Shown piece by piece: positions 1-57,467 of a stretch of 57,467 nucleotides of DNA (its first letter is position 1; each line of letters begins with the position of its first letter). Made by a program: the position numbers and the translations under genes. The notes beneath the pieces were generated by a model. It had not been told where the DNA came from and made no database searches. It was given only the letters and a program-made list of their open reading frames with translations. This DNA is from an uncultured Mollicutes bacterium. Its GTDB lineage: Bacteria; Bacillota_I; Bacilli_A; RF39; UBA660. The DNA lies in the NCBI GenBank assembly GCA_900550145.1, contig URRF01000004.1, positions 1 to 57,467 on the forward strand, in the 5' to 3' direction.

Positions 1-1435
1 GCCATGTAAGACGATTTTCAGTTCCTAGAAATGCTCTGCCAGCCGGCTTATATGTTTCAAGGAATTTCACTCTTTCACTGTTACCATTTACCCCATGAAT
101 ATCCATATCCGAAGCATTGGCATCTCCAGATGTTACAAGACGAGTAGGATCCTCTTCATGACAAACTCTGACCAAGTCTTTAGCCACATCACCTTTGGTT
201 TCATTACCCACGCTATAAAGAAACACAGAAGGATGATTCCTATCTCTGCGTATAAAATTCCTCAAATCATTTTCCCAATGTTCGGCAAATGAATGCGCTC
301 CATAATCATGCAGAGCTTTCTGTCTCCATCCGTCAAACATCTCGTCAAACACCAAGATACCCATTTCATCACAGATATCATAGAATTCCGGTATCTGAGG
401 GTTATGTGCAGTCCGAACTGAATTACATCCCATGTTCTTTATCAGTGTGAGTTTCCATCTCAACAATTGCTCAGTTGACATTGCTCCTACCGGACCTCCT
501 TCAAGATGTTCGCACACACCTCTAAGTTTTGTCTGCTTACCGTTAAGATAAAATCCTGATTCTGCTTTCCATTCCAGGGTCCTGAAGCCAAATCGGATAT
601 TTTCTTCATCCATCAGTTTGCCGTCCTTATTCTCAAGCTTTATATTAAGAGTATAAAGATTGGGATTCTCCGTATCCCACAAACACGGGTTATTAACCTT
701 TGTCTGAAGATTGAAGTTATTCTCGCCCTTATCAAGTTTAATGTCCGACACAGATTTACCGACATTTACAGTCTCGCCTTTAGCATCCAACACAGAGACC
801 TTTATCATGTAGTTACCTGCATATTTATCAAGATTTACACAACCATCTATCAATACCTTACCATCAGCATCCGGAGTTCTGACAAATATCGATGTTGGCT
901 TGAAATATGAAGTATTTTCAGTACGCAAATACACATTACCATATATACCGCATCCGTGATACCATCGTGCACTAGGTTCCTTCGAGTTGTCCACTCTTAC
1001 AGCAATAACATTTTGTCCGTCTTTCAGGCTAGATGTAATATCATACGAAAACGACATATATCCGTATGGGAACTTACCCATATACTCACCGTTCACCCAC
1101 ACCTCGCTGTTCATATACACACCATCAAAGTCGATAAACATCGACTTGTCATTAATGCTGTCTATATCTACATCAAAGTATTGTCTGTACGATCCAATAC
1201 CCCCCGAAGCATATCCTCCTCTTGCTGTCTGCGCTCCGTCAATGGAATAACCGTTCTCGAAAGCCCAGTCATGCGGTAGGTTCAAAACTCTCCACTTTGA
1301 ATCGTCATACTGTGGGTTTATTGCTTCTCTGACATCACTGGGAAAGAATTTCCAGTTTATTGAGATTTTATTTTTTATACTATAAACCGGAAACGAAAAA
1401 ATAATAGTAATTAAAAATGTAAATATATATTTCAT
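1..1435 (-). CDS. Glycoside hydrolase family 2 (beta-galactosidase/beta-glucuronidase-like), N-terminal ~478 codons; continues past the left edge
   Basis: Own minus-strand translation (not in ORF track, no stop in window). ATG at 1435-1433, MKYIFTFLITIIFSFPVYS signal-like start, WRVLNLPHDWAF, NHPSVFLYSVGNE. Both ends (1435 down to ~1261 and 118 down to 2) were translated base by base and are open; the middle was read less rigorously. The + ORFs 95-292, 956-1279 and 987-1250 are shadows. Confidence 0.8.
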   Translation of the reverse strand, partial: MKYIFTFLITIIFSFPVYSIKNKISINWKFFPSDVREAINPQYDDSKWRVLNLPHDWAFENGYSIDGAQTARGGYASGGIGSYRQYFDVDIDSINDKSMFIDFDGVYMNSEVWVNGEYMGKFPYGYMSFSYDITSSLKDGQNVIAVRVDNSKEPSARWYHGCGIYGNVYLRTENTSYFKPTSIFVRTPDADGKVLIDGCVNLDKYAGNYMIKVSVLDAKGETVNVGKSVSDIKLDKGENNFNLQTKVNNPCLWDTENPNLYTLNIKLENKDGKLMDEENIRFGFRTLEWKAESGFYLNGKQTKLRGVCEHLEGGPVGAMSTEQLLRWKLTLIKNMGCNSVRTAHNPQIPEFYDICDEMGILVFDEMFDGWRQKALHDYGAHSFAEHWENDLRNFIRRDRNHPSVFLYSVGNETKGDVAKDLVRVCHEEDPTRLVTSGDANASDMDIHGVNGNSERVKFLETYKPAGRAFLGTENRLTW

Positions 1436-1444
1436 GGCTATAAG

Positions 1445-1487
1445 TAAAAAACTCCGAAAGCATAAAAGCCATTATGCTTTCGGAGTT
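1445..1487 (-). terminator. Rho-independent terminator just upstream of the GH2 start; the gene it should terminate is missing
   Basis: Perfect 16-bp arms AACTCCGAAAGCATAA (1450-1465) and TTATGCTTTCGGAGTT (1472-1487), 6-nt loop. The A-run at 1445-1450 is a T-run after the hairpin on the minus strand. Confidence 0.6.
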
Positions 1488-1496
1488 GGTTTATAA

Positions 1497-1871
1497 TCAA
1501 ATAATCATTATTGTGAAGTTGATAATTTTCATAAAGGTGGTATGGGAATAGAAATAAATACAAGAACTGGTAAATTAAGAGGTAATGGTATTGATAAAGA
1601 TTTAAATGAATACAAAAAACATCCAGTAACTAATATTTATTTTGATAAATTTCAATTACCTTTTTGGGATGAAACAAAAAAACTTGTACTTAATGCTGCT
1701 TTGGTAAATGAAAATATTAAAGTAGTTGGATGGGATGTTGCAATAACAAAAACAGGACCAATTTTAGTGGAAGGAAATAGACGCCCTGGATTTGATATAG
1801 TTCAAGTGGTAAGTAAAAGAGGAAGAAAAGATATAATGTATCATGTAGAAAACAAACTTAATGAAAGGTAG
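1497..1871 (+). pseudogene. 5-prime-truncated fragment (C-terminal ~120 codons) of an ATP-grasp enzyme of the sugar-transfer-associated (TupA-like) type
   Basis: Frame is open from 1497, upstream of the listed ATG at 1542. Homology-like sequence EVDNFHKGGMGIEINTRTGK...VGWDVAITKTGPILVEGNRRPGFD starts abruptly with no N-terminal half, RBS or promoter. Confidence 0.5.
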
Positions 1872-1877
1872 TGCTTT

Positions 1878-3050
1878 ATGAAAAAAATAAAAATGTTAGT
1901 AATACCAAGTTGGTATCCAAATGAAAAAGATCCATTATGGGGAAATTACTTTATAAAACAAGCAGAAGCATTAAATGATTATATAGATGTTTCTATGCTA
2001 TATATTAATAGAATCGGCTTAAAGGAACTAAATAAATATTATAATGAAAAGAAAACAGATGGATTTAATAAAACTCTATATAACTTTAATTTTTACAAAA
2101 AAACAATTATAAATTATAAATCAGTTAGTTTAGATTATGCATTTAAAAAATATAAAAAAGCTGCATATGATGCATATAAAAAATATATTCAAATAGTAGG
2201 AAAACCAGATATTATATTAGTTCAAAGTATACTTCCAGGAGGAATTGCGGCTAAATATATAAAAGAAAAAGAAGGAATTCCATACATAGTACATGCTCAT
2301 TCAGAAGCAATACTTACAAATCCTATTTATCAAAAATATGTTAACGAAATAGTAAAATATGCAGATGATTATATGGCAGTAAATAATAATATAAAAGAGA
2401 AAATAGAAGCTATTAGAAAAAAAGAATGTCATATTATTCCTAATTTTATAGATTGCAAAAAATTTGATTTAAGTAAAGAAAAGAAAACAGATGATTTTAA
2501 ATTAGTAAGTATATGTAATTTCTATAAAGTAAAAAGTTTAGATGTATTACTTAAGGCACTTAATATTGTAGTAAATGAAAAAAATAAAAAGAATGTAAAA
2601 TTAAAAATAGTAGGAACTGGTGAATATAAAGATTTCTATGAAAGTATTTGTCATAGTTTAAAACTAAATGATAATGTAGAATTTATGGGTTATGTAAATA
2701 ACGATGAAATTCCTAATATTCTTTGTAATAGCGATGTATTATGTGTATCAAGTTCATTTGAAACATTTTGCATACCTATAGTTGAAGCATTTGCATCAGG
2801 TATACCTGTTATTACAACTAATTGTACAGGACCTCTTGAAATAGTAGATAAATCTAATAGTGTAGTAGTACCAATAAATGATATAAATCTATTTGCAGAC
2901 GCAATAATAGATGTAATGAACAATTACAAAAAATATAATAGCAAAGAAATAAAAAAATATGCATATGAAAAATATGACAAAAGTACTATAAGTAAAAAAA
3001 TAATTAAAATATGCGAAGATGTAATAAATAAGAAAAAAAGTATCAAGTGA
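1878..3050 (+). CDS. Glycosyltransferase family 4 (GT-B, Glycos_transf_1 type)
   Basis: 390 aa. C-terminal signature SSSFETFCIPIVEAFASGIPVITT (EX7E-type motif). RBS-like GAAAGGTAG precedes the ATG. Confidence 0.75.
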   Translation: MKKIKMLVIPSWYPNEKDPLWGNYFIKQAEALNDYIDVSMLYINRIGLKELNKYYNEKKTDGFNKTLYNFNFYKKTIINYKSVSLDYAFKKYKKAAYDAYKKYIQIVGKPDIILVQSILPGGIAAKYIKEKEGIPYIVHAHSEAILTNPIYQKYVNEIVKYADDYMAVNNNIKEKIEAIRKKECHIIPNFIDCKKFDLSKEKKTDDFKLVSICNFYKVKSLDVLLKALNIVVNEKNKKNVKLKIVGTGEYKDFYESICHSLKLNDNVEFMGYVNNDEIPNILCNSDVLCVSSSFETFCIPIVEAFASGIPVITTNCTGPLEIVDKSNSVVVPINDINLFADAIIDVMNNYKKYNSKEIKKYAYEKYDKSTISKKIIKICEDVINKKKSIK

Positions 3051-3057
3051 TACTTTT
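3036..3057. terminator. Bidirectional hairpin shared by convergent genes
   Basis: AAAAGTATC-aagt-GATACTTTT, overlapping the stop codons of the + gene (3048-3050) and the - gene (3056-3058). Confidence 0.5.
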
Positions 3058-3313
3058 ACATCATATGCATTGCATTTGGATACGCATTCTGATTATACAT
3101 ATCAGGCAAGCTTGTATTATAAGAAGTTTCAGTATTATAAATACCATTATTACTTTCTAATCTAGATACTCTTGTATCTAATCTTTTTACAATTCTTTCT
3201 AAAGAATTTATTCTATTTTCAAGCTCATTTACACCAGGCATAATAGGATACATACCTTGCATATTTACATTTGGATAGGGCATAAACATAGGATTATTTC
3301 TATCTGATTTCAT
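3056..3313 (-). CDS. Small hypothetical protein (85 aa), Met/Pro/Asn-rich ends with central coiled-coil-like segment
   Basis: AGGTGA RBS 4 nt before the ATG on the minus strand. NELENRINSLERIVKRLDTRVSRLE heptad-like stretch. No family recognised. Confidence 0.5.
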   Translation of the reverse strand: MKSDRNNPMFMPYPNVNMQGMYPIMPGVNELENRINSLERIVKRLDTRVSRLESNNGIYNTETSYNTSLPDMYNQNAYPNAMHMM

Positions 3314-3392
3314 ACATTCACCTAAAACCTTTCATTTAATTATATGCAAATTCAAAAAATTTGTTATAATTATACTTAGTTAGAGGTGAAAA

Positions 3393-4022
3393 ATGAGATT
3401 AAGAAACATAAAAAACAAAGAAGAAATACTTAATAATAGCAAATATATTATATTAAATCCAAAAGAATATAAAGGAAAATGGAATAATGTATTTAAAAAT
3501 AATAATCCAATTTATATAGAAATAGGGATGGGTAAAGGCAAATTCATATTAGAAAATGCATTAAAATATCCAAACATAAATTTTATTGGAATAGAAAAAT
3601 ATGATAGTGTTATAGCAAGGGCTATAAAGAAAATAGATGAACACGAAATAAATAATTTAAAACTAATTAGAATAGATGCAAATGAATTAAATGATGTATT
3701 TGATAAAGAAATAGATTTAATATATTTAACATTCTCTGATCCATGGCCAAAAGATAGACATGCAAAAAGACGTTTAAGTCATAGCGATTTCTTAAAAATA
3801 TATGATGATATATTTAAAAATTATAAAAAAATAGAAATGAAAACAGATAATAGAAAACTGTTTGAATATTCAGTTGTATCTTTTAGTAAATATGGATATG
3901 TAATAGAACAAATAAGTACAGATTTACATAAAGACGAAGAGAATATAATAACAACAGAATACGAAGATAAATTTGTAAAATTAGGGCTTCCAATATACAA
4001 AGTTATATGCTTAAAAAAATAG
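3393..4022 (+). CDS. trmB: tRNA (guanine46-N7)-methyltransferase
   Basis: 209 aa. EIGMGKGKF SAM-binding loop and FSDPWPKDRHAKRRL TrmB signature. AGGTGA RBS. TGTTATAAT extended -10 at 3362-3370. Confidence 0.9.
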   Translation: MRLRNIKNKEEILNNSKYIILNPKEYKGKWNNVFKNNNPIYIEIGMGKGKFILENALKYPNINFIGIEKYDSVIARAIKKIDEHEINNLKLIRIDANELNDVFDKEIDLIYLTFSDPWPKDRHAKRRLSHSDFLKIYDDIFKNYKKIEMKTDNRKLFEYSVVSFSKYGYVIEQISTDLHKDEENIITTEYEDKFVKLGLPIYKVICLKK

Positions 4023-4060
4023 AACATATTTAATAATAACTATTTATTAAATATTTTTTT

Positions 4061-4071
4061 TGTGTTAAAAT
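4061..4071 (+). promoter_or_regulatory. Extended -10 promoter (TGTGtTAAAAT) for the T4SS operon
   Basis: TRTG -16 element plus TAAAAT, ~50 nt upstream of the first T4SS gene. The -35 (TTTATT) is weak. Confidence 0.45.
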
Positions 4072-4123
4072 ATATCTATGATTATGGACACTTTTATATG
4101 TTCTGAAGGAAGTGATTATATAT

Positions 4124-6364
4124 ATGCTATTAGATGATTTTAACTTGGCTGCACTTATTGGTTTAGGAGCAACATCAGTTGGTGTTATCGCAGATATGAT
4201 GAGGTTAATATTTTTCTTTTTAGATTCAATTGTGTATAGTTTAATACCAGTAGTTTATAGAGGAATATTTGCTTTATATGATATAGATAAAATAATAGGC
4301 GTGGGGAATACTCAGAATCTATTAAATACAGCAAAAGAAACTGTTTATTCGTTTCTTGCTATTTTTATGTTCTTTAGAGTTGCTTTTTCACTAATTACTA
4401 TGTTAGTAGACCCATCTTTAATAGATGATAAAAGTAAAGGAGCAAAAAAAATAGTACTAAATATTTTTATATGTTTAGGGCTTATTGTTGTAGTACCAGT
4501 TTTCTTTAGAGTAGCAAAAAATATTCAAACAAGGGTACTGGAAGAAAAAATTATAGAAAGAGCTGTTGGCGGAGATATTTATTCAAATGATCAAAATTAT
4601 AATCTAGGGAATGAACTAGCACTTTCTACATGGAGCGTATTTTTACAGCCAGTAGTAGATGAAGGAGATGCCTATGATGCATGGAAAGGTGTTTTCGAAA
4701 GTGGAAATCCAACAATATGGCCTCTACCAGTCCTAGCAACTCACTTAAATGATACAACAGGAGGTATTTTAGGAGGATTGGCTACTAAAATAGCAGGAGT
4801 AGCAGCAATCTTAAGAGCAACTGGTACAGTCACATATCAACTAGGATATATATGGTTAATATCTGGTTTAGTTGGAATTTATGTAGTTTGGACAATGATC
4901 AAATTGCTTATTGATGTTGCATATCGTTCAATTAAATTCTTACTATTAGAAGTTATTTCACCAATTGCAATAATTTCTTACATAGATCCAAAATCATCAG
5001 AAAAAGGATTATTTAGCAAATGGTTATCAGAAACACTAAAAACATATTTATCATTGTTTATAAGAATATTCATATTTGCAATGGTTTCAGTAATACTAAA
5101 ACAAATTTCAGTTAGTTCGTTCTTTGACGAAGGAAACATACTTACTAGATTATTTTTCATACTTGCACTTGTTGCATTTATGAAAACAGCACCTAAGTTT
5201 ATAGATAACTTATTTGGAACAGAAATATCTAAGGGTAGTGATACTAAGTTTGCATCTGATTTGCTAAGAGGTGGGTTAGGAGCAATTGGTGGAGCAGCGA
5301 CTGGAGCAATTGGTGGTGCTGTTGTTGCAGGAAGAAAAAACCTGCCTATGGGACGAAGTGTATGGGAAGGTGCTAAAAAAGGCTTAACTGGTGGATTTTC
5401 TTCGGCAAGAAAAGGAAGTTTCATGGATTATGGAAAAAATCTAATATCAGGAGCTTCAGGACAAGCTGCTAGAGAATATTTTGAATTAGCTAAAGAAGCG
5501 GATGAAAGAAAAGCTTTAAGAACAAAAGAACGTGCTGAAGCAGCATCTGACACATACGATGCACTTAAGAGCAGTTTTGGTTACAAGGATGCTCCTGATG
5601 CTATGACTAAGGCCACAAAACTTGCAGATGCATTTAGGACGAAAGGTATAAGATTTGATCCTGTAGCGAATGCAAAAGATAAAGAACTTAATAAAGCGTT
5701 ATTGGATGCTGATGAAGCTGATTTAAAAGACGCTTCATTAATGACTGAAAGAGGCAAAGTTCTTGACACGGCACTTGCATATAGAAAATTAGTAGACGAT
5801 GGAACAATATCACAAGATATGGCTGATAAGTTAACAATGCAAGCAATTAGAAAGTATAACAAACTTGCCGCTTCTAAACATTATGCAAGAGCTAAAGGCG
5901 ATTTGAACGACGCTTCAGCAAGAGCAATCCAATTAGAAGTTAGTTATGATGGAAAATCTTCAACAGAACTTCAATCAATTGTTACATCTAAACAGCTTTC
6001 GAATTATCAAGAAATTTTAGGAATGTCGGTTTCTGGAATTTCAGGAATAGAAAATATGAGTGTTGCTGATATAGAAAGAACATTAAGAATAACAATTTCA
6101 GATGATAAGAGAGAAAAGATAAACAATATAAGAAATAAATCTAATACTTTACGTACAACAGTTGACAAAAAAGAAATTTCTGAATTTGTTGCTGATATAG
6201 ATAAGTTTACTGAAAAAGCGGTTGCTGCAGATGGTGTTTCTGGAAAATCAGAAGCATTACTAGGAAAAGCAAATGCTGCTGTAGATGAAGAAATGAAAAT
6301 CTCTAGTAAGAGTTCTGAATTTATTAAAAGAGTTCAACTTGGAGATAAGTATAGGGGTAGATAG
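4124..6364 (+). CDS. Polytopic membrane protein in the VirB6/TrbL/PrgH position of a T4SS, with ~330-aa hydrophilic Ala/Lys/Asp-rich C-terminal region
   Basis: Many hydrophobic helices in the first ~400 aa, a Gly/Ala tract GGLGAIGGAATGAIGGAVVAG, then a long helical tail. First gene of the T4SS cluster. Start moved to ATG 4124 (GAAGGAAGTGA RBS, 8-nt spacer); GTG 4112 is the alternative. Confidence 0.5.
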   Translation: MLLDDFNLAALIGLGATSVGVIADMMRLIFFFLDSIVYSLIPVVYRGIFALYDIDKIIGVGNTQNLLNTAKETVYSFLAIFMFFRVAFSLITMLVDPSLIDDKSKGAKKIVLNIFICLGLIVVVPVFFRVAKNIQTRVLEEKIIERAVGGDIYSNDQNYNLGNELALSTWSVFLQPVVDEGDAYDAWKGVFESGNPTIWPLPVLATHLNDTTGGILGGLATKIAGVAAILRATGTVTYQLGYIWLISGLVGIYVVWTMIKLLIDVAYRSIKFLLLEVISPIAIISYIDPKSSEKGLFSKWLSETLKTYLSLFIRIFIFAMVSVILKQISVSSFFDEGNILTRLFFILALVAFMKTAPKFIDNLFGTEISKGSDTKFASDLLRGGLGAIGGAATGAIGGAVVAGRKNLPMGRSVWEGAKKGLTGGFSSARKGSFMDYGKNLISGASGQAAREYFELAKEADERKALRTKERAEAASDTYDALKSSFGYKDAPDAMTKATKLADAFRTKGIRFDPVANAKDKELNKALLDADEADLKDASLMTERGKVLDTALAYRKLVDDGTISQDMADKLTMQAIRKYNKLAASKHYARAKGDLNDASARAIQLEVSYDGKSSTELQSIVTSKQLSNYQEILGMSVSGISGIENMSVADIERTLRITISDDKREKINNIRNKSNTLRTTVDKKEISEFVADIDKFTEKAVAADGVSGKSEALLGKANAAVDEEMKISSKSSEFIKRVQLGDKYRGR

Positions 6365-6375
6365 GAGGTTAGCTT

Positions 6376-6702
6376 ATGATAAATGGTGGTTATTTGATAC
6401 CAGCAAATACAAAAAAAGGTCAGTTGATATTTGGTATATTCACAACAGTAGATTTAATGCTATTTGGAACAGGAGTTGGAATATCAATAATACTATTATT
6501 GGCAATTGGTGCTAGTGAAACAATAAATGCTATAGTTTGTTTAATACCAGCTTTAGTATGTGGTTTCCTAGTACTACCTATACCAAATTATAGAAATGTT
6601 AGAAATTTTATAGTTTCGGCTTATCAATTTCTAACTAATCAAAGAATATATAAGTGGAGAGGATGGTGTTTGTATGAGCAAGCAAGGGAAAGGAAGCAAT
6701 AG
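6376..6702 (+). CDS. Small two-TM protein in the PrgI/VirB3 position
   Basis: 108 aa with two hydrophobic helices, directly upstream of and overlapping the VirB4 homologue, as PrgI-family genes do in Gram-positive T4SS loci. GGAGG RBS. Confidence 0.5.
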   Translation: MINGGYLIPANTKKGQLIFGIFTTVDLMLFGTGVGISIILLLAIGASETINAIVCLIPALVCGFLVLPIPNYRNVRNFIVSAYQFLTNQRIYKWRGWCLYEQARERKQ

Positions 6703-7228
6703 ACCTGCAGAAGCTTGGATGCCAGTTAGAAACATTTCTAACGGGACAGTAATATTAGACAACAATGAAAAAGTAACAGGTGTAAAAGTAACTCCGAGAA
6801 ACATATTTATACTTGATGAAGATGCACAACAAAATGTTATTAGGGGTTTAAGCAACTTTTACAATACTATTGATTTTGAGTTTTGGTTAATAGTTTCTGA
6901 TAGAGTGGTTGATATTTCTTTATATCAATCTCAGTTACAACTTTTATATAATAATGTTTCTAAACCAAAATTAAGAAAACTTATTATGCAAGATATAAAT
7001 AAAGGTAATTCGTTTATGAATAATAATGTTGTTGATACCGAGTATTATATTTTGTTTAGAGAAAAGAATCCAGATTTAATACAAAAGAAAATAAGGGCTA
7101 TAATAAATGGACTTGCTCTATGTGGTTTGGATTCAATGCAAACTACTAATGAAGATTTAAGAACATTGATAGATAACTTTATCAATGGAGGAGTTAGAAC
7201 TCAGTTTGGGACGGTGATGCCTGTATGA
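6674..7228 (+). CDS. VirB4/TrsE-family ATPase, N-terminal domain as a separate 184-codon ORF
   Basis: NGTVILDNNEKVTGVKVTPRNIFILDEDAQQNVIRGLSNFYNTIDFEFWLIVS matches the N-terminal pattern of Gram-positive VirB4 proteins. Ends in ATGA overlap with the next ORF. Confidence 0.6.
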   Translation: MSKQGKGSNRPAEAWMPVRNISNGTVILDNNEKVTGVKVTPRNIFILDEDAQQNVIRGLSNFYNTIDFEFWLIVSDRVVDISLYQSQLQLLYNNVSKPKLRKLIMQDINKGNSFMNNNVVDTEYYILFREKNPDLIQKKIRAIINGLALCGLDSMQTTNEDLRTLIDNFINGGVRTQFGTVMPV

Positions 7229-9021
7229 ATTTAAAAACAGAATTAGCACCTAAGGGATTAGAATTTAGGTCAAGTGACTTTGTAATGAGTGATAAATATT
7301 GTACTATACTTACTGTTATATCTTATCCAAGATTAATTGGTGAAGGGTATTTATCTTCACTTACAAGTATGCCTGGTATAAAAATAGTAATAAGACATAT
7401 TCCAGTACCTTTTTCTAGTTTACAAAAGATGATTAATAAGCAGGTTGCAGACTTAAGGCAAAGATATACAGAGGAAAATGATAAAACTACAAAAGAAAGA
7501 TATAGACAAGATGTTGAATCATTAGAGTTCTTTATTTCACAACTCGCATCATCTCAATCAAAGATATTTGATTTTCAAATGCATATTTTGATATCTGCTG
7601 ATAATGAAGAAGATTTAAATATGAAAAAGTTAACTGTGAAAAATTATCTTGAAGCGATGGATATGAGAGCAATACCTTTAAGATTTGAACAAGAAAAAGT
7701 TTTAAAATCAATGTTACCAATATTCCCAAAAACAAGAGAGGTTGCAGATTTAGAAAGTAGAATAGGAACACCTATTCCAGCCCCTACAATTGCAGCTATG
7801 TACCCATTCATATTTGATAGTATAAAAGATGAGGGCTTGTCTACACTTCTTGGAGTAGATTTCTCAGGTGGTGTAATATTATTTAATCAATTTTTATTCC
7901 AATTAAGAAAAGAAAATAATAGAAATAATGCAAATTTAATTATATTAGGTACATCAGGTAGTGGTAAAAGTACAAGTGCAAAACTTATTTTAAGAGGACA
8001 TATTAGAAATGATTATCAAATTGTAGCAATAGATCCAGAGGGTGAACTTGAAGAAATGGCTTCACTTTATGATGGGAACTTTATTGATTTAGGTAAAGGT
8101 GGAGAATTTGGAATGATAAATCCACTTGAAATAGTAATAGATGCTGATGAAGAAGAAATAAGACAGGGATTGGGTTATACAGTTTTAACTAAGTCACTAC
8201 AATTTCTAAAAGCATTTATGAAATATTATGATCCATCAATTGGAGAAGATTTACTTACATTATTTAGTGAAGTAGTACAGGATACATATAAGAGATTTGG
8301 AATAGATTTTAATACAGATTTTAGTAAATTAACATCTAATGATTATCCTACATTTAGTGATGTATATGCAACTATAAGAGGTAGATTATCTCAATATATG
8401 TCAAAAACTAATGAACAAGATATAATGGAAAGATTAGAGATAAAAATAAGACCATTAACTAAAGAATTAAAATATTACTTTGATGGTCATACAACTATAA
8501 CAGGTAATAAACATTTTATAGTATTTAATATAAAAGAACTTATGAATTCAGAAGTAAATGTAAGAAATGCATTATTCTTTAATATATTGAAATATGCATG
8601 GAGTTTATGTTTAAATAAAAATGAAAATACAGTTTTATGCGTAGATGAAGCACACGTATTATTAGGAGCAAATAATGCACTTGGAGCAGAATTTTTAGCA
8701 CAAGTTCAAAGACGTGCTAGAAAATATAATACTGGTTCAATTATAATAACTCAACAACCAAGTGATTTCTGTGATCCGTCAGTAATTACACAAGGTAAAG
8801 CAATATTTGATAATGCCTCATATTACTTAGTAATGGGTCTTAAAAAACAAGCTGTTGAAGATTTATCATTACTTATTGATTTAAATGATAATGAAAAAGA
8901 AAGTATAAAAAGATATAGTCAAGGAGAAGCATTATTTGTTTGTGGTAACAGAAGAGTTAGAATGAATGTTACTGTTACTCCAGAAGAATTAGAATCATTT
9001 GGTAGTGCTGGAGGTTTATAA
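7225..9021 (+). CDS. VirB4/TrsE-family T4SS ATPase (middle and C-terminal P-loop domains)
   Basis: 598 aa. Walker A GTSGSGKST, Walker B-like VLCVDEAH, IITQQPSD. The N-terminus continues the VirB4 domain order (YCTILTVISYPRLIGEGYLSSL). Confidence 0.85.
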   Translation: MNLKTELAPKGLEFRSSDFVMSDKYCTILTVISYPRLIGEGYLSSLTSMPGIKIVIRHIPVPFSSLQKMINKQVADLRQRYTEENDKTTKERYRQDVESLEFFISQLASSQSKIFDFQMHILISADNEEDLNMKKLTVKNYLEAMDMRAIPLRFEQEKVLKSMLPIFPKTREVADLESRIGTPIPAPTIAAMYPFIFDSIKDEGLSTLLGVDFSGGVILFNQFLFQLRKENNRNNANLIILGTSGSGKSTSAKLILRGHIRNDYQIVAIDPEGELEEMASLYDGNFIDLGKGGEFGMINPLEIVIDADEEEIRQGLGYTVLTKSLQFLKAFMKYYDPSIGEDLLTLFSEVVQDTYKRFGIDFNTDFSKLTSNDYPTFSDVYATIRGRLSQYMSKTNEQDIMERLEIKIRPLTKELKYYFDGHTTITGNKHFIVFNIKELMNSEVNVRNALFFNILKYAWSLCLNKNENTVLCVDEAHVLLGANNALGAEFLAQVQRRARKYNTGSIIITQQPSDFCDPSVITQGKAIFDNASYYLVMGLKKQAVEDLSLLIDLNDNEKESIKRYSQGEALFVCGNRRVRMNVTVTPEELESFGSAGGL

Positions 9022-9035
9022 TAGCGAGGAATATA

Positions 9036-10892
9036 ATGAATAGAATTTTTAGACGTTTTATAAATTATATAAGAAAAGAAAAAAAGCAAATAATATTTGC
9101 TCTTTTTGCATTTATTATATATTCATTATATTATTTAATATTTAAAGAAAATAGCGAAGTAATTAGTATGGCAGCACCAGTAGTTGTCGCTGGTGCAGTA
9201 GCAGCTGGTGGTGCAACAACTGGAGCAGTTGCAGCAGGTACAACTGCAGCAGGAACTGCAGCAACCACAACCGCAGCAGGAACTGCCACAGCAGGTGCTA
9301 CTACAAGTGGAACTCTAGCCACCGCAAAAGGAACAGCTAGTGGAGCAGTGCAAACTGCAAATACAGCAAAAAGTGCAGCGAATACTGCAAACATACAAAC
9401 AACAGTTAAAAGACCAGTTAATACAGAAGTAAATGCAGGAAAGACAGATATTGGTATGAGAACTGGCAACACACCTGATGCGTTAAAAGGTATAAAAGAA
9501 AAAAATACTAGTTTAGATCCTGCAACATCAAAGAGTGCACAAAAAGAAGCAAGTACAAGCGAAGTGGAAAAAGCAAAAAAATGGAGTAAAAAAGATAGAT
9601 TATCACCTGAAACATCTAATGACGATGAAGAAAATGAGACTGAATTAGAAGAGGGCTCAAGTGCAGTTTTAAAAAAAGGAAATTTAACTAAAATATTTGT
9701 AGGTGGTATATTTGGATTTATATTAGTAATACTATTTGGAATTCCAATTTTACTAGTATCTATAGGTACTCCAGTTTCTTCAATAATCAAAGTTACTGAT
9801 TGTAGTTCTGTAGAAGGTAGTGGTTGTGAAGAAAATGGTTTAGCATCTTTTGTTGAAAAGGCAAAGAATTTCTTTTTATATGGAAGTTTTGAAAAGAGCA
9901 ATAAATTAATAGCTACAAAAGCAGTAGAAACATCAAATGAAATATTTGAAGAAACTGAGGTTAATATAAATATACCATTACTTTTATCAACCGTTTTTTC
10001 GGACGTTACTGATTCCTTTGAAAAATACGAAACAGATGATCTTACAAATGTTAATGGAAAAAATCTTTTAGATAGATTAAAATACTTTAAAGAAGTAGGT
10101 CTATTTCAAATCATAGAAGATAGTGCAGTTTTCGAATGTAAAGCAAAAGAAGTTGATGGAAAAATGACATATTATACAGTTATTGATACAAGTTTTACTG
10201 ATCCATCTACTATTACTGAAACTGAATGTAATGAAGAAAATGTGGGCAAACTTATAAAGGAGACAGTTTATCAATTAAATATAGAAAAATATTATGAATT
10301 ACTTAAAGAAAAGAAAGATATATTAGCAAAAATATATGGAGATGAACAAGTTTCTACAAAAGAAGGACTTGAACAAGTTATTGACAGTATAAGAATGAAT
10401 AGAGAAGTATTTAAAATTTTATATGAAGATGAAACTGAAGAAAATGGTAGTACTGGTAATATTCCTTTATCAGTAATGCGTGATCAAAATATTAACTTAC
10501 AATCGCCATTAAAAGGAAACATAGGCGTTACATCCCCATATGGTAATAGAACAGGTATTTTTGCAGGAAGACACTTAGGCATGGATTTAGTATCTAATGA
10601 TAAAAGTATTTATGCAGCAGGTGATGGAGTAGTAACAAGAGCGAATACAGAAACACTTGGAGGAAAAGTTATCGAAATAACACATACTACATCTGATGGA
10701 AAAAGATATGTATCTCAATATGGACACTTAAGCCAATTCTTAGTTAGTGTTGGTGATAGAGTTAAAGCAGGTGAAATAATAGGAATTATGGGAGATACTG
10801 GTAAAACCTCAGGAGTACACTTACACTTCCAAATGTGGAATGTAGATACAAAAGAAACATACAATCCAGCAAATTTATTTAATACTAATTAA
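9036..10892 (+). CDS. Membrane protein with Ala/Gly/Thr linker, central unknown domain and C-terminal M23 peptidoglycan metallo-endopeptidase (VirB1/PrgK-role hydrolase)
   Basis: 618 aa. TM helices near residues 20-36 and ~215-240. M23 signatures GRHLGMDL, YAAGDGVV, GDTGKTSGVHLHFQMW. Confidence 0.8.
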   Translation: MNRIFRRFINYIRKEKKQIIFALFAFIIYSLYYLIFKENSEVISMAAPVVVAGAVAAGGATTGAVAAGTTAAGTAATTTAAGTATAGATTSGTLATAKGTASGAVQTANTAKSAANTANIQTTVKRPVNTEVNAGKTDIGMRTGNTPDALKGIKEKNTSLDPATSKSAQKEASTSEVEKAKKWSKKDRLSPETSNDDEENETELEEGSSAVLKKGNLTKIFVGGIFGFILVILFGIPILLVSIGTPVSSIIKVTDCSSVEGSGCEENGLASFVEKAKNFFLYGSFEKSNKLIATKAVETSNEIFEETEVNINIPLLLSTVFSDVTDSFEKYETDDLTNVNGKNLLDRLKYFKEVGLFQIIEDSAVFECKAKEVDGKMTYYTVIDTSFTDPSTITETECNEENVGKLIKETVYQLNIEKYYELLKEKKDILAKIYGDEQVSTKEGLEQVIDSIRMNREVFKILYEDETEENGSTGNIPLSVMRDQNINLQSPLKGNIGVTSPYGNRTGIFAGRHLGMDLVSNDKSIYAAGDGVVTRANTETLGGKVIEITHTTSDGKRYVSQYGHLSQFLVSVGDRVKAGEIIGIMGDTGKTSGVHLHFQMWNVDTKETYNPANLFNTN

Positions 10893-10918
10893 TAACACTT
10901 TATTATTAGTTTTAATTT

Positions 10919-10927
10919 TGATATAAT
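10919..10927 (+). promoter_or_regulatory. Extended -10 element TGATATAAT ahead of the coupling-protein gene
   Basis: TGnTATAAT 36 nt upstream of ATG 10963. The -35 is weak. May be an internal promoter. Confidence 0.4.
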
Positions 10928-10962
10928 CTATGTAGTTTAATAATAATTAAGAGGGTGAGAAT

Positions 10963-13113
10963 ATGAAATTGAAATTTAGAGCAGAACCCAAAGATATACT
11001 ATACTTTATATTATTTTCAATTTTTCTATTTTATTTAATAGCAGTTGGTATAGGGAATATAACAAGTTTATCAAGTAAGGGAACCTTAGTTGGTTTCAAT
11101 CCGTTTCCTGGTTTATCAAAAGAAAATATATTTAGTACAATACTATTTTTTATAATCGCAAATATGGCAATACTTCTTCTCGTGTCATCATATTTCTTTG
11201 ATAGAGAAAAGGGCATTGGCTTTGCAAAAGAAAAAAAAGTTGGAGATGGTTATTCAAAATGGGCAAAACCAGAAGATATAAAAAAATCACCTGGAGTAAA
11301 AGAAGTTCATGAACCTGATTATACATATGATGCTGCAGGAGTACCATTATACTCAGAAAAAGGAAAAATTTGGGTTGATGACGGAGAGAGTCATAGCTTA
11401 ATTATAGGAGCAACAGGTAGTGGTAAAACATATTGTATAGTTAATCCACTAGTTCATATTCTTGCAAAAAAAGGCGAGTCAATGGTTATTACAGATCCTA
11501 AAGGTGAAATATATGAAAACAATGCAAACTTCTTAAGAGATAGAGGTTACAATATACTTTTACTTAATTTCCGTAACCCACAAAAGGGTAATATGTGGAA
11601 TCCACTATCGCTTCCTTACATACTTTATAAAAGTGGAAATTACGATAAATCAAACGAATTACTTAGAGATTTAGCAATAAATATACTTCACGAAGAAAAA
11701 ACAGATGATCCATTCTGGCAAAACACATCAGCCGACTATTTCGTTGGTTTAGCACAAGGATTATTTCAAGATGCAGATGAAAAATATATAAATATAAATT
11801 CAATAATTCAAATGCTTACAGTAGGTGAAGAAAAATATGGCGCATCTACATATGCAAAAGAATACTTTAAAATGAAAGATTCATCTAATCCTGCATATAT
11901 AAACGCAGCAGGAACAATTGATGCACCAAATGATACCAAAGGAAGTATTATATCTGTATTTAGACAAAAAATTAATATATTTGCAATGGCTGAAAACTTA
12001 TCTGAAATGCTATCAAAAAGTGATTTCGATATGATGGATATAGGAAGAAGAAGAACAGCAGTATTTCTAATTATTCAAGATGAAAAAAGAACATATCATG
12101 CTCTTACTACTATATTTGTAAAACAGTGTTACGAAAGCTTAATAGATGTAGCACAAGAAGCAGGAGGTAAACTTCCAGTAAGAACAAACTTTATTCTTGA
12201 TGAATTTGCTAATATGCCCGAATTAAAAGACGTAACAACAATGATTACCGCAGCGCGTTCAAGGCAAATAAGATTTAATTTAATAATACAAAACTTTGCA
12301 CAATTAAACCAAGTATATGGTAAAGAAAATGCAGAAACAATTAAAGGAAATTGTGGAAATATGATTTACTTATTAAGTAGTGAACTTAATGCACTAGAAG
12401 AAATAAGTAAACTATGTGGTGATAGAAAAGTTAAAGGTAAGAGTAAAGACAAACCAGATGAAACTAGACCACTAATATCAGTAACAGATTTGCAACGCCT
12501 TAAATTTAAAGATGCAATTGTAAAAAAACAACGTGTTGATCCATTCCAAACAAAACTTAAAGGTGTAGATGAATATAACTGGAATATTCCAAAATATGAA
12601 AAAGCAACATATCCAAGTAGAGAAAAACATTCAATAGAACTATTTGATTTAAAAACATTTGTTAAAGAAAAGAAAAAAGATAGTATTATGGAATCTGGCT
12701 TTGGAATAGAAAGACCTACAATTATGCCTCCATTTTCAAGAAACGTACCAACTAAACCAAAACTTGAAGAAGATGAATTTGATGTTGATGAACTTATAAA
12801 GAAAATAGATGCGAAAATTGCAGAACTTGAAAAAGAAGATGCGGAAAATAGCAAAAAGTTAAATGGTAAATCAAATGAAGTATCTTTCGAAAATTTGAAT
12901 AATGAATCTCTTGATAAAATCGTAAATAATATTAAAGATATAAATCAAGACAAAAAACCAACATACAATAATGATGATTTAAGAAAAATTGTTGAACCAA
13001 GCAAAGACAACGCAGTCAAAGTAAGTGCTGATATTGATAAAATAATAGAAAAAATAGAAGACGAAGATGTAAGTGATGATGAATTTTTTGATGATTTCTT
13101 CTTTGATGAATAA
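10963..13113 (+). CDS. VirD4/TraG-family type IV coupling protein with long acidic C-terminal tail
   Basis: 716 aa. N-terminal TM pair, Walker A GATGSGKT, FILDEFANMPEL and RSRQIRFNLIIQNFAQL motifs. Tail ends DEDVSDDEFFDDFFFDE. GAGGGTGAG RBS. Confidence 0.85.
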   Translation: MKLKFRAEPKDILYFILFSIFLFYLIAVGIGNITSLSSKGTLVGFNPFPGLSKENIFSTILFFIIANMAILLLVSSYFFDREKGIGFAKEKKVGDGYSKWAKPEDIKKSPGVKEVHEPDYTYDAAGVPLYSEKGKIWVDDGESHSLIIGATGSGKTYCIVNPLVHILAKKGESMVITDPKGEIYENNANFLRDRGYNILLLNFRNPQKGNMWNPLSLPYILYKSGNYDKSNELLRDLAINILHEEKTDDPFWQNTSADYFVGLAQGLFQDADEKYININSIIQMLTVGEEKYGASTYAKEYFKMKDSSNPAYINAAGTIDAPNDTKGSIISVFRQKINIFAMAENLSEMLSKSDFDMMDIGRRRTAVFLIIQDEKRTYHALTTIFVKQCYESLIDVAQEAGGKLPVRTNFILDEFANMPELKDVTTMITAARSRQIRFNLIIQNFAQLNQVYGKENAETIKGNCGNMIYLLSSELNALEEISKLCGDRKVKGKSKDKPDETRPLISVTDLQRLKFKDAIVKKQRVDPFQTKLKGVDEYNWNIPKYEKATYPSREKHSIELFDLKTFVKEKKKDSIMESGFGIERPTIMPPFSRNVPTKPKLEEDEFDVDELIKKIDAKIAELEKEDAENSKKLNGKSNEVSFENLNNESLDKIVNNIKDINQDKKPTYNNDDLRKIVEPSKDNAVKVSADIDKIIEKIEDEDVSDDEFFDDFFFDE

Positions 13114-13137
13114 CACTATATGTGTTATTTTCTTTTT
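13111..13137 (+). terminator. Likely terminator of the T4SS operon
   Basis: TAACAC-tatat-GTGTTA followed by TTTTCTTTTT. The stem is short and AT-rich. Confidence 0.45.
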
Positions 13138-13177
13138 CCATAGTAAAATATTATGAGCGAGTTAAATAATGTACCAT

Positions 13178-13213
13178 AAAATATAATGGTGAAGTATATG
13201 AGTGTAAATATAA
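13178..13213 (+). repeat. Direct repeat copy A (promoter-proximal/RBS/start region shared with mutL)
   Basis: 24 of 26 ungapped identities with 14878-14903, including the identical 16-mer GGTGAAGTATATGAGT (13188-13203). AATATAA follows after a 3-nt indel. Confidence 0.8.
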
Positions 13214-13482
13214 GATATTTAAAACCAAGTGAAACTATATTAATAGATATAAGAGAATCATACGAATATAAAATGGGTCATATAGAAAATGCAATTAACA
13301 TACCAAATGATCTTTTAGAACTAGTTCCAGAAAAATATTTAAAGAAAAATAAAGTATATTATTTATATTGTGATCTTGGTATAAGATCAGAACAATTATC
13401 AAAAATGTTAAATAAAAAGGGATATAAAACATTTTCTATAGAAGGTGGATATAAAGCATATAAAAAATCTAATGTAAATTGA
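13198..13482 (+). CDS. Single-domain rhodanese-like sulfurtransferase
   Basis: About 94 aa. Active-site loop YCDLGIRS (CX4R). Start moved to ATG 13198 (GGTGA RBS, 5-nt spacer) from 13186. Confidence 0.75.
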   Translation: MSVNIRYLKPSETILIDIRESYEYKMGHIENAINIPNDLLELVPEKYLKKNKVYYLYCDLGIRSEQLSKMLNKKGYKTFSIEGGYKAYKKSNVN

Positions 13483-13523
13483 TTTAATATTAAAAAAATT
13501 GTATACTTATAATAGGTGATAGT

Positions 13524-14804
13524 ATGAAAAAAAATGCATTTACATTAGTAGAATTATTAGCAGTTATTGCTATATTAACTATAATAATGGTTATATCTGT
13601 ACCACAACTTATTACAAGCATAAAAAACAAAAAAACTGATGCACTTGAAAAAACAAAAGATTTATTAATTAGTGCAGCAAGAAATTACGTAATTGACTAT
13701 GAATTAAAAGTTCCTACTTCTATTTCAATAGAAACATTATGTAAAAATGATTATTTAGAATGTCCAATAAAAAATCCAATAGATAATTCAAATCTAAACG
13801 GATATGTAAATGTTGATGACAATAAAGTATATGTATATTCAGATACAAGAGATTATATAACTATAAGAGATTATATAATAGACTTATATAACGACGAATC
13901 CTTAAGAACAAGTAATGGATTAAAGAAAGATAATACAGTAGATACAAACATAAGATATTATGGAAGTGATCCAAATAATTATGTAAGTTTTAATAATGAA
14001 TTATGGAGAATAATAGGAGTATTGGGTGATAATGTTAAACTAATAAGAAGTGAAAAACTAGGTAACTTATCATGGGATAGTAGTGCAAGTAATATAAATA
14101 GTGGCAATGGAATAAATCAGTGGGGAGAGAGTACATATGAAGATGGAAGTTATTATGAAGGAGCAGATTTACAAGTATATTTAAATAAGATGTATTATGG
14201 AGGAACAAGTGTAATATGTTATGATGGATTTGAAAATAAAACAACAGCATGTCCAACAAACACAATAGATGAAACTTCAAAATCATTAATAGATAATCAT
14301 ATATGGAATACAGGGGCACCAAATATTAATATTTTATATGGTGGTACTACAGATGAATTTTATAAAGCAGAAAGAGGAAACTTGAATGGAAAAATGTGTG
14401 CAAGTGCAGCTTTTTGCAATGATACAGTAACAAGAACAACAAGATGGACAGGATATGTAGCACTGCCATATATAACAGACTGGGCATATGCAAGTAGTGA
14501 AAGTGTTTGTGAAACAAATATGCAAACAAAAGATGATTCAAATGTATATATATGTAAAAATAATAACTGGATGCAAAAAGATTATACTATATGGTATTTA
14601 TCTCCTTATATTAATGCGTATGACGGAACGGGTGGACTTGCTTTTCAAATATTTGTTCTTTATAATGATAACTTATTAGTTAGTAGCGCAGGAGCAGGTG
14701 CTTCACTTTCTGTTTTCCCGACCATATATCTAAAATCTAATGTCCTTATAGAGAGTGGCAATGGAACAAGTAGTAATCCATACATCTTAAAATTAGATGC
14801 ATAA
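13524..14804 (+). CDS. Type IV pilin/pseudopilin-like protein with ~300-aa Cys-rich C-terminal domain
   Basis: N-terminus MKKNAFTLVELLAVIAILTIIMVISVP is a class III (prepilin) signal with conserved Glu at +5. 426 aa is far longer than ComGC-type pilins. Confidence 0.75.
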   Translation: MKKNAFTLVELLAVIAILTIIMVISVPQLITSIKNKKTDALEKTKDLLISAARNYVIDYELKVPTSISIETLCKNDYLECPIKNPIDNSNLNGYVNVDDNKVYVYSDTRDYITIRDYIIDLYNDESLRTSNGLKKDNTVDTNIRYYGSDPNNYVSFNNELWRIIGVLGDNVKLIRSEKLGNLSWDSSASNINSGNGINQWGESTYEDGSYYEGADLQVYLNKMYYGGTSVICYDGFENKTTACPTNTIDETSKSLIDNHIWNTGAPNINILYGGTTDEFYKAERGNLNGKMCASAAFCNDTVTRTTRWTGYVALPYITDWAYASSESVCETNMQTKDDSNVYICKNNNWMQKDYTIWYLSPYINAYDGTGGLAFQIFVLYNDNLLVSSAGAGASLSVFPTIYLKSNVLIESGNGTSSNPYILKLDA

Positions 14805-14832
14805 ATAAAAGTAAACTAAGTTGATTAAAATT

Positions 14833-14866
14833 AACTAAATAAGCATTAATTATTTAGTTTTTTTCT
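14833..14866 (+). terminator. Rho-independent terminator after the pilin-like gene
   Basis: 10-bp stem AACTAAATAA / TTATTTAGTT, 7-nt loop, then TTTTTTT. Confidence 0.65.
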
Positions 14867-14870
14867 TAAT

Positions 14871-14881
14871 TGTGTTAAAAT
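14871..14881 (+). promoter_or_regulatory. Extended -10 promoter (TGTGtTAAAAT) for mutL
   Basis: TRTG plus TAAAAT 17 nt upstream of the mutL ATG region. Confidence 0.45.
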
Positions 14882-14910
14882 TATATTGGTGAAGTATATG
14901 AGTAATATAA
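14878..14910 (+). repeat. Direct repeat copy B (native mutL initiation region)
   Basis: Partner of 13178-13213. The identical 16-mer at 14888-14903 lies exactly 1700 bp downstream of copy A. Confidence 0.8.
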
Positions 14911-16646
14911 AAGTCATGGATGAAATACTTGCTAATAAAATCGCAGCGGGAGAGGTAATTGAAAAATGTGTTTCAATAGTAAAAGAATTAGTAGAAAACA
15001 GTATAGATGCTAAAAGCAGTAATATAAGGGTTGATCTAATAAATAGTGGTGTTACTGAAATAAAAGTTACTGATGATGGAGTAGGTATGGATCATGATGA
15101 TGCTGTTTTAGCATTTCAAAGACATGCAACAAGCAAATTAAAAAGTGAAGATGATTTATTTAAAATCTCATCACTTGGATTTAGGGGTGAAGCACTTCCA
15201 TCTATCGCATCAGTAAGTGAGGTATCTTTAAAAACAAGTACGGGGGATAAAGGTACGTACATATTAATTAAAGGTGGGAAAATAATTACTAACGAAAGTT
15301 GTGAAGCAAGATGTGGAACTGAAATAATAGTTAGAAAACTTTTTTATAATACACCTGCACGTCTTAAACATTTAAGTAGTTTATACTCAGAACTAGCAAA
15401 TATTTCAGATTTTATAAATAAAATAGCACTTAGTTATCCTGATATTTCATTTATACTTACTAATGACGGGAAGACATTATTAAATACTAGTGGAAATGGC
15501 AATTTACTTAAAGTAATAAACAATATATATGGTATAGATATTACTAAAAAAATGATTGAGATAAATAATACTGATGGTGAATACAACATATATGGCTATA
15601 TAAGTATGCCAGAAGTTACTAAGAGTAGTAGAAATCATATGATTACAATAGTAAATGGTAGAGTAGTTAGAAACCAAGAAGTTAATAAAACGATAAATGA
15701 TAGTTATCATACATTTAAACCAGATGATAGATATCCAATAGTTGTACTTAAAATTGATGTTGATACTTCTTTGGTAGATGTTAATATACATCCAACAAAA
15801 CAAGATGTTAAGTTTGGAAAATTAGAAGAACTAAAAGAATTAATTAGTTCTACTATATCAGAAGAATTAAAGAAAATTAGATTAATTCCAAAAATAGAGA
15901 ATAAGGAATATGATATTCCTATTAATAATATAATGGTAAATACTATAAATAATTACGAAGATATAGATGAAAAAACAAATGAAAGTTATGAAGAAATTAC
16001 TCTTAATCTTGAAGTAAAAGAAGAAACTCCAATATATAAAGAAGTTATAAAAGAAGAAAAAGAAAAAGTACCAATGATGTATCCTGTTGGTCTTGTCAAA
16101 GGCACATATATAATATGTCAAAATGAACTTGGTATGTATATGATAGATCAACATGCTGCAAATGAAAGAATAAATTATGAATACTATTATTATGCTTTAA
16201 GCAATTTAACTGATTCAATTGATATGTTAATACCTATTAATATTGAACTACCATTTAATGAATATATAGTAGTAAAAGAAAATTTAAATATTCTTAGAGA
16301 TATGCATTTTGATATAGAAGAGTTTGGTGTTAATTCATTTATTATAAGAAGTCATCCTATTTGGTTACCAAATGGAAATGAAGAACTTGCTATAAGAAAG
16401 ATTATTGAGTTAATAATTTCCAAAGAAAAAAATTTTGATATATTAAAATTTAATGATAGGGTAGCTATGACTGTAAGTTGTAAAGCAAGTATTAAAGCAA
16501 ATGACAATATAAGTATTGATGAAATGCAAACACTTATAAATAAGCTTAGGAATTGTAAAAATCCTTATACTTGTCCCCATGGAAGACCTACAATTATATT
16601 TTATTCAAACTATGAATTAGAAAAATTATTTAAGAGAGCGATGTGA
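14898..16646 (+). CDS. mutL: DNA mismatch repair protein MutL
   Basis: ANKIAAGEVIE, ELVENSIDA, VTDDGVGM (GHKL ATPase motifs). C-terminal dimerisation region with QHAANERI and CPHGRP. Start at ATG 14898 after a GGTGA RBS. Confidence 0.92.
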   Translation: MSNIKVMDEILANKIAAGEVIEKCVSIVKELVENSIDAKSSNIRVDLINSGVTEIKVTDDGVGMDHDDAVLAFQRHATSKLKSEDDLFKISSLGFRGEALPSIASVSEVSLKTSTGDKGTYILIKGGKIITNESCEARCGTEIIVRKLFYNTPARLKHLSSLYSELANISDFINKIALSYPDISFILTNDGKTLLNTSGNGNLLKVINNIYGIDITKKMIEINNTDGEYNIYGYISMPEVTKSSRNHMITIVNGRVVRNQEVNKTINDSYHTFKPDDRYPIVVLKIDVDTSLVDVNIHPTKQDVKFGKLEELKELISSTISEELKKIRLIPKIENKEYDIPINNIMVNTINNYEDIDEKTNESYEEITLNLEVKEETPIYKEVIKEEKEKVPMMYPVGLVKGTYIICQNELGMYMIDQHAANERINYEYYYYALSNLTDSIDMLIPINIELPFNEYIVVKENLNILRDMHFDIEEFGVNSFIIRSHPIWLPNGNEELAIRKIIELIISKEKNFDILKFNDRVAMTVSCKASIKANDNISIDEMQTLINKLRNCKNPYTCPHGRPTIIFYSNYELEKLFKRAM

Positions 16647-17164
16647 TATATATGTATAATATAATGGAAATAAAAAATATGATAAGCGCAAATGTTGATT
16701 TTGAAAATTTGCAGTATTTAGAAGATCAAAGATATATAGATAAATTATTAATGGAGATATTTGGAAAATCTATATATTCAAATAAACTTTTATATGAAAG
16801 GGCTTTTGTTGTTGTTGAAATAATTAAAAATGAAAAACAATACGAATTAGATATTGCATTTAATGAAAATAACGAATGTTTTTATGGATTATTAAGTTAT
16901 TTAAACAGAAATGGTTTTATAGATGAATCTGAAGTTATGGCAGAATTATATGTTTCTATGTCTGAATTTAAAGAATTATATGAATCTCAAAAAGAAATTG
17001 GATATTTCTATTTATTGGATGATGATTCAAAAAGAACTTATTATATCGGTACAAGGGGAATTACTGCACTTAACAATTTAATGGCTGAAAGAAATAAAGA
17101 AGGAAAAATAAAACAAAATTATAATAAATATAAAAACAAAGTAATAGGAATTAAAAATGCATAA
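16643..17164 (+). CDS. Hypothetical protein between mutL and miaA
   Basis: 173-aa ORF overlapping the mutL stop and the miaA start. No motif recognised. Start uncertain (GTG 16643 or ATG 16652). Confidence 0.4.
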   Translation: MIYMYNIMEIKNMISANVDFENLQYLEDQRYIDKLLMEIFGKSIYSNKLLYERAFVVVEIIKNEKQYELDIAFNENNECFYGLLSYLNRNGFIDESEVMAELYVSMSEFKELYESQKEIGYFYLLDDDSKRTYYIGTRGITALNNLMAERNKEGKIKQNYNKYKNKVIGIKNA

Positions 17165-18035
17165 AATAATAGTAATAATTGGTCCAACTGGTATAGGAAA
17201 GACAAAACTTAGTCTATCACTAGCAAAAGAGTTTAATGCAGAGATATTAAATGCAGATGCTATGCAAATATATAAAGAAATGAATATAGGTACTGCAAAG
17301 ATAAAAGATACTTTAGGTATAAAGCATCATCTTTTAAGTATAAAAAGCGTAAATGATGAGTATTCTGTATGTGATTACCAAAAAGATGGCAGAAAAGTTT
17401 TAAAAGATTTACTAGATCAAGATAAAAATGTTGTAATAGTTGGAGGAACTGGTTTATATATTAAAGCGCTATTATATGATTATAGATTTGATTTAGAAGA
17501 AACGAAATCAAATTATGATCATTTAACTAATGAAGAAATAATGAAAGAAATAATGAAAAAAGATTCATCTTGCGATATACATATAAATAACAGAAAAAGA
17601 TTAATAAGATATTTACAAAAACTAGATAATAATATAAGTATAACTAATAATGAAAACAAATTACTATATGATAATGTTTATTTTATTGGTCTTACAACAA
17701 ATAGAGATGTATTATATAAAAGAATTAATGATAGAGTAGATGAAATGATTAATGATGGATTAATTGATGAAGTAGCGAATTTATATAACAAAGGTATAAA
17801 AACAAACCCAGTTAAAACGGCTATTGGATATAAAGAATTATATAAATATTTTAATAACGAAATATCATTAGAAACAGCAATAGAACTTATAAAAAGAAAT
17901 AGTAGAAGATATGCAAAAAGGCAATATACATGGATAAATAATAAGATGAATGTTAAATGGTTTAATGTTAATTTAAATAATTTTAAAGAAACAATAGAAG
18001 AGGTAATAAACTATATAAAAAATAATCAAAATTGA
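17157..18035 (+). CDS. miaA: tRNA dimethylallyltransferase
   Basis: 292 aa. P-loop GPTGIGKTKLS, then LNADAMQIYKEMNIGTAK and RRYAKRQYTW. Typical position after mutL. Confidence 0.9.
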   Translation: MHKIIVIIGPTGIGKTKLSLSLAKEFNAEILNADAMQIYKEMNIGTAKIKDTLGIKHHLLSIKSVNDEYSVCDYQKDGRKVLKDLLDQDKNVVIVGGTGLYIKALLYDYRFDLEETKSNYDHLTNEEIMKEIMKKDSSCDIHINNRKRLIRYLQKLDNNISITNNENKLLYDNVYFIGLTTNRDVLYKRINDRVDEMINDGLIDEVANLYNKGIKTNPVKTAIGYKELYKYFNNEISLETAIELIKRNSRRYAKRQYTWINNKMNVKWFNVNLNNFKETIEEVINYIKNNQN

Positions 18036-18043
18036 TTATTTTT

Positions 18044-18982
18044 TTAACTAACAAAATTATATATTTCCTTATCAAATAAATGATCATTTTCTTCCAAATC
18101 TTTATCTGCTTTCAATAGTTCATCATTATTCAATAAATAATAATCATATACAAGTAAATCCTGATTTAAATTATTTATAGGATCATCCCAAGTTAAATCA
18201 AGATGTAACCACTTATCATCAATTTTAACTAAATTCCATATATGAGAGTCATTAGATATTCTTACATTACTAATATTCATTTTATCCAATAATAATGCCA
18301 TAGCATCAGTATAACCATTACAAGTAGCAAGCCCATTAAAAAATACACCAATAGCAGTAGAAGAATCAGTAGGAATACTAGTTTTCTCATCGTTAACATT
18401 ATATTTAGTGTTATTTATTATATAATCATGAGCACTTTTAATATTTTCCTTCATATCATTACTTATTACAATTTTATTATATATATTATCTATTTCATTA
18501 TTAATTCTATTAATATCACTATCGCTATATACTCTATCAATAGAAAGAGTAATTTTTCCATTATTTGTATATGTAGTTTTTATACTCTTAAAAGAATTAT
18601 ATACACTAACAAAATTATTCATTTGAGATAATAAAATAGTATCATCATTCAAACTAAGAACATCTTTAATACAATTAGAATAATTCTTATCACAGAAAAA
18701 TGTAAAATTATTCATACCTGATGCTATTATTGTATAATAAATATTTATTATTTCATCTTTATTATTTACAATGAAATCATCAGTAACTCTAATAAAATCA
18801 GTATTTACATTTTTATCATACATATAATATTTGTTGTTAACAAGGGTAGAAGGAGTTCTATTATAAAGTTCTTTTATAGTACTAAAAACCTCATGTTTAC
18901 TTAAATACCCATACGAGAATGTACATAATCCAAACAAACTTAATACAACCACAAAAAATTTAAGTATTTTCATTTTTATCAC
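18044..18982 (-). CDS. Membrane-anchored transglutaminase-like (Cys-His-Asp) domain protein
   Basis: N-terminal TM helix. TCNGYTDAMALLLDKMNI...SHIWNLVKIDDKWLHLDLTWDDP matches the transglutaminase-core catalytic pattern. Confidence 0.7.
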   Translation of the reverse strand: MIKMKILKFFVVVLSLFGLCTFSYGYLSKHEVFSTIKELYNRTPSTLVNNKYYMYDKNVNTDFIRVTDDFIVNNKDEIINIYYTIIASGMNNFTFFCDKNYSNCIKDVLSLNDDTILLSQMNNFVSVYNSFKSIKTTYTNNGKITLSIDRVYSDSDINRINNEIDNIYNKIVISNDMKENIKSAHDYIINNTKYNVNDEKTSIPTDSSTAIGVFFNGLATCNGYTDAMALLLDKMNISNVRISNDSHIWNLVKIDDKWLHLDLTWDDPINNLNQDLLVYDYYLLNNDELLKADKDLEENDHLFDKEIYNFVS

Positions 18983-19006
18983 CTAAAAATATTATACATT
19001 AAAAAT

Positions 19007-19033
19007 AAAAAAAAAGAAGTAATTTTTTACTTC
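19007..19033 (-). terminator. rpsT terminator
   Basis: On the minus strand GAAGTAA-aaaa-TTACTTC followed by a 9-T run. The hairpin overlaps the stop codon. Confidence 0.65.
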
Positions 19034-19269
19034 GAATTGACTTTTTTCATAAGACGTGATTTTTTTCTAGCAGCAGTATTCTTTGTAATAACACCTTTAC
19101 TAGCAGCTTTGTCAATTTTCTTAACTGCATCATTTAATAAACTTTTATTTTCAACATCTTTAACAGCTTTTTTAACAGCAGTTCTCATACTTCCTCTTGT
19201 AGGAATGTTTTCAGTAGATTGTCTTTTAATAACATTAACACGCTTCTTTGCACTCTTTATATTTGGCAT
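19027..19269 (-). CDS. rpsT: 30S ribosomal protein S20
   Basis: MPNIKSAKKRVNVIKRQ start after a GGAGGTGA RBS. The listed ORF start at 19308 is too long by 13 codons. Confidence 0.9.
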   Translation of the reverse strand: MPNIKSAKKRVNVIKRQSTENIPTRGSMRTAVKKAVKDVENKSLLNDAVKKIDKAASKGVITKNTAARKKSRLMKKVNSK

Positions 19270-19484
19270 ATTTTCACCTCCGTCATTTAAACAAAATAAT
19301 TTTAACAAATATATTATAAAAAATCAATACGTTTGCTAAACAATATGTCAAGTTTATTAATAATTATGAGTAATTTATTAAAATTTAAGAATAATAAACT
19401 TATTTACTTGTCTACAAAGAAAAATAATAAGTTACAACGTTGTTTCTTTAAATTTTTTCTGATATACTTAAAGTGGGTGATGAT

Positions 19485-20183
19485 ATGAGTACAGTACATA
19501 TTAATGCAAAAAAAGAAGATATAGCAAAAATTGTTATAATGCCTGGAGATCCTTTAAGAGCAAAATTTATTGCAGAAACATATTTAAATAATTATACCTT
19601 AGTAAGCAGTACAAGAAATATTTTTGCGTATACTGGGTACTATAAAAATAAAAGAGTTACGGTCATGGCAAGTGGTATGGGTAATGCAAGCATTGGAATA
19701 TATTCACACGAATTATTTAATGAGTATGATGTAGATTTTATAATAAGGATTGGTACATGCGGAAGTTACAAAAAAGAAATAAAATTATATGATATTATAC
19801 TAGTTGATAATTCATATAGTAATACATCTTATGGTATAAATATGGGATATAATGAGCCATCTATACCATCTAATTCATTTTTAAATGGAATAATAGAGGA
19901 AACTGCAAAAAACAAGGGAATAAATATAATAAAGGGCAATATTCATAATACAGATACATTTTATAATAATGGATATGAAGAATATCTTAAGTATAATTGT
20001 CTGGGAGTTGAAATGGAAACATTTGCTTTATTTACAAATGCTAAAATTTTAAACAAAAAAGCAGCAACTATTCTTACGGTATCGGATAATTTGATAACAA
20101 AAGAAGAAATAACAAGTATTGAAAGAGAAAAAAGCACGAAAATAATGATAGAACTTGCCCTAGATTCCATCTTAAATTTATAA
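19485..20183 (+). CDS. deoD: Purine nucleoside phosphorylase, DeoD type
   Basis: MSTVHINAKKEDIAKIVIMPGDPLRAKFIAE, GMGNASIGIY, GVEMET. Start at ATG 19485 after a GGTGA RBS. TGATATACT extended -10 upstream. Confidence 0.88.
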   Translation: MSTVHINAKKEDIAKIVIMPGDPLRAKFIAETYLNNYTLVSSTRNIFAYTGYYKNKRVTVMASGMGNASIGIYSHELFNEYDVDFIIRIGTCGSYKKEIKLYDIILVDNSYSNTSYGINMGYNEPSIPSNSFLNGIIEETAKNKGINIIKGNIHNTDTFYNNGYEEYLKYNCLGVEMETFALFTNAKILNKKAATILTVSDNLITKEEITSIEREKSTKIMIELALDSILNL

Positions 20184-20225
20184 AATGTGCTTTTTTTCAT
20201 ATAATAATAAAATGAGGAGGTAACT

Positions 20226-21491
20226 ATGGATTACGAAAAAATAGATATGGGTTCTTACAATTTACATTTTATTAATACAGATAAATTTAAAACAAATACA
20301 ATATCAGTAAATTTTAGAGAAAAAGTAAAAAAAGAAGAAATAACAATTAGAAAAGTACTATTTCAAACATTATATTATACAACCAAAAAATATAATACTA
20401 ATCGTTTATTTCAATTAAAATTAGAAGATTTATATTCAATGAGTATAGGTCATTCAAATTTAAAATTTGGAAATCTAATAAACAGTTATATTGATATTAA
20501 ATTTTTAAATGAAAAATACACAGATGATAAATTTATTTTTGAATGCATTGATTTTTTATTTGAAATATTATTTAATCCAAATGTAGAAAACGAAAAATTT
20601 GATTCAAAATCTCTAAATTTTATAAAAGAAAAAATTGGCTTATCAATCGATTCAAAAAAAGAAAACCCAGAAATATATGCATTAAATAAATCACTTGAAA
20701 CACTTGAAAATGACCCAATATCATATAGTTTATGGGGATATAAAGAAGATCTAGAAAAAATAAATGAAAAAAGCTTATATGAATATTATAAAAAGATTTT
20801 AAAAACTAACAAAATAGATATATTTATAATTGGAACTTTTGATAAAGAAAAAATAAAAAATTATTTTAGTGAAAAATTTATTGTTAATACTATAAAAATG
20901 GATAAAACTAATCCATATGTTATCTATGATAAATGTGATAAAGTAAAAGAAATAACTAATAATATACCAAATTTAAAACAATCTAAATTGTCAATAGTAT
21001 GCAAAATATTAGATTTAACGGAATTTGAAAGAAGATATGTACTTCCAATATATGCATCTATATTAGGTGGAAGTTCCAATTCAAGATTATTTTTAGATGT
21101 TAGAGAAAAAAAATCTTTAGCATACTCCATACAAACTTTAACAAAAGGTCCAAATTCAATATTAATAATATCTGCAGGAATAAGTGCAAATAAATATAAT
21201 GAAGTAATAAAAATAATAAATAATGATATTAAAGGCATGAAAAAAGGAATAACTGATGATGAAATAAATAGTGTAAGAAATGAACTAATCTCATCAATAG
21301 AAACGCTTTTAGATAGTCCAAGTGGAATAATTAATTATTATTTTGGAATTGAAGTTTTTAATTCAGAAACTATTGATAAAAAAATAGAAAATTATAACAA
21401 AGTTACAAAAAAAGATATACAAAATTTTGCAAACAAAGTAAAAATGTCTGTTATATACTTGTTAGAAGGAAGTGTTTATGAAGAAAAATAA
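20226..21491 (+). CDS. M16-family (pitrilysin-like) peptidase subunit lacking the HXXEH motif
   Basis: 421 aa with M16 fold-like layout and no zinc motif seen. Paired with, and overlapping, the motif-bearing partner, as in YmfF/YmfH-type pairs. Confidence 0.65.
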   Translation: MDYEKIDMGSYNLHFINTDKFKTNTISVNFREKVKKEEITIRKVLFQTLYYTTKKYNTNRLFQLKLEDLYSMSIGHSNLKFGNLINSYIDIKFLNEKYTDDKFIFECIDFLFEILFNPNVENEKFDSKSLNFIKEKIGLSIDSKKENPEIYALNKSLETLENDPISYSLWGYKEDLEKINEKSLYEYYKKILKTNKIDIFIIGTFDKEKIKNYFSEKFIVNTIKMDKTNPYVIYDKCDKVKEITNNIPNLKQSKLSIVCKILDLTEFERRYVLPIYASILGGSSNSRLFLDVREKKSLAYSIQTLTKGPNSILIISAGISANKYNEVIKIINNDIKGMKKGITDDEINSVRNELISSIETLLDSPSGIINYYFGIEVFNSETIDKKIENYNKVTKKDIQNFANKVKMSVIYLLEGSVYEEK

Positions 21492-22743
21492 TATTAAATT
21501 TTTTAATGAAACTTTATATGAAGAGACATTAGAAAATGGAATGAAAGTATATATAATTCCAAATGATAATGTCTTAGATACTTTTGTAACTTTTACTGCA
21601 AAATATGGTGGTTGTAATTATGAATTCAAATATAATAATAAATTTGTAAAATTACCTAATGGAGTAGCACATTTTCTAGAACATAAGATGTTTGAACAAA
21701 AAAATAGAGTAGAACCATTTACATTTTTTGGAAGAACAGGCACATACTCTAATGCTGCAACAAACTATCACAATACATATTATATTTTTGCAGGTAATAA
21801 TAATTTTAAAGAAAATTTAAATTATTTATTGGATTTCGTACAAGATCCATATTTTACTGATGAAAATGTAGAAAAAGAAAAAGGAATTATTGCACAAGAA
21901 ATAAAAATGTATGATGATATACCAGATAGAATTATATATGAAAAGAATATTTATAATTTATTTAATAATAATCCAATAAGATATAGTATAGGCGGTAGTG
22001 TAGAAGATATAACAAAAATAACAAAGGAAGATTTAAAAAAAGCATATGATGTATTTTATCAACCGTCTAATATGTTTATTACTATAACTGGTAAAGTTAA
22101 TCCTAATGAAGCTATTGAAATAATAAAGGAAAATCAAAAAAATAAAAAGTTTAAAAAAACAAAAATAGAAATAAAAAATATAGAAGAAAAAGATAAAGTG
22201 TATAAAGAAGAAGAAATAATTAATATGAATATTAATACACCTTATATAAGCTATGGCATAAAAATTCCAACAAAGAAATTAGAAAATATAGAAAAAAAGA
22301 AAAGAAATATGTATTTATCGACTATATTTAATATATTATTTGAAGAAACTTCATTACTTTATGAAGAATTAAAAGAAAATAAGTTAATTGAAACACCAAT
22401 TGATATAGAATCTCTTGATACTAATTCTCATGAAGCATTTATATTAATATTTAAATCAAATAATTATAAAGAGGTAATAAAGAGAATTGATAAAAAACTT
22501 AAAGATATTAAAATTGAAGAATGTGATTTAAAAAGAAAGAAAAAATCATATATTAGTAACTTAATATACATGTTTGATGATATATCAGAAACTAATAGAA
22601 TGATAGTTAATAATAACGTTCTTTATAATGATAATTATACAAATATTTACGATTTAATTGAAGATATGAATATCGATGAATTAAATGAAATAATAAAAAA
22701 TTTAGATTTAACAAATAAAAGTATATGTATTATTAAAAATTAA
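21478..22743 (+). CDS. M16-family zinc peptidase (HXXEH)
   Basis: HFLEHKMFE inverted zinc motif. GAAGGAAGTG RBS before ATG 21478. Confidence 0.75.
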   Translation: MKKNNIKFFNETLYEETLENGMKVYIIPNDNVLDTFVTFTAKYGGCNYEFKYNNKFVKLPNGVAHFLEHKMFEQKNRVEPFTFFGRTGTYSNAATNYHNTYYIFAGNNNFKENLNYLLDFVQDPYFTDENVEKEKGIIAQEIKMYDDIPDRIIYEKNIYNLFNNNPIRYSIGGSVEDITKITKEDLKKAYDVFYQPSNMFITITGKVNPNEAIEIIKENQKNKKFKKTKIEIKNIEEKDKVYKEEEIINMNINTPYISYGIKIPTKKLENIEKKKRNMYLSTIFNILFEETSLLYEELKENKLIETPIDIESLDTNSHEAFILIFKSNNYKEVIKRIDKKLKDIKIEECDLKRKKKSYISNLIYMFDDISETNRMIVNNNVLYNDNYTNIYDLIEDMNIDELNEIIKNLDLTNKSICIIKN

Positions 22744-22748
22744 AATAA

Positions 22749-22777
22749 TTGATTATAGCATTTTAATGTGTTATAAT
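22749..22777 (+). promoter_or_regulatory. Sigma-A type promoter of tRNA-Arg
   Basis: TTGATT, 17-nt spacer, TATAAT with a TGTG -16 element. The -10 ends 9 nt before the mature tRNA 5-prime end. Confidence 0.65.
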
Positions 22778-22785
22778 TTTTTTGT

Positions 22786-22862
<77 letters not shown>

Positions 22863-22898
22863 TATAAATAAAAAACTTAATTTATAAATTAAGAGTTG

Positions 22899-22930
22899 GC
22901 ACTCAATCTTTGAGATTAAGTGCTCTTTTT
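22899..22930 (+). terminator. Terminator after tRNA-Arg
   Basis: GCACT-C-AATCT / AGATT-A-AGTGC stem with one mismatch, followed by TCTTTTT. The listed ORF start at 22910 lies inside it. Confidence 0.55.
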
Positions 22931-22960
22931 AAAACTTATATATTTAAAAAAGAGGTAATT

Positions 22961-23581
22961 ATGAAAAATATAAATTATTTAATCAAAGGAATATATGCAG
23001 GAGTTATGATTGGAATAGGTGGTATTGCTTATTTATCAATTACCAATAAAATAATTGGAGCATTTATTTTTTCAATTGGTTTAATTTCAATATGTATTTA
23101 TAATATGAATTTGTATACAGGAAAAATTGGACATATATTAAACAATAAACCATCATATATTTTTGAATTACTATTTACTTTAATAGGTAATTTTATTGGG
23201 GCATTTTTAGTTGGAAATTTAATTAATTTAACTAGATTTAATAATCTAAGTAATGTCGCAAAAGAAATTTCTATAATTAAATTAAATGATAGCGAATTAA
23301 GTATATTTATTTTATCTGTATTTTGTGGAATATTAATGTATATAGCAGTAAATACATTTAAAAAATATGAAAAAGGTATTGAAAAAATAATTTGTATATT
23401 TATATGTGTAATTTGCTTTATTTTATGTGGCTTTGAACATTGCATTGCAAATATATTTTATTTTAGTATAGCAAATATATGGAATATAAATACTATATAC
23501 TATTTACTTTTAATGATTTTAGGAAATTCAATTGGTTCAATACTCATGTCACTATATAATAATAATTTTATGAATAAATAG
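22961..23581 (+). CDS. Formate/nitrite transporter (FNT) family membrane protein
   Basis: About 206 aa, six hydrophobic helices, GFEHCIANIFY signature-like segment. Start at ATG 22961 after a GAGGT RBS. Confidence 0.65.
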   Translation: MKNINYLIKGIYAGVMIGIGGIAYLSITNKIIGAFIFSIGLISICIYNMNLYTGKIGHILNNKPSYIFELLFTLIGNFIGAFLVGNLINLTRFNNLSNVAKEISIIKLNDSELSIFILSVFCGILMYIAVNTFKKYEKGIEKIICIFICVICFILCGFEHCIANIFYFSIANIWNINTIYYLLLMILGNSIGSILMSLYNNNFMNK

Positions 23582-23589
23582 GAGGAATT

Positions 23590-24171
23590 ATGGATAAAAT
23601 AAAAGAATTCGAAACAGAAATTGGATATATAAAAGAAGACAGAATAAAAAAAGATGCTTGTTATTTAATAGAAAAATTACCAGAATATTTTTTTAATGTT
23701 CCTGCATCTAGTAGTGGTAAATATCATCCAATTTATGCATCAAAAGAAAAGGGTTTATTAAAACATACAAAAGCAGCAGTTAGAATAGCACATGAACTTT
23801 TAGAAAATCCAATCATAGGAAATTGTTATAGTGCAACTGAAAAAGATATAATTATATTTGGCTTAATAATTCATGATGGATTTAAAATGGGTGAAAAAAA
23901 GCAAATCCATACTATAGCCGAACATCCACTTATATCTATGGAATTTGTTGAAAAAAACAAAAATAATCTTTCGTTGAATGATCACGAATTAGATTTTCTA
24001 GAAAGAGTAATCGCATCACATATGGGCATTTGGAATAAAAATTATCAAGGTAAAGAAATTTTACCAATACCAGAAACTAAAGAAGAAATTTTGGTACATA
24101 TTTGTGACTATTTAGCAAGTAGAAAATGCGTCTCATTTGAATTCGATGAACAAAATAATATTAAAAATTAG
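23590..24171 (+). CDS. HD-domain phosphohydrolase
   Basis: 193 aa. H...HD pattern (KHTKAAVRIAHE, LIIHDGFK) and a distal HICDYLASR. Confidence 0.55.
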   Translation: MDKIKEFETEIGYIKEDRIKKDACYLIEKLPEYFFNVPASSSGKYHPIYASKEKGLLKHTKAAVRIAHELLENPIIGNCYSATEKDIIIFGLIIHDGFKMGEKKQIHTIAEHPLISMEFVEKNKNNLSLNDHELDFLERVIASHMGIWNKNYQGKEILPIPETKEEILVHICDYLASRKCVSFEFDEQNNIKN

Positions 24172-24178
24172 ATACAAT

Positions 24179-24205
24179 AAAAGTATGTATAGTCATACTT
24201 TTTTA
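24179..24205 (+). terminator. Rho-independent terminator
   Basis: AAAAGTATG-tatagt-CATACTTTT followed by TT. Confidence 0.6.
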
Positions 24206-24251
24206 GTAGTGTTAATTTTTTTATTAAAAAATCTATAAAAATAAACAATTA

Positions 24252-24262
24252 TGTGTTAAAAT
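24252..24262 (+). promoter_or_regulatory. Extended -10 promoter TGTGtTAAAAT
   Basis: Same TRTG-N-TAAAAT element as at 4061 and 14871, 29 nt upstream of the small ORF at 24291. Confidence 0.45.
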
Positions 24263-24290
24263 ATACTATGTATTATAGTAGGTGGATAGT

Positions 24291-24449
24291 ATGAATAGTA
24301 TAAAAATAACATTTGATGGAGTTGAAAAAGAAATATCACTTGGGATTGACTCTGAAGAAATTGAAAGCAATGACAATATATCTTCAGATACAATTGATTT
24401 AACAAAAGTTGTTAATAAGATAAAAGAGGAAATTAATGAAAAGAATTGA
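24291..24449 (+). CDS. Small acidic protein (52 aa), below the ORF-track cutoff
   Basis: Own reading. AGGTGGA RBS 6 nt upstream. MNSIKITFDGVEKEISLGIDSEEIESNDNISSDTIDLTKVVNKIKEEINEKN. The stop overlaps the start of the next gene. The listed minus ORF 24266-24529 is its shadow. Confidence 0.45.
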   Translation: MNSIKITFDGVEKEISLGIDSEEIESNDNISSDTIDLTKVVNKIKEEINEKN

Positions 24450-25827
24450 AGAAATTGAAAGATTTCTAAAATTAATTGCAGAAATATCAAAAAACGATAT
24501 TGAAATAGACTCCAAACTTGTTTATTCAAATTTAATATCTATATATTCACCTAAAGAAAACATAAATGATTGTTTTTCTAAATGGATAGAACAATTTTCA
24601 AATAAAGATAATATAGATGTATTTATCGAAAAAGAAAATCCATATTTTTGCCAATTTACAAGTAAAGAAAATGAGGAATCAGGGTATAATTTATTAAAAA
24701 TCTATATACCACTTGATAAAAAACATATATATTTTGGAGTAAATAGTATATTTGATTTTCTTTTAAAGAATAATATAGAACACTATTCAAAAGTATCTAG
24801 TCATATAAGATTTGATGATGTGGTTCTTAGAGTCAAAAATAAAGATGCCATAGATAAAATAAACGCACATATAAATGCAGATGAGTATCTAAAGAATGGT
24901 TTATTAAATACTAATCCATTTGCTTTTATTGACAATAACATATCAGTTACATGGGATGGTTTTCTTTCATATAATTCAGTTGTATCTGATTGGATTTCAT
25001 CATATATAAACACTTTAAAAGAAAAAAACATGTTAAATAGCGTATCATTCATTTCATTCTATCAATATCTATTAAAAGAATACAATAAAATATTTGTAAG
25101 TGGAGAATCCATAATAAAATTTTCTGACTTAATATTTGTCGAAAAAGATAAAACATTAGCAAGTTTTGGAACTTTAGGACTTGTAAATTATAAAGATATT
25201 ACTAAAATTTTGATTATGGCACTTAATATAGATAATAAAGTAGACACTTTTTATGATTTATATAATGAGATAATAAGTCAAAAACATATCGATACTGAAA
25301 GTGAAAAAATGCATAAGTTATATGTTAATGATAATACATATAGTTCAATAACAAATGCACATAAAGAGGCATTTGATTATGCATATATGAGTATATCTAA
25401 AATTAAAAGTCCAAAATATGCAATACAATGTTTTAAAGATTTTATAGAAAATGGTGATTATAGAGTTTTTACTAGAAATAATAATATTAGACAAACTATA
25501 AAAAATTCTAATTTAACTCGTGGAATTGTAACTCAAATAATGAGTTCTGAGGAAGAAAGATTATTGTTAGAAGCTAGTTTAGAAACATTTTCTAAACATG
25601 GAATAGAACAACTTAAAGGTGCATTTAACTATGCAAAAGATGGTGATTATAGTGGTTTTTCTAGAAACTCAAGAAATGAATTTGCTTTATTTGTACAGCC
25701 AAATGAGTTTAAAAATGTTATAAGTAGAATATTACAGAAAAATGGCTATAATAATATTGAAGATAAGGATATATATAACATATTTTATACAATGTTAATA
25801 AAGTATTATAAAGAAAAGAGTAGGTGA
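24436..25827 (+). CDS. Hypothetical 463-aa protein with tandem GDYxxF(T/S)RN helical repeats at the C-terminus
   Basis: No catalytic motif recognised with confidence. The N-terminal half (LLKIYIPLDKKHIYFGVNSIFDFL...HIRFDDVVLRV) loosely resembles HopA1/LanKC-N-type domains, from memory only. Confidence 0.4.
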   Translation: MKRIEEIERFLKLIAEISKNDIEIDSKLVYSNLISIYSPKENINDCFSKWIEQFSNKDNIDVFIEKENPYFCQFTSKENEESGYNLLKIYIPLDKKHIYFGVNSIFDFLLKNNIEHYSKVSSHIRFDDVVLRVKNKDAIDKINAHINADEYLKNGLLNTNPFAFIDNNISVTWDGFLSYNSVVSDWISSYINTLKEKNMLNSVSFISFYQYLLKEYNKIFVSGESIIKFSDLIFVEKDKTLASFGTLGLVNYKDITKILIMALNIDNKVDTFYDLYNEIISQKHIDTESEKMHKLYVNDNTYSSITNAHKEAFDYAYMSISKIKSPKYAIQCFKDFIENGDYRVFTRNNNIRQTIKNSNLTRGIVTQIMSSEEERLLLEASLETFSKHGIEQLKGAFNYAKDGDYSGFSRNSRNEFALFVQPNEFKNVISRILQKNGYNNIEDKDIYNIFYTMLIKYYKEKSR

Positions 25828-25830
25828 CAT

Positions 25831-27447
25831 ATGAAATCAACATTTATTTTTGGGCATAGAAATCCAGATACAGATAGTATTTGTTCTAGCATTGCTTTAT
25901 CATATTTAAAGAATTGTATGGGATCAAATACAGTTCCTAAAGCAATAGGACATTTAAATAATGAAACTAAATTCGTTTTAAAATATTTTAATGTAGAAGA
26001 ACCAGAGTTCCTAAACGATGTTAGGGTTAGAATAAAAAATGTAGAATATGATAAAAAGGCATTTATATATCAAGATGAATCAATATATAAAGCATATAAT
26101 ATTATGCATGATCAGAATATTACAGCAGTACCTATTATTGATAATAACAAAAAGCTAATTGGGTTTGTTGCAATGAAAGAATTAGCAAAATTCCTAATAT
26201 CAGGTAATAAAGAACATATTAATACTACTTTAAAAAATATAGTAGAAGTTTTAGATGCAGATATATTGTATAAATCAAATGATCTTGTTGAAGGAAATAT
26301 TATGGTTGCTGGATACCAAAGTAGCACATTTCATGATGAAATAAAACTATCAAATAACGATATTCTAATAGTAGGAGATAGGTTTAAAATAATTGATTAT
26401 GCTATTTCTTCTAAAGTACAAATGATTATACTTGCATTAAATAGTAAAATAGATGATTCACTCTTAGAAAAAGCAATAAAAAATAATGTAACTATTATAA
26501 GATCACATTTAAGTAGTTTTAGAATAGCAAATACAGTCAGTTTAAGTAATTATATTATTAGTATAAATAATACAGATCATCCACTATGTGTATTTGACGA
26601 TGATTACTATACTGATTTTAAAACATTAACTAAAAAAATCAAACATACTAATTACCCAGTTATAAATCATAAAAATGAATGTCTTGGTTTAATAAATCTA
26701 AATTGGGCAAACGAATATGAAAAACAAAAAATAATATTAGTTGATCACAATAATTTTTCTCAATCAATAGAGGGTATAGAAGAAGCAGAAGTTATTGAAA
26801 TAATTGATCATCATAATATTGGATCTATTGGTACATCAATGCCTATTAACTTTAGATGTATGACAGTAGGAGCAACCGCAACCATGATATATCAGATGTT
26901 TGTAGAAAAAAAAGTATTGATACCAAAACATATTGCTGGATTACTTGCATCTGCTATTATATCTGATACAGTTTTATTAACTTCTCCTACAACAACACCA
27001 GATGATATATTTGCAGTCAATGAATTATGTAAAATAGCAGAAATCGATTTAAATAAATATGGATATGAAATGTTAAAAATCGCATCTTCTATAAAAGGAA
27101 TGACTATAAATGAAGTAATATATCAAGATTATAAAACATATAAAGTTCTTGATAAAAATATTGGATTAGGTCAAATATTAACTATGGACTTTGAAGAAAT
27201 TAGAAAACATATAAATGAATATGTTGAAAAACTAAACGAAATAAATTTAAATAATCCAGGTATAGCAGCATTATTTATAACAGATGTTATAAAAGAAGGT
27301 ACATATATAATATACAATGAAGAATCAGTTGATATAATAAAAGAGGGCTTTAACTTAGAAGAAGTATATGAAGGAATATTTATTAAAGGAATAATATCTA
27401 GAAAAAAACAAATATTACCTGCTATTCTAAGTGTAATGAATAAATAA
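25831..27447 (+). CDS. ppaC: Family II (DHH-DHHA2) inorganic pyrophosphatase with inserted CBS/DRTGG regulatory region
   Basis: 538 aa. FGHRNPDTDSICS (DHH motif I), DHHNIG, DHHA2 C-terminus. A ~250-aa insert carries the CBS-like VPIIDNNKKLIGFVA. Confidence 0.85.
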   Translation: MKSTFIFGHRNPDTDSICSSIALSYLKNCMGSNTVPKAIGHLNNETKFVLKYFNVEEPEFLNDVRVRIKNVEYDKKAFIYQDESIYKAYNIMHDQNITAVPIIDNNKKLIGFVAMKELAKFLISGNKEHINTTLKNIVEVLDADILYKSNDLVEGNIMVAGYQSSTFHDEIKLSNNDILIVGDRFKIIDYAISSKVQMIILALNSKIDDSLLEKAIKNNVTIIRSHLSSFRIANTVSLSNYIISINNTDHPLCVFDDDYYTDFKTLTKKIKHTNYPVINHKNECLGLINLNWANEYEKQKIILVDHNNFSQSIEGIEEAEVIEIIDHHNIGSIGTSMPINFRCMTVGATATMIYQMFVEKKVLIPKHIAGLLASAIISDTVLLTSPTTTPDDIFAVNELCKIAEIDLNKYGYEMLKIASSIKGMTINEVIYQDYKTYKVLDKNIGLGQILTMDFEEIRKHINEYVEKLNEINLNNPGIAALFITDVIKEGTYIIYNEESVDIIKEGFNLEEVYEGIFIKGIISRKKQILPAILSVMNK

Positions 27448-27448
27448 T

Positions 27449-28054
27449 ATGAAGAATAAAAAATATATTTTATATATATCAATATTTACATTAATTTATA
27501 TACTTTTAATAATATTATTCTATAGTAATAACTTATATATAATAGATGATTTTATATATAATAAAATATACTTTAATGATACATTAACTAATATTTTTAA
27601 AATAATTACTTATTTAGGAGATTGGATATTTTTAGTTCCTCTTTCAATAATACTTATGATTTTGCTAAAAAATAAGATGAAATCGATATATATTGGTTTA
27701 AATCTGCTTACAAGTTTTTTAATAAATGGTACATTCAAACTAATATTAAAAAGAAATAGACCAATAGATATAAATTTAATTACTGAAAGTGGATATAGTT
27801 TTCCAAGTGGACATTCCATGGTAAGTGCATCATTTTATGGATTATTAATATATTTAATATACAAATCAAACTATAGTAAAAAAACAAAAATTATTTTAAT
27901 TACAATACTGATATTCCTAATTTTAACAATTGGATTTAGTAGAGTATATTTAGGTGTTCATTATATAACAGATGTTATGGCCGGATATTCTTTATCAATA
28001 ATTTATTTGATGGTATACATAAAAATAATCAAATTATCTAAAAAAGAAGTATAA
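27449..28054 (+). CDS. PAP2-family phosphatase (BcrC/undecaprenyl-diphosphatase-like)
   Basis: KRNRP, SFPSGHS and SRVYLGVHYITDV, the three PAP2 motifs. Multiple TM helices. Confidence 0.8.
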   Translation: MKNKKYILYISIFTLIYILLIILFYSNNLYIIDDFIYNKIYFNDTLTNIFKIITYLGDWIFLVPLSIILMILLKNKMKSIYIGLNLLTSFLINGTFKLILKRNRPIDINLITESGYSFPSGHSMVSASFYGLLIYLIYKSNYSKKTKIILITILIFLILTIGFSRVYLGVHYITDVMAGYSLSIIYLMVYIKIIKLSKKEV

Positions 28055-28081
28055 AATTGTTATACAATATCAATAAAAACT

Positions 28082-28106
28082 AAAAGTAGAGTTAATCTCT
28101 ACTTTT
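28082..28106. terminator. Bidirectional terminator between convergent genes
   Basis: AAAAGTAGAG-ttaat-CTCTACTTTT, with A/T runs on both sides. Confidence 0.65.
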
Positions 28107-29522
28107 TTAGTTATTTAATCCATGATGAGCACCAGGACTATTTTGGTTAAGAGGTAAGAATGTATAACCATTAGAAAGGCCATATTCTATTATTTGTCTA
28201 GTGGCTTCTATGCTTGCGGGCTTTATATCGTGTTGTAATACTACTGATACCTGTTTGTTTTTAATCCCATTAATCACATTATTTATAATTGTATCAGTAT
28301 TTGTAGTTGAAGTATCATTGCTATCGACATTCCAATCAAAATACTTATAACCCTTATCACTTAATTCCTTGACTAGTTTTGTCATTATTCCCTTATTAAA
28401 ATTACTAACTGTATTTGAACTGCCTCCTGCAAATCTTACTAATTTAGAGTAAGTATTTGTTTCTTTAAATACCATATCGCTTACCTTATTTATATCATTA
28501 AAATATGCATCAACACTACTATAAATATATTTAAAATTATGACTAGCAGTATGAAGTCCTATAGAATGTCCATTTTCATATTCTTTTTTAATTAAGTAAC
28601 TATAATTAGAGAATTGAGTAGTTACAAAAAATGTTACTTTTACGCCGTAATCATCTAATATATTTAAAAGCTTTTCTGTATAAATAGAGGGACCATCATC
28701 AAAAGTTAAATAGATAACTTTACCATTATTACTTTTTATACCCATATTTACCTTAACTTTTCTTATTGCCTTAGTTTCAAATCCATAATCATCTGTTACA
28801 TAGTATGATATTTCATATATCCCTTCTTTATTTATATTAACATTACTTTTAACTTTTACTTTATCCGTTATATCAACACCACAACTATCAAATGCAGTAT
28901 ATCCATCATCAACGAATTCATTATTTAGCTTTAAAAATACAAATTTATATCCATTAAGTATTATTCTTGGTTTTGAATTATCACTATATTTAAATTTTCT
29001 AAACACTTCACTTTTATTACCACTACTATCAACTACACTATATTTTATGCCATATTTTTCTTTTTCAATAATTACTTTGTCATTTAAATTTTGATCATAA
29101 TTATCAATTACATTAAAGCCCGGTTCAACAAATTCTTTACTAGGACATTTATACATATTAGTATCTTCATTTAATATAATTTTAGGTGCTTCCGTATCTT
29201 TTACCGTTACTTTTCTTTTAATCGTTTTTATTTTGCCCTTATAATACGCAGTATAGGTAACTTCATATATTCCTTTTTTACTAGTATTAACATTGCTTTT
29301 AATATCAATATTTTTAATTTTTATACATTTGTACTTTATAAACTTAAAACAATATTCTGCATCAATGCCATTATCAACATACTGATCATTAATATTTATA
29401 GTAACATCTTTACCATTTAACTTAACAAAAATATCTTTTTTTGTTGTTATATAAGTAAATAGAAATACTATTACAAGTAAAAGTGCAATAAAAATTTCTT
29501 TTCTAATTCTTTTTACCTTCAT
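28107..29522 (-). CDS. Membrane-anchored polysaccharide deacetylase (NodB/CE4) with two N-terminal Ig-like domains
   Basis: LTFDDGPS and GLHTASH NodB motifs. Two repeats ending ...GIYE(V/I)(T/S)Y.... Start at MKVKRIRKE (29522) after a GGTGG RBS. Confidence 0.8.
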   Translation of the reverse strand: MKVKRIRKEIFIALLLVIVFLFTYITTKKDIFVKLNGKDVTININDQYVDNGIDAEYCFKFIKYKCIKIKNIDIKSNVNTSKKGIYEVTYTAYYKGKIKTIKRKVTVKDTEAPKIILNEDTNMYKCPSKEFVEPGFNVIDNYDQNLNDKVIIEKEKYGIKYSVVDSSGNKSEVFRKFKYSDNSKPRIILNGYKFVFLKLNNEFVDDGYTAFDSCGVDITDKVKVKSNVNINKEGIYEISYYVTDDYGFETKAIRKVKVNMGIKSNNGKVIYLTFDDGPSIYTEKLLNILDDYGVKVTFFVTTQFSNYSYLIKKEYENGHSIGLHTASHNFKYIYSSVDAYFNDINKVSDMVFKETNTYSKLVRFAGGSSNTVSNFNKGIMTKLVKELSDKGYKYFDWNVDSNDTSTTNTDTIINNVINGIKNKQVSVVLQHDIKPASIEATRQIIEYGLSNGYTFLPLNQNSPGAHHGLNN

Positions 29523-29614
29523 CACGTACCACCTAATACATAAATTATAATCTTTTTTATTTAAATATTCAATCATAAAAATATGCATTTTACATATAAT
29601 AAATTGTGATAAAA

Positions 29615-30226
29615 ATGTATGAAATGGAAAAATTAAATTATAATATAAACGATTTAGAACCGTATCTAGATCCTAATACAATTAAGTATCATAGAATACT
29701 TGAAAAGAGATATTTTGATAATCTAAATAAATTATTAATTAAGAATAACTATAATTATAAATATCAACTGGAATATTTAGTTAATAATTTAGAAATATTT
29801 CCTCTACAAGATAGGGATGATATATTATATAACTTAGGAGGTGCACTTAATCATAGAGCATATTTTAATAATATTAGCCCAAATAAAAAAAATATACCCA
29901 TAGGCAAATTAAAAGAAGCGATAGACAAAAAATATGGTTCATACAAAAATTTTAAAGATATTTTTATAAATACAAGTATGAAATTAAAAGGAAGTGGATA
30001 TACATTTTTAATACTTGATAATAATAATGACTTAAATATAATAAACACATCTAATCAAGATACACCATATAGTTATGGGTATATCCCAATAATTGCACTT
30101 GATTTGTGGGAACATGCATATTATTTAAAATATAATGTAAACAAAAAAGAATACATAGATAATTTTTTTGAAATAATTGATTTTGAAATAATAAATAACA
30201 TTTATGAAAGTAACCTAAAGGCATAA
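29615..30226 (+). CDS. Fe/Mn superoxide dismutase family protein, divergent N-terminal helix
   Basis: LNYNINDLEPYL, GGALNHRAYF and LDLWEHAYYLKY are present. The HHxKHH motif reads YHRILEKR. Start uncertain (29606, 29615 or 29624), with no clear RBS. Confidence 0.7.
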   Translation: MYEMEKLNYNINDLEPYLDPNTIKYHRILEKRYFDNLNKLLIKNNYNYKYQLEYLVNNLEIFPLQDRDDILYNLGGALNHRAYFNNISPNKKNIPIGKLKEAIDKKYGSYKNFKDIFINTSMKLKGSGYTFLILDNNNDLNIINTSNQDTPYSYGYIPIIALDLWEHAYYLKYNVNKKEYIDNFFEIIDFEIINNIYESNLKA

Positions 30227-30361
30227 ATGTTTTTTTGTTTGAAAAAACAAAAAAGTAAAATACAATACAAATGTAAAATTTAAAAAAGATGATAAAAAAA
30301 CATTTACAATATTATATATATGTAGTATGATTTATTTGAAAATAGTATGGAGGAAGTAAAT

Positions 30362-32629
30362 ATGGAAAAAGATCTTTTAGAAGAATTAGTTGTAGTTAAA
30401 AGAAGTGGCCAAAGAGTTAATTTTAATGATACAAAAATTGCTCTTGCTGTAAAGAAGGGTTTTGATAGTGTATATGAAGAATATGATGAGAAACTTGTAA
30501 ACAAAGTAAAAGAAAAAGTACTAAGTGAAATAAGAAAAAATTATAAAGATAGAAAAACAATCGGAGTAGAAGACATACAAGATATAATAGAAAAAGAATT
30601 AAAAATTTTAAAGTATGATGAAGTGTACGAATCATTTAAAAGTTATAGAGAAAGAAGAGCAGCATCAAGAGAGGCATTTGTAGTAAAACAACAACACAAA
30701 TTTGTAAAAGCAATTGAATCATTGGGACTTAAATCTGCAAATGAAGAAAATGCAAAAAGAGAAAATGCTAATGTTGATGGAGATGGACCAATGGGTACAA
30801 TGCTTCATTTTGGATCAACTGTATCAAGAGAATTTGCTAAAGCATATTTAATGGATGCAAAATATGCAAGAGCACATGATGAGGGATATATACATATTCA
30901 CGATCTTGATTTTTGGGCAATGGGAACAACAACATGCACACAAATAGATTTAAATAAATTATTTAAAAATGGATTTTCTACGGGGCATGGTTATCTAAGA
31001 ACACCTAATAGTATTATGAGTTATGCTGCACTTGCTGCAATTGCAATACAATCAAATCAAAATGAACAACATGGTGGACAAAGTATACCTGCATTTGACT
31101 ATTATCTAGCACCAGGAGTATTAAAATCATTTAAAAAAGAATTTAAACAAACGTTATATGATTTGCTTGAATTTGAGGGTTTTATTGAATTAATAAACTT
31201 TAATAAAATTATTGAAATAATAGATAAACTTGAATCAATAGAATTTGATTTTGGATTATTTAAAGATATATTATATAAAAGTGAAAAATTAAAAGAAATT
31301 TTACATAATGCATACAAAAAGGCATTACAAAAAGTAGATAGATATACATACCAAGCAATGGAAGCATTTATCCATAATCTAAATACAATGCATTCAAGAG
31401 CAGGAGCACAAGTTCCATTTAGTTCAGTAAACTTTGGAACAGATACATCAAAAGAAGGAAGAATGGTTATAAAAAATTATCTTTTAGCAGTAGATGCAGG
31501 ATTAGGACATGGTGAAACGCCAATATTTCCTATATCTATATTTAAAGTAAAAGAAGGAGTTAATTATTTTGAAGAAGATCCAAACTATGATTTATTTAGA
31601 TTAGCATGTAAAGTATCTGCAAAAAGATTATTTCCAAACTTTTCGTTCCTTGATTCAACATTTAATAAACCATTCTTAAAAGAAGGAGATTATGATACAG
31701 AAGTTGGTTATATGGGTTGTAGAACAAGAGTACTTGCAAATGTATGTGGTCCATCAATAACACCAGGAAGAGGAAATTTAAGTTTCACATCAATTAATTT
31801 ACCTAGATTAGGAATTAAACATGGTATAGCACTAGGTGAAGAAAAAGCAGATATGAAAGGTTTCTATGAAGAATTAGATAACTTAATGGATTTAGTAAAA
31901 GGACAACTACTACAAAGATTTGAATGTCAATGTTCTAAATCAAGAGCAAACTTCAAATTCTTGCTTGGTGCTGGCGTTTGGATAAACAGTGAAAAATTAG
32001 AAAACAATAGCAAACTAAGAACAGTTTTAAAACACGGAACATTATCTATTGGTTTTATAGGACTTGCAGAAACTTTAAAAGCGCTTATAGGTGAACACCA
32101 TGGAGAAAGTGAAAAAGCACAAAAATTAGGTGAAGAAATAATAAAACATATGCGAGATAAATGTGATGAATATACAAAAGAATATAACTTGAATTTTACA
32201 TTACTAGCAACACCAGCAGAAGGACTTAGTGGTAGATTTGTTGCAATGGATAGATCTATATATGGTAAAATAAAAGGTGTAACTGATAGAGATTACTATA
32301 CTAATTCATTTCATGTACCTGTTTATTACAAAACAACAGTTAAACATAAACTAGAAGTTGAAGGTGTATATCACAAATACACAAATGCAGGACACATTTC
32401 ATATATTGAACTTGACGGAGATACAGTTAATAATGTAGAGGCATTTGAAAGTGTAGTTAGAATTATGCATGATTCAGATATAGGATATGGTGCAATAAAT
32501 CACCCAGTAGATAGAGATCCTGTATGTGGATACGTTGGAGTTATAAAAGATGTATGTCCAAGATGTGGAAGACATGAAGGTGAAGGCGTTGAAATGGAAA
32601 AAATAAATAATTTAAATTGTGGATGTTAG
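30362..32629 (+). CDS. nrdD: Anaerobic ribonucleoside-triphosphate reductase (class III) large subunit, ending before the glycyl-radical motif
   Basis: ATP-cone N-terminus (VVKRSGQRVNFNDTKI), catalytic body, zinc ribbon VCGY...CPRCGR. Stops at TAG 32627-32629 after ...EMEKINNLNCGC. Start at ATG 30362 after a GGAGGAAG RBS. Confidence 0.9.
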   Translation: MEKDLLEELVVVKRSGQRVNFNDTKIALAVKKGFDSVYEEYDEKLVNKVKEKVLSEIRKNYKDRKTIGVEDIQDIIEKELKILKYDEVYESFKSYRERRAASREAFVVKQQHKFVKAIESLGLKSANEENAKRENANVDGDGPMGTMLHFGSTVSREFAKAYLMDAKYARAHDEGYIHIHDLDFWAMGTTTCTQIDLNKLFKNGFSTGHGYLRTPNSIMSYAALAAIAIQSNQNEQHGGQSIPAFDYYLAPGVLKSFKKEFKQTLYDLLEFEGFIELINFNKIIEIIDKLESIEFDFGLFKDILYKSEKLKEILHNAYKKALQKVDRYTYQAMEAFIHNLNTMHSRAGAQVPFSSVNFGTDTSKEGRMVIKNYLLAVDAGLGHGETPIFPISIFKVKEGVNYFEEDPNYDLFRLACKVSAKRLFPNFSFLDSTFNKPFLKEGDYDTEVGYMGCRTRVLANVCGPSITPGRGNLSFTSINLPRLGIKHGIALGEEKADMKGFYEELDNLMDLVKGQLLQRFECQCSKSRANFKFLLGAGVWINSEKLENNSKLRTVLKHGTLSIGFIGLAETLKALIGEHHGESEKAQKLGEEIIKHMRDKCDEYTKEYNLNFTLLATPAEGLSGRFVAMDRSIYGKIKGVTDRDYYTNSFHVPVYYKTTVKHKLEVEGVYHKYTNAGHISYIELDGDTVNNVEAFESVVRIMHDSDIGYGAINHPVDRDPVCGYVGVIKDVCPRCGRHEGEGVEMEKINNLNCGC

Positions 32630-32642
32630 AAAGGAGTTTAAT

Positions 32643-32801
32643 ATGGATAAGGAGACAAAAAAAGTTAAAAAAGTAGGCGAAGGTGTTTCTTTTGAAAGAA
32701 TAAGAAGAATTACTGGATATTTAGTAGGAACATTAGATAGATTTAATAATGCTAAAAAATCTGAAGTTTCTGATAGAGTTACCCATACAGGTATAAAATA
32801 A
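32643..32801 (+). CDS. Stand-alone 52-aa peptide carrying the class III RNR glycyl-radical motif
   Basis: AAGGAG RBS with a 6-nt spacer. MDKETKKVKKVGEGVSFERIRRITGYLVGTLDRFNNAKKSEVSDRVTH contains the RxxGY(L) radical loop normally at the NrdD C-terminus. TAATG overlap with nrdG. Confidence 0.7.
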   Translation: MDKETKKVKKVGEGVSFERIRRITGYLVGTLDRFNNAKKSEVSDRVTHTGIK

Positions 32802-33355
32802 TGAACATAAGATTAGCAGCTGATTTACAAACAGATAGCATAGTTGATGGCCCTGGTCTAAGAGCAGTTATATGGACCCAAGGATGTTCACATAACTGCC
32901 CTGGTTGCCAAAATCCAACTACACATGACTTTAATGGTGGTGGTCTAATACCAATTGATATAGTTTGTGATGAAATTAGCAAATTAGAATATCATACAGG
33001 TATTACCTTTAGTGGAGGAGATCCAATGTTTCAACCTGAAAGCTGTAATGAAATTGCTAAATTCGCAAAAAAACAAGGATTAGATATATGGGTATATACC
33101 GGTTTTACATTTGAAGAATTAATAAAAATGTCAGAAAAAAAAGAAATATATAAAGAGTTTTTAAGTAATATAGATGTACTCGTAGATGGAAAGTTTATTT
33201 TAAAACAAAGAGATCTTAATTTACTGTTTAGAGGTTCAAAAAATCAACGACTAATAAATGTAAAAGAAACATTAAAAAAACACGAAATAATAACCCTAGA
33301 CGAAGAAATCTATTTTGGAGAAACACTAAAAGAAACAGAACCAATATTTATATAA
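32801..33355 (+). CDS. nrdG: Anaerobic RNR activating protein (radical SAM)
   Basis: 184 aa. CSHNCPGCQN (CX3CX2C cluster), GITFSGGDP. Confidence 0.9.
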   Translation: MNIRLAADLQTDSIVDGPGLRAVIWTQGCSHNCPGCQNPTTHDFNGGGLIPIDIVCDEISKLEYHTGITFSGGDPMFQPESCNEIAKFAKKQGLDIWVYTGFTFEELIKMSEKKEIYKEFLSNIDVLVDGKFILKQRDLNLLFRGSKNQRLINVKETLKKHEIITLDEEIYFGETLKETEPIFI

Positions 33356-33385
33356 AGATATAGAAATATATCTTTTTATTTTATT
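33355..33385 (+). terminator. nrd operon terminator
   Basis: AAGATATA-gaaa-TATATCTT followed by TTTATTTT. Confidence 0.6.
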
Positions 33386-33433
33386 GAAAAATGTGATGTT
33401 TTGTGGTATTCTTTTATTAGAATAGGAGGAGTT

Positions 33434-34975
33434 ATGAAAAAGTTGTTTAGATGTATTTTTGCACTTTGTTTATTATGCGCTATAGATGTTTATGCTAGTC
33501 CTGCAAATGATTCTTTTTTAGATGATAATTTATATAAGTGCATTATTGATTCGTATAATTTGTTAAAAAATGAAAGTAAAGATTATTCATATTCTATATT
33601 AGCAGAGGAATTAAATGAAATTGAAAATTTAGATTGCTCAAAATATAGTGGTAATATTGAGGATTTAACTGGATTGAATAAAATGCTTGGATTAAAAACA
33701 ATTAACCTATCTGGAAATACATTTTTAGGTGGAAGTTCTAATATAAAAGTAGGAGAAAATTCAAAATTAAAAAGCAAAATAACTTTACCTCCTAATTTAA
33801 ACTTAACAGATATAAAATATGAAATAGTTAATCCTAAAAAAGCAAGTGTTAAAGATGGAGTTGTAACTGGATTATCAAGTGGTTCAACTTATATTATAAT
33901 GACAGCCAAAATATCAAATAATGAAATAAAAGAAAAATATTTAGTATCTGTTTTAGAAACTAACCCTTTAAAAAAGAGTAATAACGCCAATTTATCTTCT
34001 TTAACTTTAACACCAGGTAATATAGAATTTAAAAGTGAATTAAAGAAATATACAACTATTGTTTCAAAGGAAACTACATCTATTGTTATAAAAGCAACTT
34101 TAGCGAATAATAAAGCAAGTTTTGTTAGTGGTTATGGCCCTAGAACAGTCAACTTAAATATTGGTTATAATGATGTTTTAATAAAAGTAAAAGCGGAAGA
34201 TGGTACAATTAATACATATACAATAGGTGTAGTTAGAAGTGATGGGAATAATGCTAATACATATTTATCAGATTTGATTTTATCTGTAGGAAAAATAAAT
34301 TTTTCGAGAGATGTATTTATATATACATTAACTGTATCATCGGATGTAGATAAAATTGATATTAAACCAGTAACTGAATCATATACATCAAAAGCTGTTG
34401 TATCTGATACTAAATTAAAAGAAGGAGAAAACAAAATAACTATAACAGTTACAGCTGAAAATGGTAGTACTAAGAATTATGAATTAATAGTTAATAAAGA
34501 AGAGTATGAATCAGAAAAAAATTATTTAAAGGATTTAAAAATTTCAGGTTATGATATAAACTTCTCCAAAAAGAAACAAAACTATGAAATAAAAATTAAT
34601 AATGAAAGCTCATTAGACATATTAGCAACACCTAATAATAGTACTGCAACTGTAAGTATTACTGGTAATAAAAATTTAAAAAATAATTCAAAAGTAACAA
34701 TAAAAGTGGTCGATGAAGATAATAAAACAAGAGAGTATATTATAACAATAAAAAAATCATTAATTGAGTCATTAACATATAAAGAATATATTTTATTTAC
34801 AGAATTTTTAATAATATTTATTTTGATACTAGTAATTATATTTAGACCTAAAAATAATACATTAAATAAAAGTAGAAATGTAGTATATAAACCATCTAAT
34901 AAGGTTTGTAAAAATTGTGGTACAATTAATAATGCAAATAGCAAAGTATGCTATGTTTGTGGTAAAAGATTTTAA
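33434..34975 (+). CDS. Surface protein: signal peptide, LRR segment, Big_2-like domain, three cadherin-like beta-sandwich repeats, TM helix, cytoplasmic zinc ribbon
   Basis: MKKLFRCIFALCLLCAIDVYA signal after an AGGAGG RBS. Three ~85-aa repeats of pattern N..L..L.......F......Y...V...GxN.I.I.V.AEDG....Y.I. TM helix ILFTEFLIIFILILVIIF. C-terminal CKNCG...CYVCG. Confidence 0.65.
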   Translation: MKKLFRCIFALCLLCAIDVYASPANDSFLDDNLYKCIIDSYNLLKNESKDYSYSILAEELNEIENLDCSKYSGNIEDLTGLNKMLGLKTINLSGNTFLGGSSNIKVGENSKLKSKITLPPNLNLTDIKYEIVNPKKASVKDGVVTGLSSGSTYIIMTAKISNNEIKEKYLVSVLETNPLKKSNNANLSSLTLTPGNIEFKSELKKYTTIVSKETTSIVIKATLANNKASFVSGYGPRTVNLNIGYNDVLIKVKAEDGTINTYTIGVVRSDGNNANTYLSDLILSVGKINFSRDVFIYTLTVSSDVDKIDIKPVTESYTSKAVVSDTKLKEGENKITITVTAENGSTKNYELIVNKEEYESEKNYLKDLKISGYDINFSKKKQNYEIKINNESSLDILATPNNSTATVSITGNKNLKNNSKVTIKVVDEDNKTREYIITIKKSLIESLTYKEYILFTEFLIIFILILVIIFRPKNNTLNKSRNVVYKPSNKVCKNCGTINNANSKVCYVCGKRF

Positions 34976-34998
34976 ATTGTAAAATTTTAGGGGGCTTT

Positions 34999-35931
34999 AT
35001 GGAATTTAATAAAATGATAAAAGAAATATGCGATAAAAATAATATTAAATGCACATTCTTATCTAAAAATTGGGTTATTAAATTAGAAAAAGATGATATG
35101 ACAAGGTATATAACTGGTAATAAGTTTGATTTAAATGGTCATGCACTTGGTAATATAATGGATGATAAGTATGCGTTTTATGAAGTAATGAAAGATGAAA
35201 ATATTGATATCATAGAACATAAAATATTGTATAAAAATGATAACAAAAATGAATATGCAAAGGATTGTAATAGTTATGAAGTTGCTTTAAATTACTTCTA
35301 TAAAAATAATTGTAATATTGTTTTAAAATCAAATTGTGGTGCATGTGGAAATGAAGTTTTTCACATTACTGATGAAAAATCTCTTTATGAAACGTTAGAT
35401 AATCTCTTTATAAATAATTTTTCTATTAGTATGTGTCCATTTTATAAAATAAAAAATGAATACAGAGTTATTATTTTAGATGATGAAATAAAACTTATAT
35501 ATGGAAAAATAAATCCTAAAGTAATAGGAGATGGGTTTTCAACTTTAAAAGAATTATTAATAAAATTTAATTATAGTTATTACAATAATAAAGCAATTAA
35601 AAATGAAAATTATATTCCTTCTAAAGGAGAAGAAATAAATTATGATTTTAGATTTAACCTTTCACAAGGTTCAAAAATATTTTTAGATATAAAAGAAGAT
35701 ATAAAAAAAGAAATAACAGAATTGACTAAAAAAGTTACAAAAACAACAGGAATAAGATTTAGTAGTATAGATATAGTAGAATTATATGATAGTTCCATAT
35801 TAGTAATGGAAGCAAATAGTGGAGTTACTATTAATAAAGCATGCAACTTTATTGATGATGGATATGATATTGCATATAAAATATATGAACAAGCAATACA
35901 AAAAATGTTTTGGAGGGATTATGAAAGGTAA
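34999..35931 (+). CDS. ATP-grasp fold enzyme (RimK/cyanophycin-synthetase-like ligase)
   Basis: VLKSNCGACGNEVF, EYRVIILDDEIKLIYGK...VIGDG.STLKELI, SIDIVELYDSSILVMEANSG fit ATP-grasp strand patterns. Substrate unknown. Confidence 0.55.
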   Translation: MEFNKMIKEICDKNNIKCTFLSKNWVIKLEKDDMTRYITGNKFDLNGHALGNIMDDKYAFYEVMKDENIDIIEHKILYKNDNKNEYAKDCNSYEVALNYFYKNNCNIVLKSNCGACGNEVFHITDEKSLYETLDNLFINNFSISMCPFYKIKNEYRVIILDDEIKLIYGKINPKVIGDGFSTLKELLIKFNYSYYNNKAIKNENYIPSKGEEINYDFRFNLSQGSKIFLDIKEDIKKEITELTKKVTKTTGIRFSSIDIVELYDSSILVMEANSGVTINKACNFIDDGYDIAYKIYEQAIQKMFWRDYER

Positions 35932-36595
35932 ATTAATAGTAATTGAAGGAACTGATTGTTCAGGAAAAGAAACACAATCAAAAAAACTAATAGAAAATTT
36001 AGAAAAAAATAACAAAAAAGTATGCTATTTTTGTTTTCCGAATTATGAATCGCCAACAGGTAAAATAGTAGGTGGACCATATTTAGGTAAAAGTTATATA
36101 TGCGATGGTTGGTTCAAAGAAAAGGCTCCTAATGTTGATTCAAAAGTTTCTTCCTTATATTTTGCAGCAGATAGAAAATATAATATAAATAAAATTATAG
36201 ATAAATTAAATGATGGTTATAATGTAATACTAGATAGATATGTATATTCTAATATGGCACATCAAGGAGGAAAATGGAAAACAAAAGAAGAAAGAGATGA
36301 GATGTATAATTGGCTTTCTAAACTAGAATTTGATTTATTAGAACTTCCTAAAGCAGATATAAAAGTTTTTTTACATATGCCATATAATGCAATAAATAAA
36401 CTTAAAGCAGGAAGAATAGAAAAATTAGATCAAAATGAAGAAGATAAAGAACATCTATTAAATGCAGAAAATGCATACAAAGAAATAGCAAAAAAATATA
36501 ATTTCTACACTATAGAATGTACTGACAACAAAAGAATAAAAACAATAGAAGAAATACAAAATGAGTTATATAATTACATAAAAGATTTGTTATAA
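35921..36595 (+). CDS. tmk: Thymidylate kinase
   Basis: MKGKLIVIEGTDCSGKETQ P-loop, LDRYVYSNMAHQ. The listed start at 35819 is upstream shadow; the true ATG overlaps the end of the previous gene. Confidence 0.85.
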   Translation: MKGKLIVIEGTDCSGKETQSKKLIENLEKNNKKVCYFCFPNYESPTGKIVGGPYLGKSYICDGWFKEKAPNVDSKVSSLYFAADRKYNINKIIDKLNDGYNVILDRYVYSNMAHQGGKWKTKEERDEMYNWLSKLEFDLLELPKADIKVFLHMPYNAINKLKAGRIEKLDQNEEDKEHLLNAENAYKEIAKKYNFYTIECTDNKRIKTIEEIQNELYNYIKDLL

Positions 36596-36627
36596 ATCTT
36601 TTTCTTTTAGAAAAAATAAAAAAACTA

Positions 36628-36656
36628 TTGTCTAAACTCATTAAATATGTTATTAT
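36628..36656 (+). promoter_or_regulatory. Promoter of tRNA-Met
   Basis: TTGTCT, 17-nt spacer, TATTAT with a TG extension. Ends 13 nt before the tRNA. Confidence 0.5.
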
Positions 36657-36669
36657 TTCTAGTGTTGAT

Positions 36670-36746
36670 GGCGAGATAGCTCAGCTGGCTAGAGCATGCG
36701 GTTCATACCCGCAGGGTCGAGGGTTCGAATCCCCCTCTCGCTACCA
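36670..36746 (+). tRNA. tRNA-Met (anticodon CAT), elongator-like; CCA encoded
   Basis: Hand fold. D arm GCTC-AGCTGGCTA-GAGC, anticodon stem TGCGG/CCGCA with loop TTCATAC, T loop TTCGAAT, G1-U72 and one A-C mismatch in the T stem. Lysidine-modified tRNA-Ile2 cannot be excluded from sequence. Confidence 0.8.
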
Positions 36747-36758
36747 AAATGAGTTATA

Positions 36759-36784
36759 ATAGATAGAAATATCTATTTTTTTTA
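36759..36784 (+). terminator. Terminator after tRNA-Met
   Basis: ATAGATA-gaaa-TATCTAT followed by an 8-T run. Confidence 0.65.
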
Positions 36785-36889
36785 TATTTTTAATCTTATT
36801 TGATATATCAATATCATCTATCACTGTTTTATTAATAATACGTAGTATAATATTATTAATAAAGATAGTTTGTGGAAAGGATATGAAAA

Positions 36890-37360
36890 ATGAAAAATAA
36901 GAAAATTGCTATAATTGTGATAATATTATTGATTTTGTTAATAACTATACCTTTTAAACTAAAAGATGGTGGTACAATTGAATGAAAATCTTTAACTTAT
37001 TCAATATCAAAAGTTAATAGTATTTATTCAATAAATGATATTCCATGGGTTATAAAAAAGAAATAGTAATAAAAATATTTAATATTACTGTTTTTAATAA
37101 TTCAAAATATGATATTTAAAAAGAATTTGTCATTGTTGATAGTAGTAAGAATAACGAAAACTTTGCTTGTGATTCGGCTTTAGAAGAAATTTATAAAGAT
37201 GATGAATATATTTATTACTTACCTTGTCAAAAATATTAATATATTAAAGTAATTTATGCTTCTAACGAATATCAAGAGGGTTTAAAATCTTCACTAGAAG
37301 ATGGTAAAATTAAAATAAGGAATTTAGATGAGTTTAGCATTGAATATAAAAAAAAGAAAA
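36890..37360 (+). pseudogene. Decayed gene for a small membrane-anchored protein (multiple in-frame stops and frame changes)
   Basis: MKNKKIAIIVIILLILLITIPFKLKDGGTIE-TGA(36983)-KSLTYSISKV...KKK-TAG. A later reading KEFVIVDSSKNNENFACDSALEEIYKDDEYIYYLPCQKY-TAA(37237)-YIKVIYASNEYQEGL...DEFSIEYKKK is coherent protein-like text broken by stops. No ORF of 60 aa or more in ~800 bp. Confidence 0.6.
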
Positions 37361-37612
37361 TAAATTTATACTTTAAAAAATTTTATATAAAATTCACGTT
37401 TTTATTTATAGAAATAAAAATAAAAATATGATACAATGCACAATATAGAGAATTCAGAAATTTTGAAACATGTACAAATATGATTATTAATATTATTTTA
37501 TATTTGAAGTGTAAGAATGGAGGTGACTAATAATTAAATAAAATTTAAAATTTCATTTAATAATATAAAATGATATTGTAATAAAGTTTTTATGCATATG
37601 AAGGAGGATATA

Positions 37613-38341
37613 ATGAAAAAGAAAATAATTATATATAATATTGTACTTTTATTTATATTAACTGCCATATCCATTAACAAGAAAATAATACAAAAAGAAC
37701 CAACTATCAAACTTAATGGATTACCAGTTTATAGTACTCACGCAGTTTATGCTTTTGATACTAGTACACCAGAAAAAGCATATGGAGCAAGTAGATATGT
37801 TTTTATAGCAAAAGTAAACGAAATTATAAAGACTGAATATGTAAATCCAACAGAAATTGAAGTTGGCATTTTTAAAACAAAAACAGTTTATGATCCTGTA
37901 ACAATTTATAGTATATCTGTTATTAAAAATATTAAAGGAAATTTAATCACAACAGAACCAATCCAAATAAAACAATATGGAGGAATATCTAAAGATAAAA
38001 AAAGTTATGTTTTTGATTCCAACAGTAGTCTATTAAACATAAATGGTTATTATATGTTTTTAACAGGTGCTGAAGAGAATGGTGGTATTTTAGAAGCAAC
38101 TAATCCAAATAGAATGATATTTTTAGGTACAGATTTAGAATTGATTGAAAATATAGAAGCCAAAAATATTGAAAGCAAAGCTATGGAAAGAGGAACTAAT
38201 GAAGAATTAGTTAAAAAGATTGAATCATATATGTTTGTTGAAAACGAAGAAATACCAACACGTTTTAATGAATCAATGACTATTCCTGTTTTAGATAATA
38301 TATCAAAATATGATATCAATTACGTTAAACAAAGTCACTAA
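37613..38341 (+). CDS. Hypothetical exported/membrane-anchored protein
   Basis: GAAGGAGGA RBS. MKKKIIIYNIVLLFILTAISI N-terminal anchor. No family recognised. Confidence 0.5.
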   Translation: MKKKIIIYNIVLLFILTAISINKKIIQKEPTIKLNGLPVYSTHAVYAFDTSTPEKAYGASRYVFIAKVNEIIKTEYVNPTEIEVGIFKTKTVYDPVTIYSISVIKNIKGNLITTEPIQIKQYGGISKDKKSYVFDSNSSLLNINGYYMFLTGAEENGGILEATNPNRMIFLGTDLELIENIEAKNIESKAMERGTNEELVKKIESYMFVENEEIPTRFNESMTIPVLDNISKYDINYVKQSH

Positions 38342-38354
38342 AATGTGACTTTTT
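38333..38354 (+). terminator. Terminator hairpin spanning the stop codon
   Basis: AGTCAC-taaaat-GTGACT followed by TTTT. Confidence 0.5.
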
Positions 38355-38508
38355 AAATACATATAGTTCTTTTAATTAATTATTGTAAATACATGTTATA
38401 ATTAATATGAAATAATAAAATGTTAAGAAAAATTGCACAAGTTCCAACTAATATTGATAGAATTTAAATCTTATAAATGTTACCCTTATTTTTGAAAGGA
38501 GAAAAAAT

Positions 38509-39090
38509 ATGAATTTAGGAAACAAAATAGTTAGTTTAAGAAAGAAAAATAATTTATCACAAGAAGAATTAGCAGAAAAAGTAGGAGTAACAAGGCAAAC
38601 AATATCAAAATGGGAACTAGAAGAAACTGCTCCTGACATTAATCAAGCAAAAACACTTTCAAAAATATTTAATGTTAGTTTGGATGAATTAACTAACAAC
38701 AATATTAATAGCATTTTAACAGAAAAAATTAGCAATACAGAAAGATTAGCAGGAATCACTATAAAAATATTAAAAGTTATTGGTGTAGGAATGCTAGCAT
38801 TTATTATAATTATTATATTACTTTTTATATTATTAAATATAAAATCTGTATCAAATAAAGATAGGAAAATTACTGGTAAAATGGCGATAAATTGCAAATT
38901 AAATAATGAAGAATATTTATATGAAATAGAACACAATAAAAATTATCAAGTTATAAATGCAGGTGGAGATGCATGGATTTCTAATCATATCGATATTGAA
39001 AATTACATGGATGCAAATCAAGTTATTGCTCATATTGAGGATTATTTTAAAGATCATAATGGTTCTTGTGATGTAAATTACTCAAAATAA
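38509..39090 (+). CDS. Membrane-tethered XRE-family HTH regulator (HTH, TM helix, ~75-aa outside domain)
   Basis: NLSQEELAEKVGVTRQTISKWE HTH. TM helix VIGVGMLAFIIIIILLFILL. TGTTATAAT extended -10 at ~38393. Confidence 0.75.
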   Translation: MNLGNKIVSLRKKNNLSQEELAEKVGVTRQTISKWELEETAPDINQAKTLSKIFNVSLDELTNNNINSILTEKISNTERLAGITIKILKVIGVGMLAFIIIIILLFILLNIKSVSNKDRKITGKMAINCKLNNEEYLYEIEHNKNYQVINAGGDAWISNHIDIENYMDANQVIAHIEDYFKDHNGSCDVNYSK

Positions 39091-39184
39091 AATATAAAAG
39101 TTGGAATAAAAAATATAGCATATTTGACAAATACGTACAAATGTGCTAGTATAACAGACATATTTTTATTTAGGAGGGGTTTGT

Positions 39185-39826
39185 ATGCATAGAGATAGTA
39201 AAATTTTTAGACAATATAAAAGTAAAGAAGGATATAACAAGTACATTTCATATTCATGGGCAACAAAAAGAAAAGAAGGCAATTCTTTTATAGTATTTAT
39301 GGCTGATGAATTGGCAGCAAAATACAATTTAAGTAGGCTATGTGCTAAAAAGATATATAGTTGTATGATATCTGGAGCAAATTATACAATGGTTGATAAT
39401 GTAATTGAATATGTGGTAAATATGTTAGCAAGAATTGGTAAGAATCAAGATGAGATAAATGATATTGTTAACACATTCCTAAGATACGGTATACGTTCAT
39501 CTGTAAAAGAGTTAAATGATTTACTTAGAGTATGCGTAAGTGAAGGTAATGAAATAGAAGAAGTACTTACTGATGATTCTATTACAGCTGGTATGTATGA
39601 TGAAAACACTTTATATTCATTAATTAAAATTACCAAGAAGGGAAGAAATAAAGTAAATTTAGGAACTTTAGCAAAAGTTAATAGTAAATTAAATGATGAA
39701 ACAAAGGAAAAAATAAGAAATATGTATCCTTTAACATCTAAAGCAAGATTTGTTGAACATGTTAAATTCATGCAATACTTAGATAGACGTGTTAAAAGTA
39801 GTAAAGAAAACGTTTTATGTAAATAA
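39185..39826 (+). CDS. Hypothetical protein (213 aa)
   Basis: AGGAGGGG RBS. TTGACA-17-TAGTAT promoter-like element at 39124-39152. No motif recognised. Confidence 0.45.
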   Translation: MHRDSKIFRQYKSKEGYNKYISYSWATKRKEGNSFIVFMADELAAKYNLSRLCAKKIYSCMISGANYTMVDNVIEYVVNMLARIGKNQDEINDIVNTFLRYGIRSSVKELNDLLRVCVSEGNEIEEVLTDDSITAGMYDENTLYSLIKITKKGRNKVNLGTLAKVNSKLNDETKEKIRNMYPLTSKARFVEHVKFMQYLDRRVKSSKENVLCK

Positions 39827-39903
39827 CATAAAATGTTTTTATTTTTATGTTGAAAAACAAAATATTTTTATTGTATAATTAGAGTATAAATATAGGAGGA
39901 TAT

Positions 39904-40362
39904 ATGAAGAAGTATTTTGGTTTAATTGCTTGTTTATTATTAAGTTTATTTGTTTTTACTGGTTGTGAAAAAGTTGAAAATGGTAACTATAAAGAAGGCA
40001 CTTATTTTGGTGCTTATGAAGATAATTATGGTGGAAGTAAATCTATGGCAACTGCAGTTGTGTATGTTGATCAAAATGGAATGATTAAATCAGTATTTTT
40101 AGATACAGTTTATTCAAAAGATTCAGTATTAACAACAAAGAAAACATTAGGTGATGATTATAACATGAAACCAGCCAGTGAAGCTAAAAAAGAATGGTAT
40201 GAACAAGTAAATTTAATTGAGACAAAAGTTATAGAAAATCAAGACATTTCATTTATTAAATTAAATGAGGATGGCAAAACAGATACTATAGCTGGTGTTA
40301 CAATGAAAGTTAATGCTTTATATGAAGCACTTAATAATGCACTTACACAAGCAAAGAAATAG
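39904..40362 (+). CDS. Lipoprotein with FMN_bind-like domain
   Basis: Lipobox LFVFTGC. DTIAGVTMKV resembles the FMN-binding-domain threonine region. AGGAGGA RBS. Confidence 0.45.
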   Translation: MKKYFGLIACLLLSLFVFTGCEKVENGNYKEGTYFGAYEDNYGGSKSMATAVVYVDQNGMIKSVFLDTVYSKDSVLTTKKTLGDDYNMKPASEAKKEWYEQVNLIETKVIENQDISFIKLNEDGKTDTIAGVTMKVNALYEALNNALTQAKK

Positions 40363-40385
40363 AACTTCGGTTCTTTTTTCTTTTA
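40361..40385 (+). terminator. Rho-independent terminator
   Basis: AGAAC-ttcg-GTTCT followed by TTTTTCTTTT. Confidence 0.55.
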
Positions 40386-40432
40386 TTTATTTTAATATTT
40401 TGATATAATATAAATGCTAATGGAGGTATAAC

Positions 40433-42628
40433 ATGGGAAAGAAAAAGAAAAGAAAAGAAAAAGATGAAAGTGAAAAAAACTATAGTCCAGAACTAAATGG
40501 AATATTATTAATACTCATATCAATTATTGGTTTTGGTAAATTTGGTATAGTAGGTGAAATATTAAGTGGTTTTTCTATATTTTTAGTTGGTAGTTGGTGG
40601 GTAATTGTATTATTGCTTACTTTTATAAGTGGTGCATACATGTTAATAAAAAGAGAAAAATTAAATATATTTTCTACTAAACTAATTGGATTATATTTAA
40701 TTATAATTGGCATCCTAATACTTTCTCATATAAATTATGTTGTAGCAAACAATCTAAATGTTGCATCAACATTAAAAGATACTTTAGATCAACTTATTCT
40801 TGCGTTTAAAGGTAGTATAGATGCTAATGGAGGAGGAATAATAGGAGCAGTTTTTTCATTGTTATTTGAAAAACTATTTGCTATAACAGGGACTAAAATA
40901 GTATCAATTGCTTTAATTTTATCAGGTGTAATTATTATGTTTAATGTATCAATAATTACATTTATTAAGAATATATTTTCTAAACTTAAAAATTTATCAT
41001 TTAAAAGAGAGTTCAAAAAACAAGGTATTACTGTAAATGTGGATGAACCAGGAGATTCTGAGGAAATAGAAAACAAAAAGATAATTACAAGTATTTCAGA
41101 ACTTGATAACAATGAAGAAACTGAAAGTGAAAATGAGAAAACTGATGTAGAGGTAATAAATTATGATAATGTGGTATCAAGTACCTATGTACTTCCAGAC
41201 TTTAGACAAATATTAAAAAAACCCCCTAAGGTAAATACTAATGAAAATAAAAATGTAATAAAAGACAATGTTACTAAATTAGAAAAAGTATTAAGTGATT
41301 TTGACATAGTTGGTAAAGTAGTAGAAATAAATGTAGGACCTTCTGTAACACAATACGAAGTTGAACTTAGAAGTGGTACAAAAGTAAATAAAGTATTAAG
41401 TATACAAAGAGAAATAGCACTTGCCCTTGCAGCAAAAGATGTAAGAATACAAGCCCCTATTCCTGGTAAAAGTACAATAGGTATTGAACTTCCAAATAAA
41501 ACTAATGTAGGAGTATCATTAAGAGAAATTATGGAAGATATACCTAAATCTATGGATAATAGTAAACTAGTTGTTGCATTAGGTAAAAACATAATGGGTA
41601 AAACTATGTTCATGGAAATAAATAAAACTCCACATTTATTAGTTGCAGGTGCTACTGGTAGTGGTAAATCAGTATGCATTAATTCAATAATCACAACAAT
41701 ATTGTTAAGAACTAGACCTGATGAAGTAAAAATGGTATTAGTTGATCCAAAAAAGGTTGAAATGAGTATGTATAATGGAGTTCCACATCTACTTATGCCT
41801 GTTGTAACAGATCCAAAAAAGGCCTCTATTGCACTTATGAAGATGGTATCAGAAATGGAAAGACGTTACAATCTATTTGAAGAAACTAGAACAAAAAATA
41901 TTACAGATTATAATAAATATGTTGATGATAGAACAAAAAATTTAAACGGTCACGCTGAAAAGCTTCCGTATATAGTAATAATAATTGATGAACTTGCTGA
42001 CTTAATGCTTGTTGCAGCAAAAGAAGTTGAAGATTCAATACTTAGAATTACGCAAATGGCTCGTGCAGCGGGAATACATTTGATTGTAGCAACACAAAGA
42101 CCATCAACAGATGTAATAACAGGTATAGTAAAAGCAAACATTCCTTCACGTATATCCTTTGCAGTATCATCATCAATTGATTCTAGAACTATACTTGATA
42201 TGACGGGTGCAGAAAAACTACTTGGAAAAGGTGATATGTTATTTTTACCAATGGGAGAAAATACACCAATAAGAATACAAGGTGCATTTGTATCTGATGA
42301 TGAGATAAATAAAGTAATTGATTATACTGTTTCACAGCAAAAAGCACAATATGATGAAAAATTTAATACAACAGATTCTGCTACTCAAATGCATAATGAC
42401 GGAGATAGTGAAGAAGAATATGATGATCCTCTTTACAACGATATAAGAGAATTTGTAATAAGAAGTGGCAAGGCAAGTGCATCATTACTTCAAAGAAAAT
42501 ACAAACTTGGTTATAATAGAGCAGCAAGAATAATGGATTTGCTTGAAGAAAGAGGAATAGTTGGACCTCAAAATGGTTCTAAGCCAAGAGAAGTATTAGT
42601 AAAATTAGAAGAAAAAGGAGATGAATAA
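40433..42628 (+). CDS. ftsK: DNA translocase FtsK/SpoIIIE
   Basis: 731 aa. N-terminal TM helices, Walker A GATGSGKS, IIDELADL, ATQRPS, winged-helix gamma domain SASLLQRKYKLGYNRAARIMDLLEERGIVGP. Confidence 0.92.
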   Translation: MGKKKKRKEKDESEKNYSPELNGILLILISIIGFGKFGIVGEILSGFSIFLVGSWWVIVLLLTFISGAYMLIKREKLNIFSTKLIGLYLIIIGILILSHINYVVANNLNVASTLKDTLDQLILAFKGSIDANGGGIIGAVFSLLFEKLFAITGTKIVSIALILSGVIIMFNVSIITFIKNIFSKLKNLSFKREFKKQGITVNVDEPGDSEEIENKKIITSISELDNNEETESENEKTDVEVINYDNVVSSTYVLPDFRQILKKPPKVNTNENKNVIKDNVTKLEKVLSDFDIVGKVVEINVGPSVTQYEVELRSGTKVNKVLSIQREIALALAAKDVRIQAPIPGKSTIGIELPNKTNVGVSLREIMEDIPKSMDNSKLVVALGKNIMGKTMFMEINKTPHLLVAGATGSGKSVCINSIITTILLRTRPDEVKMVLVDPKKVEMSMYNGVPHLLMPVVTDPKKASIALMKMVSEMERRYNLFEETRTKNITDYNKYVDDRTKNLNGHAEKLPYIVIIIDELADLMLVAAKEVEDSILRITQMARAAGIHLIVATQRPSTDVITGIVKANIPSRISFAVSSSIDSRTILDMTGAEKLLGKGDMLFLPMGENTPIRIQGAFVSDDEINKVIDYTVSQQKAQYDEKFNTTDSATQMHNDGDSEEEYDDPLYNDIREFVIRSGKASASLLQRKYKLGYNRAARIMDLLEERGIVGPQNGSKPREVLVKLEEKGDE

Positions 42629-42631
42629 TAT

Positions 42632-43300
42632 ATGAGCGGAGATTCTTACTTTTTAATTCTTATTTCAAAAGAAGGAACAAAATATAGAGTTTATTCAAAA
42701 CCAATTTCGTTAAAAGAAATAGATTTAAGAACTACTAAATACGATAGTAAAAATCAATTAATTAATACAATTAAGAGAAATTGTAATATTGAAGATGAAA
42801 TTATAGATGTAGAAATTTTAAGACAGCCAAATAAAAAGAAACAAAAATTTATAAAAGAAGTAGGTCCTTTATATAAAAAAGATAAAAATGTTTTAGATGC
42901 CGATATAATTGGTACTGAATTTGAAATAATGGCTCATAATAGAGAGTTCATTTTATGGTTTATTAATAAATATAGTAAAGTTAAAAATTTTGCAGGATAT
43001 ATAAATACAATAGAAAATATGATAATTAATCAAAAAAATTATTTTGAAGAATTACAACATCTAGTAGACATGATATCATCTTCTTATAAGGGATGTAGAA
43101 ATATCTATTTATATATGCAAAAATATAAAAAACAAAAGGAAAAATCAAAAACATCAAAAAAAGAAACATTTTTAACTGATGATGAAATTAAAAAATATGA
43201 ATTAATGTATTTAAAAGAATATGAAAGAGAACTTTTAGATTTGTCTGATTTTAATCATTATCCTGAATTATCACCTTTTGATGATGTAAAAATAAAATAA
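42632..43300 (+). CDS. Hypothetical protein between ftsK and the Xer recombinase
   Basis: 222-aa Lys-rich ORF. No motif recognised. Confidence 0.4.
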   Translation: MSGDSYFLILISKEGTKYRVYSKPISLKEIDLRTTKYDSKNQLINTIKRNCNIEDEIIDVEILRQPNKKKQKFIKEVGPLYKKDKNVLDADIIGTEFEIMAHNREFILWFINKYSKVKNFAGYINTIENMIINQKNYFEELQHLVDMISSSYKGCRNIYLYMQKYKKQKEKSKTSKKETFLTDDEIKKYELMYLKEYERELLDLSDFNHYPELSPFDDVKIK

Positions 43301-43301
43301 T

Positions 43302-44198
43302 ATGGAAAAAAATATAGTTAATTTTGAAAAATATCTTAATATTGAAAGGAACTATAGCAATTATACCATAAAGAACTATTTGATAGACATAACTGAATTT
43401 ATTACATATTGTAATAATTTTAATAAAAACTATTTGAATATTAAATACACTGATATTAAATCATATCTTACTCATCTTTATGAAAAAAAATATAAATCAA
43501 CAACAATATCAAGAAAAATAAGTGCATTAAGAACATTTTATGCGTTTTTATACGATAAAAATATAGTTGATAAAAATGTATTTGAATATATTACGCTTCC
43601 AAAGAAAGAAAAAAGATTACCCAAATATTTAAGCAATGATGATATAGATGAAATATTTAAAATAATAGATATAAGTACACCACTGGGAATAAGAAATAGG
43701 TTAATACTAGAATTATTATATGGCTCAGGTCTTAGAGTATCAGAACTTTGCAATATAAAATTATCTGACATTGATTTTTCTAATAAATCAATAAGAATTA
43801 TTGGTAAAGGAAAAAAAGAAAGAATAGTTTATTATGGAGAACCATGTAAAAGAATAATAGATCTATATTTAAATGGCACAAGAGATGAAATATTAGGTAA
43901 AAATAAAAATGAATATTTAATAATTGGAAATAAAAAAAGTAATAAAAGCTTGTCAGTAAGAAGTGTAGAACTTATATTAAATAATATTATAGAATCTACG
44001 TCACTGAATAAAAAAGCCAGTCCACATACACTAAGACATACATTTGCGACACACTTATTAAATGATGGATGTGACATTCTAATTGTAAAAGAATTGCTTG
44101 GGCATTCCTCACTAGATACAACTGGAATTTATACTCATATTAGTAATGAAAGGTTGAGAAAAGTTTATCTTAATAATCATCCACGTGCTAAAAAGTAG
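43302..44198 (+). CDS. XerC/XerD-family tyrosine site-specific recombinase
   Basis: 298 aa. LLYGSGLRVSE (Arg I), HTLRHTFATHLL (H-x-x-R), LLGHSSLDTTGIYTH (catalytic Tyr). SAM-like N-terminal domain. Confidence 0.85.
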   Translation: MEKNIVNFEKYLNIERNYSNYTIKNYLIDITEFITYCNNFNKNYLNIKYTDIKSYLTHLYEKKYKSTTISRKISALRTFYAFLYDKNIVDKNVFEYITLPKKEKRLPKYLSNDDIDEIFKIIDISTPLGIRNRLILELLYGSGLRVSELCNIKLSDIDFSNKSIRIIGKGKKERIVYYGEPCKRIIDLYLNGTRDEILGKNKNEYLIIGNKKSNKSLSVRSVELILNNIIESTSLNKKASPHTLRHTFATHLLNDGCDILIVKELLGHSSLDTTGIYTHISNERLRKVYLNNHPRAKK

Positions 44199-44247
44199 TT
44201 GCAAAAATTATTTTAGTATGTATAATAAGTGAAAAAGGAGCATGATT

Positions 44248-44745
44248 ATGAAAATTAATAAGAATATTGAAAAATATAAAAATTATGTTAGAGTAGCACT
44301 TAAAGACGCTTATGGATTTAATGAAGAAGAAATAAAAGATGCTATGCAAAATATTGAACTTGCAAGAATAGAAGCATTGGCTAGAGGAGCAGATGAAAAT
44401 ATGACTTTTGCCATAATAAGAAAGGCCGTTTTCTCATTCGTTTCCAGTAGAAATAAAGAAAGATCTGAATTGTTAAATAAAGGAAATGTAGAAGATGTAG
44501 AGGATGTAAAACAAGATAGTACAGTTTACGATATTGTGTTAAATGCATTTGATAACTTAAATAAAAAACAAAAGGGTTCATTCTTTTGTGGGCTTTTAAA
44601 ATCACCTACAGAAAAAGAAGCAATTTTAGAATATGCTGATACTGTAGATAAACTAGCAGAAAAAATTGCAGAAAAAAATCCAGATCTTGCTGATTCTGTA
44701 TATAAGGAATTATATGATAGAGTCGTAATCACAAAAACAAGATAA
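44248..44745 (+). CDS. Hypothetical protein (165 aa)
   Basis: AAGGAG RBS 7 nt before ATG 44248. Helical, acidic. No family recognised. Confidence 0.4.
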   Translation: MKINKNIEKYKNYVRVALKDAYGFNEEEIKDAMQNIELARIEALARGADENMTFAIIRKAVFSFVSSRNKERSELLNKGNVEDVEDVKQDSTVYDIVLNAFDNLNKKQKGSFFCGLLKSPTEKEAILEYADTVDKLAEKIAEKNPDLADSVYKELYDRVVITKTR

Positions 44746-44781
44746 TAAAATATTAAAATATTAAAAATAATCTATATATTA

Positions 44782-44810
44782 TTGATAGGTTATTTTTTTT
44801 TTGATATACT
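44782..44810 (+). promoter_or_regulatory. Near-consensus sigma-A promoter of ppdK
   Basis: TTGATA (44782-44787), 17-nt spacer, TATACT (44805-44810) with a TG extension at 44802-44803. Confidence 0.65.
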
Positions 44811-44838
44811 AAAATGGTCAGGATGAAAGGAGCACAAT

Positions 44839-47472
44839 ATGGCAAAATATGTATATGCCTTTAACGAAGGTAAAAAAGAAATGAAAAATTTATTAGGTGG
44901 AAAAGGAGCAAACCTAGCCGAAATGACTAATATAGGTATGCCTGTTCCAAATGGTTTTACTATTACAACAGAAGCATGTACAAAATACTATGAAGATGGT
45001 AAGACTATATCTCATGAAATAGAGGAAGAAATATTTTCAAAACTAGAAGAATTAGAGAACAAAACTGGTAAAAAAATAGGTGATATGAATAATCCATTAC
45101 TAGTTAGCGTTAGAAGTGGTGCAAGAGCAAGTATGCCAGGTATGATGGATACTGTACTTAATTTAGGACTTAATGATAAAGTTGCAGAAGGATTCGCGAA
45201 TGCAACAAATAATAAAAGATTTGCATACGATTCATATAGAAGATTTATTCAAATGTTTGCAGATGTTGTAAAAGGTTATCCTAAATCTTCATTTGAGAGA
45301 TATTTTGATAAAATAAAAGAAGAAAAAGGAGTAAAAAACGATTTAGAATTAACTGCTGATGACATGGTAGAAGTTACTATGAAATTTAAAGAAAATTATA
45401 AAGAATTAGCAGGAGAAGAGTTTCCACAAGATCCAAAAGTACAATTGTTAGAAGCCGTAAAAGCAGTATTTAGATCTTGGATGAATGAAAGAGCAATTGT
45501 ATATAGAAGATTAAATGATATACCAAGTGATTGGGGAACAGCTGTAAATGTTCAAGAAATGGTATATGGTAATCGTGGAAACGATTGTGGTACAGGTGTT
45601 GCCTTTACAAGAAATCCAGCAACTGGTGAAAAAAAACTATATGGAGAATATTTAATAAATGCTCAAGGAGAAGATGTTGTTGCTGGCATTAGAACACCAG
45701 AACCAATATCAAAACTTGAAAGTGATATGCCAGAGGTATACAATCAATTTGTAAAAATCGCAAACATGTTAGAAAATCACTATAAAGACATGCAAGATAT
45801 GGAATTTACAATTGAAAATGGTAAATTATTTATGCTTCAAACTAGAAATGGTAAAAGAACTGCACAAGCTGCTTTAAAAATAGCTGTTGATTTAGTAAGT
45901 GAAGGTATGATTACAAAAGAAGAAGCACTTCTTAAAGTAGAACCAAAACAATTAGATCAACTATTACATAAAACATTTGATTCTGAAGCATTAAAAAATG
46001 GTAAAGTTATTGCAAAAGGTTTAGCCGCATCTCCAGGTGCTGCTACTGGTAGAATTTATTTTACTGCAAAAGATGTAGTAAACGCAAAAGAAAATGGAGT
46101 TAAAGATACACTTTTAGTAAGATTAGAAACTAGTCCAGAAGATATTGAAGGTATGAACTCTGCAAATGGTATTTTAACTGTAAGAGGTGGAATGACAAGC
46201 CATGCTGCTGTAGTTGCAAGAGGTATGGGAAGATGTTGTGTATGCGGTTGTGGAGAATTAATAATTAATGAAGACAATAAAACAATAACTACAAAAGATG
46301 GAACTGTATATAAAGAAGGAGATTACATGAGTTTAGATGGATCTACTGGTAATGTATATGGTGAAGAAATTAAAACTGTAGAACCAGAAATAAGTGGAGA
46401 TTTTGAAACATTTATGAATTGGGCTGATGCTGTACGTAAATTAAAAGTAAGAACTAATGCAGATACACCAAGAGATGCAAAGCAAGCAAGAAAGTTTGGT
46501 GCAGAAGGTATTGGTTTATGTAGAACTGAGCATATGTTCTTCGAAGAAGATAGAATCTTCAACTTTAGAAAGATGATTGCAGCAGAAACAGTTTCTCAAA
46601 GAGAAGAGGCATTAGAAAAAATACTTCCATATCAAAGAGGAGATTTTGAAGAATTATTTAGAGCAATGGCTCCATATTCAGTTACAATCCGTTATTTAGA
46701 TCCACCACTACACGAATTTTTACCACATACAGATGAAGAAATTAAGCCACTTGCAGAAAGCTTAGGAATGACTTTTGAAGCATTAAAAGAAAGAGTTGAG
46801 TCACTAAAAGAATTCAATCCAATGATGGGTCATAGAGGATGTAGATTAGCTGTTACATATCCAGAAATAGCAAAAATGCAAACAAAAGCAGTAATAGAAG
46901 CTGCAATAAATGTAAACAAAGAGGGATTAAATGTAGAACCAGAAATAATGATTCCATTAGTAGGTGAAGTAAAAGAACTAAAATATGTAAAAAATATAGT
47001 ATGTGAAACTGCTGATGAAATAATTAAAAATAGTGGTGTAAATTTAAAATATAAAGTAGGTACAATGATAGAAATTCCAAGAGCTGCATTAACAGCAGAT
47101 GAAATAGCAAAAGAAGCAGAATTCTTCTCATTTGGTACAAACGATTTAACACAAATGACTTATGGATTCAGTCGTGATGATGCTTCTAAATTCTTAAAAG
47201 ATTACTATGACAAACAAATTTTCGAATCAGATCCATTTGCTAAATTAGACCAAGTAGGCGTTGGCAAATTAGTTAAAATGGCAGTTGAATTAGGAAAACA
47301 AACAAGACCTGATATTCATCTTGGAATATGTGGAGAACATGGTGGGGAACCATCATCAGTTGAATTCTGTCATAAAGTAGGACTTGATTATGTATCTTGT
47401 TCACCATTTAGAGTACCACTTGCAAGATTAGCATCTGCACAAGCTGCAATCAAATCAGAAACACAAAAATAA
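44839..47472 (+). CDS. ppdK: Pyruvate, phosphate dikinase
   Basis: 877 aa. GGKGANLAEM, phosphohistidine segment GGMTSHAAVVARG, PEP-utilising C-terminal domain FFSFGTNDLTQ and GICGEHGG. Confidence 0.95.
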   Translation: MAKYVYAFNEGKKEMKNLLGGKGANLAEMTNIGMPVPNGFTITTEACTKYYEDGKTISHEIEEEIFSKLEELENKTGKKIGDMNNPLLVSVRSGARASMPGMMDTVLNLGLNDKVAEGFANATNNKRFAYDSYRRFIQMFADVVKGYPKSSFERYFDKIKEEKGVKNDLELTADDMVEVTMKFKENYKELAGEEFPQDPKVQLLEAVKAVFRSWMNERAIVYRRLNDIPSDWGTAVNVQEMVYGNRGNDCGTGVAFTRNPATGEKKLYGEYLINAQGEDVVAGIRTPEPISKLESDMPEVYNQFVKIANMLENHYKDMQDMEFTIENGKLFMLQTRNGKRTAQAALKIAVDLVSEGMITKEEALLKVEPKQLDQLLHKTFDSEALKNGKVIAKGLAASPGAATGRIYFTAKDVVNAKENGVKDTLLVRLETSPEDIEGMNSANGILTVRGGMTSHAAVVARGMGRCCVCGCGELIINEDNKTITTKDGTVYKEGDYMSLDGSTGNVYGEEIKTVEPEISGDFETFMNWADAVRKLKVRTNADTPRDAKQARKFGAEGIGLCRTEHMFFEEDRIFNFRKMIAAETVSQREEALEKILPYQRGDFEELFRAMAPYSVTIRYLDPPLHEFLPHTDEEIKPLAESLGMTFEALKERVESLKEFNPMMGHRGCRLAVTYPEIAKMQTKAVIEAAINVNKEGLNVEPEIMIPLVGEVKELKYVKNIVCETADEIIKNSGVNLKYKVGTMIEIPRAALTADEIAKEAEFFSFGTNDLTQMTYGFSRDDASKFLKDYYDKQIFESDPFAKLDQVGVGKLVKMAVELGKQTRPDIHLGICGEHGGEPSSVEFCHKVGLDYVSCSPFRVPLARLASAQAAIKSETQK

Positions 47473-47598
47473 TGTTAAACACATTCTGATAAGAATGATA
47501 CAATAAAATTAAAGATTATTGAAATACAACATGAAGATAAATTAATTGTAAAGTAATTTTGTTATTTTATGTGGCATTAGTTTAAAACAATATTATTT

Positions 47599-47607
47599 TG
47601 ATATACT
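47599..47607 (+). promoter_or_regulatory. Orphan extended -10 element TGATATACT in the ppdK-downstream spacer
   Basis: Same 9-mer as the ppdK and deoD promoters. No ORF with an RBS follows before the terminator at 47688-47718. Confidence 0.35.
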
Positions 47608-47687
47608 AATTAGTGAAATTTTCATAAAATATAGTATATCTACTTCCCAATAACTAGTGATTAATAAATGATCCTAGTTGGAAATAC

Positions 47688-47718
47688 AAAAAACTTCATC
47701 GCAATGATGGGGTTTTTT
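47688..47718 (+). terminator. Rho-independent terminator
   Basis: AAAAAAC-TTCATC-gcaat-GATGGG-GTTTTTT. 7-bp stem including two G-U pairs, flanked by complementary A and T runs. Confidence 0.55.
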
Positions 47719-47798
47719 ATTATACATAAAAAAACTCTACAAATAATAGAGAAAAGTTCATTAATAAATATGATAAAATATATTCGTGGGAGGTTTCT

Positions 47799-48527
47799 AT
47801 GGATAATTTAGGCAATAAAATAAAAAAAGAAAGAATAAAAAATAATCTTAAACAAAGTCAATTAGCAAAAATTTTATGTGTATCCGAGAAAACTATTTCT
47901 AGTTGGGAAAATAATCGAACTTTACCGGATTTAAATATGATATATAAAATATCTGATTATTTTAAAAAAAGTTTCTATTATTTAATAAACGATGAATTTT
48001 ATGAAGGAGATACAAATGAAATAGAAATAAAATTAAAAATTGACAACAAAGAATATAATCGAATTTTTAATTTAATAAGTAAAAATTCAAATGCAAAAAA
48101 AATAACCAAACAAATTGATACTTATTATAGTTTTATTGATAATAATTGGTTAAGAACAAGAAATGAAAATGGAAAATATATATTTAGTTATAAGAAAAAA
48201 ATTGATAAAAATCATTATGAAAAATATGATATATTAGTAGATAATATAGTAAATTTAAATAAAATTTTATCAGAATTTGGAGTTAGAGAAATTGGAATAA
48301 TAGAAAAAAATAGAACTAGTTATATATATAAAAATAAGTACGAGTTTTCCTTTGATAATGTTAAAGATATAGGATTATTTATAGAAATTGAAAACATAAA
48401 TAAAAGTGGTGACTATAAAAAGGATGTTTATGATTTATTAAACATTATAAAATCTTTAAATATAGATTTAAATACAATTGATAGGAGGAAATATATTAAT
48501 ATTTATGAAAAAAAGCGAACTGATTAA
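47799..48527 (+). CDS. XRE-family HTH fused to a CYTH (CyaB-like class IV cyclase / triphosphate tunnel) domain
   Basis: NLKQSQLAKILCVSEKTISSWE HTH. Then EIEIKLKI...QIDTYY...WLRTRNENGKYIFSYKKK...IEKNRTSY...FDNVKDIGLFIEIE, the CYTH beta-strand pattern. TGATAAAAT extended -10 upstream. Confidence 0.65.
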   Translation: MDNLGNKIKKERIKNNLKQSQLAKILCVSEKTISSWENNRTLPDLNMIYKISDYFKKSFYYLINDEFYEGDTNEIEIKLKIDNKEYNRIFNLISKNSNAKKITKQIDTYYSFIDNNWLRTRNENGKYIFSYKKKIDKNHYEKYDILVDNIVNLNKILSEFGVREIGIIEKNRTSYIYKNKYEFSFDNVKDIGLFIEIENINKSGDYKKDVYDLLNIIKSLNIDLNTIDRRKYINIYEKKRTD

Positions 48528-49113
48528 ATTAAGAAAAATGTTAAAAGATGAGGTAGAAAGAAGAAATAAGATTAAAGAATTGTTAAGCAATGATTCGGTG
48601 AAGGAATTTTTAAATTTATGCAAATTAGATGCTGGTTTATCTTCAGTAGATAATGAATGGCAGTTAGTAAAAGATTTACTTAAAAATTTTGAGATTACAT
48701 CTTCAAATGGAATTCTAGTATGTACAGGTTGTTATTGCCTTACAAGAGATGTTTATAGCAACTATGATTATAAGTTATCTTTTAATGAATATGATGATTC
48801 TTTAGTAGCTTCAATTGATACTGTAGATATTGAAACTGGTGTTAAATATCGTCCGTATTATGATAAATATTTCGAAAACAAATATGGGTCTTCATATGAA
48901 GAAACTTTGAATGATTATTGTTTTTACAATCATAAAACATCAACAGAAAAACTAAAAAAGAAGGGATATACTATATTAAATCCATATAATTTTTCTACTA
49001 TAGATGATAATGGTTTAAATGATATTAGAAAAGATTTCTTTATGACATCTATTAAAGATAGCCAATCAAGTGCAAAAAAATTAATACTTTCTAAATACTC
49101 TTTATTAAAATAA
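48505..49113 (+). CDS. Hypothetical protein overlapping the end of the XRE-CYTH gene
   Basis: About 202 aa from ATG 48505 (TTG 48478 is the alternative). No motif recognised. Confidence 0.4.
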   Translation: MKKSELIKLRKMLKDEVERRNKIKELLSNDSVKEFLNLCKLDAGLSSVDNEWQLVKDLLKNFEITSSNGILVCTGCYCLTRDVYSNYDYKLSFNEYDDSLVASIDTVDIETGVKYRPYYDKYFENKYGSSYEETLNDYCFYNHKTSTEKLKKKGYTILNPYNFSTIDDNGLNDIRKDFFMTSIKDSQSSAKKLILSKYSLLK

Positions 49114-49215
49114 TATTAATATGTAATGACAATTCAAAAAACAGAATTTCTTTACATATTAAAGTAACATTTATATATAATATTAGATTTGTGTTATAAT
49201 TAAATTGGTGGTAGT

Positions 49216-49854
49216 ATGTTATTTAAAACAGATAACGAAAATTATGAAATAATAATTATTAAAAAAAATAATAAAAATACTTATATTAGAGTCAAAGAAG
49301 ATTTAAAGATATATATCACTACAAATAAATTTGCAAGAGATAAAGATATTGAAAAACTTATTATAGCCAATTATGATTCAATTAAAGATTGCTTAGAAAA
49401 AATGAAAAGAAAAAAACAAAAAAATGATAAAAATTTTATTTTAGGAAAAGAAGTTGATATTATAAAATTATCTAATCAAACTCATCCAGAATTATATGGT
49501 AATAAATTTTATATAAAAGATAATAATATTGATAAATATTTAAAAGAATTTGCAGTTGATATATATGAAAAAAGAGTAAAAGAAATATATAATATGTTTT
49601 CTGAATCTATTCCATATCCTAATATAAAAATTAGAAAAATGAGTACCAGATGGGGTGTATGTAATAAAAAAAACAAAACTATTACGCTTAATTTAGAACT
49701 TATAAAAAAGGATATTAAATACTTAGATTATGTAATAGTACATGAATTATGCCATTTTATACATTTTGATCATTCAAAAAAATTTTGGAATTTAGTATCT
49801 AAATATTGTCCAAATTATAAACAATTAAGAAAGGAAATGAGAGATGATAATTAG
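49216..49854 (+). CDS. YgjP-like (DUF45/M48-related) zinc metallopeptidase
   Basis: HELCHFIHFDHSKKFW (HExxH plus downstream His) near the C-terminus. TGTGTTATAAT promoter element at ~49185. Confidence 0.75.
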   Translation: MLFKTDNENYEIIIIKKNNKNTYIRVKEDLKIYITTNKFARDKDIEKLIIANYDSIKDCLEKMKRKKQKNDKNFILGKEVDIIKLSNQTHPELYGNKFYIKDNNIDKYLKEFAVDIYEKRVKEIYNMFSESIPYPNIKIRKMSTRWGVCNKKNKTITLNLELIKKDIKYLDYVIVHELCHFIHFDHSKKFWNLVSKYCPNYKQLRKEMRDDN

Positions 49855-50563
49855 TAGTGTTGAAAACAAAAAAATAAAGGAAATCATTAAATTAAAAAAC
49901 AAAAAATATAGAGATGAATATAAAATGTTTATTGTCGAAGGTGAGCATTTAGTAAAAGAGGCCTACAAAAATAATTGTTTAATAGAAGTATTTTCACTAG
50001 AACAAAGTGGATATGAAAATGAAACAATTATTACACCAAATGTAATGAAAAAAATCGCTTCATTAGCTTCCTCACCAAGTATAATAGGAATATGTAAAAT
50101 GAAAGATAACGATATAATTGTAGGTGATAAAATACTTATACTCGATAATATTCAAGATCCAGGTAATCTAGGGACAATTATAAGAAGTGCAGTTGCATTT
50201 AATATTGATACAATTGTTTTAAGTACAGATACAGTATCTTTATATAATGAAAAAACTATAAGAGCAACCCAAGGTATGTTATTTTATGCAAATGTAATAA
50301 CAAAAAATTTAAAAGAATTTATTCCACTTTTAAAAAACAATGGATATAAAATATATACTACTAATGTTAATAATGGAATAAGTATAAAAAGTGCTAAATT
50401 TTATAATAAATGTGCTATAATAATGGGAAATGAGGGTAATGGCGTAAGTAGTTATATAAATGATTTGTGTGATGGAGCTATTTACATACCGATGAATAAA
50501 AGCTGTGAAAGTTTAAACGTTGGTGTTGCAACTAGTATAATTTTGTATGAAATGAGTAGGTGA
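49844..50563 (+). CDS. TrmH/SpoU-family RNA 2-prime-O-methyltransferase
   Basis: DPGNLGTIIRSA, IIMGNEGNGVS and ESLNVGVATSIILYE, the three SPOUT motifs. Confidence 0.85.
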   Translation: MIISSVENKKIKEIIKLKNKKYRDEYKMFIVEGEHLVKEAYKNNCLIEVFSLEQSGYENETIITPNVMKKIASLASSPSIIGICKMKDNDIIVGDKILILDNIQDPGNLGTIIRSAVAFNIDTIVLSTDTVSLYNEKTIRATQGMLFYANVITKNLKEFIPLLKNNGYKIYTTNVNNGISIKSAKFYNKCAIIMGNEGNGVSSYINDLCDGAIYIPMNKSCESLNVGVATSIILYEMSR

Positions 50564-50565
50564 AT

Positions 50566-51018
50566 ATGCTTAAAATAGGAAAATTTGTAAATACACATGG
50601 TATAAAAGGTGAGATAAGAATAAAAAGTGATTTTAGTAGAAAAGATTTGATATTTAAAAAGGGGAATTATATATATATTAATAACAAGAAATTTTTAATC
50701 AAAAGTTATAGAGTTCATAAAAATTATGACATGCTTACTTTTGATGGAATTAACAATATTAATGAAATATTACCATTCAAAGGTAATTTAGTATATATTG
50801 ATCCTAATGATATACACGAATTTATTATAGAAGATTTGATTAAATATAACATAAAGATAAAAAATGATATTTATAGTGTTAAAGAAGTGTTAAAGAATAA
50901 TGGAAAAATACTTATACGTCTTTCAAACAATAAATTAGTGCCATATGAAGATGTATTTATTGTAAATAAGGATGAAGAATCAAAAACAATTACTATGAAT
51001 TATCCAATTGATATATAG
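50566..51018 (+). CDS. rimM: 16S rRNA processing protein RimM
   Basis: MLKIGKFVNTHGIKGEIRIKS N-terminus and a PRC-barrel-like C-terminus. Upstream of trmD. Start ATG 50566 (GTG 50560 is the alternative). Confidence 0.85.
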   Translation: MLKIGKFVNTHGIKGEIRIKSDFSRKDLIFKKGNYIYINNKKFLIKSYRVHKNYDMLTFDGINNINEILPFKGNLVYIDPNDIHEFIIEDLIKYNIKIKNDIYSVKEVLKNNGKILIRLSNNKLVPYEDVFIVNKDEESKTITMNYPIDI

Positions 51019-51029
51019 AGGTGAATAAA

Positions 51030-52109
51030 ATGAAAATTGATATTTTAACTTTATTTCCAGAAATGTTTGATGGCTTTTTAAACACATCAATAATTAAAAG
51101 TGCAATTAATAGAAATTTGGTATCCATTAATACGATTAACATAAGAGATTATTCTCTTGATAAACATAAGAAAGTTGATGATACACCTTATGGTGGAGGT
51201 AGTGGAATGGTTTTAATGTGTCAACCAGTATTTGATGCAATAAAAAGTGTTAGAAAAACAAATTCAAAAGTAATTTTACTTACACCTCAAGGAGTGAAAT
51301 TTAATCAAAAAATTGCCTATTCACTTAGTGAGGAAGAACATCTAGTACTAGTATGTGGACACTATGAGGGATTCGATGAAAGAATTAGAAGTGTATGTGA
51401 TATGGAAATTAGTATAGGAGATTATGTATTGACAGGCGGAGAATTACCAAGCATGATAGTAAGTGATGCAGTAACAAGATTAGTTGATGGAGTTATAGAA
51501 ACTGGTTCACACAAAAACGATTCGTTTAATAACGATAAATTGGATTATCCTACTTATACAAAACCAAGAGAATATGATGGTATGAAGGTACCTGATGTAT
51601 TACTAAGTGGTGATCATAAAAAAATTGAAGAGTGGAGAAAAACAGAAAGCATTAAAAGAACAAAAGAAAGAAGACCTGATTTAATATATAAATATACTTT
51701 AATAAAAAGTACATTAACAGGAAAAATAAAAATGGATGAACTAAACGGTTACTCATTAAATCCAAAAAATAACGCAAAAAGAACAGATGTAATAAGCATT
51801 AAAAATCTTCAAATAACAGACACAAAGTTAACTGAAAATATGGTCAAAAAAAATATAGAAAGAAAACTACAGCATTTATTTATGCTTGTTATGAAAGTAC
51901 TAGATACTGATAGTGATGATGATGATTTATTAGTATTAGATGAAGCAGATAGAATAAAAGCACTATTAAATAATGAATATTCTAAAATATTAGGCGAAGA
52001 TTATAAAAGAAGTGCTAAGAAAAAAATAGATTATATTATTTTAGAATTTAAGCAAAGAAAAAAGGCAATATCATTTACGTCAATTGAAAAATCCAGTAAA
52101 AGTAGGTAA
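51030..52109 (+). CDS. trmD: tRNA (guanine37-N1)-methyltransferase with ~115-aa C-terminal extension
   Basis: MKIDILTLFPEMF, DDTPYGGGSGMV, CGHYEGFDERI, GDYVLTGGELP. GAGGTGA RBS. Extra tail after RPDLIYKY. Confidence 0.9.
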   Translation: MKIDILTLFPEMFDGFLNTSIIKSAINRNLVSINTINIRDYSLDKHKKVDDTPYGGGSGMVLMCQPVFDAIKSVRKTNSKVILLTPQGVKFNQKIAYSLSEEEHLVLVCGHYEGFDERIRSVCDMEISIGDYVLTGGELPSMIVSDAVTRLVDGVIETGSHKNDSFNNDKLDYPTYTKPREYDGMKVPDVLLSGDHKKIEEWRKTESIKRTKERRPDLIYKYTLIKSTLTGKIKMDELNGYSLNPKNNAKRTDVISIKNLQITDTKLTENMVKKNIERKLQHLFMLVMKVLDTDSDDDDLLVLDEADRIKALLNNEYSKILGEDYKRSAKKKIDYIILEFKQRKKAISFTSIEKSSKSR

Positions 52110-52218
52110 ATTTTAAGTTTATATTGCATATTTTTAAATTATATGTTAGAATTAATTTCGTGAAAACGTTAATCCGATGTATTTTTATATGATTAATGAT
52201 AAGAAATGGAGTGATAGA

Positions 52219-52557
52219 ATGAATATTATCGATAAGATAACTGCTAAACAAATCAGAACTGATATTCCTGAGTTTAGAGTTGGAGATACTGTTAAAGTTG
52301 ATGTGAAGATAATAGAAGGTAAAAGAGAAAGAATTCAAAGTTTTGAAGGTATAGTTATTTCTCGTAAAAATTCCGGTATAAGTGAAACATTCACTGTAAG
52401 AAAAAAATCATCAGGAATTGGTGTTGAAAGAACTTTCCCAATTAACTCACCTAAAATTGCAGCAATCACAGTAACTCGTAAGGGATTAGCAAGAAGAGCT
52501 AAGTTATATTATGCTAGAGATTTAGTTGGTCAATTTAAATTAAAAGAAAGAAATTAA
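52219..52557 (+). CDS. rplS: 50S ribosomal protein L19
   Basis: [54 protein letters not shown]. The listed start at 52177 is too far upstream. Confidence 0.92.
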
Positions 52558-52558
52558 T

Positions 52559-52583
52559 AAGACATAAAACATGTCTTATTTTT
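52559..52583 (+). terminator. rplS terminator
   Basis: AAGACAT-aaaac-ATGTCTT followed by ATTTTTGG. Confidence 0.65.
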
Positions 52584-52594
52584 GGTAAATTTAT

Positions 52595-53107
52595 ATGAAA
52601 AATAATATATTAAAAGAATGTTTACAATATTTCTTAATTATCATTTTTGTTCTACTTTTTAGAACATTCCTTTATTCTCCAATAAGAGTAACAGGAGATT
52701 CTATGGTGCCTACTTTATTAGATGGAGATATAATGATTTTAGATAAAATTGGTTATAGAATAAATGGATTAAAAAGATTTGATATTGTAGTAATCAAATA
52801 TAATAATGAAAAAATTATAAAACGTGTTATTGGGCTTCCCGGAGATTATATAGAATACAAAGATAACATTTTATACGTAAATGGAAAAGAAATAAAAGAA
52901 GAATATAAAAGAGATATTACAAACAATTTTAGTTTAAAAGATTTAGGATATGAAAAAATACCAGAAAATAAATACTTAGTATTAGGGGACAATAGAAGTA
53001 TATCCAAGGATAGTAGAATAATTGGTTTAATTGATAAAGAAGATATTGAAGGTTATACAGGAATTATTGTCTTTCCATTTAAAAGAATTGGAAATGTGAT
53101 AGAGTAG
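52595..53107 (+). CDS. lepB: Signal peptidase I
   Basis: 170 aa. TM anchor, GDSMVPTL (catalytic Ser), IKRVIGLPGD (Lys), GDNRSISKDSR. Confidence 0.88.
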   Translation: MKNNILKECLQYFLIIIFVLLFRTFLYSPIRVTGDSMVPTLLDGDIMILDKIGYRINGLKRFDIVVIKYNNEKIIKRVIGLPGDYIEYKDNILYVNGKEIKEEYKRDITNNFSLKDLGYEKIPENKYLVLGDNRSISKDSRIIGLIDKEDIEGYTGIIVFPFKRIGNVIE

Positions 53108-53130
53108 ATGAAAATCTACTTTTCTTATTT
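53104..53130 (+). terminator. lepB terminator
   Basis: GTAGAT-gaaa-ATCTAC followed by TTTTCTTATTT. Overlaps the stop codon. Confidence 0.6.
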
Positions 53131-53156
53131 ATAAATAGCAAAATCAAGCAAAAATG

Positions 53157-53185
53157 TTGACGAACATTTGTTTGCGTGGTAAAAT
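53157..53185 (+). promoter_or_regulatory. Sigma-A promoter of the HD-kinase fusion gene
   Basis: TTGACG (53157-53162), 17-nt spacer, TAAAAT (53180-53185) with a TG extension. Confidence 0.6.
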
Positions 53186-53232
53186 TAAAGCATATAAGTT
53201 ATAATAAGATATAAGAAAGTAGGTGTATTTTA

Positions 53233-54567
53233 ATGAACATTAAAGAAAAAGCAAAAGAATTCGCTATTTTAGCTCATAAAGGCCAAGTAAGAAAAAGTGA
53301 CAAAGAAAAGCCAATGATTATTCATCCCATAAACGTTGGTTTAATTTTAGAAGAATATGAATTTGATGATAATGTCGTTGCGTCTGGTTACTTGCATGAT
53401 GTAATAGAAGATACAAAGTATAGTGAAGAAGATATTTTAAAAATATTTAATGAAGATATTACATCATTAGTCGTTTCAGCATCAGAAATGGATAAAACTC
53501 TATCTTGGGAAGAAAGAAAGCAGCGTACGATAGATAGCATAAAAAATTTAGATTTAAGGCATAAAGCAGTTATATGTGCTGACAAAATTAGCAATTTAGA
53601 AGATTTAATTATACTAAAAGAAATAAATGGAAAATTAGATTTTAGTAATTTTAATAGAAATTTTGATTCACAAAAATGGTATTATGAAAATATATACAAA
53701 AGTTTAATAAATAACGTTAATGAAACTGTACCAATGTATGAAAGATTAAAATATTTGTATGAATATCTATTCTATGACAAAAAAGACGATGAATACTTAA
53801 AAAATGTAATTTTTAAAGATAATATATCTGAATATGATAAATTATTAAAAATAAAATATAAAGTAAAAGAACTAGTTAAATTAAATTCAGTAATGCAAAA
53901 TAAAAAACCATTTGTAATCGAATTTACGGGAACACCAAGAACTGGTAAAACAACAATTATAAATAATTTATATGATCTATTTACAAAAGCCGGTATAAAA
54001 GTTTCTATGTTAGAAGAATTTACTACTTCTAAAAAATACAAAAAAGAGATAAAACCTAATTTAAAAAATCAATATAAAAAAATTGTTAATTTTGAAATAC
54101 CTAGATATGTAAAAGAAGAACTAGAATGTGAAATAAAAAAAGAGAATGATATTATTTTAATTGATAGATCATTATTTGATAGGTTAATATGGGTTGATAG
54201 GTTACATTTAAAAGGAGAACTTAAAAAAGAAGAATATGAAGAATATAAAAAAGAATATGTTCCAATGATTAAAAATAAAATCGATATCATTATTGGAACA
54301 TACACAGATGCCACTACAGCAATAAAAAGAGATTATAAAGCTTATTTATCTCTAGAAAAAAGAAGTTTTTTAAACGAAGAAAACGTAAACGAGTATAACA
54401 CTTCTTTAATTAACATTGAAAAACTATCTAAAAAAGAGAACATTAATTTTTATTTATTTGATACAACAAATAAATCTCAAAGAGAGTGTACTATTGATAT
54501 TACTAATAAAATCCTTGATTGTATAAAAACTAAATATATTGATGAATTAAAAAAAGAATATTCATAA
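53233..54567 (+). CDS. Fusion protein: RelA/SpoT-type HD (alarmone hydrolase-like) domain plus deoxynucleoside-kinase-like P-loop domain
   Basis: N-terminal half: AHKGQVRKSDKEKPMIIHPINVGLIL...ASGYLHDVIEDT (SpoT hydrolase HD signature). C-terminal half: Walker A FTGTPRTGKTT and LIDRSLFDRLIW (dNK-family ERS-like motif). Confidence 0.65.
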   Translation: MNIKEKAKEFAILAHKGQVRKSDKEKPMIIHPINVGLILEEYEFDDNVVASGYLHDVIEDTKYSEEDILKIFNEDITSLVVSASEMDKTLSWEERKQRTIDSIKNLDLRHKAVICADKISNLEDLIILKEINGKLDFSNFNRNFDSQKWYYENIYKSLINNVNETVPMYERLKYLYEYLFYDKKDDEYLKNVIFKDNISEYDKLLKIKYKVKELVKLNSVMQNKKPFVIEFTGTPRTGKTTIINNLYDLFTKAGIKVSMLEEFTTSKKYKKEIKPNLKNQYKKIVNFEIPRYVKEELECEIKKENDIILIDRSLFDRLIWVDRLHLKGELKKEEYEEYKKEYVPMIKNKIDIIIGTYTDATTAIKRDYKAYLSLEKRSFLNEENVNEYNTSLINIEKLSKKENINFYLFDTTNKSQRECTIDITNKILDCIKTKYIDELKKEYS

Positions 54568-54661
54568 TATTAAGTACTTAAACTTTAAATTCTCCAATAA
54601 AAAATATTGACCGTATTAATTTTCAAGTAGTATAATACGTTGTATTAATTGGAGAGTTAAT

Positions 54662-55705
54662 ATGAAATTAAAAACACAAGAAGATATAAGAAGAATAGAA
54701 ATAATATGTCTAATGATCTTAAGTATTTTAAAGGATAAAAATATTCCAGTAGGAATAGATATTAAAGTTTTATATATGATTGTATCAACAATATATGATA
54801 TAGATTTATTAACCGTAAATTATACGCAAAGAAAGACAGAAGAATATAAGGAGTTAAAGCAAATGTACGATGAAATAATAAATAACACATCATCTATGCT
54901 AAAAGAATTAAATATAAATGATCCCGTAACATTATTTGCAACTTACGTATATTTATATAGATCTGGATATCTATCACATAATCATTCATTCATATATAGT
55001 AGCGATATGAAAGATTTTGCTTTATTAAACGGAATTGATGTAATAAGAGGAAAAGGAGTTTGCAGATCAATATCTAGTTTGTTTACAGATTTAAGTATAA
55101 AACAAGGTTACACCGCATCAAACCTATTAGTAAATGATAGAACAGGTGCTTGTGGTAATTTACAAAAACTATCCCCAATAGAATTAAATTCAGATGATGA
55201 AGGTAAAAAATTTGCTGAAATAGTTAGCAAAATTACTGATTTCATAGCACTGCCAAACCATTTAATAACATTAGTAAAAGAAGATAACACAAGTTACATA
55301 TTTGATCCAACTAATGATGGATACCTCTTATATGATATTAAAAACAAAATTGTAATTCCTAACAGACAAGAATTATTTATTACTAACTCACTATTATTAA
55401 AAACAATACAAAAAGGACTTGGTATGCTAAATGCATTAAGTAATAAAGAAATAAAACAGGGTTTTGAATGTCCTAGTGTAGATGAAAACACTTATAGAAA
55501 AAAATATATAAAAGCACTAGAATTATGCAAAAATAATTTATTACTATTTGAAAAATTATATAATGATAATTGTAATTTATATAAAGATATATATACATTA
55601 AGTAAAGAACAAAGTGGATTAATCAATAGAATTATTCCAATTATCCCCAAAAGAAGTAAAACAAAGACATGTAATGACAATAAAAGGTTGGATAAATGTA
55701 ACTAA
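54662..55705 (+). CDS. Hypothetical protein with possible transglutaminase/papain-like Cys-His-Asp core
   Basis: RGKGVCRSISSLF (Cys), LPNHLITLV (His), YIFDPTNDG (Asp) in the expected order. Its last ~18 codons and stop lie in rhuM-derived DNA read out of frame. Confidence 0.4.
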   Translation: MKLKTQEDIRRIEIICLMILSILKDKNIPVGIDIKVLYMIVSTIYDIDLLTVNYTQRKTEEYKELKQMYDEIINNTSSMLKELNINDPVTLFATYVYLYRSGYLSHNHSFIYSSDMKDFALLNGIDVIRGKGVCRSISSLFTDLSIKQGYTASNLLVNDRTGACGNLQKLSPIELNSDDEGKKFAEIVSKITDFIALPNHLITLVKEDNTSYIFDPTNDGYLLYDIKNKIVIPNRQELFITNSLLLKTIQKGLGMLNALSNKEIKQGFECPSVDENTYRKKYIKALELCKNNLLLFEKLYNDNCNLYKDIYTLSKEQSGLINRIIPIIPKRSKTKTCNDNKRLDKCN

Positions 55706-55848
55706 CGATTTATTAAAGTTTAGAAGAGAAGAAGCATTAAATAATAGTGGCGATATATCCCATAAAGAATTAGAGTTATACAAAATTAAAAATATATATC
55801 TTCAATGGATGAATTCTATAATAAATATCTAAATGAAAATAAAGGTTA
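55645..55848 (+). pseudogene. Remnant of the 3-prime end of a second rhuM-family gene
   Basis: Nucleotide alignment by eye to 56846-57064 of the intact copy (e.g. TTGGATAAATGTAACTAACGATTTATTAAAGTTTAGAAGA vs TTGGATAGATGCAACAAATGATTTATTAAAATTTAGAAGA). A ~36-nt internal deletion and 1-nt indels. Lacks the 5-prime ~780 nt. Confidence 0.75.
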
Positions 55849-56075
55849 TATTTTATTAACATTAGGAATGTAACCTGAGGAAATAAGAAATAATAATAGT
55901 CAAGAAAGTTTTTCAAAAGTTTACATTTCGTGGTAAGCGGGAAGTTATGAAAAAGCAGTATTAAATCCTTTAAAGTAAAAGAAAAAATAAAATTTACATT
56001 TTAAACACATTTTTTCTTGAAAAACACTTAAAAAATTAATGCACATGAGTTATGAAAAACTAAAGGAGAGTGTTG

Positions 56076-57119
56076 ATGGAAGATAATAAATTAATTATAT
56101 ATAAAAATAGCGAAGGTAATATTGTAGTAGACGCTATTTATAAGGATGAAACTTTATGGTTATCACAAAAAGGAATGTCAAAGGTTTTTGAATGCTCTAC
56201 AGATAATATAAGTTTACACTTGAAACATATATTTGAAGAAAAAGAATTAGACAAAAAATCAGTTACCGAGAAATGCTCGTTAACTGCCGATGACGGAAAA
56301 AACTATAACACAACTATTTATAGTTTAGATGCTATAATTGCTGTGGGTTATAGAATTAATTCTAAAAAAGCAACAGAATTTAGAATATGGGCTACAAAAA
56401 TTTTAAAAGAATATATGACAAAAGGTTTTGCTTTAAATGATGAACGTTTTATAAATGGAAATAAATATGATACAAAATATTTTGATGAATTATTAGAACG
56501 TATCAAAACAATTAGAGTAAGTGAAAGAATGGCATATCAAAAAATTACTGATTTATTTATTGTAACAGCAGCAGATTACAATCCGAAGTCAGAAGAAGCG
56601 TATGCTTTCTTTAAAATTGTTCAAAATAAGTTGCACTATGCTATAAGCGGACATACTGCTGCAGAACTTATTTTTAAAATGGCTAATTCAAAAAAAGAGC
56701 ATATGGGGTTAACAACTTGGAAAAATTCTCCTGATGGTTTAATATATAAATATGATGTAATTATTGCAAAGAATTATTTAAACGAAGAAGAAATGAATAA
56801 TTTGAAAGATTTAACAAATTTATTTTTGGTATTTGCAGAGGATGAAGCAAAACAAAGACATGTTATGACAATGAAGGATTGGATAGATGCAACAAATGAT
56901 TTATTAAAATTTAGAAGAAAAGAAATATTAAATAATAGTGGCAGTATATCCCACATGGAAGCAGTAGAAAAAGCAGAAAAAGAATATGAAAAATTTAGGG
57001 TTATACAAGATCAAAAATATATTTCTTCAATGGATGAATTCTATAGTAAATATTTAAATGAAAAGGCTAGTTTTTCAACTAGCCTATATGCTTTTCTAAA
57101 GAAAATAAATACTGCTTAG
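56076..57119 (+). CDS. RhuM-family (virulence/Fic-associated) protein
   Basis: IIYKNSEGNIVVDAIYKDETLWLSQKGMSKVF...TIYSLDAIIAVGYRINSKKATEFRIWATKILKEY is the characteristic RhuM N-terminal region. AAGGAG RBS before ATG 56076. Confidence 0.7.
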   Translation: MEDNKLIIYKNSEGNIVVDAIYKDETLWLSQKGMSKVFECSTDNISLHLKHIFEEKELDKKSVTEKCSLTADDGKNYNTTIYSLDAIIAVGYRINSKKATEFRIWATKILKEYMTKGFALNDERFINGNKYDTKYFDELLERIKTIRVSERMAYQKITDLFIVTAADYNPKSEEAYAFFKIVQNKLHYAISGHTAAELIFKMANSKKEHMGLTTWKNSPDGLIYKYDVIIAKNYLNEEEMNNLKDLTNLFLVFAEDEAKQRHVMTMKDWIDATNDLLKFRRKEILNNSGSISHMEAVEKAEKEYEKFRVIQDQKYISSMDEFYSKYLNEKASFSTSLYAFLKKINTA

Positions 57120-57155
57120 TATCAATAACTTTTTTGGTACTTAATAGGAGGAATT

Positions 57156-57467
57156 ATGTTAAAGGTAGGAGTAATGGTTTCAGGTGGTGGAACTAATTTA
57201 CAGGCTATTATAGACGGTGTACATAGTGGAGTAATTACAAATGCTAAGTTAGAAGTTGTAATTAGCAATAAGAAAGACGCATATGCTTTAACCAGAGCAA
57301 AAGACAACGGAATTAAGGCAGAAAGCGTATGTATTAAGGATTATGCTACAAGAGATGAATTTAATAAGGCATTAATCAGAACAATAGATTCATACAATCT
57401 TGACCTGATTGTACTTGCAGGTTTTCTTGTGGTTTTACCGGAAGAATTAATTAATAAATATAGAAAC
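57156..57467 (+). CDS. purN: Phosphoribosylglycinamide formyltransferase, N-terminal 104 codons; continues past the right edge
   Basis: Own translation (not in ORF track). AGGAGGA RBS. MLKVGVMVSGGGTNLQAIIDGVHSG...DLIVLAGFL. The listed minus ORF 57122-57307 is its shadow. Confidence 0.8.
   Translation, partial: MLKVGVMVSGGGTNLQAIIDGVHSGVITNAKLEVVISNKKDAYALTRAKDNGIKAESVCIKDYATRDEFNKALIRTIDSYNLDLIVLAGFLVVLPEELINKYRN

Follow-up and report, generated by a model that had tools for sequence, protein, structure and literature searches.

A class III ribonucleotide reductase (RNR) whose glycyl-radical motif lies on a small open reading frame of its own was found in a stretch of 57,467 nucleotides of DNA from an uncultured Mollicutes bacterium (the window). 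We consider it highly probable that three adjacent genes, nrdD-L, nrdD-S and nrdG, encode an obligate two-polypeptide RNR of the formate type together with its activase. To our knowledge, every characterized glycyl radical enzyme holds its radical glycine and its catalytic cysteine in one chain, and full-text searches of the literature returned no account of a class III RNR whose radical peptide is encoded separately. On comparative grounds, the split is a real, selected design common to at least 76 related species and to phage-like DNA.

Results

The genes nrdD-L, nrdD-S and nrdG are three consecutive cistrons in this order (Table 1). As an earlier note on this DNA had read from the letters, the nrdD frame ends in CPRCGRHEGEGVEMEKINNLNCGC and a TAG just past the zinc ribbon. 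The second ORF, with a Shine-Dalgarno site and an ATG of its own, carries the RRITGYL loop, and its TAA stop overlaps the nrdG start (TAATG). Translation of nrdD-S gives MDKETKKVKKVGEGVSFERIRRITGYLVGTLDRFNNAKKSEVSDRVTHTGIK. In its longest form the large ORF covers 30347-32629 (760 aa). Its likely start is the ATG at 30362 (755 aa), which is preceded by GGAGG at 30349-30353 and agrees with the length called in other assemblies; the earlier note had given 756 aa. A gene for Fe/Mn superoxide dismutase lies directly 5' of nrdD-L in the source species. No convincing NrdR box was found upstream of nrdD, pattern matches in the window being no commoner than in shuffles, and promoter and terminator scans were uninformative in DNA of 26% G+C (21 promoter-like sites against 21.6 expected). 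A Pfam scan of ten large ORFs of the window revealed no second RNR.

Table 1. Features of the split nrdD locus, with positions counted from the first letter of the window
Feature	Position	Strand	Comment
nrdD-L, class III RNR large subunit	30362..32629	+	ATP-cone, alpha/beta barrel, zinc ribbon, tail; without radical glycine
ATP-cone (allosteric activity site), residues 15-105	30389..30661	+	Pfam PF03477, 2e-12
Cys197, second catalytic cysteine, first barrel strand	30935..30937	+	equivalent of P. copri Cys171 by alignment to 8P23
Finger loop Met456-Gly457-Cys458	31712..31720	+	Cys458 aligns with thiyl-radical cysteine, P. copri Cys416
Asn477, in place of third Cys	31775..31777	+	P. copri equivalent Asn435
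Zinc-ribbon part of glycyl radical domain, HPVDRDPVCGYVGVIKDVCPRCG	32501..32569	+	three Cys and Asp724 (first Cys in other NrdDs)
NrdD-L C-terminal tail, RHEGEGVEMEKINNLNCGC	32570..32626	+	acidic, Cys residues at end
Repeat copy 1, GEGVEMEKI	32579..32605	+	19/27 nt identical to copy 2; profile test p=0.003
Intergenic segment	32627..32642	+	TAG 32627-32629; Shine-Dalgarno AAAGGAG 32630-32636; 6-nt spacer
nrdD-S, 52-aa radical-bearing subunit	32643..32801	+	basic N-terminus MDKETKKVKKV, repeat copy 2, glycyl-radical loop, C-terminal helix/tail region
Repeat copy 2, GEGVSFERI	32676..32702	+	19/27 nt identical to copy 1; profile test p=0.003
Glycyl-radical motif RRITGYL	32703..32723	+	Gly25 (32715-32717), predicted radical site, aligns with P. 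copri Gly711
nrdG, radical-SAM activase	32801..33355	+	TIGR02491 143.7 bits (cut-off 126.1); Pfam Fer4_12 and Radical_SAM

The large ORF scored above the curated cut-off with Pfam NRDD PF13597 (613.7 bits, cut-off 26.2; 4e-184), and likewise with NCBIfam PRK07111 (985.5 bits, cut-off 764) and TIGR02487 (567 bits, cut-off 326). An AF2 model of the subunit alone (pLDDT 86.6) had the Prevotella copri NrdD structure 8P23 as its best Foldseek match, with 41% identity to chain B, and its top matches were NrdD structures. Both catalytic cysteines have equivalents in P. copri NrdD, in which the catalytic role of Cys171 has been described (PMC11226230). That enzyme takes formate as reductant and has Asn435 where a third Cys would be (PMC11226230), and the Met-x-Cys finger loop likewise marks NrdD-L as a predicted enzyme of the formate type. 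Cys197, Met456-Gly-Cys458 and Asn477 are conserved to at least 90% in our alignment (A1), and the ribbon residues Cys727, Cys737 and Cys740 are invariant in it. The ribbon pattern, DPVC...CPRC, comprises these three Cys and Asp724, and the fused relatives P0121 and L081 likewise have Asp. The RxxGY radical motif is absent from the large ORF, which ends in NNLNCGC, and is found on the next cistron.

The conserved acidic, Cys-rich tail of the large subunit had been overlooked by the earlier note. Over its first 12 residues it runs collinear with the strand leading into the Gly loop of fused enzymes. Among 77 sequences the pattern R-x-x-x-EG[VI]-x-hydrophobic-E-x-[IVL]...C is conserved, the net charge averages -2.8 (negative in 97% of sequences), and every tail has at least one Cys. 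Residues 748-760 are predicted to be disordered (pLDDT <50) when NrdD-L is modelled alone with AF2. A role of the tail Cys as the missing fourth zinc ligand was rejected as a general rule: a full CxxC...CxxC ribbon accompanies a Cys-rich tail in the split relatives P0124, P0132, P0134 and P0150, and a three-Cys ribbon is found with a Cys-free tail in P0125 and in the fused P0121. A thioredoxin-type redox shuttle by the tail Cys pair, as at the C-termini of class I and II enzymes, is also unlikely because the finger loop is of the formate type, with Asn477 replacing the third Cys.

The only Pfam match of the small ORF was NRDD (PF13597, 31.6 bits), and PF01228 (PFL-type Gly_radical) gave no match to it at E<=0.1. 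The segment RIRRITGYLVGT is at least 90% conserved among the 77 sequences, and the charge of the peptide N-terminus averages +2.2 and is positive in 100% of them. Every one of the best 120 database matches of the peptide is 48-75 aa long. Existing annotation mostly leaves the small ORF nameless (one cluster is called 'hypothetical protein', and no protein names were returned for ten NCBI-sourced small-protein clusters) and names the large ORF as a complete NrdD. Along the 746 positions of PRK07111, the large ORF covers 3-714 and the small ORF 706-744 (9e-12); along Pfam NRDD, they cover 1-531 and 532-562. Residues 15-745 of the large ORF align to residues 8-707 of 8P23, and residues 17-50 of nrdD-S to residues 707-740. 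The two ORFs tile the solved P. copri NrdD exactly, and the break therefore falls within the glycyl radical domain, after the Zn site and before the Gly loop. In P. copri NrdD this domain is described as mobile, and the roles of its Gly711 and Tyr712 are given in the same work (PMC11226230).

The two stretches of GEGV codons start 97 nt apart, as reported earlier. At this offset, identity is 52% over 56 nt versus 32% for random pairs (p~0.002). A comparison of 51 tail variants with 30 peptide variants confined the similarity to the GEGV and E-K/R-I columns, with positions 8-17 scoring 2.4 versus -11.9±5.0 for shuffles (p=0.003) and with no similarity beyond position 12. The tandem duplication proposed in the earlier note holds for the short segment GEGVx-hydrophobic-E-K/R-I (p~0.003), and the homology it saw further downstream does not. 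The matching of NNLNCGC with RRITGYL is without support because the similarity ends at position 12. Nor can the pairing of tgt gga tgt with act gga tat be kept, as the ungapped register puts the conserved tail Cys on the radical Gly and not on Thr.

Relatives were examined at 80 GTDB species loci (69-88% identity) from uncultured gut and rumen Bacilli. The layout of large ORF, small ORF and nrdG is present in 76 of the 80 species. All 76 split loci possess an SD-like motif 5' of the small ORF, and nrdG follows directly 3' of it in 75. The spacer ranges from 11 to 54 nt across species, and the relative frame may be 0, 1 or 2. The lowest dN/dS was that of the ribbon (0.03); the peptide core (0.10) and the enzyme body (0.11) were close to each other, and tail positions 1-12 had a value of 0.20. 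The peptide and the enzyme body are thus under equally strong purifying selection. Independent public assemblies contain the identical 52-aa peptide in 3,537 indexed blocks, which excludes a read or assembly error; the exact 755-aa large protein is present on 706 contigs. Judged by these comparisons, the split nrdD is a large, old family that reaches well beyond this one genome.

Fused and split forms are intermixed in the tree. The fused relative L081 nests inside the split clade and is therefore considered re-fused, so that by tree position at least one lineage has rejoined both ORFs. As L081 shows, function does not depend on the split. Of the roughly 108 nearest representatives of 50%-identity clusters whose C-terminus is complete, about 56 have no Gly motif, and inteins are present in many homologues without the glycine. 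The split design also occurs in intein-bearing, phage-like loci. At locus L094, an intein-bearing nrdD-L is followed by a 58-aa Gly ORF and then nrdG; at locus L091, nrdD-L is separated from a 47-aa Gly ORF by an unknown ORF, and an HNH endonuclease gene stands between that Gly ORF and nrdG. No small ORF or nrdG was found within 10 kb of the Gly-less nrdD of a cultured Selenomonas, indicating that adjacency of the pieces is not universal. Some Gly-less nrdD copies could be non-functional.

Free-standing peptides in viral contigs, like the intein-bearing phage-like loci, had been overlooked by the earlier note. At least 588 viral-contig stretches encode relatives of the radical peptide. Among the best 76 viral loci the peptide is a small ORF in 72, and in 67 of these 72 neither nrdD-L nor nrdG was detected in the flanking DNA examined, which extended at least 6 kb on both sides in 19 loci. 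One viral peptide gene has Mu-like early genes as neighbours, with PHROG families that include a Mor-like late activator. Most matches of the peptide in annotated phage genomes were to fused nrdD genes from C. difficile phages or to fragments lacking annotation.

Discussion

In the two-polypeptide RNR that we propose, NrdD-L would contribute the ATP-cone, the catalytic barrel with both catalytic cysteines, and the zinc ribbon. NrdD-S would supply non-covalently all parts that follow the ribbon, namely a strand, the buried loop with Gly25, and a C-terminal helix and tail predicted to cross the top of the barrel. NrdG would put the radical on Gly25 using S-adenosylmethionine, and the radical would then move from Gly25 to Cys458 of NrdD-L, as it does in single-chain enzymes. 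We infer that the two chains assemble and that activation takes place in the complex. The arrangement probably originated in an ancestral duplication of about 9-12 codons at the boundary of ribbon and loop. The upstream copy would have been kept as the start of the acidic, Cys-rich tail, and the downstream copy would now follow a basic N-terminus newly acquired by NrdD-S. Assembly of the pieces is probably aided by the opposite charges of the two new termini. A possible advantage is that oxygen damage would be confined to a cheap, replaceable peptide; such a spare-part benefit is plausible but unproven.

Single-chain NrdD with its NrdG, for example in P. copri (8P23) and phage T4 (NrdD 1H7A), shares with this system the ATP-cone, the barrel, both catalytic cysteines, the formate-type finger loop, the predicted zinc ribbon, the RxxGY loop, the C-terminal helix and an adjacent activase. 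Here, by contrast, the chain breaks off between zinc ribbon and radical loop, Asp replaces the first ribbon Cys, and each piece has an addition, an acidic, Cys-rich tail on the large chain and a basic N-terminus on the peptide. The analogy drawn earlier with GrcA/YfiD is apt as a concept: GrcA is a small free-standing glycyl-radical-loop protein that works in trans with a large barrel subunit, as NrdD-S would. GrcA (Pfam PF01228) is a back-up for pyruvate formate-lyase (PFL), which keeps its own glycine. NrdD-L has no radical glycine of its own, and its peptide, which matches NRDD and not PF01228, is therefore expected to be obligatory, unlike GrcA. The gene nrdD-S also differs in that it is presumably transcribed together with the genes for its partner and the activase, and apparently coupled to them in translation.

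The split RNRs NrdJa/NrdJb (class II; Pseudomonas aeruginosa, Thermus phage) and NrdA-a/NrdA-b of Aeromonas phage Aeh1 (class Ia) are encoded by two consecutive genes, and the pieces of their catalytic subunits assemble non-covalently (PMC3045599, PMC4520616, PMC9669993). The Aeh1 pieces bear novel tails at the break that activity requires, which fits a role in assembly (PMC3045599). As in these split RNRs, nrdD-L and nrdD-S are two adjacent cistrons with separate SD and ATG, and the scans gave no Rfam intron and no intein domain. The present system differs from them in its class and break point and in the size of one piece (only about 50 aa), and in their splits the radical-harbouring residue is not parted from the active site. 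A common origin is unsupported, since the break here interrupts the glycyl radical domain, a domain absent from classes I and II. In phages, nrdD is the most often interrupted RNR gene (PMC3653736), with examples in T4 (group I intron), c-st (intein), Lactococcus phage 949 and Aeromonas phage phiAS4 (fragments). Most of these interruptions are introns or inteins that are spliced out to restore one chain, the fragmentation in phiAS4 being unexplained, and none has been described as a conserved stand-alone radical peptide.

Several other explanations of the locus have to be weighed. Decay into a pseudogene, or a sequencing artefact, would fit a large ORF without its essential glycine and a small ORF that annotation pipelines mostly leave nameless, but the same layout recurs in thousands of independent assemblies and 76 species, under purifying selection and with intact nrdG. 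In our judgement the comparative data already refute this reading, to which we give next to no credence. The suggestion of the earlier note that nrdD is simply inactivated is rejected on the same comparative evidence (the 76 split loci with their SD-like motifs, nrdG in 75 of them, the dN/dS of the peptide core) together with the retained catalytic residues. Very improbable, too, is the production of a single chain at expression, whether by frameshift, read-through, ribosomal bypassing at the repeated GG[CT]-GTT codons, RNA splicing or protein trans-splicing. It is true that joining at the GGC-GTT and GGT-GTT codons, which are 97 nt apart, would recreate the sequence of fused L081 exactly. However, the variation in relative frame and spacer length, with more than one stop in some species, speaks against a frameshift or read-through; each small ORF begins with an ATG of its own behind an SD-like motif; and the tail past the repeat is under selection and retains a Cys. 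Rfam gave no match such as an intron, the Pfam scan detected no intein domain in either ORF, and a tail of 19 aa and an N-terminus of 11 aa are far too short for split inteins. Recoding, splicing and trans-splicing were rejected on these grounds.

The remaining alternatives concern why the gene is in two pieces. A duplication or mobile element may have broken nrdD at a tolerant surface linker and the break drifted to fixation, in which case the pieces still assemble without any advantage and the tails are only scars of assembly. We regard such neutrality as possible, though not favoured. Inteins, introns and homing endonucleases often target RNR genes (PMC3653736), an HNH endonuclease gene sits inside the split operon of L091, inteins occur in many Gly-less homologues, fused and split forms interleave with L081 re-fused, and the Aeh1 enzyme offers a precedent. 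Against neutrality, at least 76 species and many 50%-identity clusters have retained the split, the tail is conserved together with its universal Cys, and orphan peptides in phages suggest some use beyond a scar. An adaptive split of the same enzyme would refine the two-subunit explanation without excluding it. In that case, cleavage by oxygen would cost only 52 residues, a fresh exchangeable peptide re-activated by NrdG would restore the enzyme, and phages would bring peptide genes of their own. We hold this to be somewhat unlikely. According to PMC12288474, which cites Andorfer 2021 and Kammel & Sawers 2022, oxygen cleaves glycyl radical enzymes at the radical glycine, and PFL is rescued by GrcA in this way. 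The viral peptide genes, mostly apart from nrdD-L and nrdG in the DNA examined and in one case among Mu-like early genes, and the superoxide dismutase gene adjoining nrdD-L upstream also point in this direction. Yet exchange and off-enzyme activation are hypothetical, an exposed glycyl radical is considered unstable (PMC11226230), the re-fused L081 and the interleaved fused relatives suggest a small difference in fitness, and nrdD-L could sit beyond the viral-contig DNA examined. Its boldest form is slightly less likely again. In it, peptides of about 50 aa such as NrdD-S would constitute an unrecognized class of protein radical cofactors that serve class III RNR and that diffuse and are consumed. 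They would be activated by NrdG, dock onto a glycine-less NrdD-L and be replaced after oxygen damage, and orphan copies in temperate phages of gut anaerobes would serve as auxiliary genes that keep up or take over host dNTP synthesis.

The two-polypeptide reading bears on glycyl radical enzymes in general, since a natural family that parts the glycine from the cysteine would show that the radical domain can act as a detachable subunit. With a substrate of only 52 residues, NrdG would offer a minimal setting in which EPR, peptide chemistry and cryo-EM could follow how the radical is installed and transferred. Surveys of RNR that rely on annotation would miss nrdD-S under its present labelling. 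The orphan peptide genes found in viral contigs may represent a new kind of auxiliary metabolic gene of phages, and the split itself suggests a cheap recovery of DNA-precursor synthesis after oxygen exposure in strict gut anaerobes.

Three cistrons at the nrdD locus

The window carries a large class III ribonucleotide reductase (RNR) ORF that lacks the radical glycine (nrdD-L), a small ORF encoding a 52-aa peptide (nrdD-S) and the gene of the radical-SAM activase, nrdG, which passed its curated NCBIfam cut-off. The first two are separated by 13 nt. The layout described in the earlier note, with its SD motif, ATG and TAATG overlap, matches the window sequence. In profile searches, nrdD-L covers positions 3-714 and nrdD-S positions 706-744 of PRK07111 (NCBIfam, 746 positions); for Pfam NRDD the corresponding positions are 1-531 and 532-562. 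These matches show the two ORFs to be, at the sequence level, two halves of one NrdD.

A gene for an Fe/Mn superoxide dismutase lies directly upstream of this oxygen-sensitive operon. It is likewise upstream of nrdD in other assemblies of the same species (L005-L008), and not in the more distant L001-L004. Conjugation-type genes farther upstream in the window suggest an integrated conjugative element there.

Coordinates of features in the window and in related or viral loci
Feature	Sequence	Position	Strand	Remarks
nrdD reading frame	window	30347-32629	+	C-terminal end ...CPRCGRHEGEGVEMEKINNLNCGC-TAG
Likely nrdD-L start ATG	window	30362	+	755 aa; GGAGG precedes; length also called in other assemblies
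Asp724-Pro-Val-Cys727	window	32510-32521	+	within zinc ribbon; Asp replaces first ribbon Cys
nrdD-L tail	window	32570-32626	+	C-terminal end past zinc ribbon
AAAGGAG	window	32630-32636	+	6 bases ahead of ATG 32643
nrdD-S, 52-codon ORF	window	from ATG 32643	+	reads MDKETKKVKKVGEGVSFERIRRITGYLVGTLDRFNNAKKSEVSDRVTHTGIK
Gly25 codon of nrdD-S	window	32715-32717	+	counterpart of radical glycine
nrdG start ATG	window	32801	+	overlapped by TAA stop of nrdD-S (TAATG)
Superoxide dismutase gene	window	29606-30226	+	Fe/Mn type
Conjugation-type genes	window	7225-13113		VirB4/TraG-like ATPase, M23 peptidase-domain protein, type IV coupling protein
Fused nrdD	L081	2364-4757		followed by nrdG
Gly-less NrdD, Selenomonas sp. 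KH1T6	L158	8360-10648		L089/L158, FNWN01000020.1; cluster of P0141, WP_074697930.1
Viral peptide	L111	3953-4132		
Viral peptide	L159	8321-8509		

The closest solved structure is the single-chain NrdD of Prevotella copri (8P23). Alignment with an intact NrdD, as the earlier note had proposed, has the two ORFs tile this protein, nrdD-L residues 15-745 matching 8P23 residues 8-707 and nrdD-S residues 17-50 matching 707-740. By these alignments and the domain layout, the break is exactly between the zinc ribbon, which stays on the large chain, and the Gly loop, which together with the C-terminal tail makes up the peptide. Modelled on its own with AlphaFold2, the large chain gave a confident structure (pLDDT 86.6; below 50 for the last 13 residues), and P. 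copri NrdD entries were its best structural matches. The P. copri enzyme uses formate, its active site comprises Cys416, Cys171 and Asn435, and its whole glycyl radical domain is mobile (PMC11226230).

The split is shared and under constraint

The exact 52-aa protein was indexed in 3,537 blocks of the public assembly collection, on contigs longer than 1 Mb, and the exact 755-aa large protein was present on 706 contigs. The earlier note had suggested looking for the split in related genomes. A search with the large protein across GTDB species, each represented by one genome, gave 80 loci (69-88% identity), all from uncultured bacteria of gut and rumen that carry the labels Bacilli, 'Clostridium sp. 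CAG:1000', 'CAG:524', Erysipelotrichaceae or Tenericutes, and 76 of them have the same arrangement. An SD-like motif precedes the small ORF in 76/76 split loci, and nrdG follows it directly in 75. Three of the other four loci end at contig edges and one, L081, is fused. Because the spacer between the ORFs ranges from 11 to 54 nt among these species and the relative frame may be 0, 1 or 2, frameshifting and read-through are not credible. The split region matched no Rfam family, hence no intron.

Nei-Gojobori dN/dS values, pooled across 1,427 species pairs, were 0.03 for the zinc ribbon, 0.20 for tail positions 1-12 and 0.58 for the peptide N-terminus (8 codons). The 34-codon peptide core gave 0.10 as against 0.11 for the enzyme body, in which the catalytic Cys197, Met456-Gly-Cys458 and Asn477 show conservation of at least 90%. 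The alternative that nrdD is simply inactivated, raised in the earlier note, is contradicted by these two values and by the sharing of the split among 76 of 80 species loci. We judge the split nrdD to be neither an error nor a pseudogene.

A short repeat at the break and two new ends

The GEGVxxExI segment occurs on both sides of the break. Its two copies share 19 of 27 nt, and at the 97-nt offset identity is 52% over 56 nt, compared with 32% in random pairs (p≈0.002). Over its first 12 residues the tail is collinear and gap-free with the stretch that runs up to the Gly loop of fused relatives (cf. CGRSEEDGVKFERIRRITGY of L081), and the peptide has this stretch again (VGEGVSFERI) after a new Lys-rich N-terminus. 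Column-wise profiles back the homology of GEGV and E-K/R-I (positions 8-17 score 2.4 versus -11.9±5.0 when shuffled, p=0.003), so an old partial duplication at the break is supported by sequence comparison. The repeat within the previously proposed 97-nt tandem duplication is real. It is short, and tail and peptide profiles show no similarity past position 12, which leaves the proposed match between NNLNCGC and RRITGYL unsupported.

In all 77 large chains, those of the 76 split loci and of the window, the tail has the pattern R-x-x-x-E-G-[VI]-x-hydrophobic-E-x-[IVL] and then a variable stretch that includes one Cys or more, usually two or three. The tail Cys, in the window and the 76 related loci, occur as CxC, CC or CxxC; the peptide almost never has Cys. 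Throughout the clade, whether a member is split or fused, Asp stands in for the first zinc-ribbon Cys, leaving a ribbon of three Cys and Asp. The tail Cys do not track that loss and were rejected as a general replacement for it; a role as a thioredoxin-type shuttle is unlikely, as the formate-type active site speaks against it.

Net charge averages -2.8 for the acidic tail (below zero in 97% of sequences) and +2.2 for the basic N-terminus of the peptide (above zero in 100%). Their opposite charges suggest an electrostatic aid to assembly. The split NrdA of phage Aeh1 likewise has novel tails at its break; those Aeh1 tails are essential for activity, consistent with a role in assembly (PMC3045599).

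Fused relatives and the wider family

The fused nrdD of L081 is normal and 74% identical. In a neighbour-joining tree (730 shared body columns, 100 bootstraps) it is the sister of the split L070, and the split L085, L086 and L088 fall outside the ancestor of L081 and the window in 100% of replicates. Given this position within the split clade, re-fusion of L081, for example via deletion between the repeat copies, is the most parsimonious interpretation. If so, split and fused forms would both be viable and interconvertible. In a crude tree, fused and split forms are interspersed close to the clade of the window.

When 1.84 billion cluster representatives were searched exhaustively with HMMER, many relatives of NrdD turned up. 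Of the nearest 50%-identity clusters whose C-terminus is complete, roughly 108 in number, about 56 lack the Gly motif. Their tails after CPxCGRxEGE... vary, many carry inteins, and one group still shows ...NKIKGYAN... in register with RITGY. Eight mostly intein-bearing Gly-less NrdD large subunits (P0127, P0130, P0131, P0133, P0136, P0143, P0177 and P0211) have in common a long conserved tail that reads ...GEPMTLEMWNKIKGYAN... and continues with a variable stretch, Cys-containing in several members, and GNPDEEADR...; this group keeps G-Y in the radical-motif register. L094, in a phage-like neighbourhood, has an intein-bearing nrdD-L, a 58-aa Gly ORF and nrdG, in that order. L091 reads nrdD-L, unknown ORF, 47-aa Gly ORF, HNH endonuclease gene, nrdG; this is the P0133 locus, and it encodes an intact Gly peptide separately as well. 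The phage-like loci L092 and L093 had no small ORF within 4 kb. One Gly-less cluster comes from cultured strains of Selenomonas and is named 'anaerobic ribonucleoside triphosphate reductase' in RefSeq. The protein of Selenomonas sp. KH1T6 ends ...CPHCHRKEVETGSFTIKRMKK without the radical glycine, with no small Gly ORF and no nrdG within 10 kb; partner genes, if any, would be located elsewhere.

Orphan peptides in viral contigs

IMG/VR was scanned twice with such peptides. In the first scan the motif lay on small ORFs in 54 of 63 loci, only 5 being fused, and most loci had neither nrdD-L nor nrdG within 4 kb. The second scan, with 10-kb flanks, matched at least 588 viral stretches. A small ORF is present in 72 of the best 76 among these, and for 67 of the 72 the fetched DNA (up to 10 kb either side; at least 6 kb covered on each side in 19 loci) showed neither gene. 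These orphans lend indirect support to possible action of the peptide in trans. The viral peptides (L095-L234) form several families, with stop-to-stop ORFs of 44-205 aa, and in some an additional N-terminal 'DGDxVxxxY' segment takes the place of GEGV. One example (L111/L159) is surrounded by PHROG families, a Mor-like late activator among them; the L111 copy sits amid Mu-like early genes.

Discussion

The three genes most probably encode an obligate two-polypeptide, formate-type class III RNR and its activase. The 52-aa subunit would carry the glycyl radical and NrdG would install it, and apparent translational coupling, by way of the 13-nt gap and the subsequent TAATG overlap, would help the three proteins to be made together. 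Why the chain is divided admits two readings, to which we give about equal weight. The split may be adaptive, making the peptide a consumable, replaceable radical cartridge by analogy with GrcA, which rescues oxygen-cleaved pyruvate formate-lyase as described in PMC12288474. Or it may be neutral, a tolerated 'gene in pieces'. Split RNRs are known in class II (NrdJa/NrdJb) and class Ia (NrdA-a/NrdA-b of phage Aeh1), and phage nrdD genes interrupted by introns or inteins have been described (PMC3653736). Our full-text literature search found no class III RNR whose radical peptide has a gene of its own, curated libraries held no model for the 52-aa peptide, and sequence sources leave the small protein unnamed or 'hypothetical'. 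A split class III RNR is of clear interest to the RNR and glycyl radical enzyme fields, and the two-polypeptide reading is directly testable.
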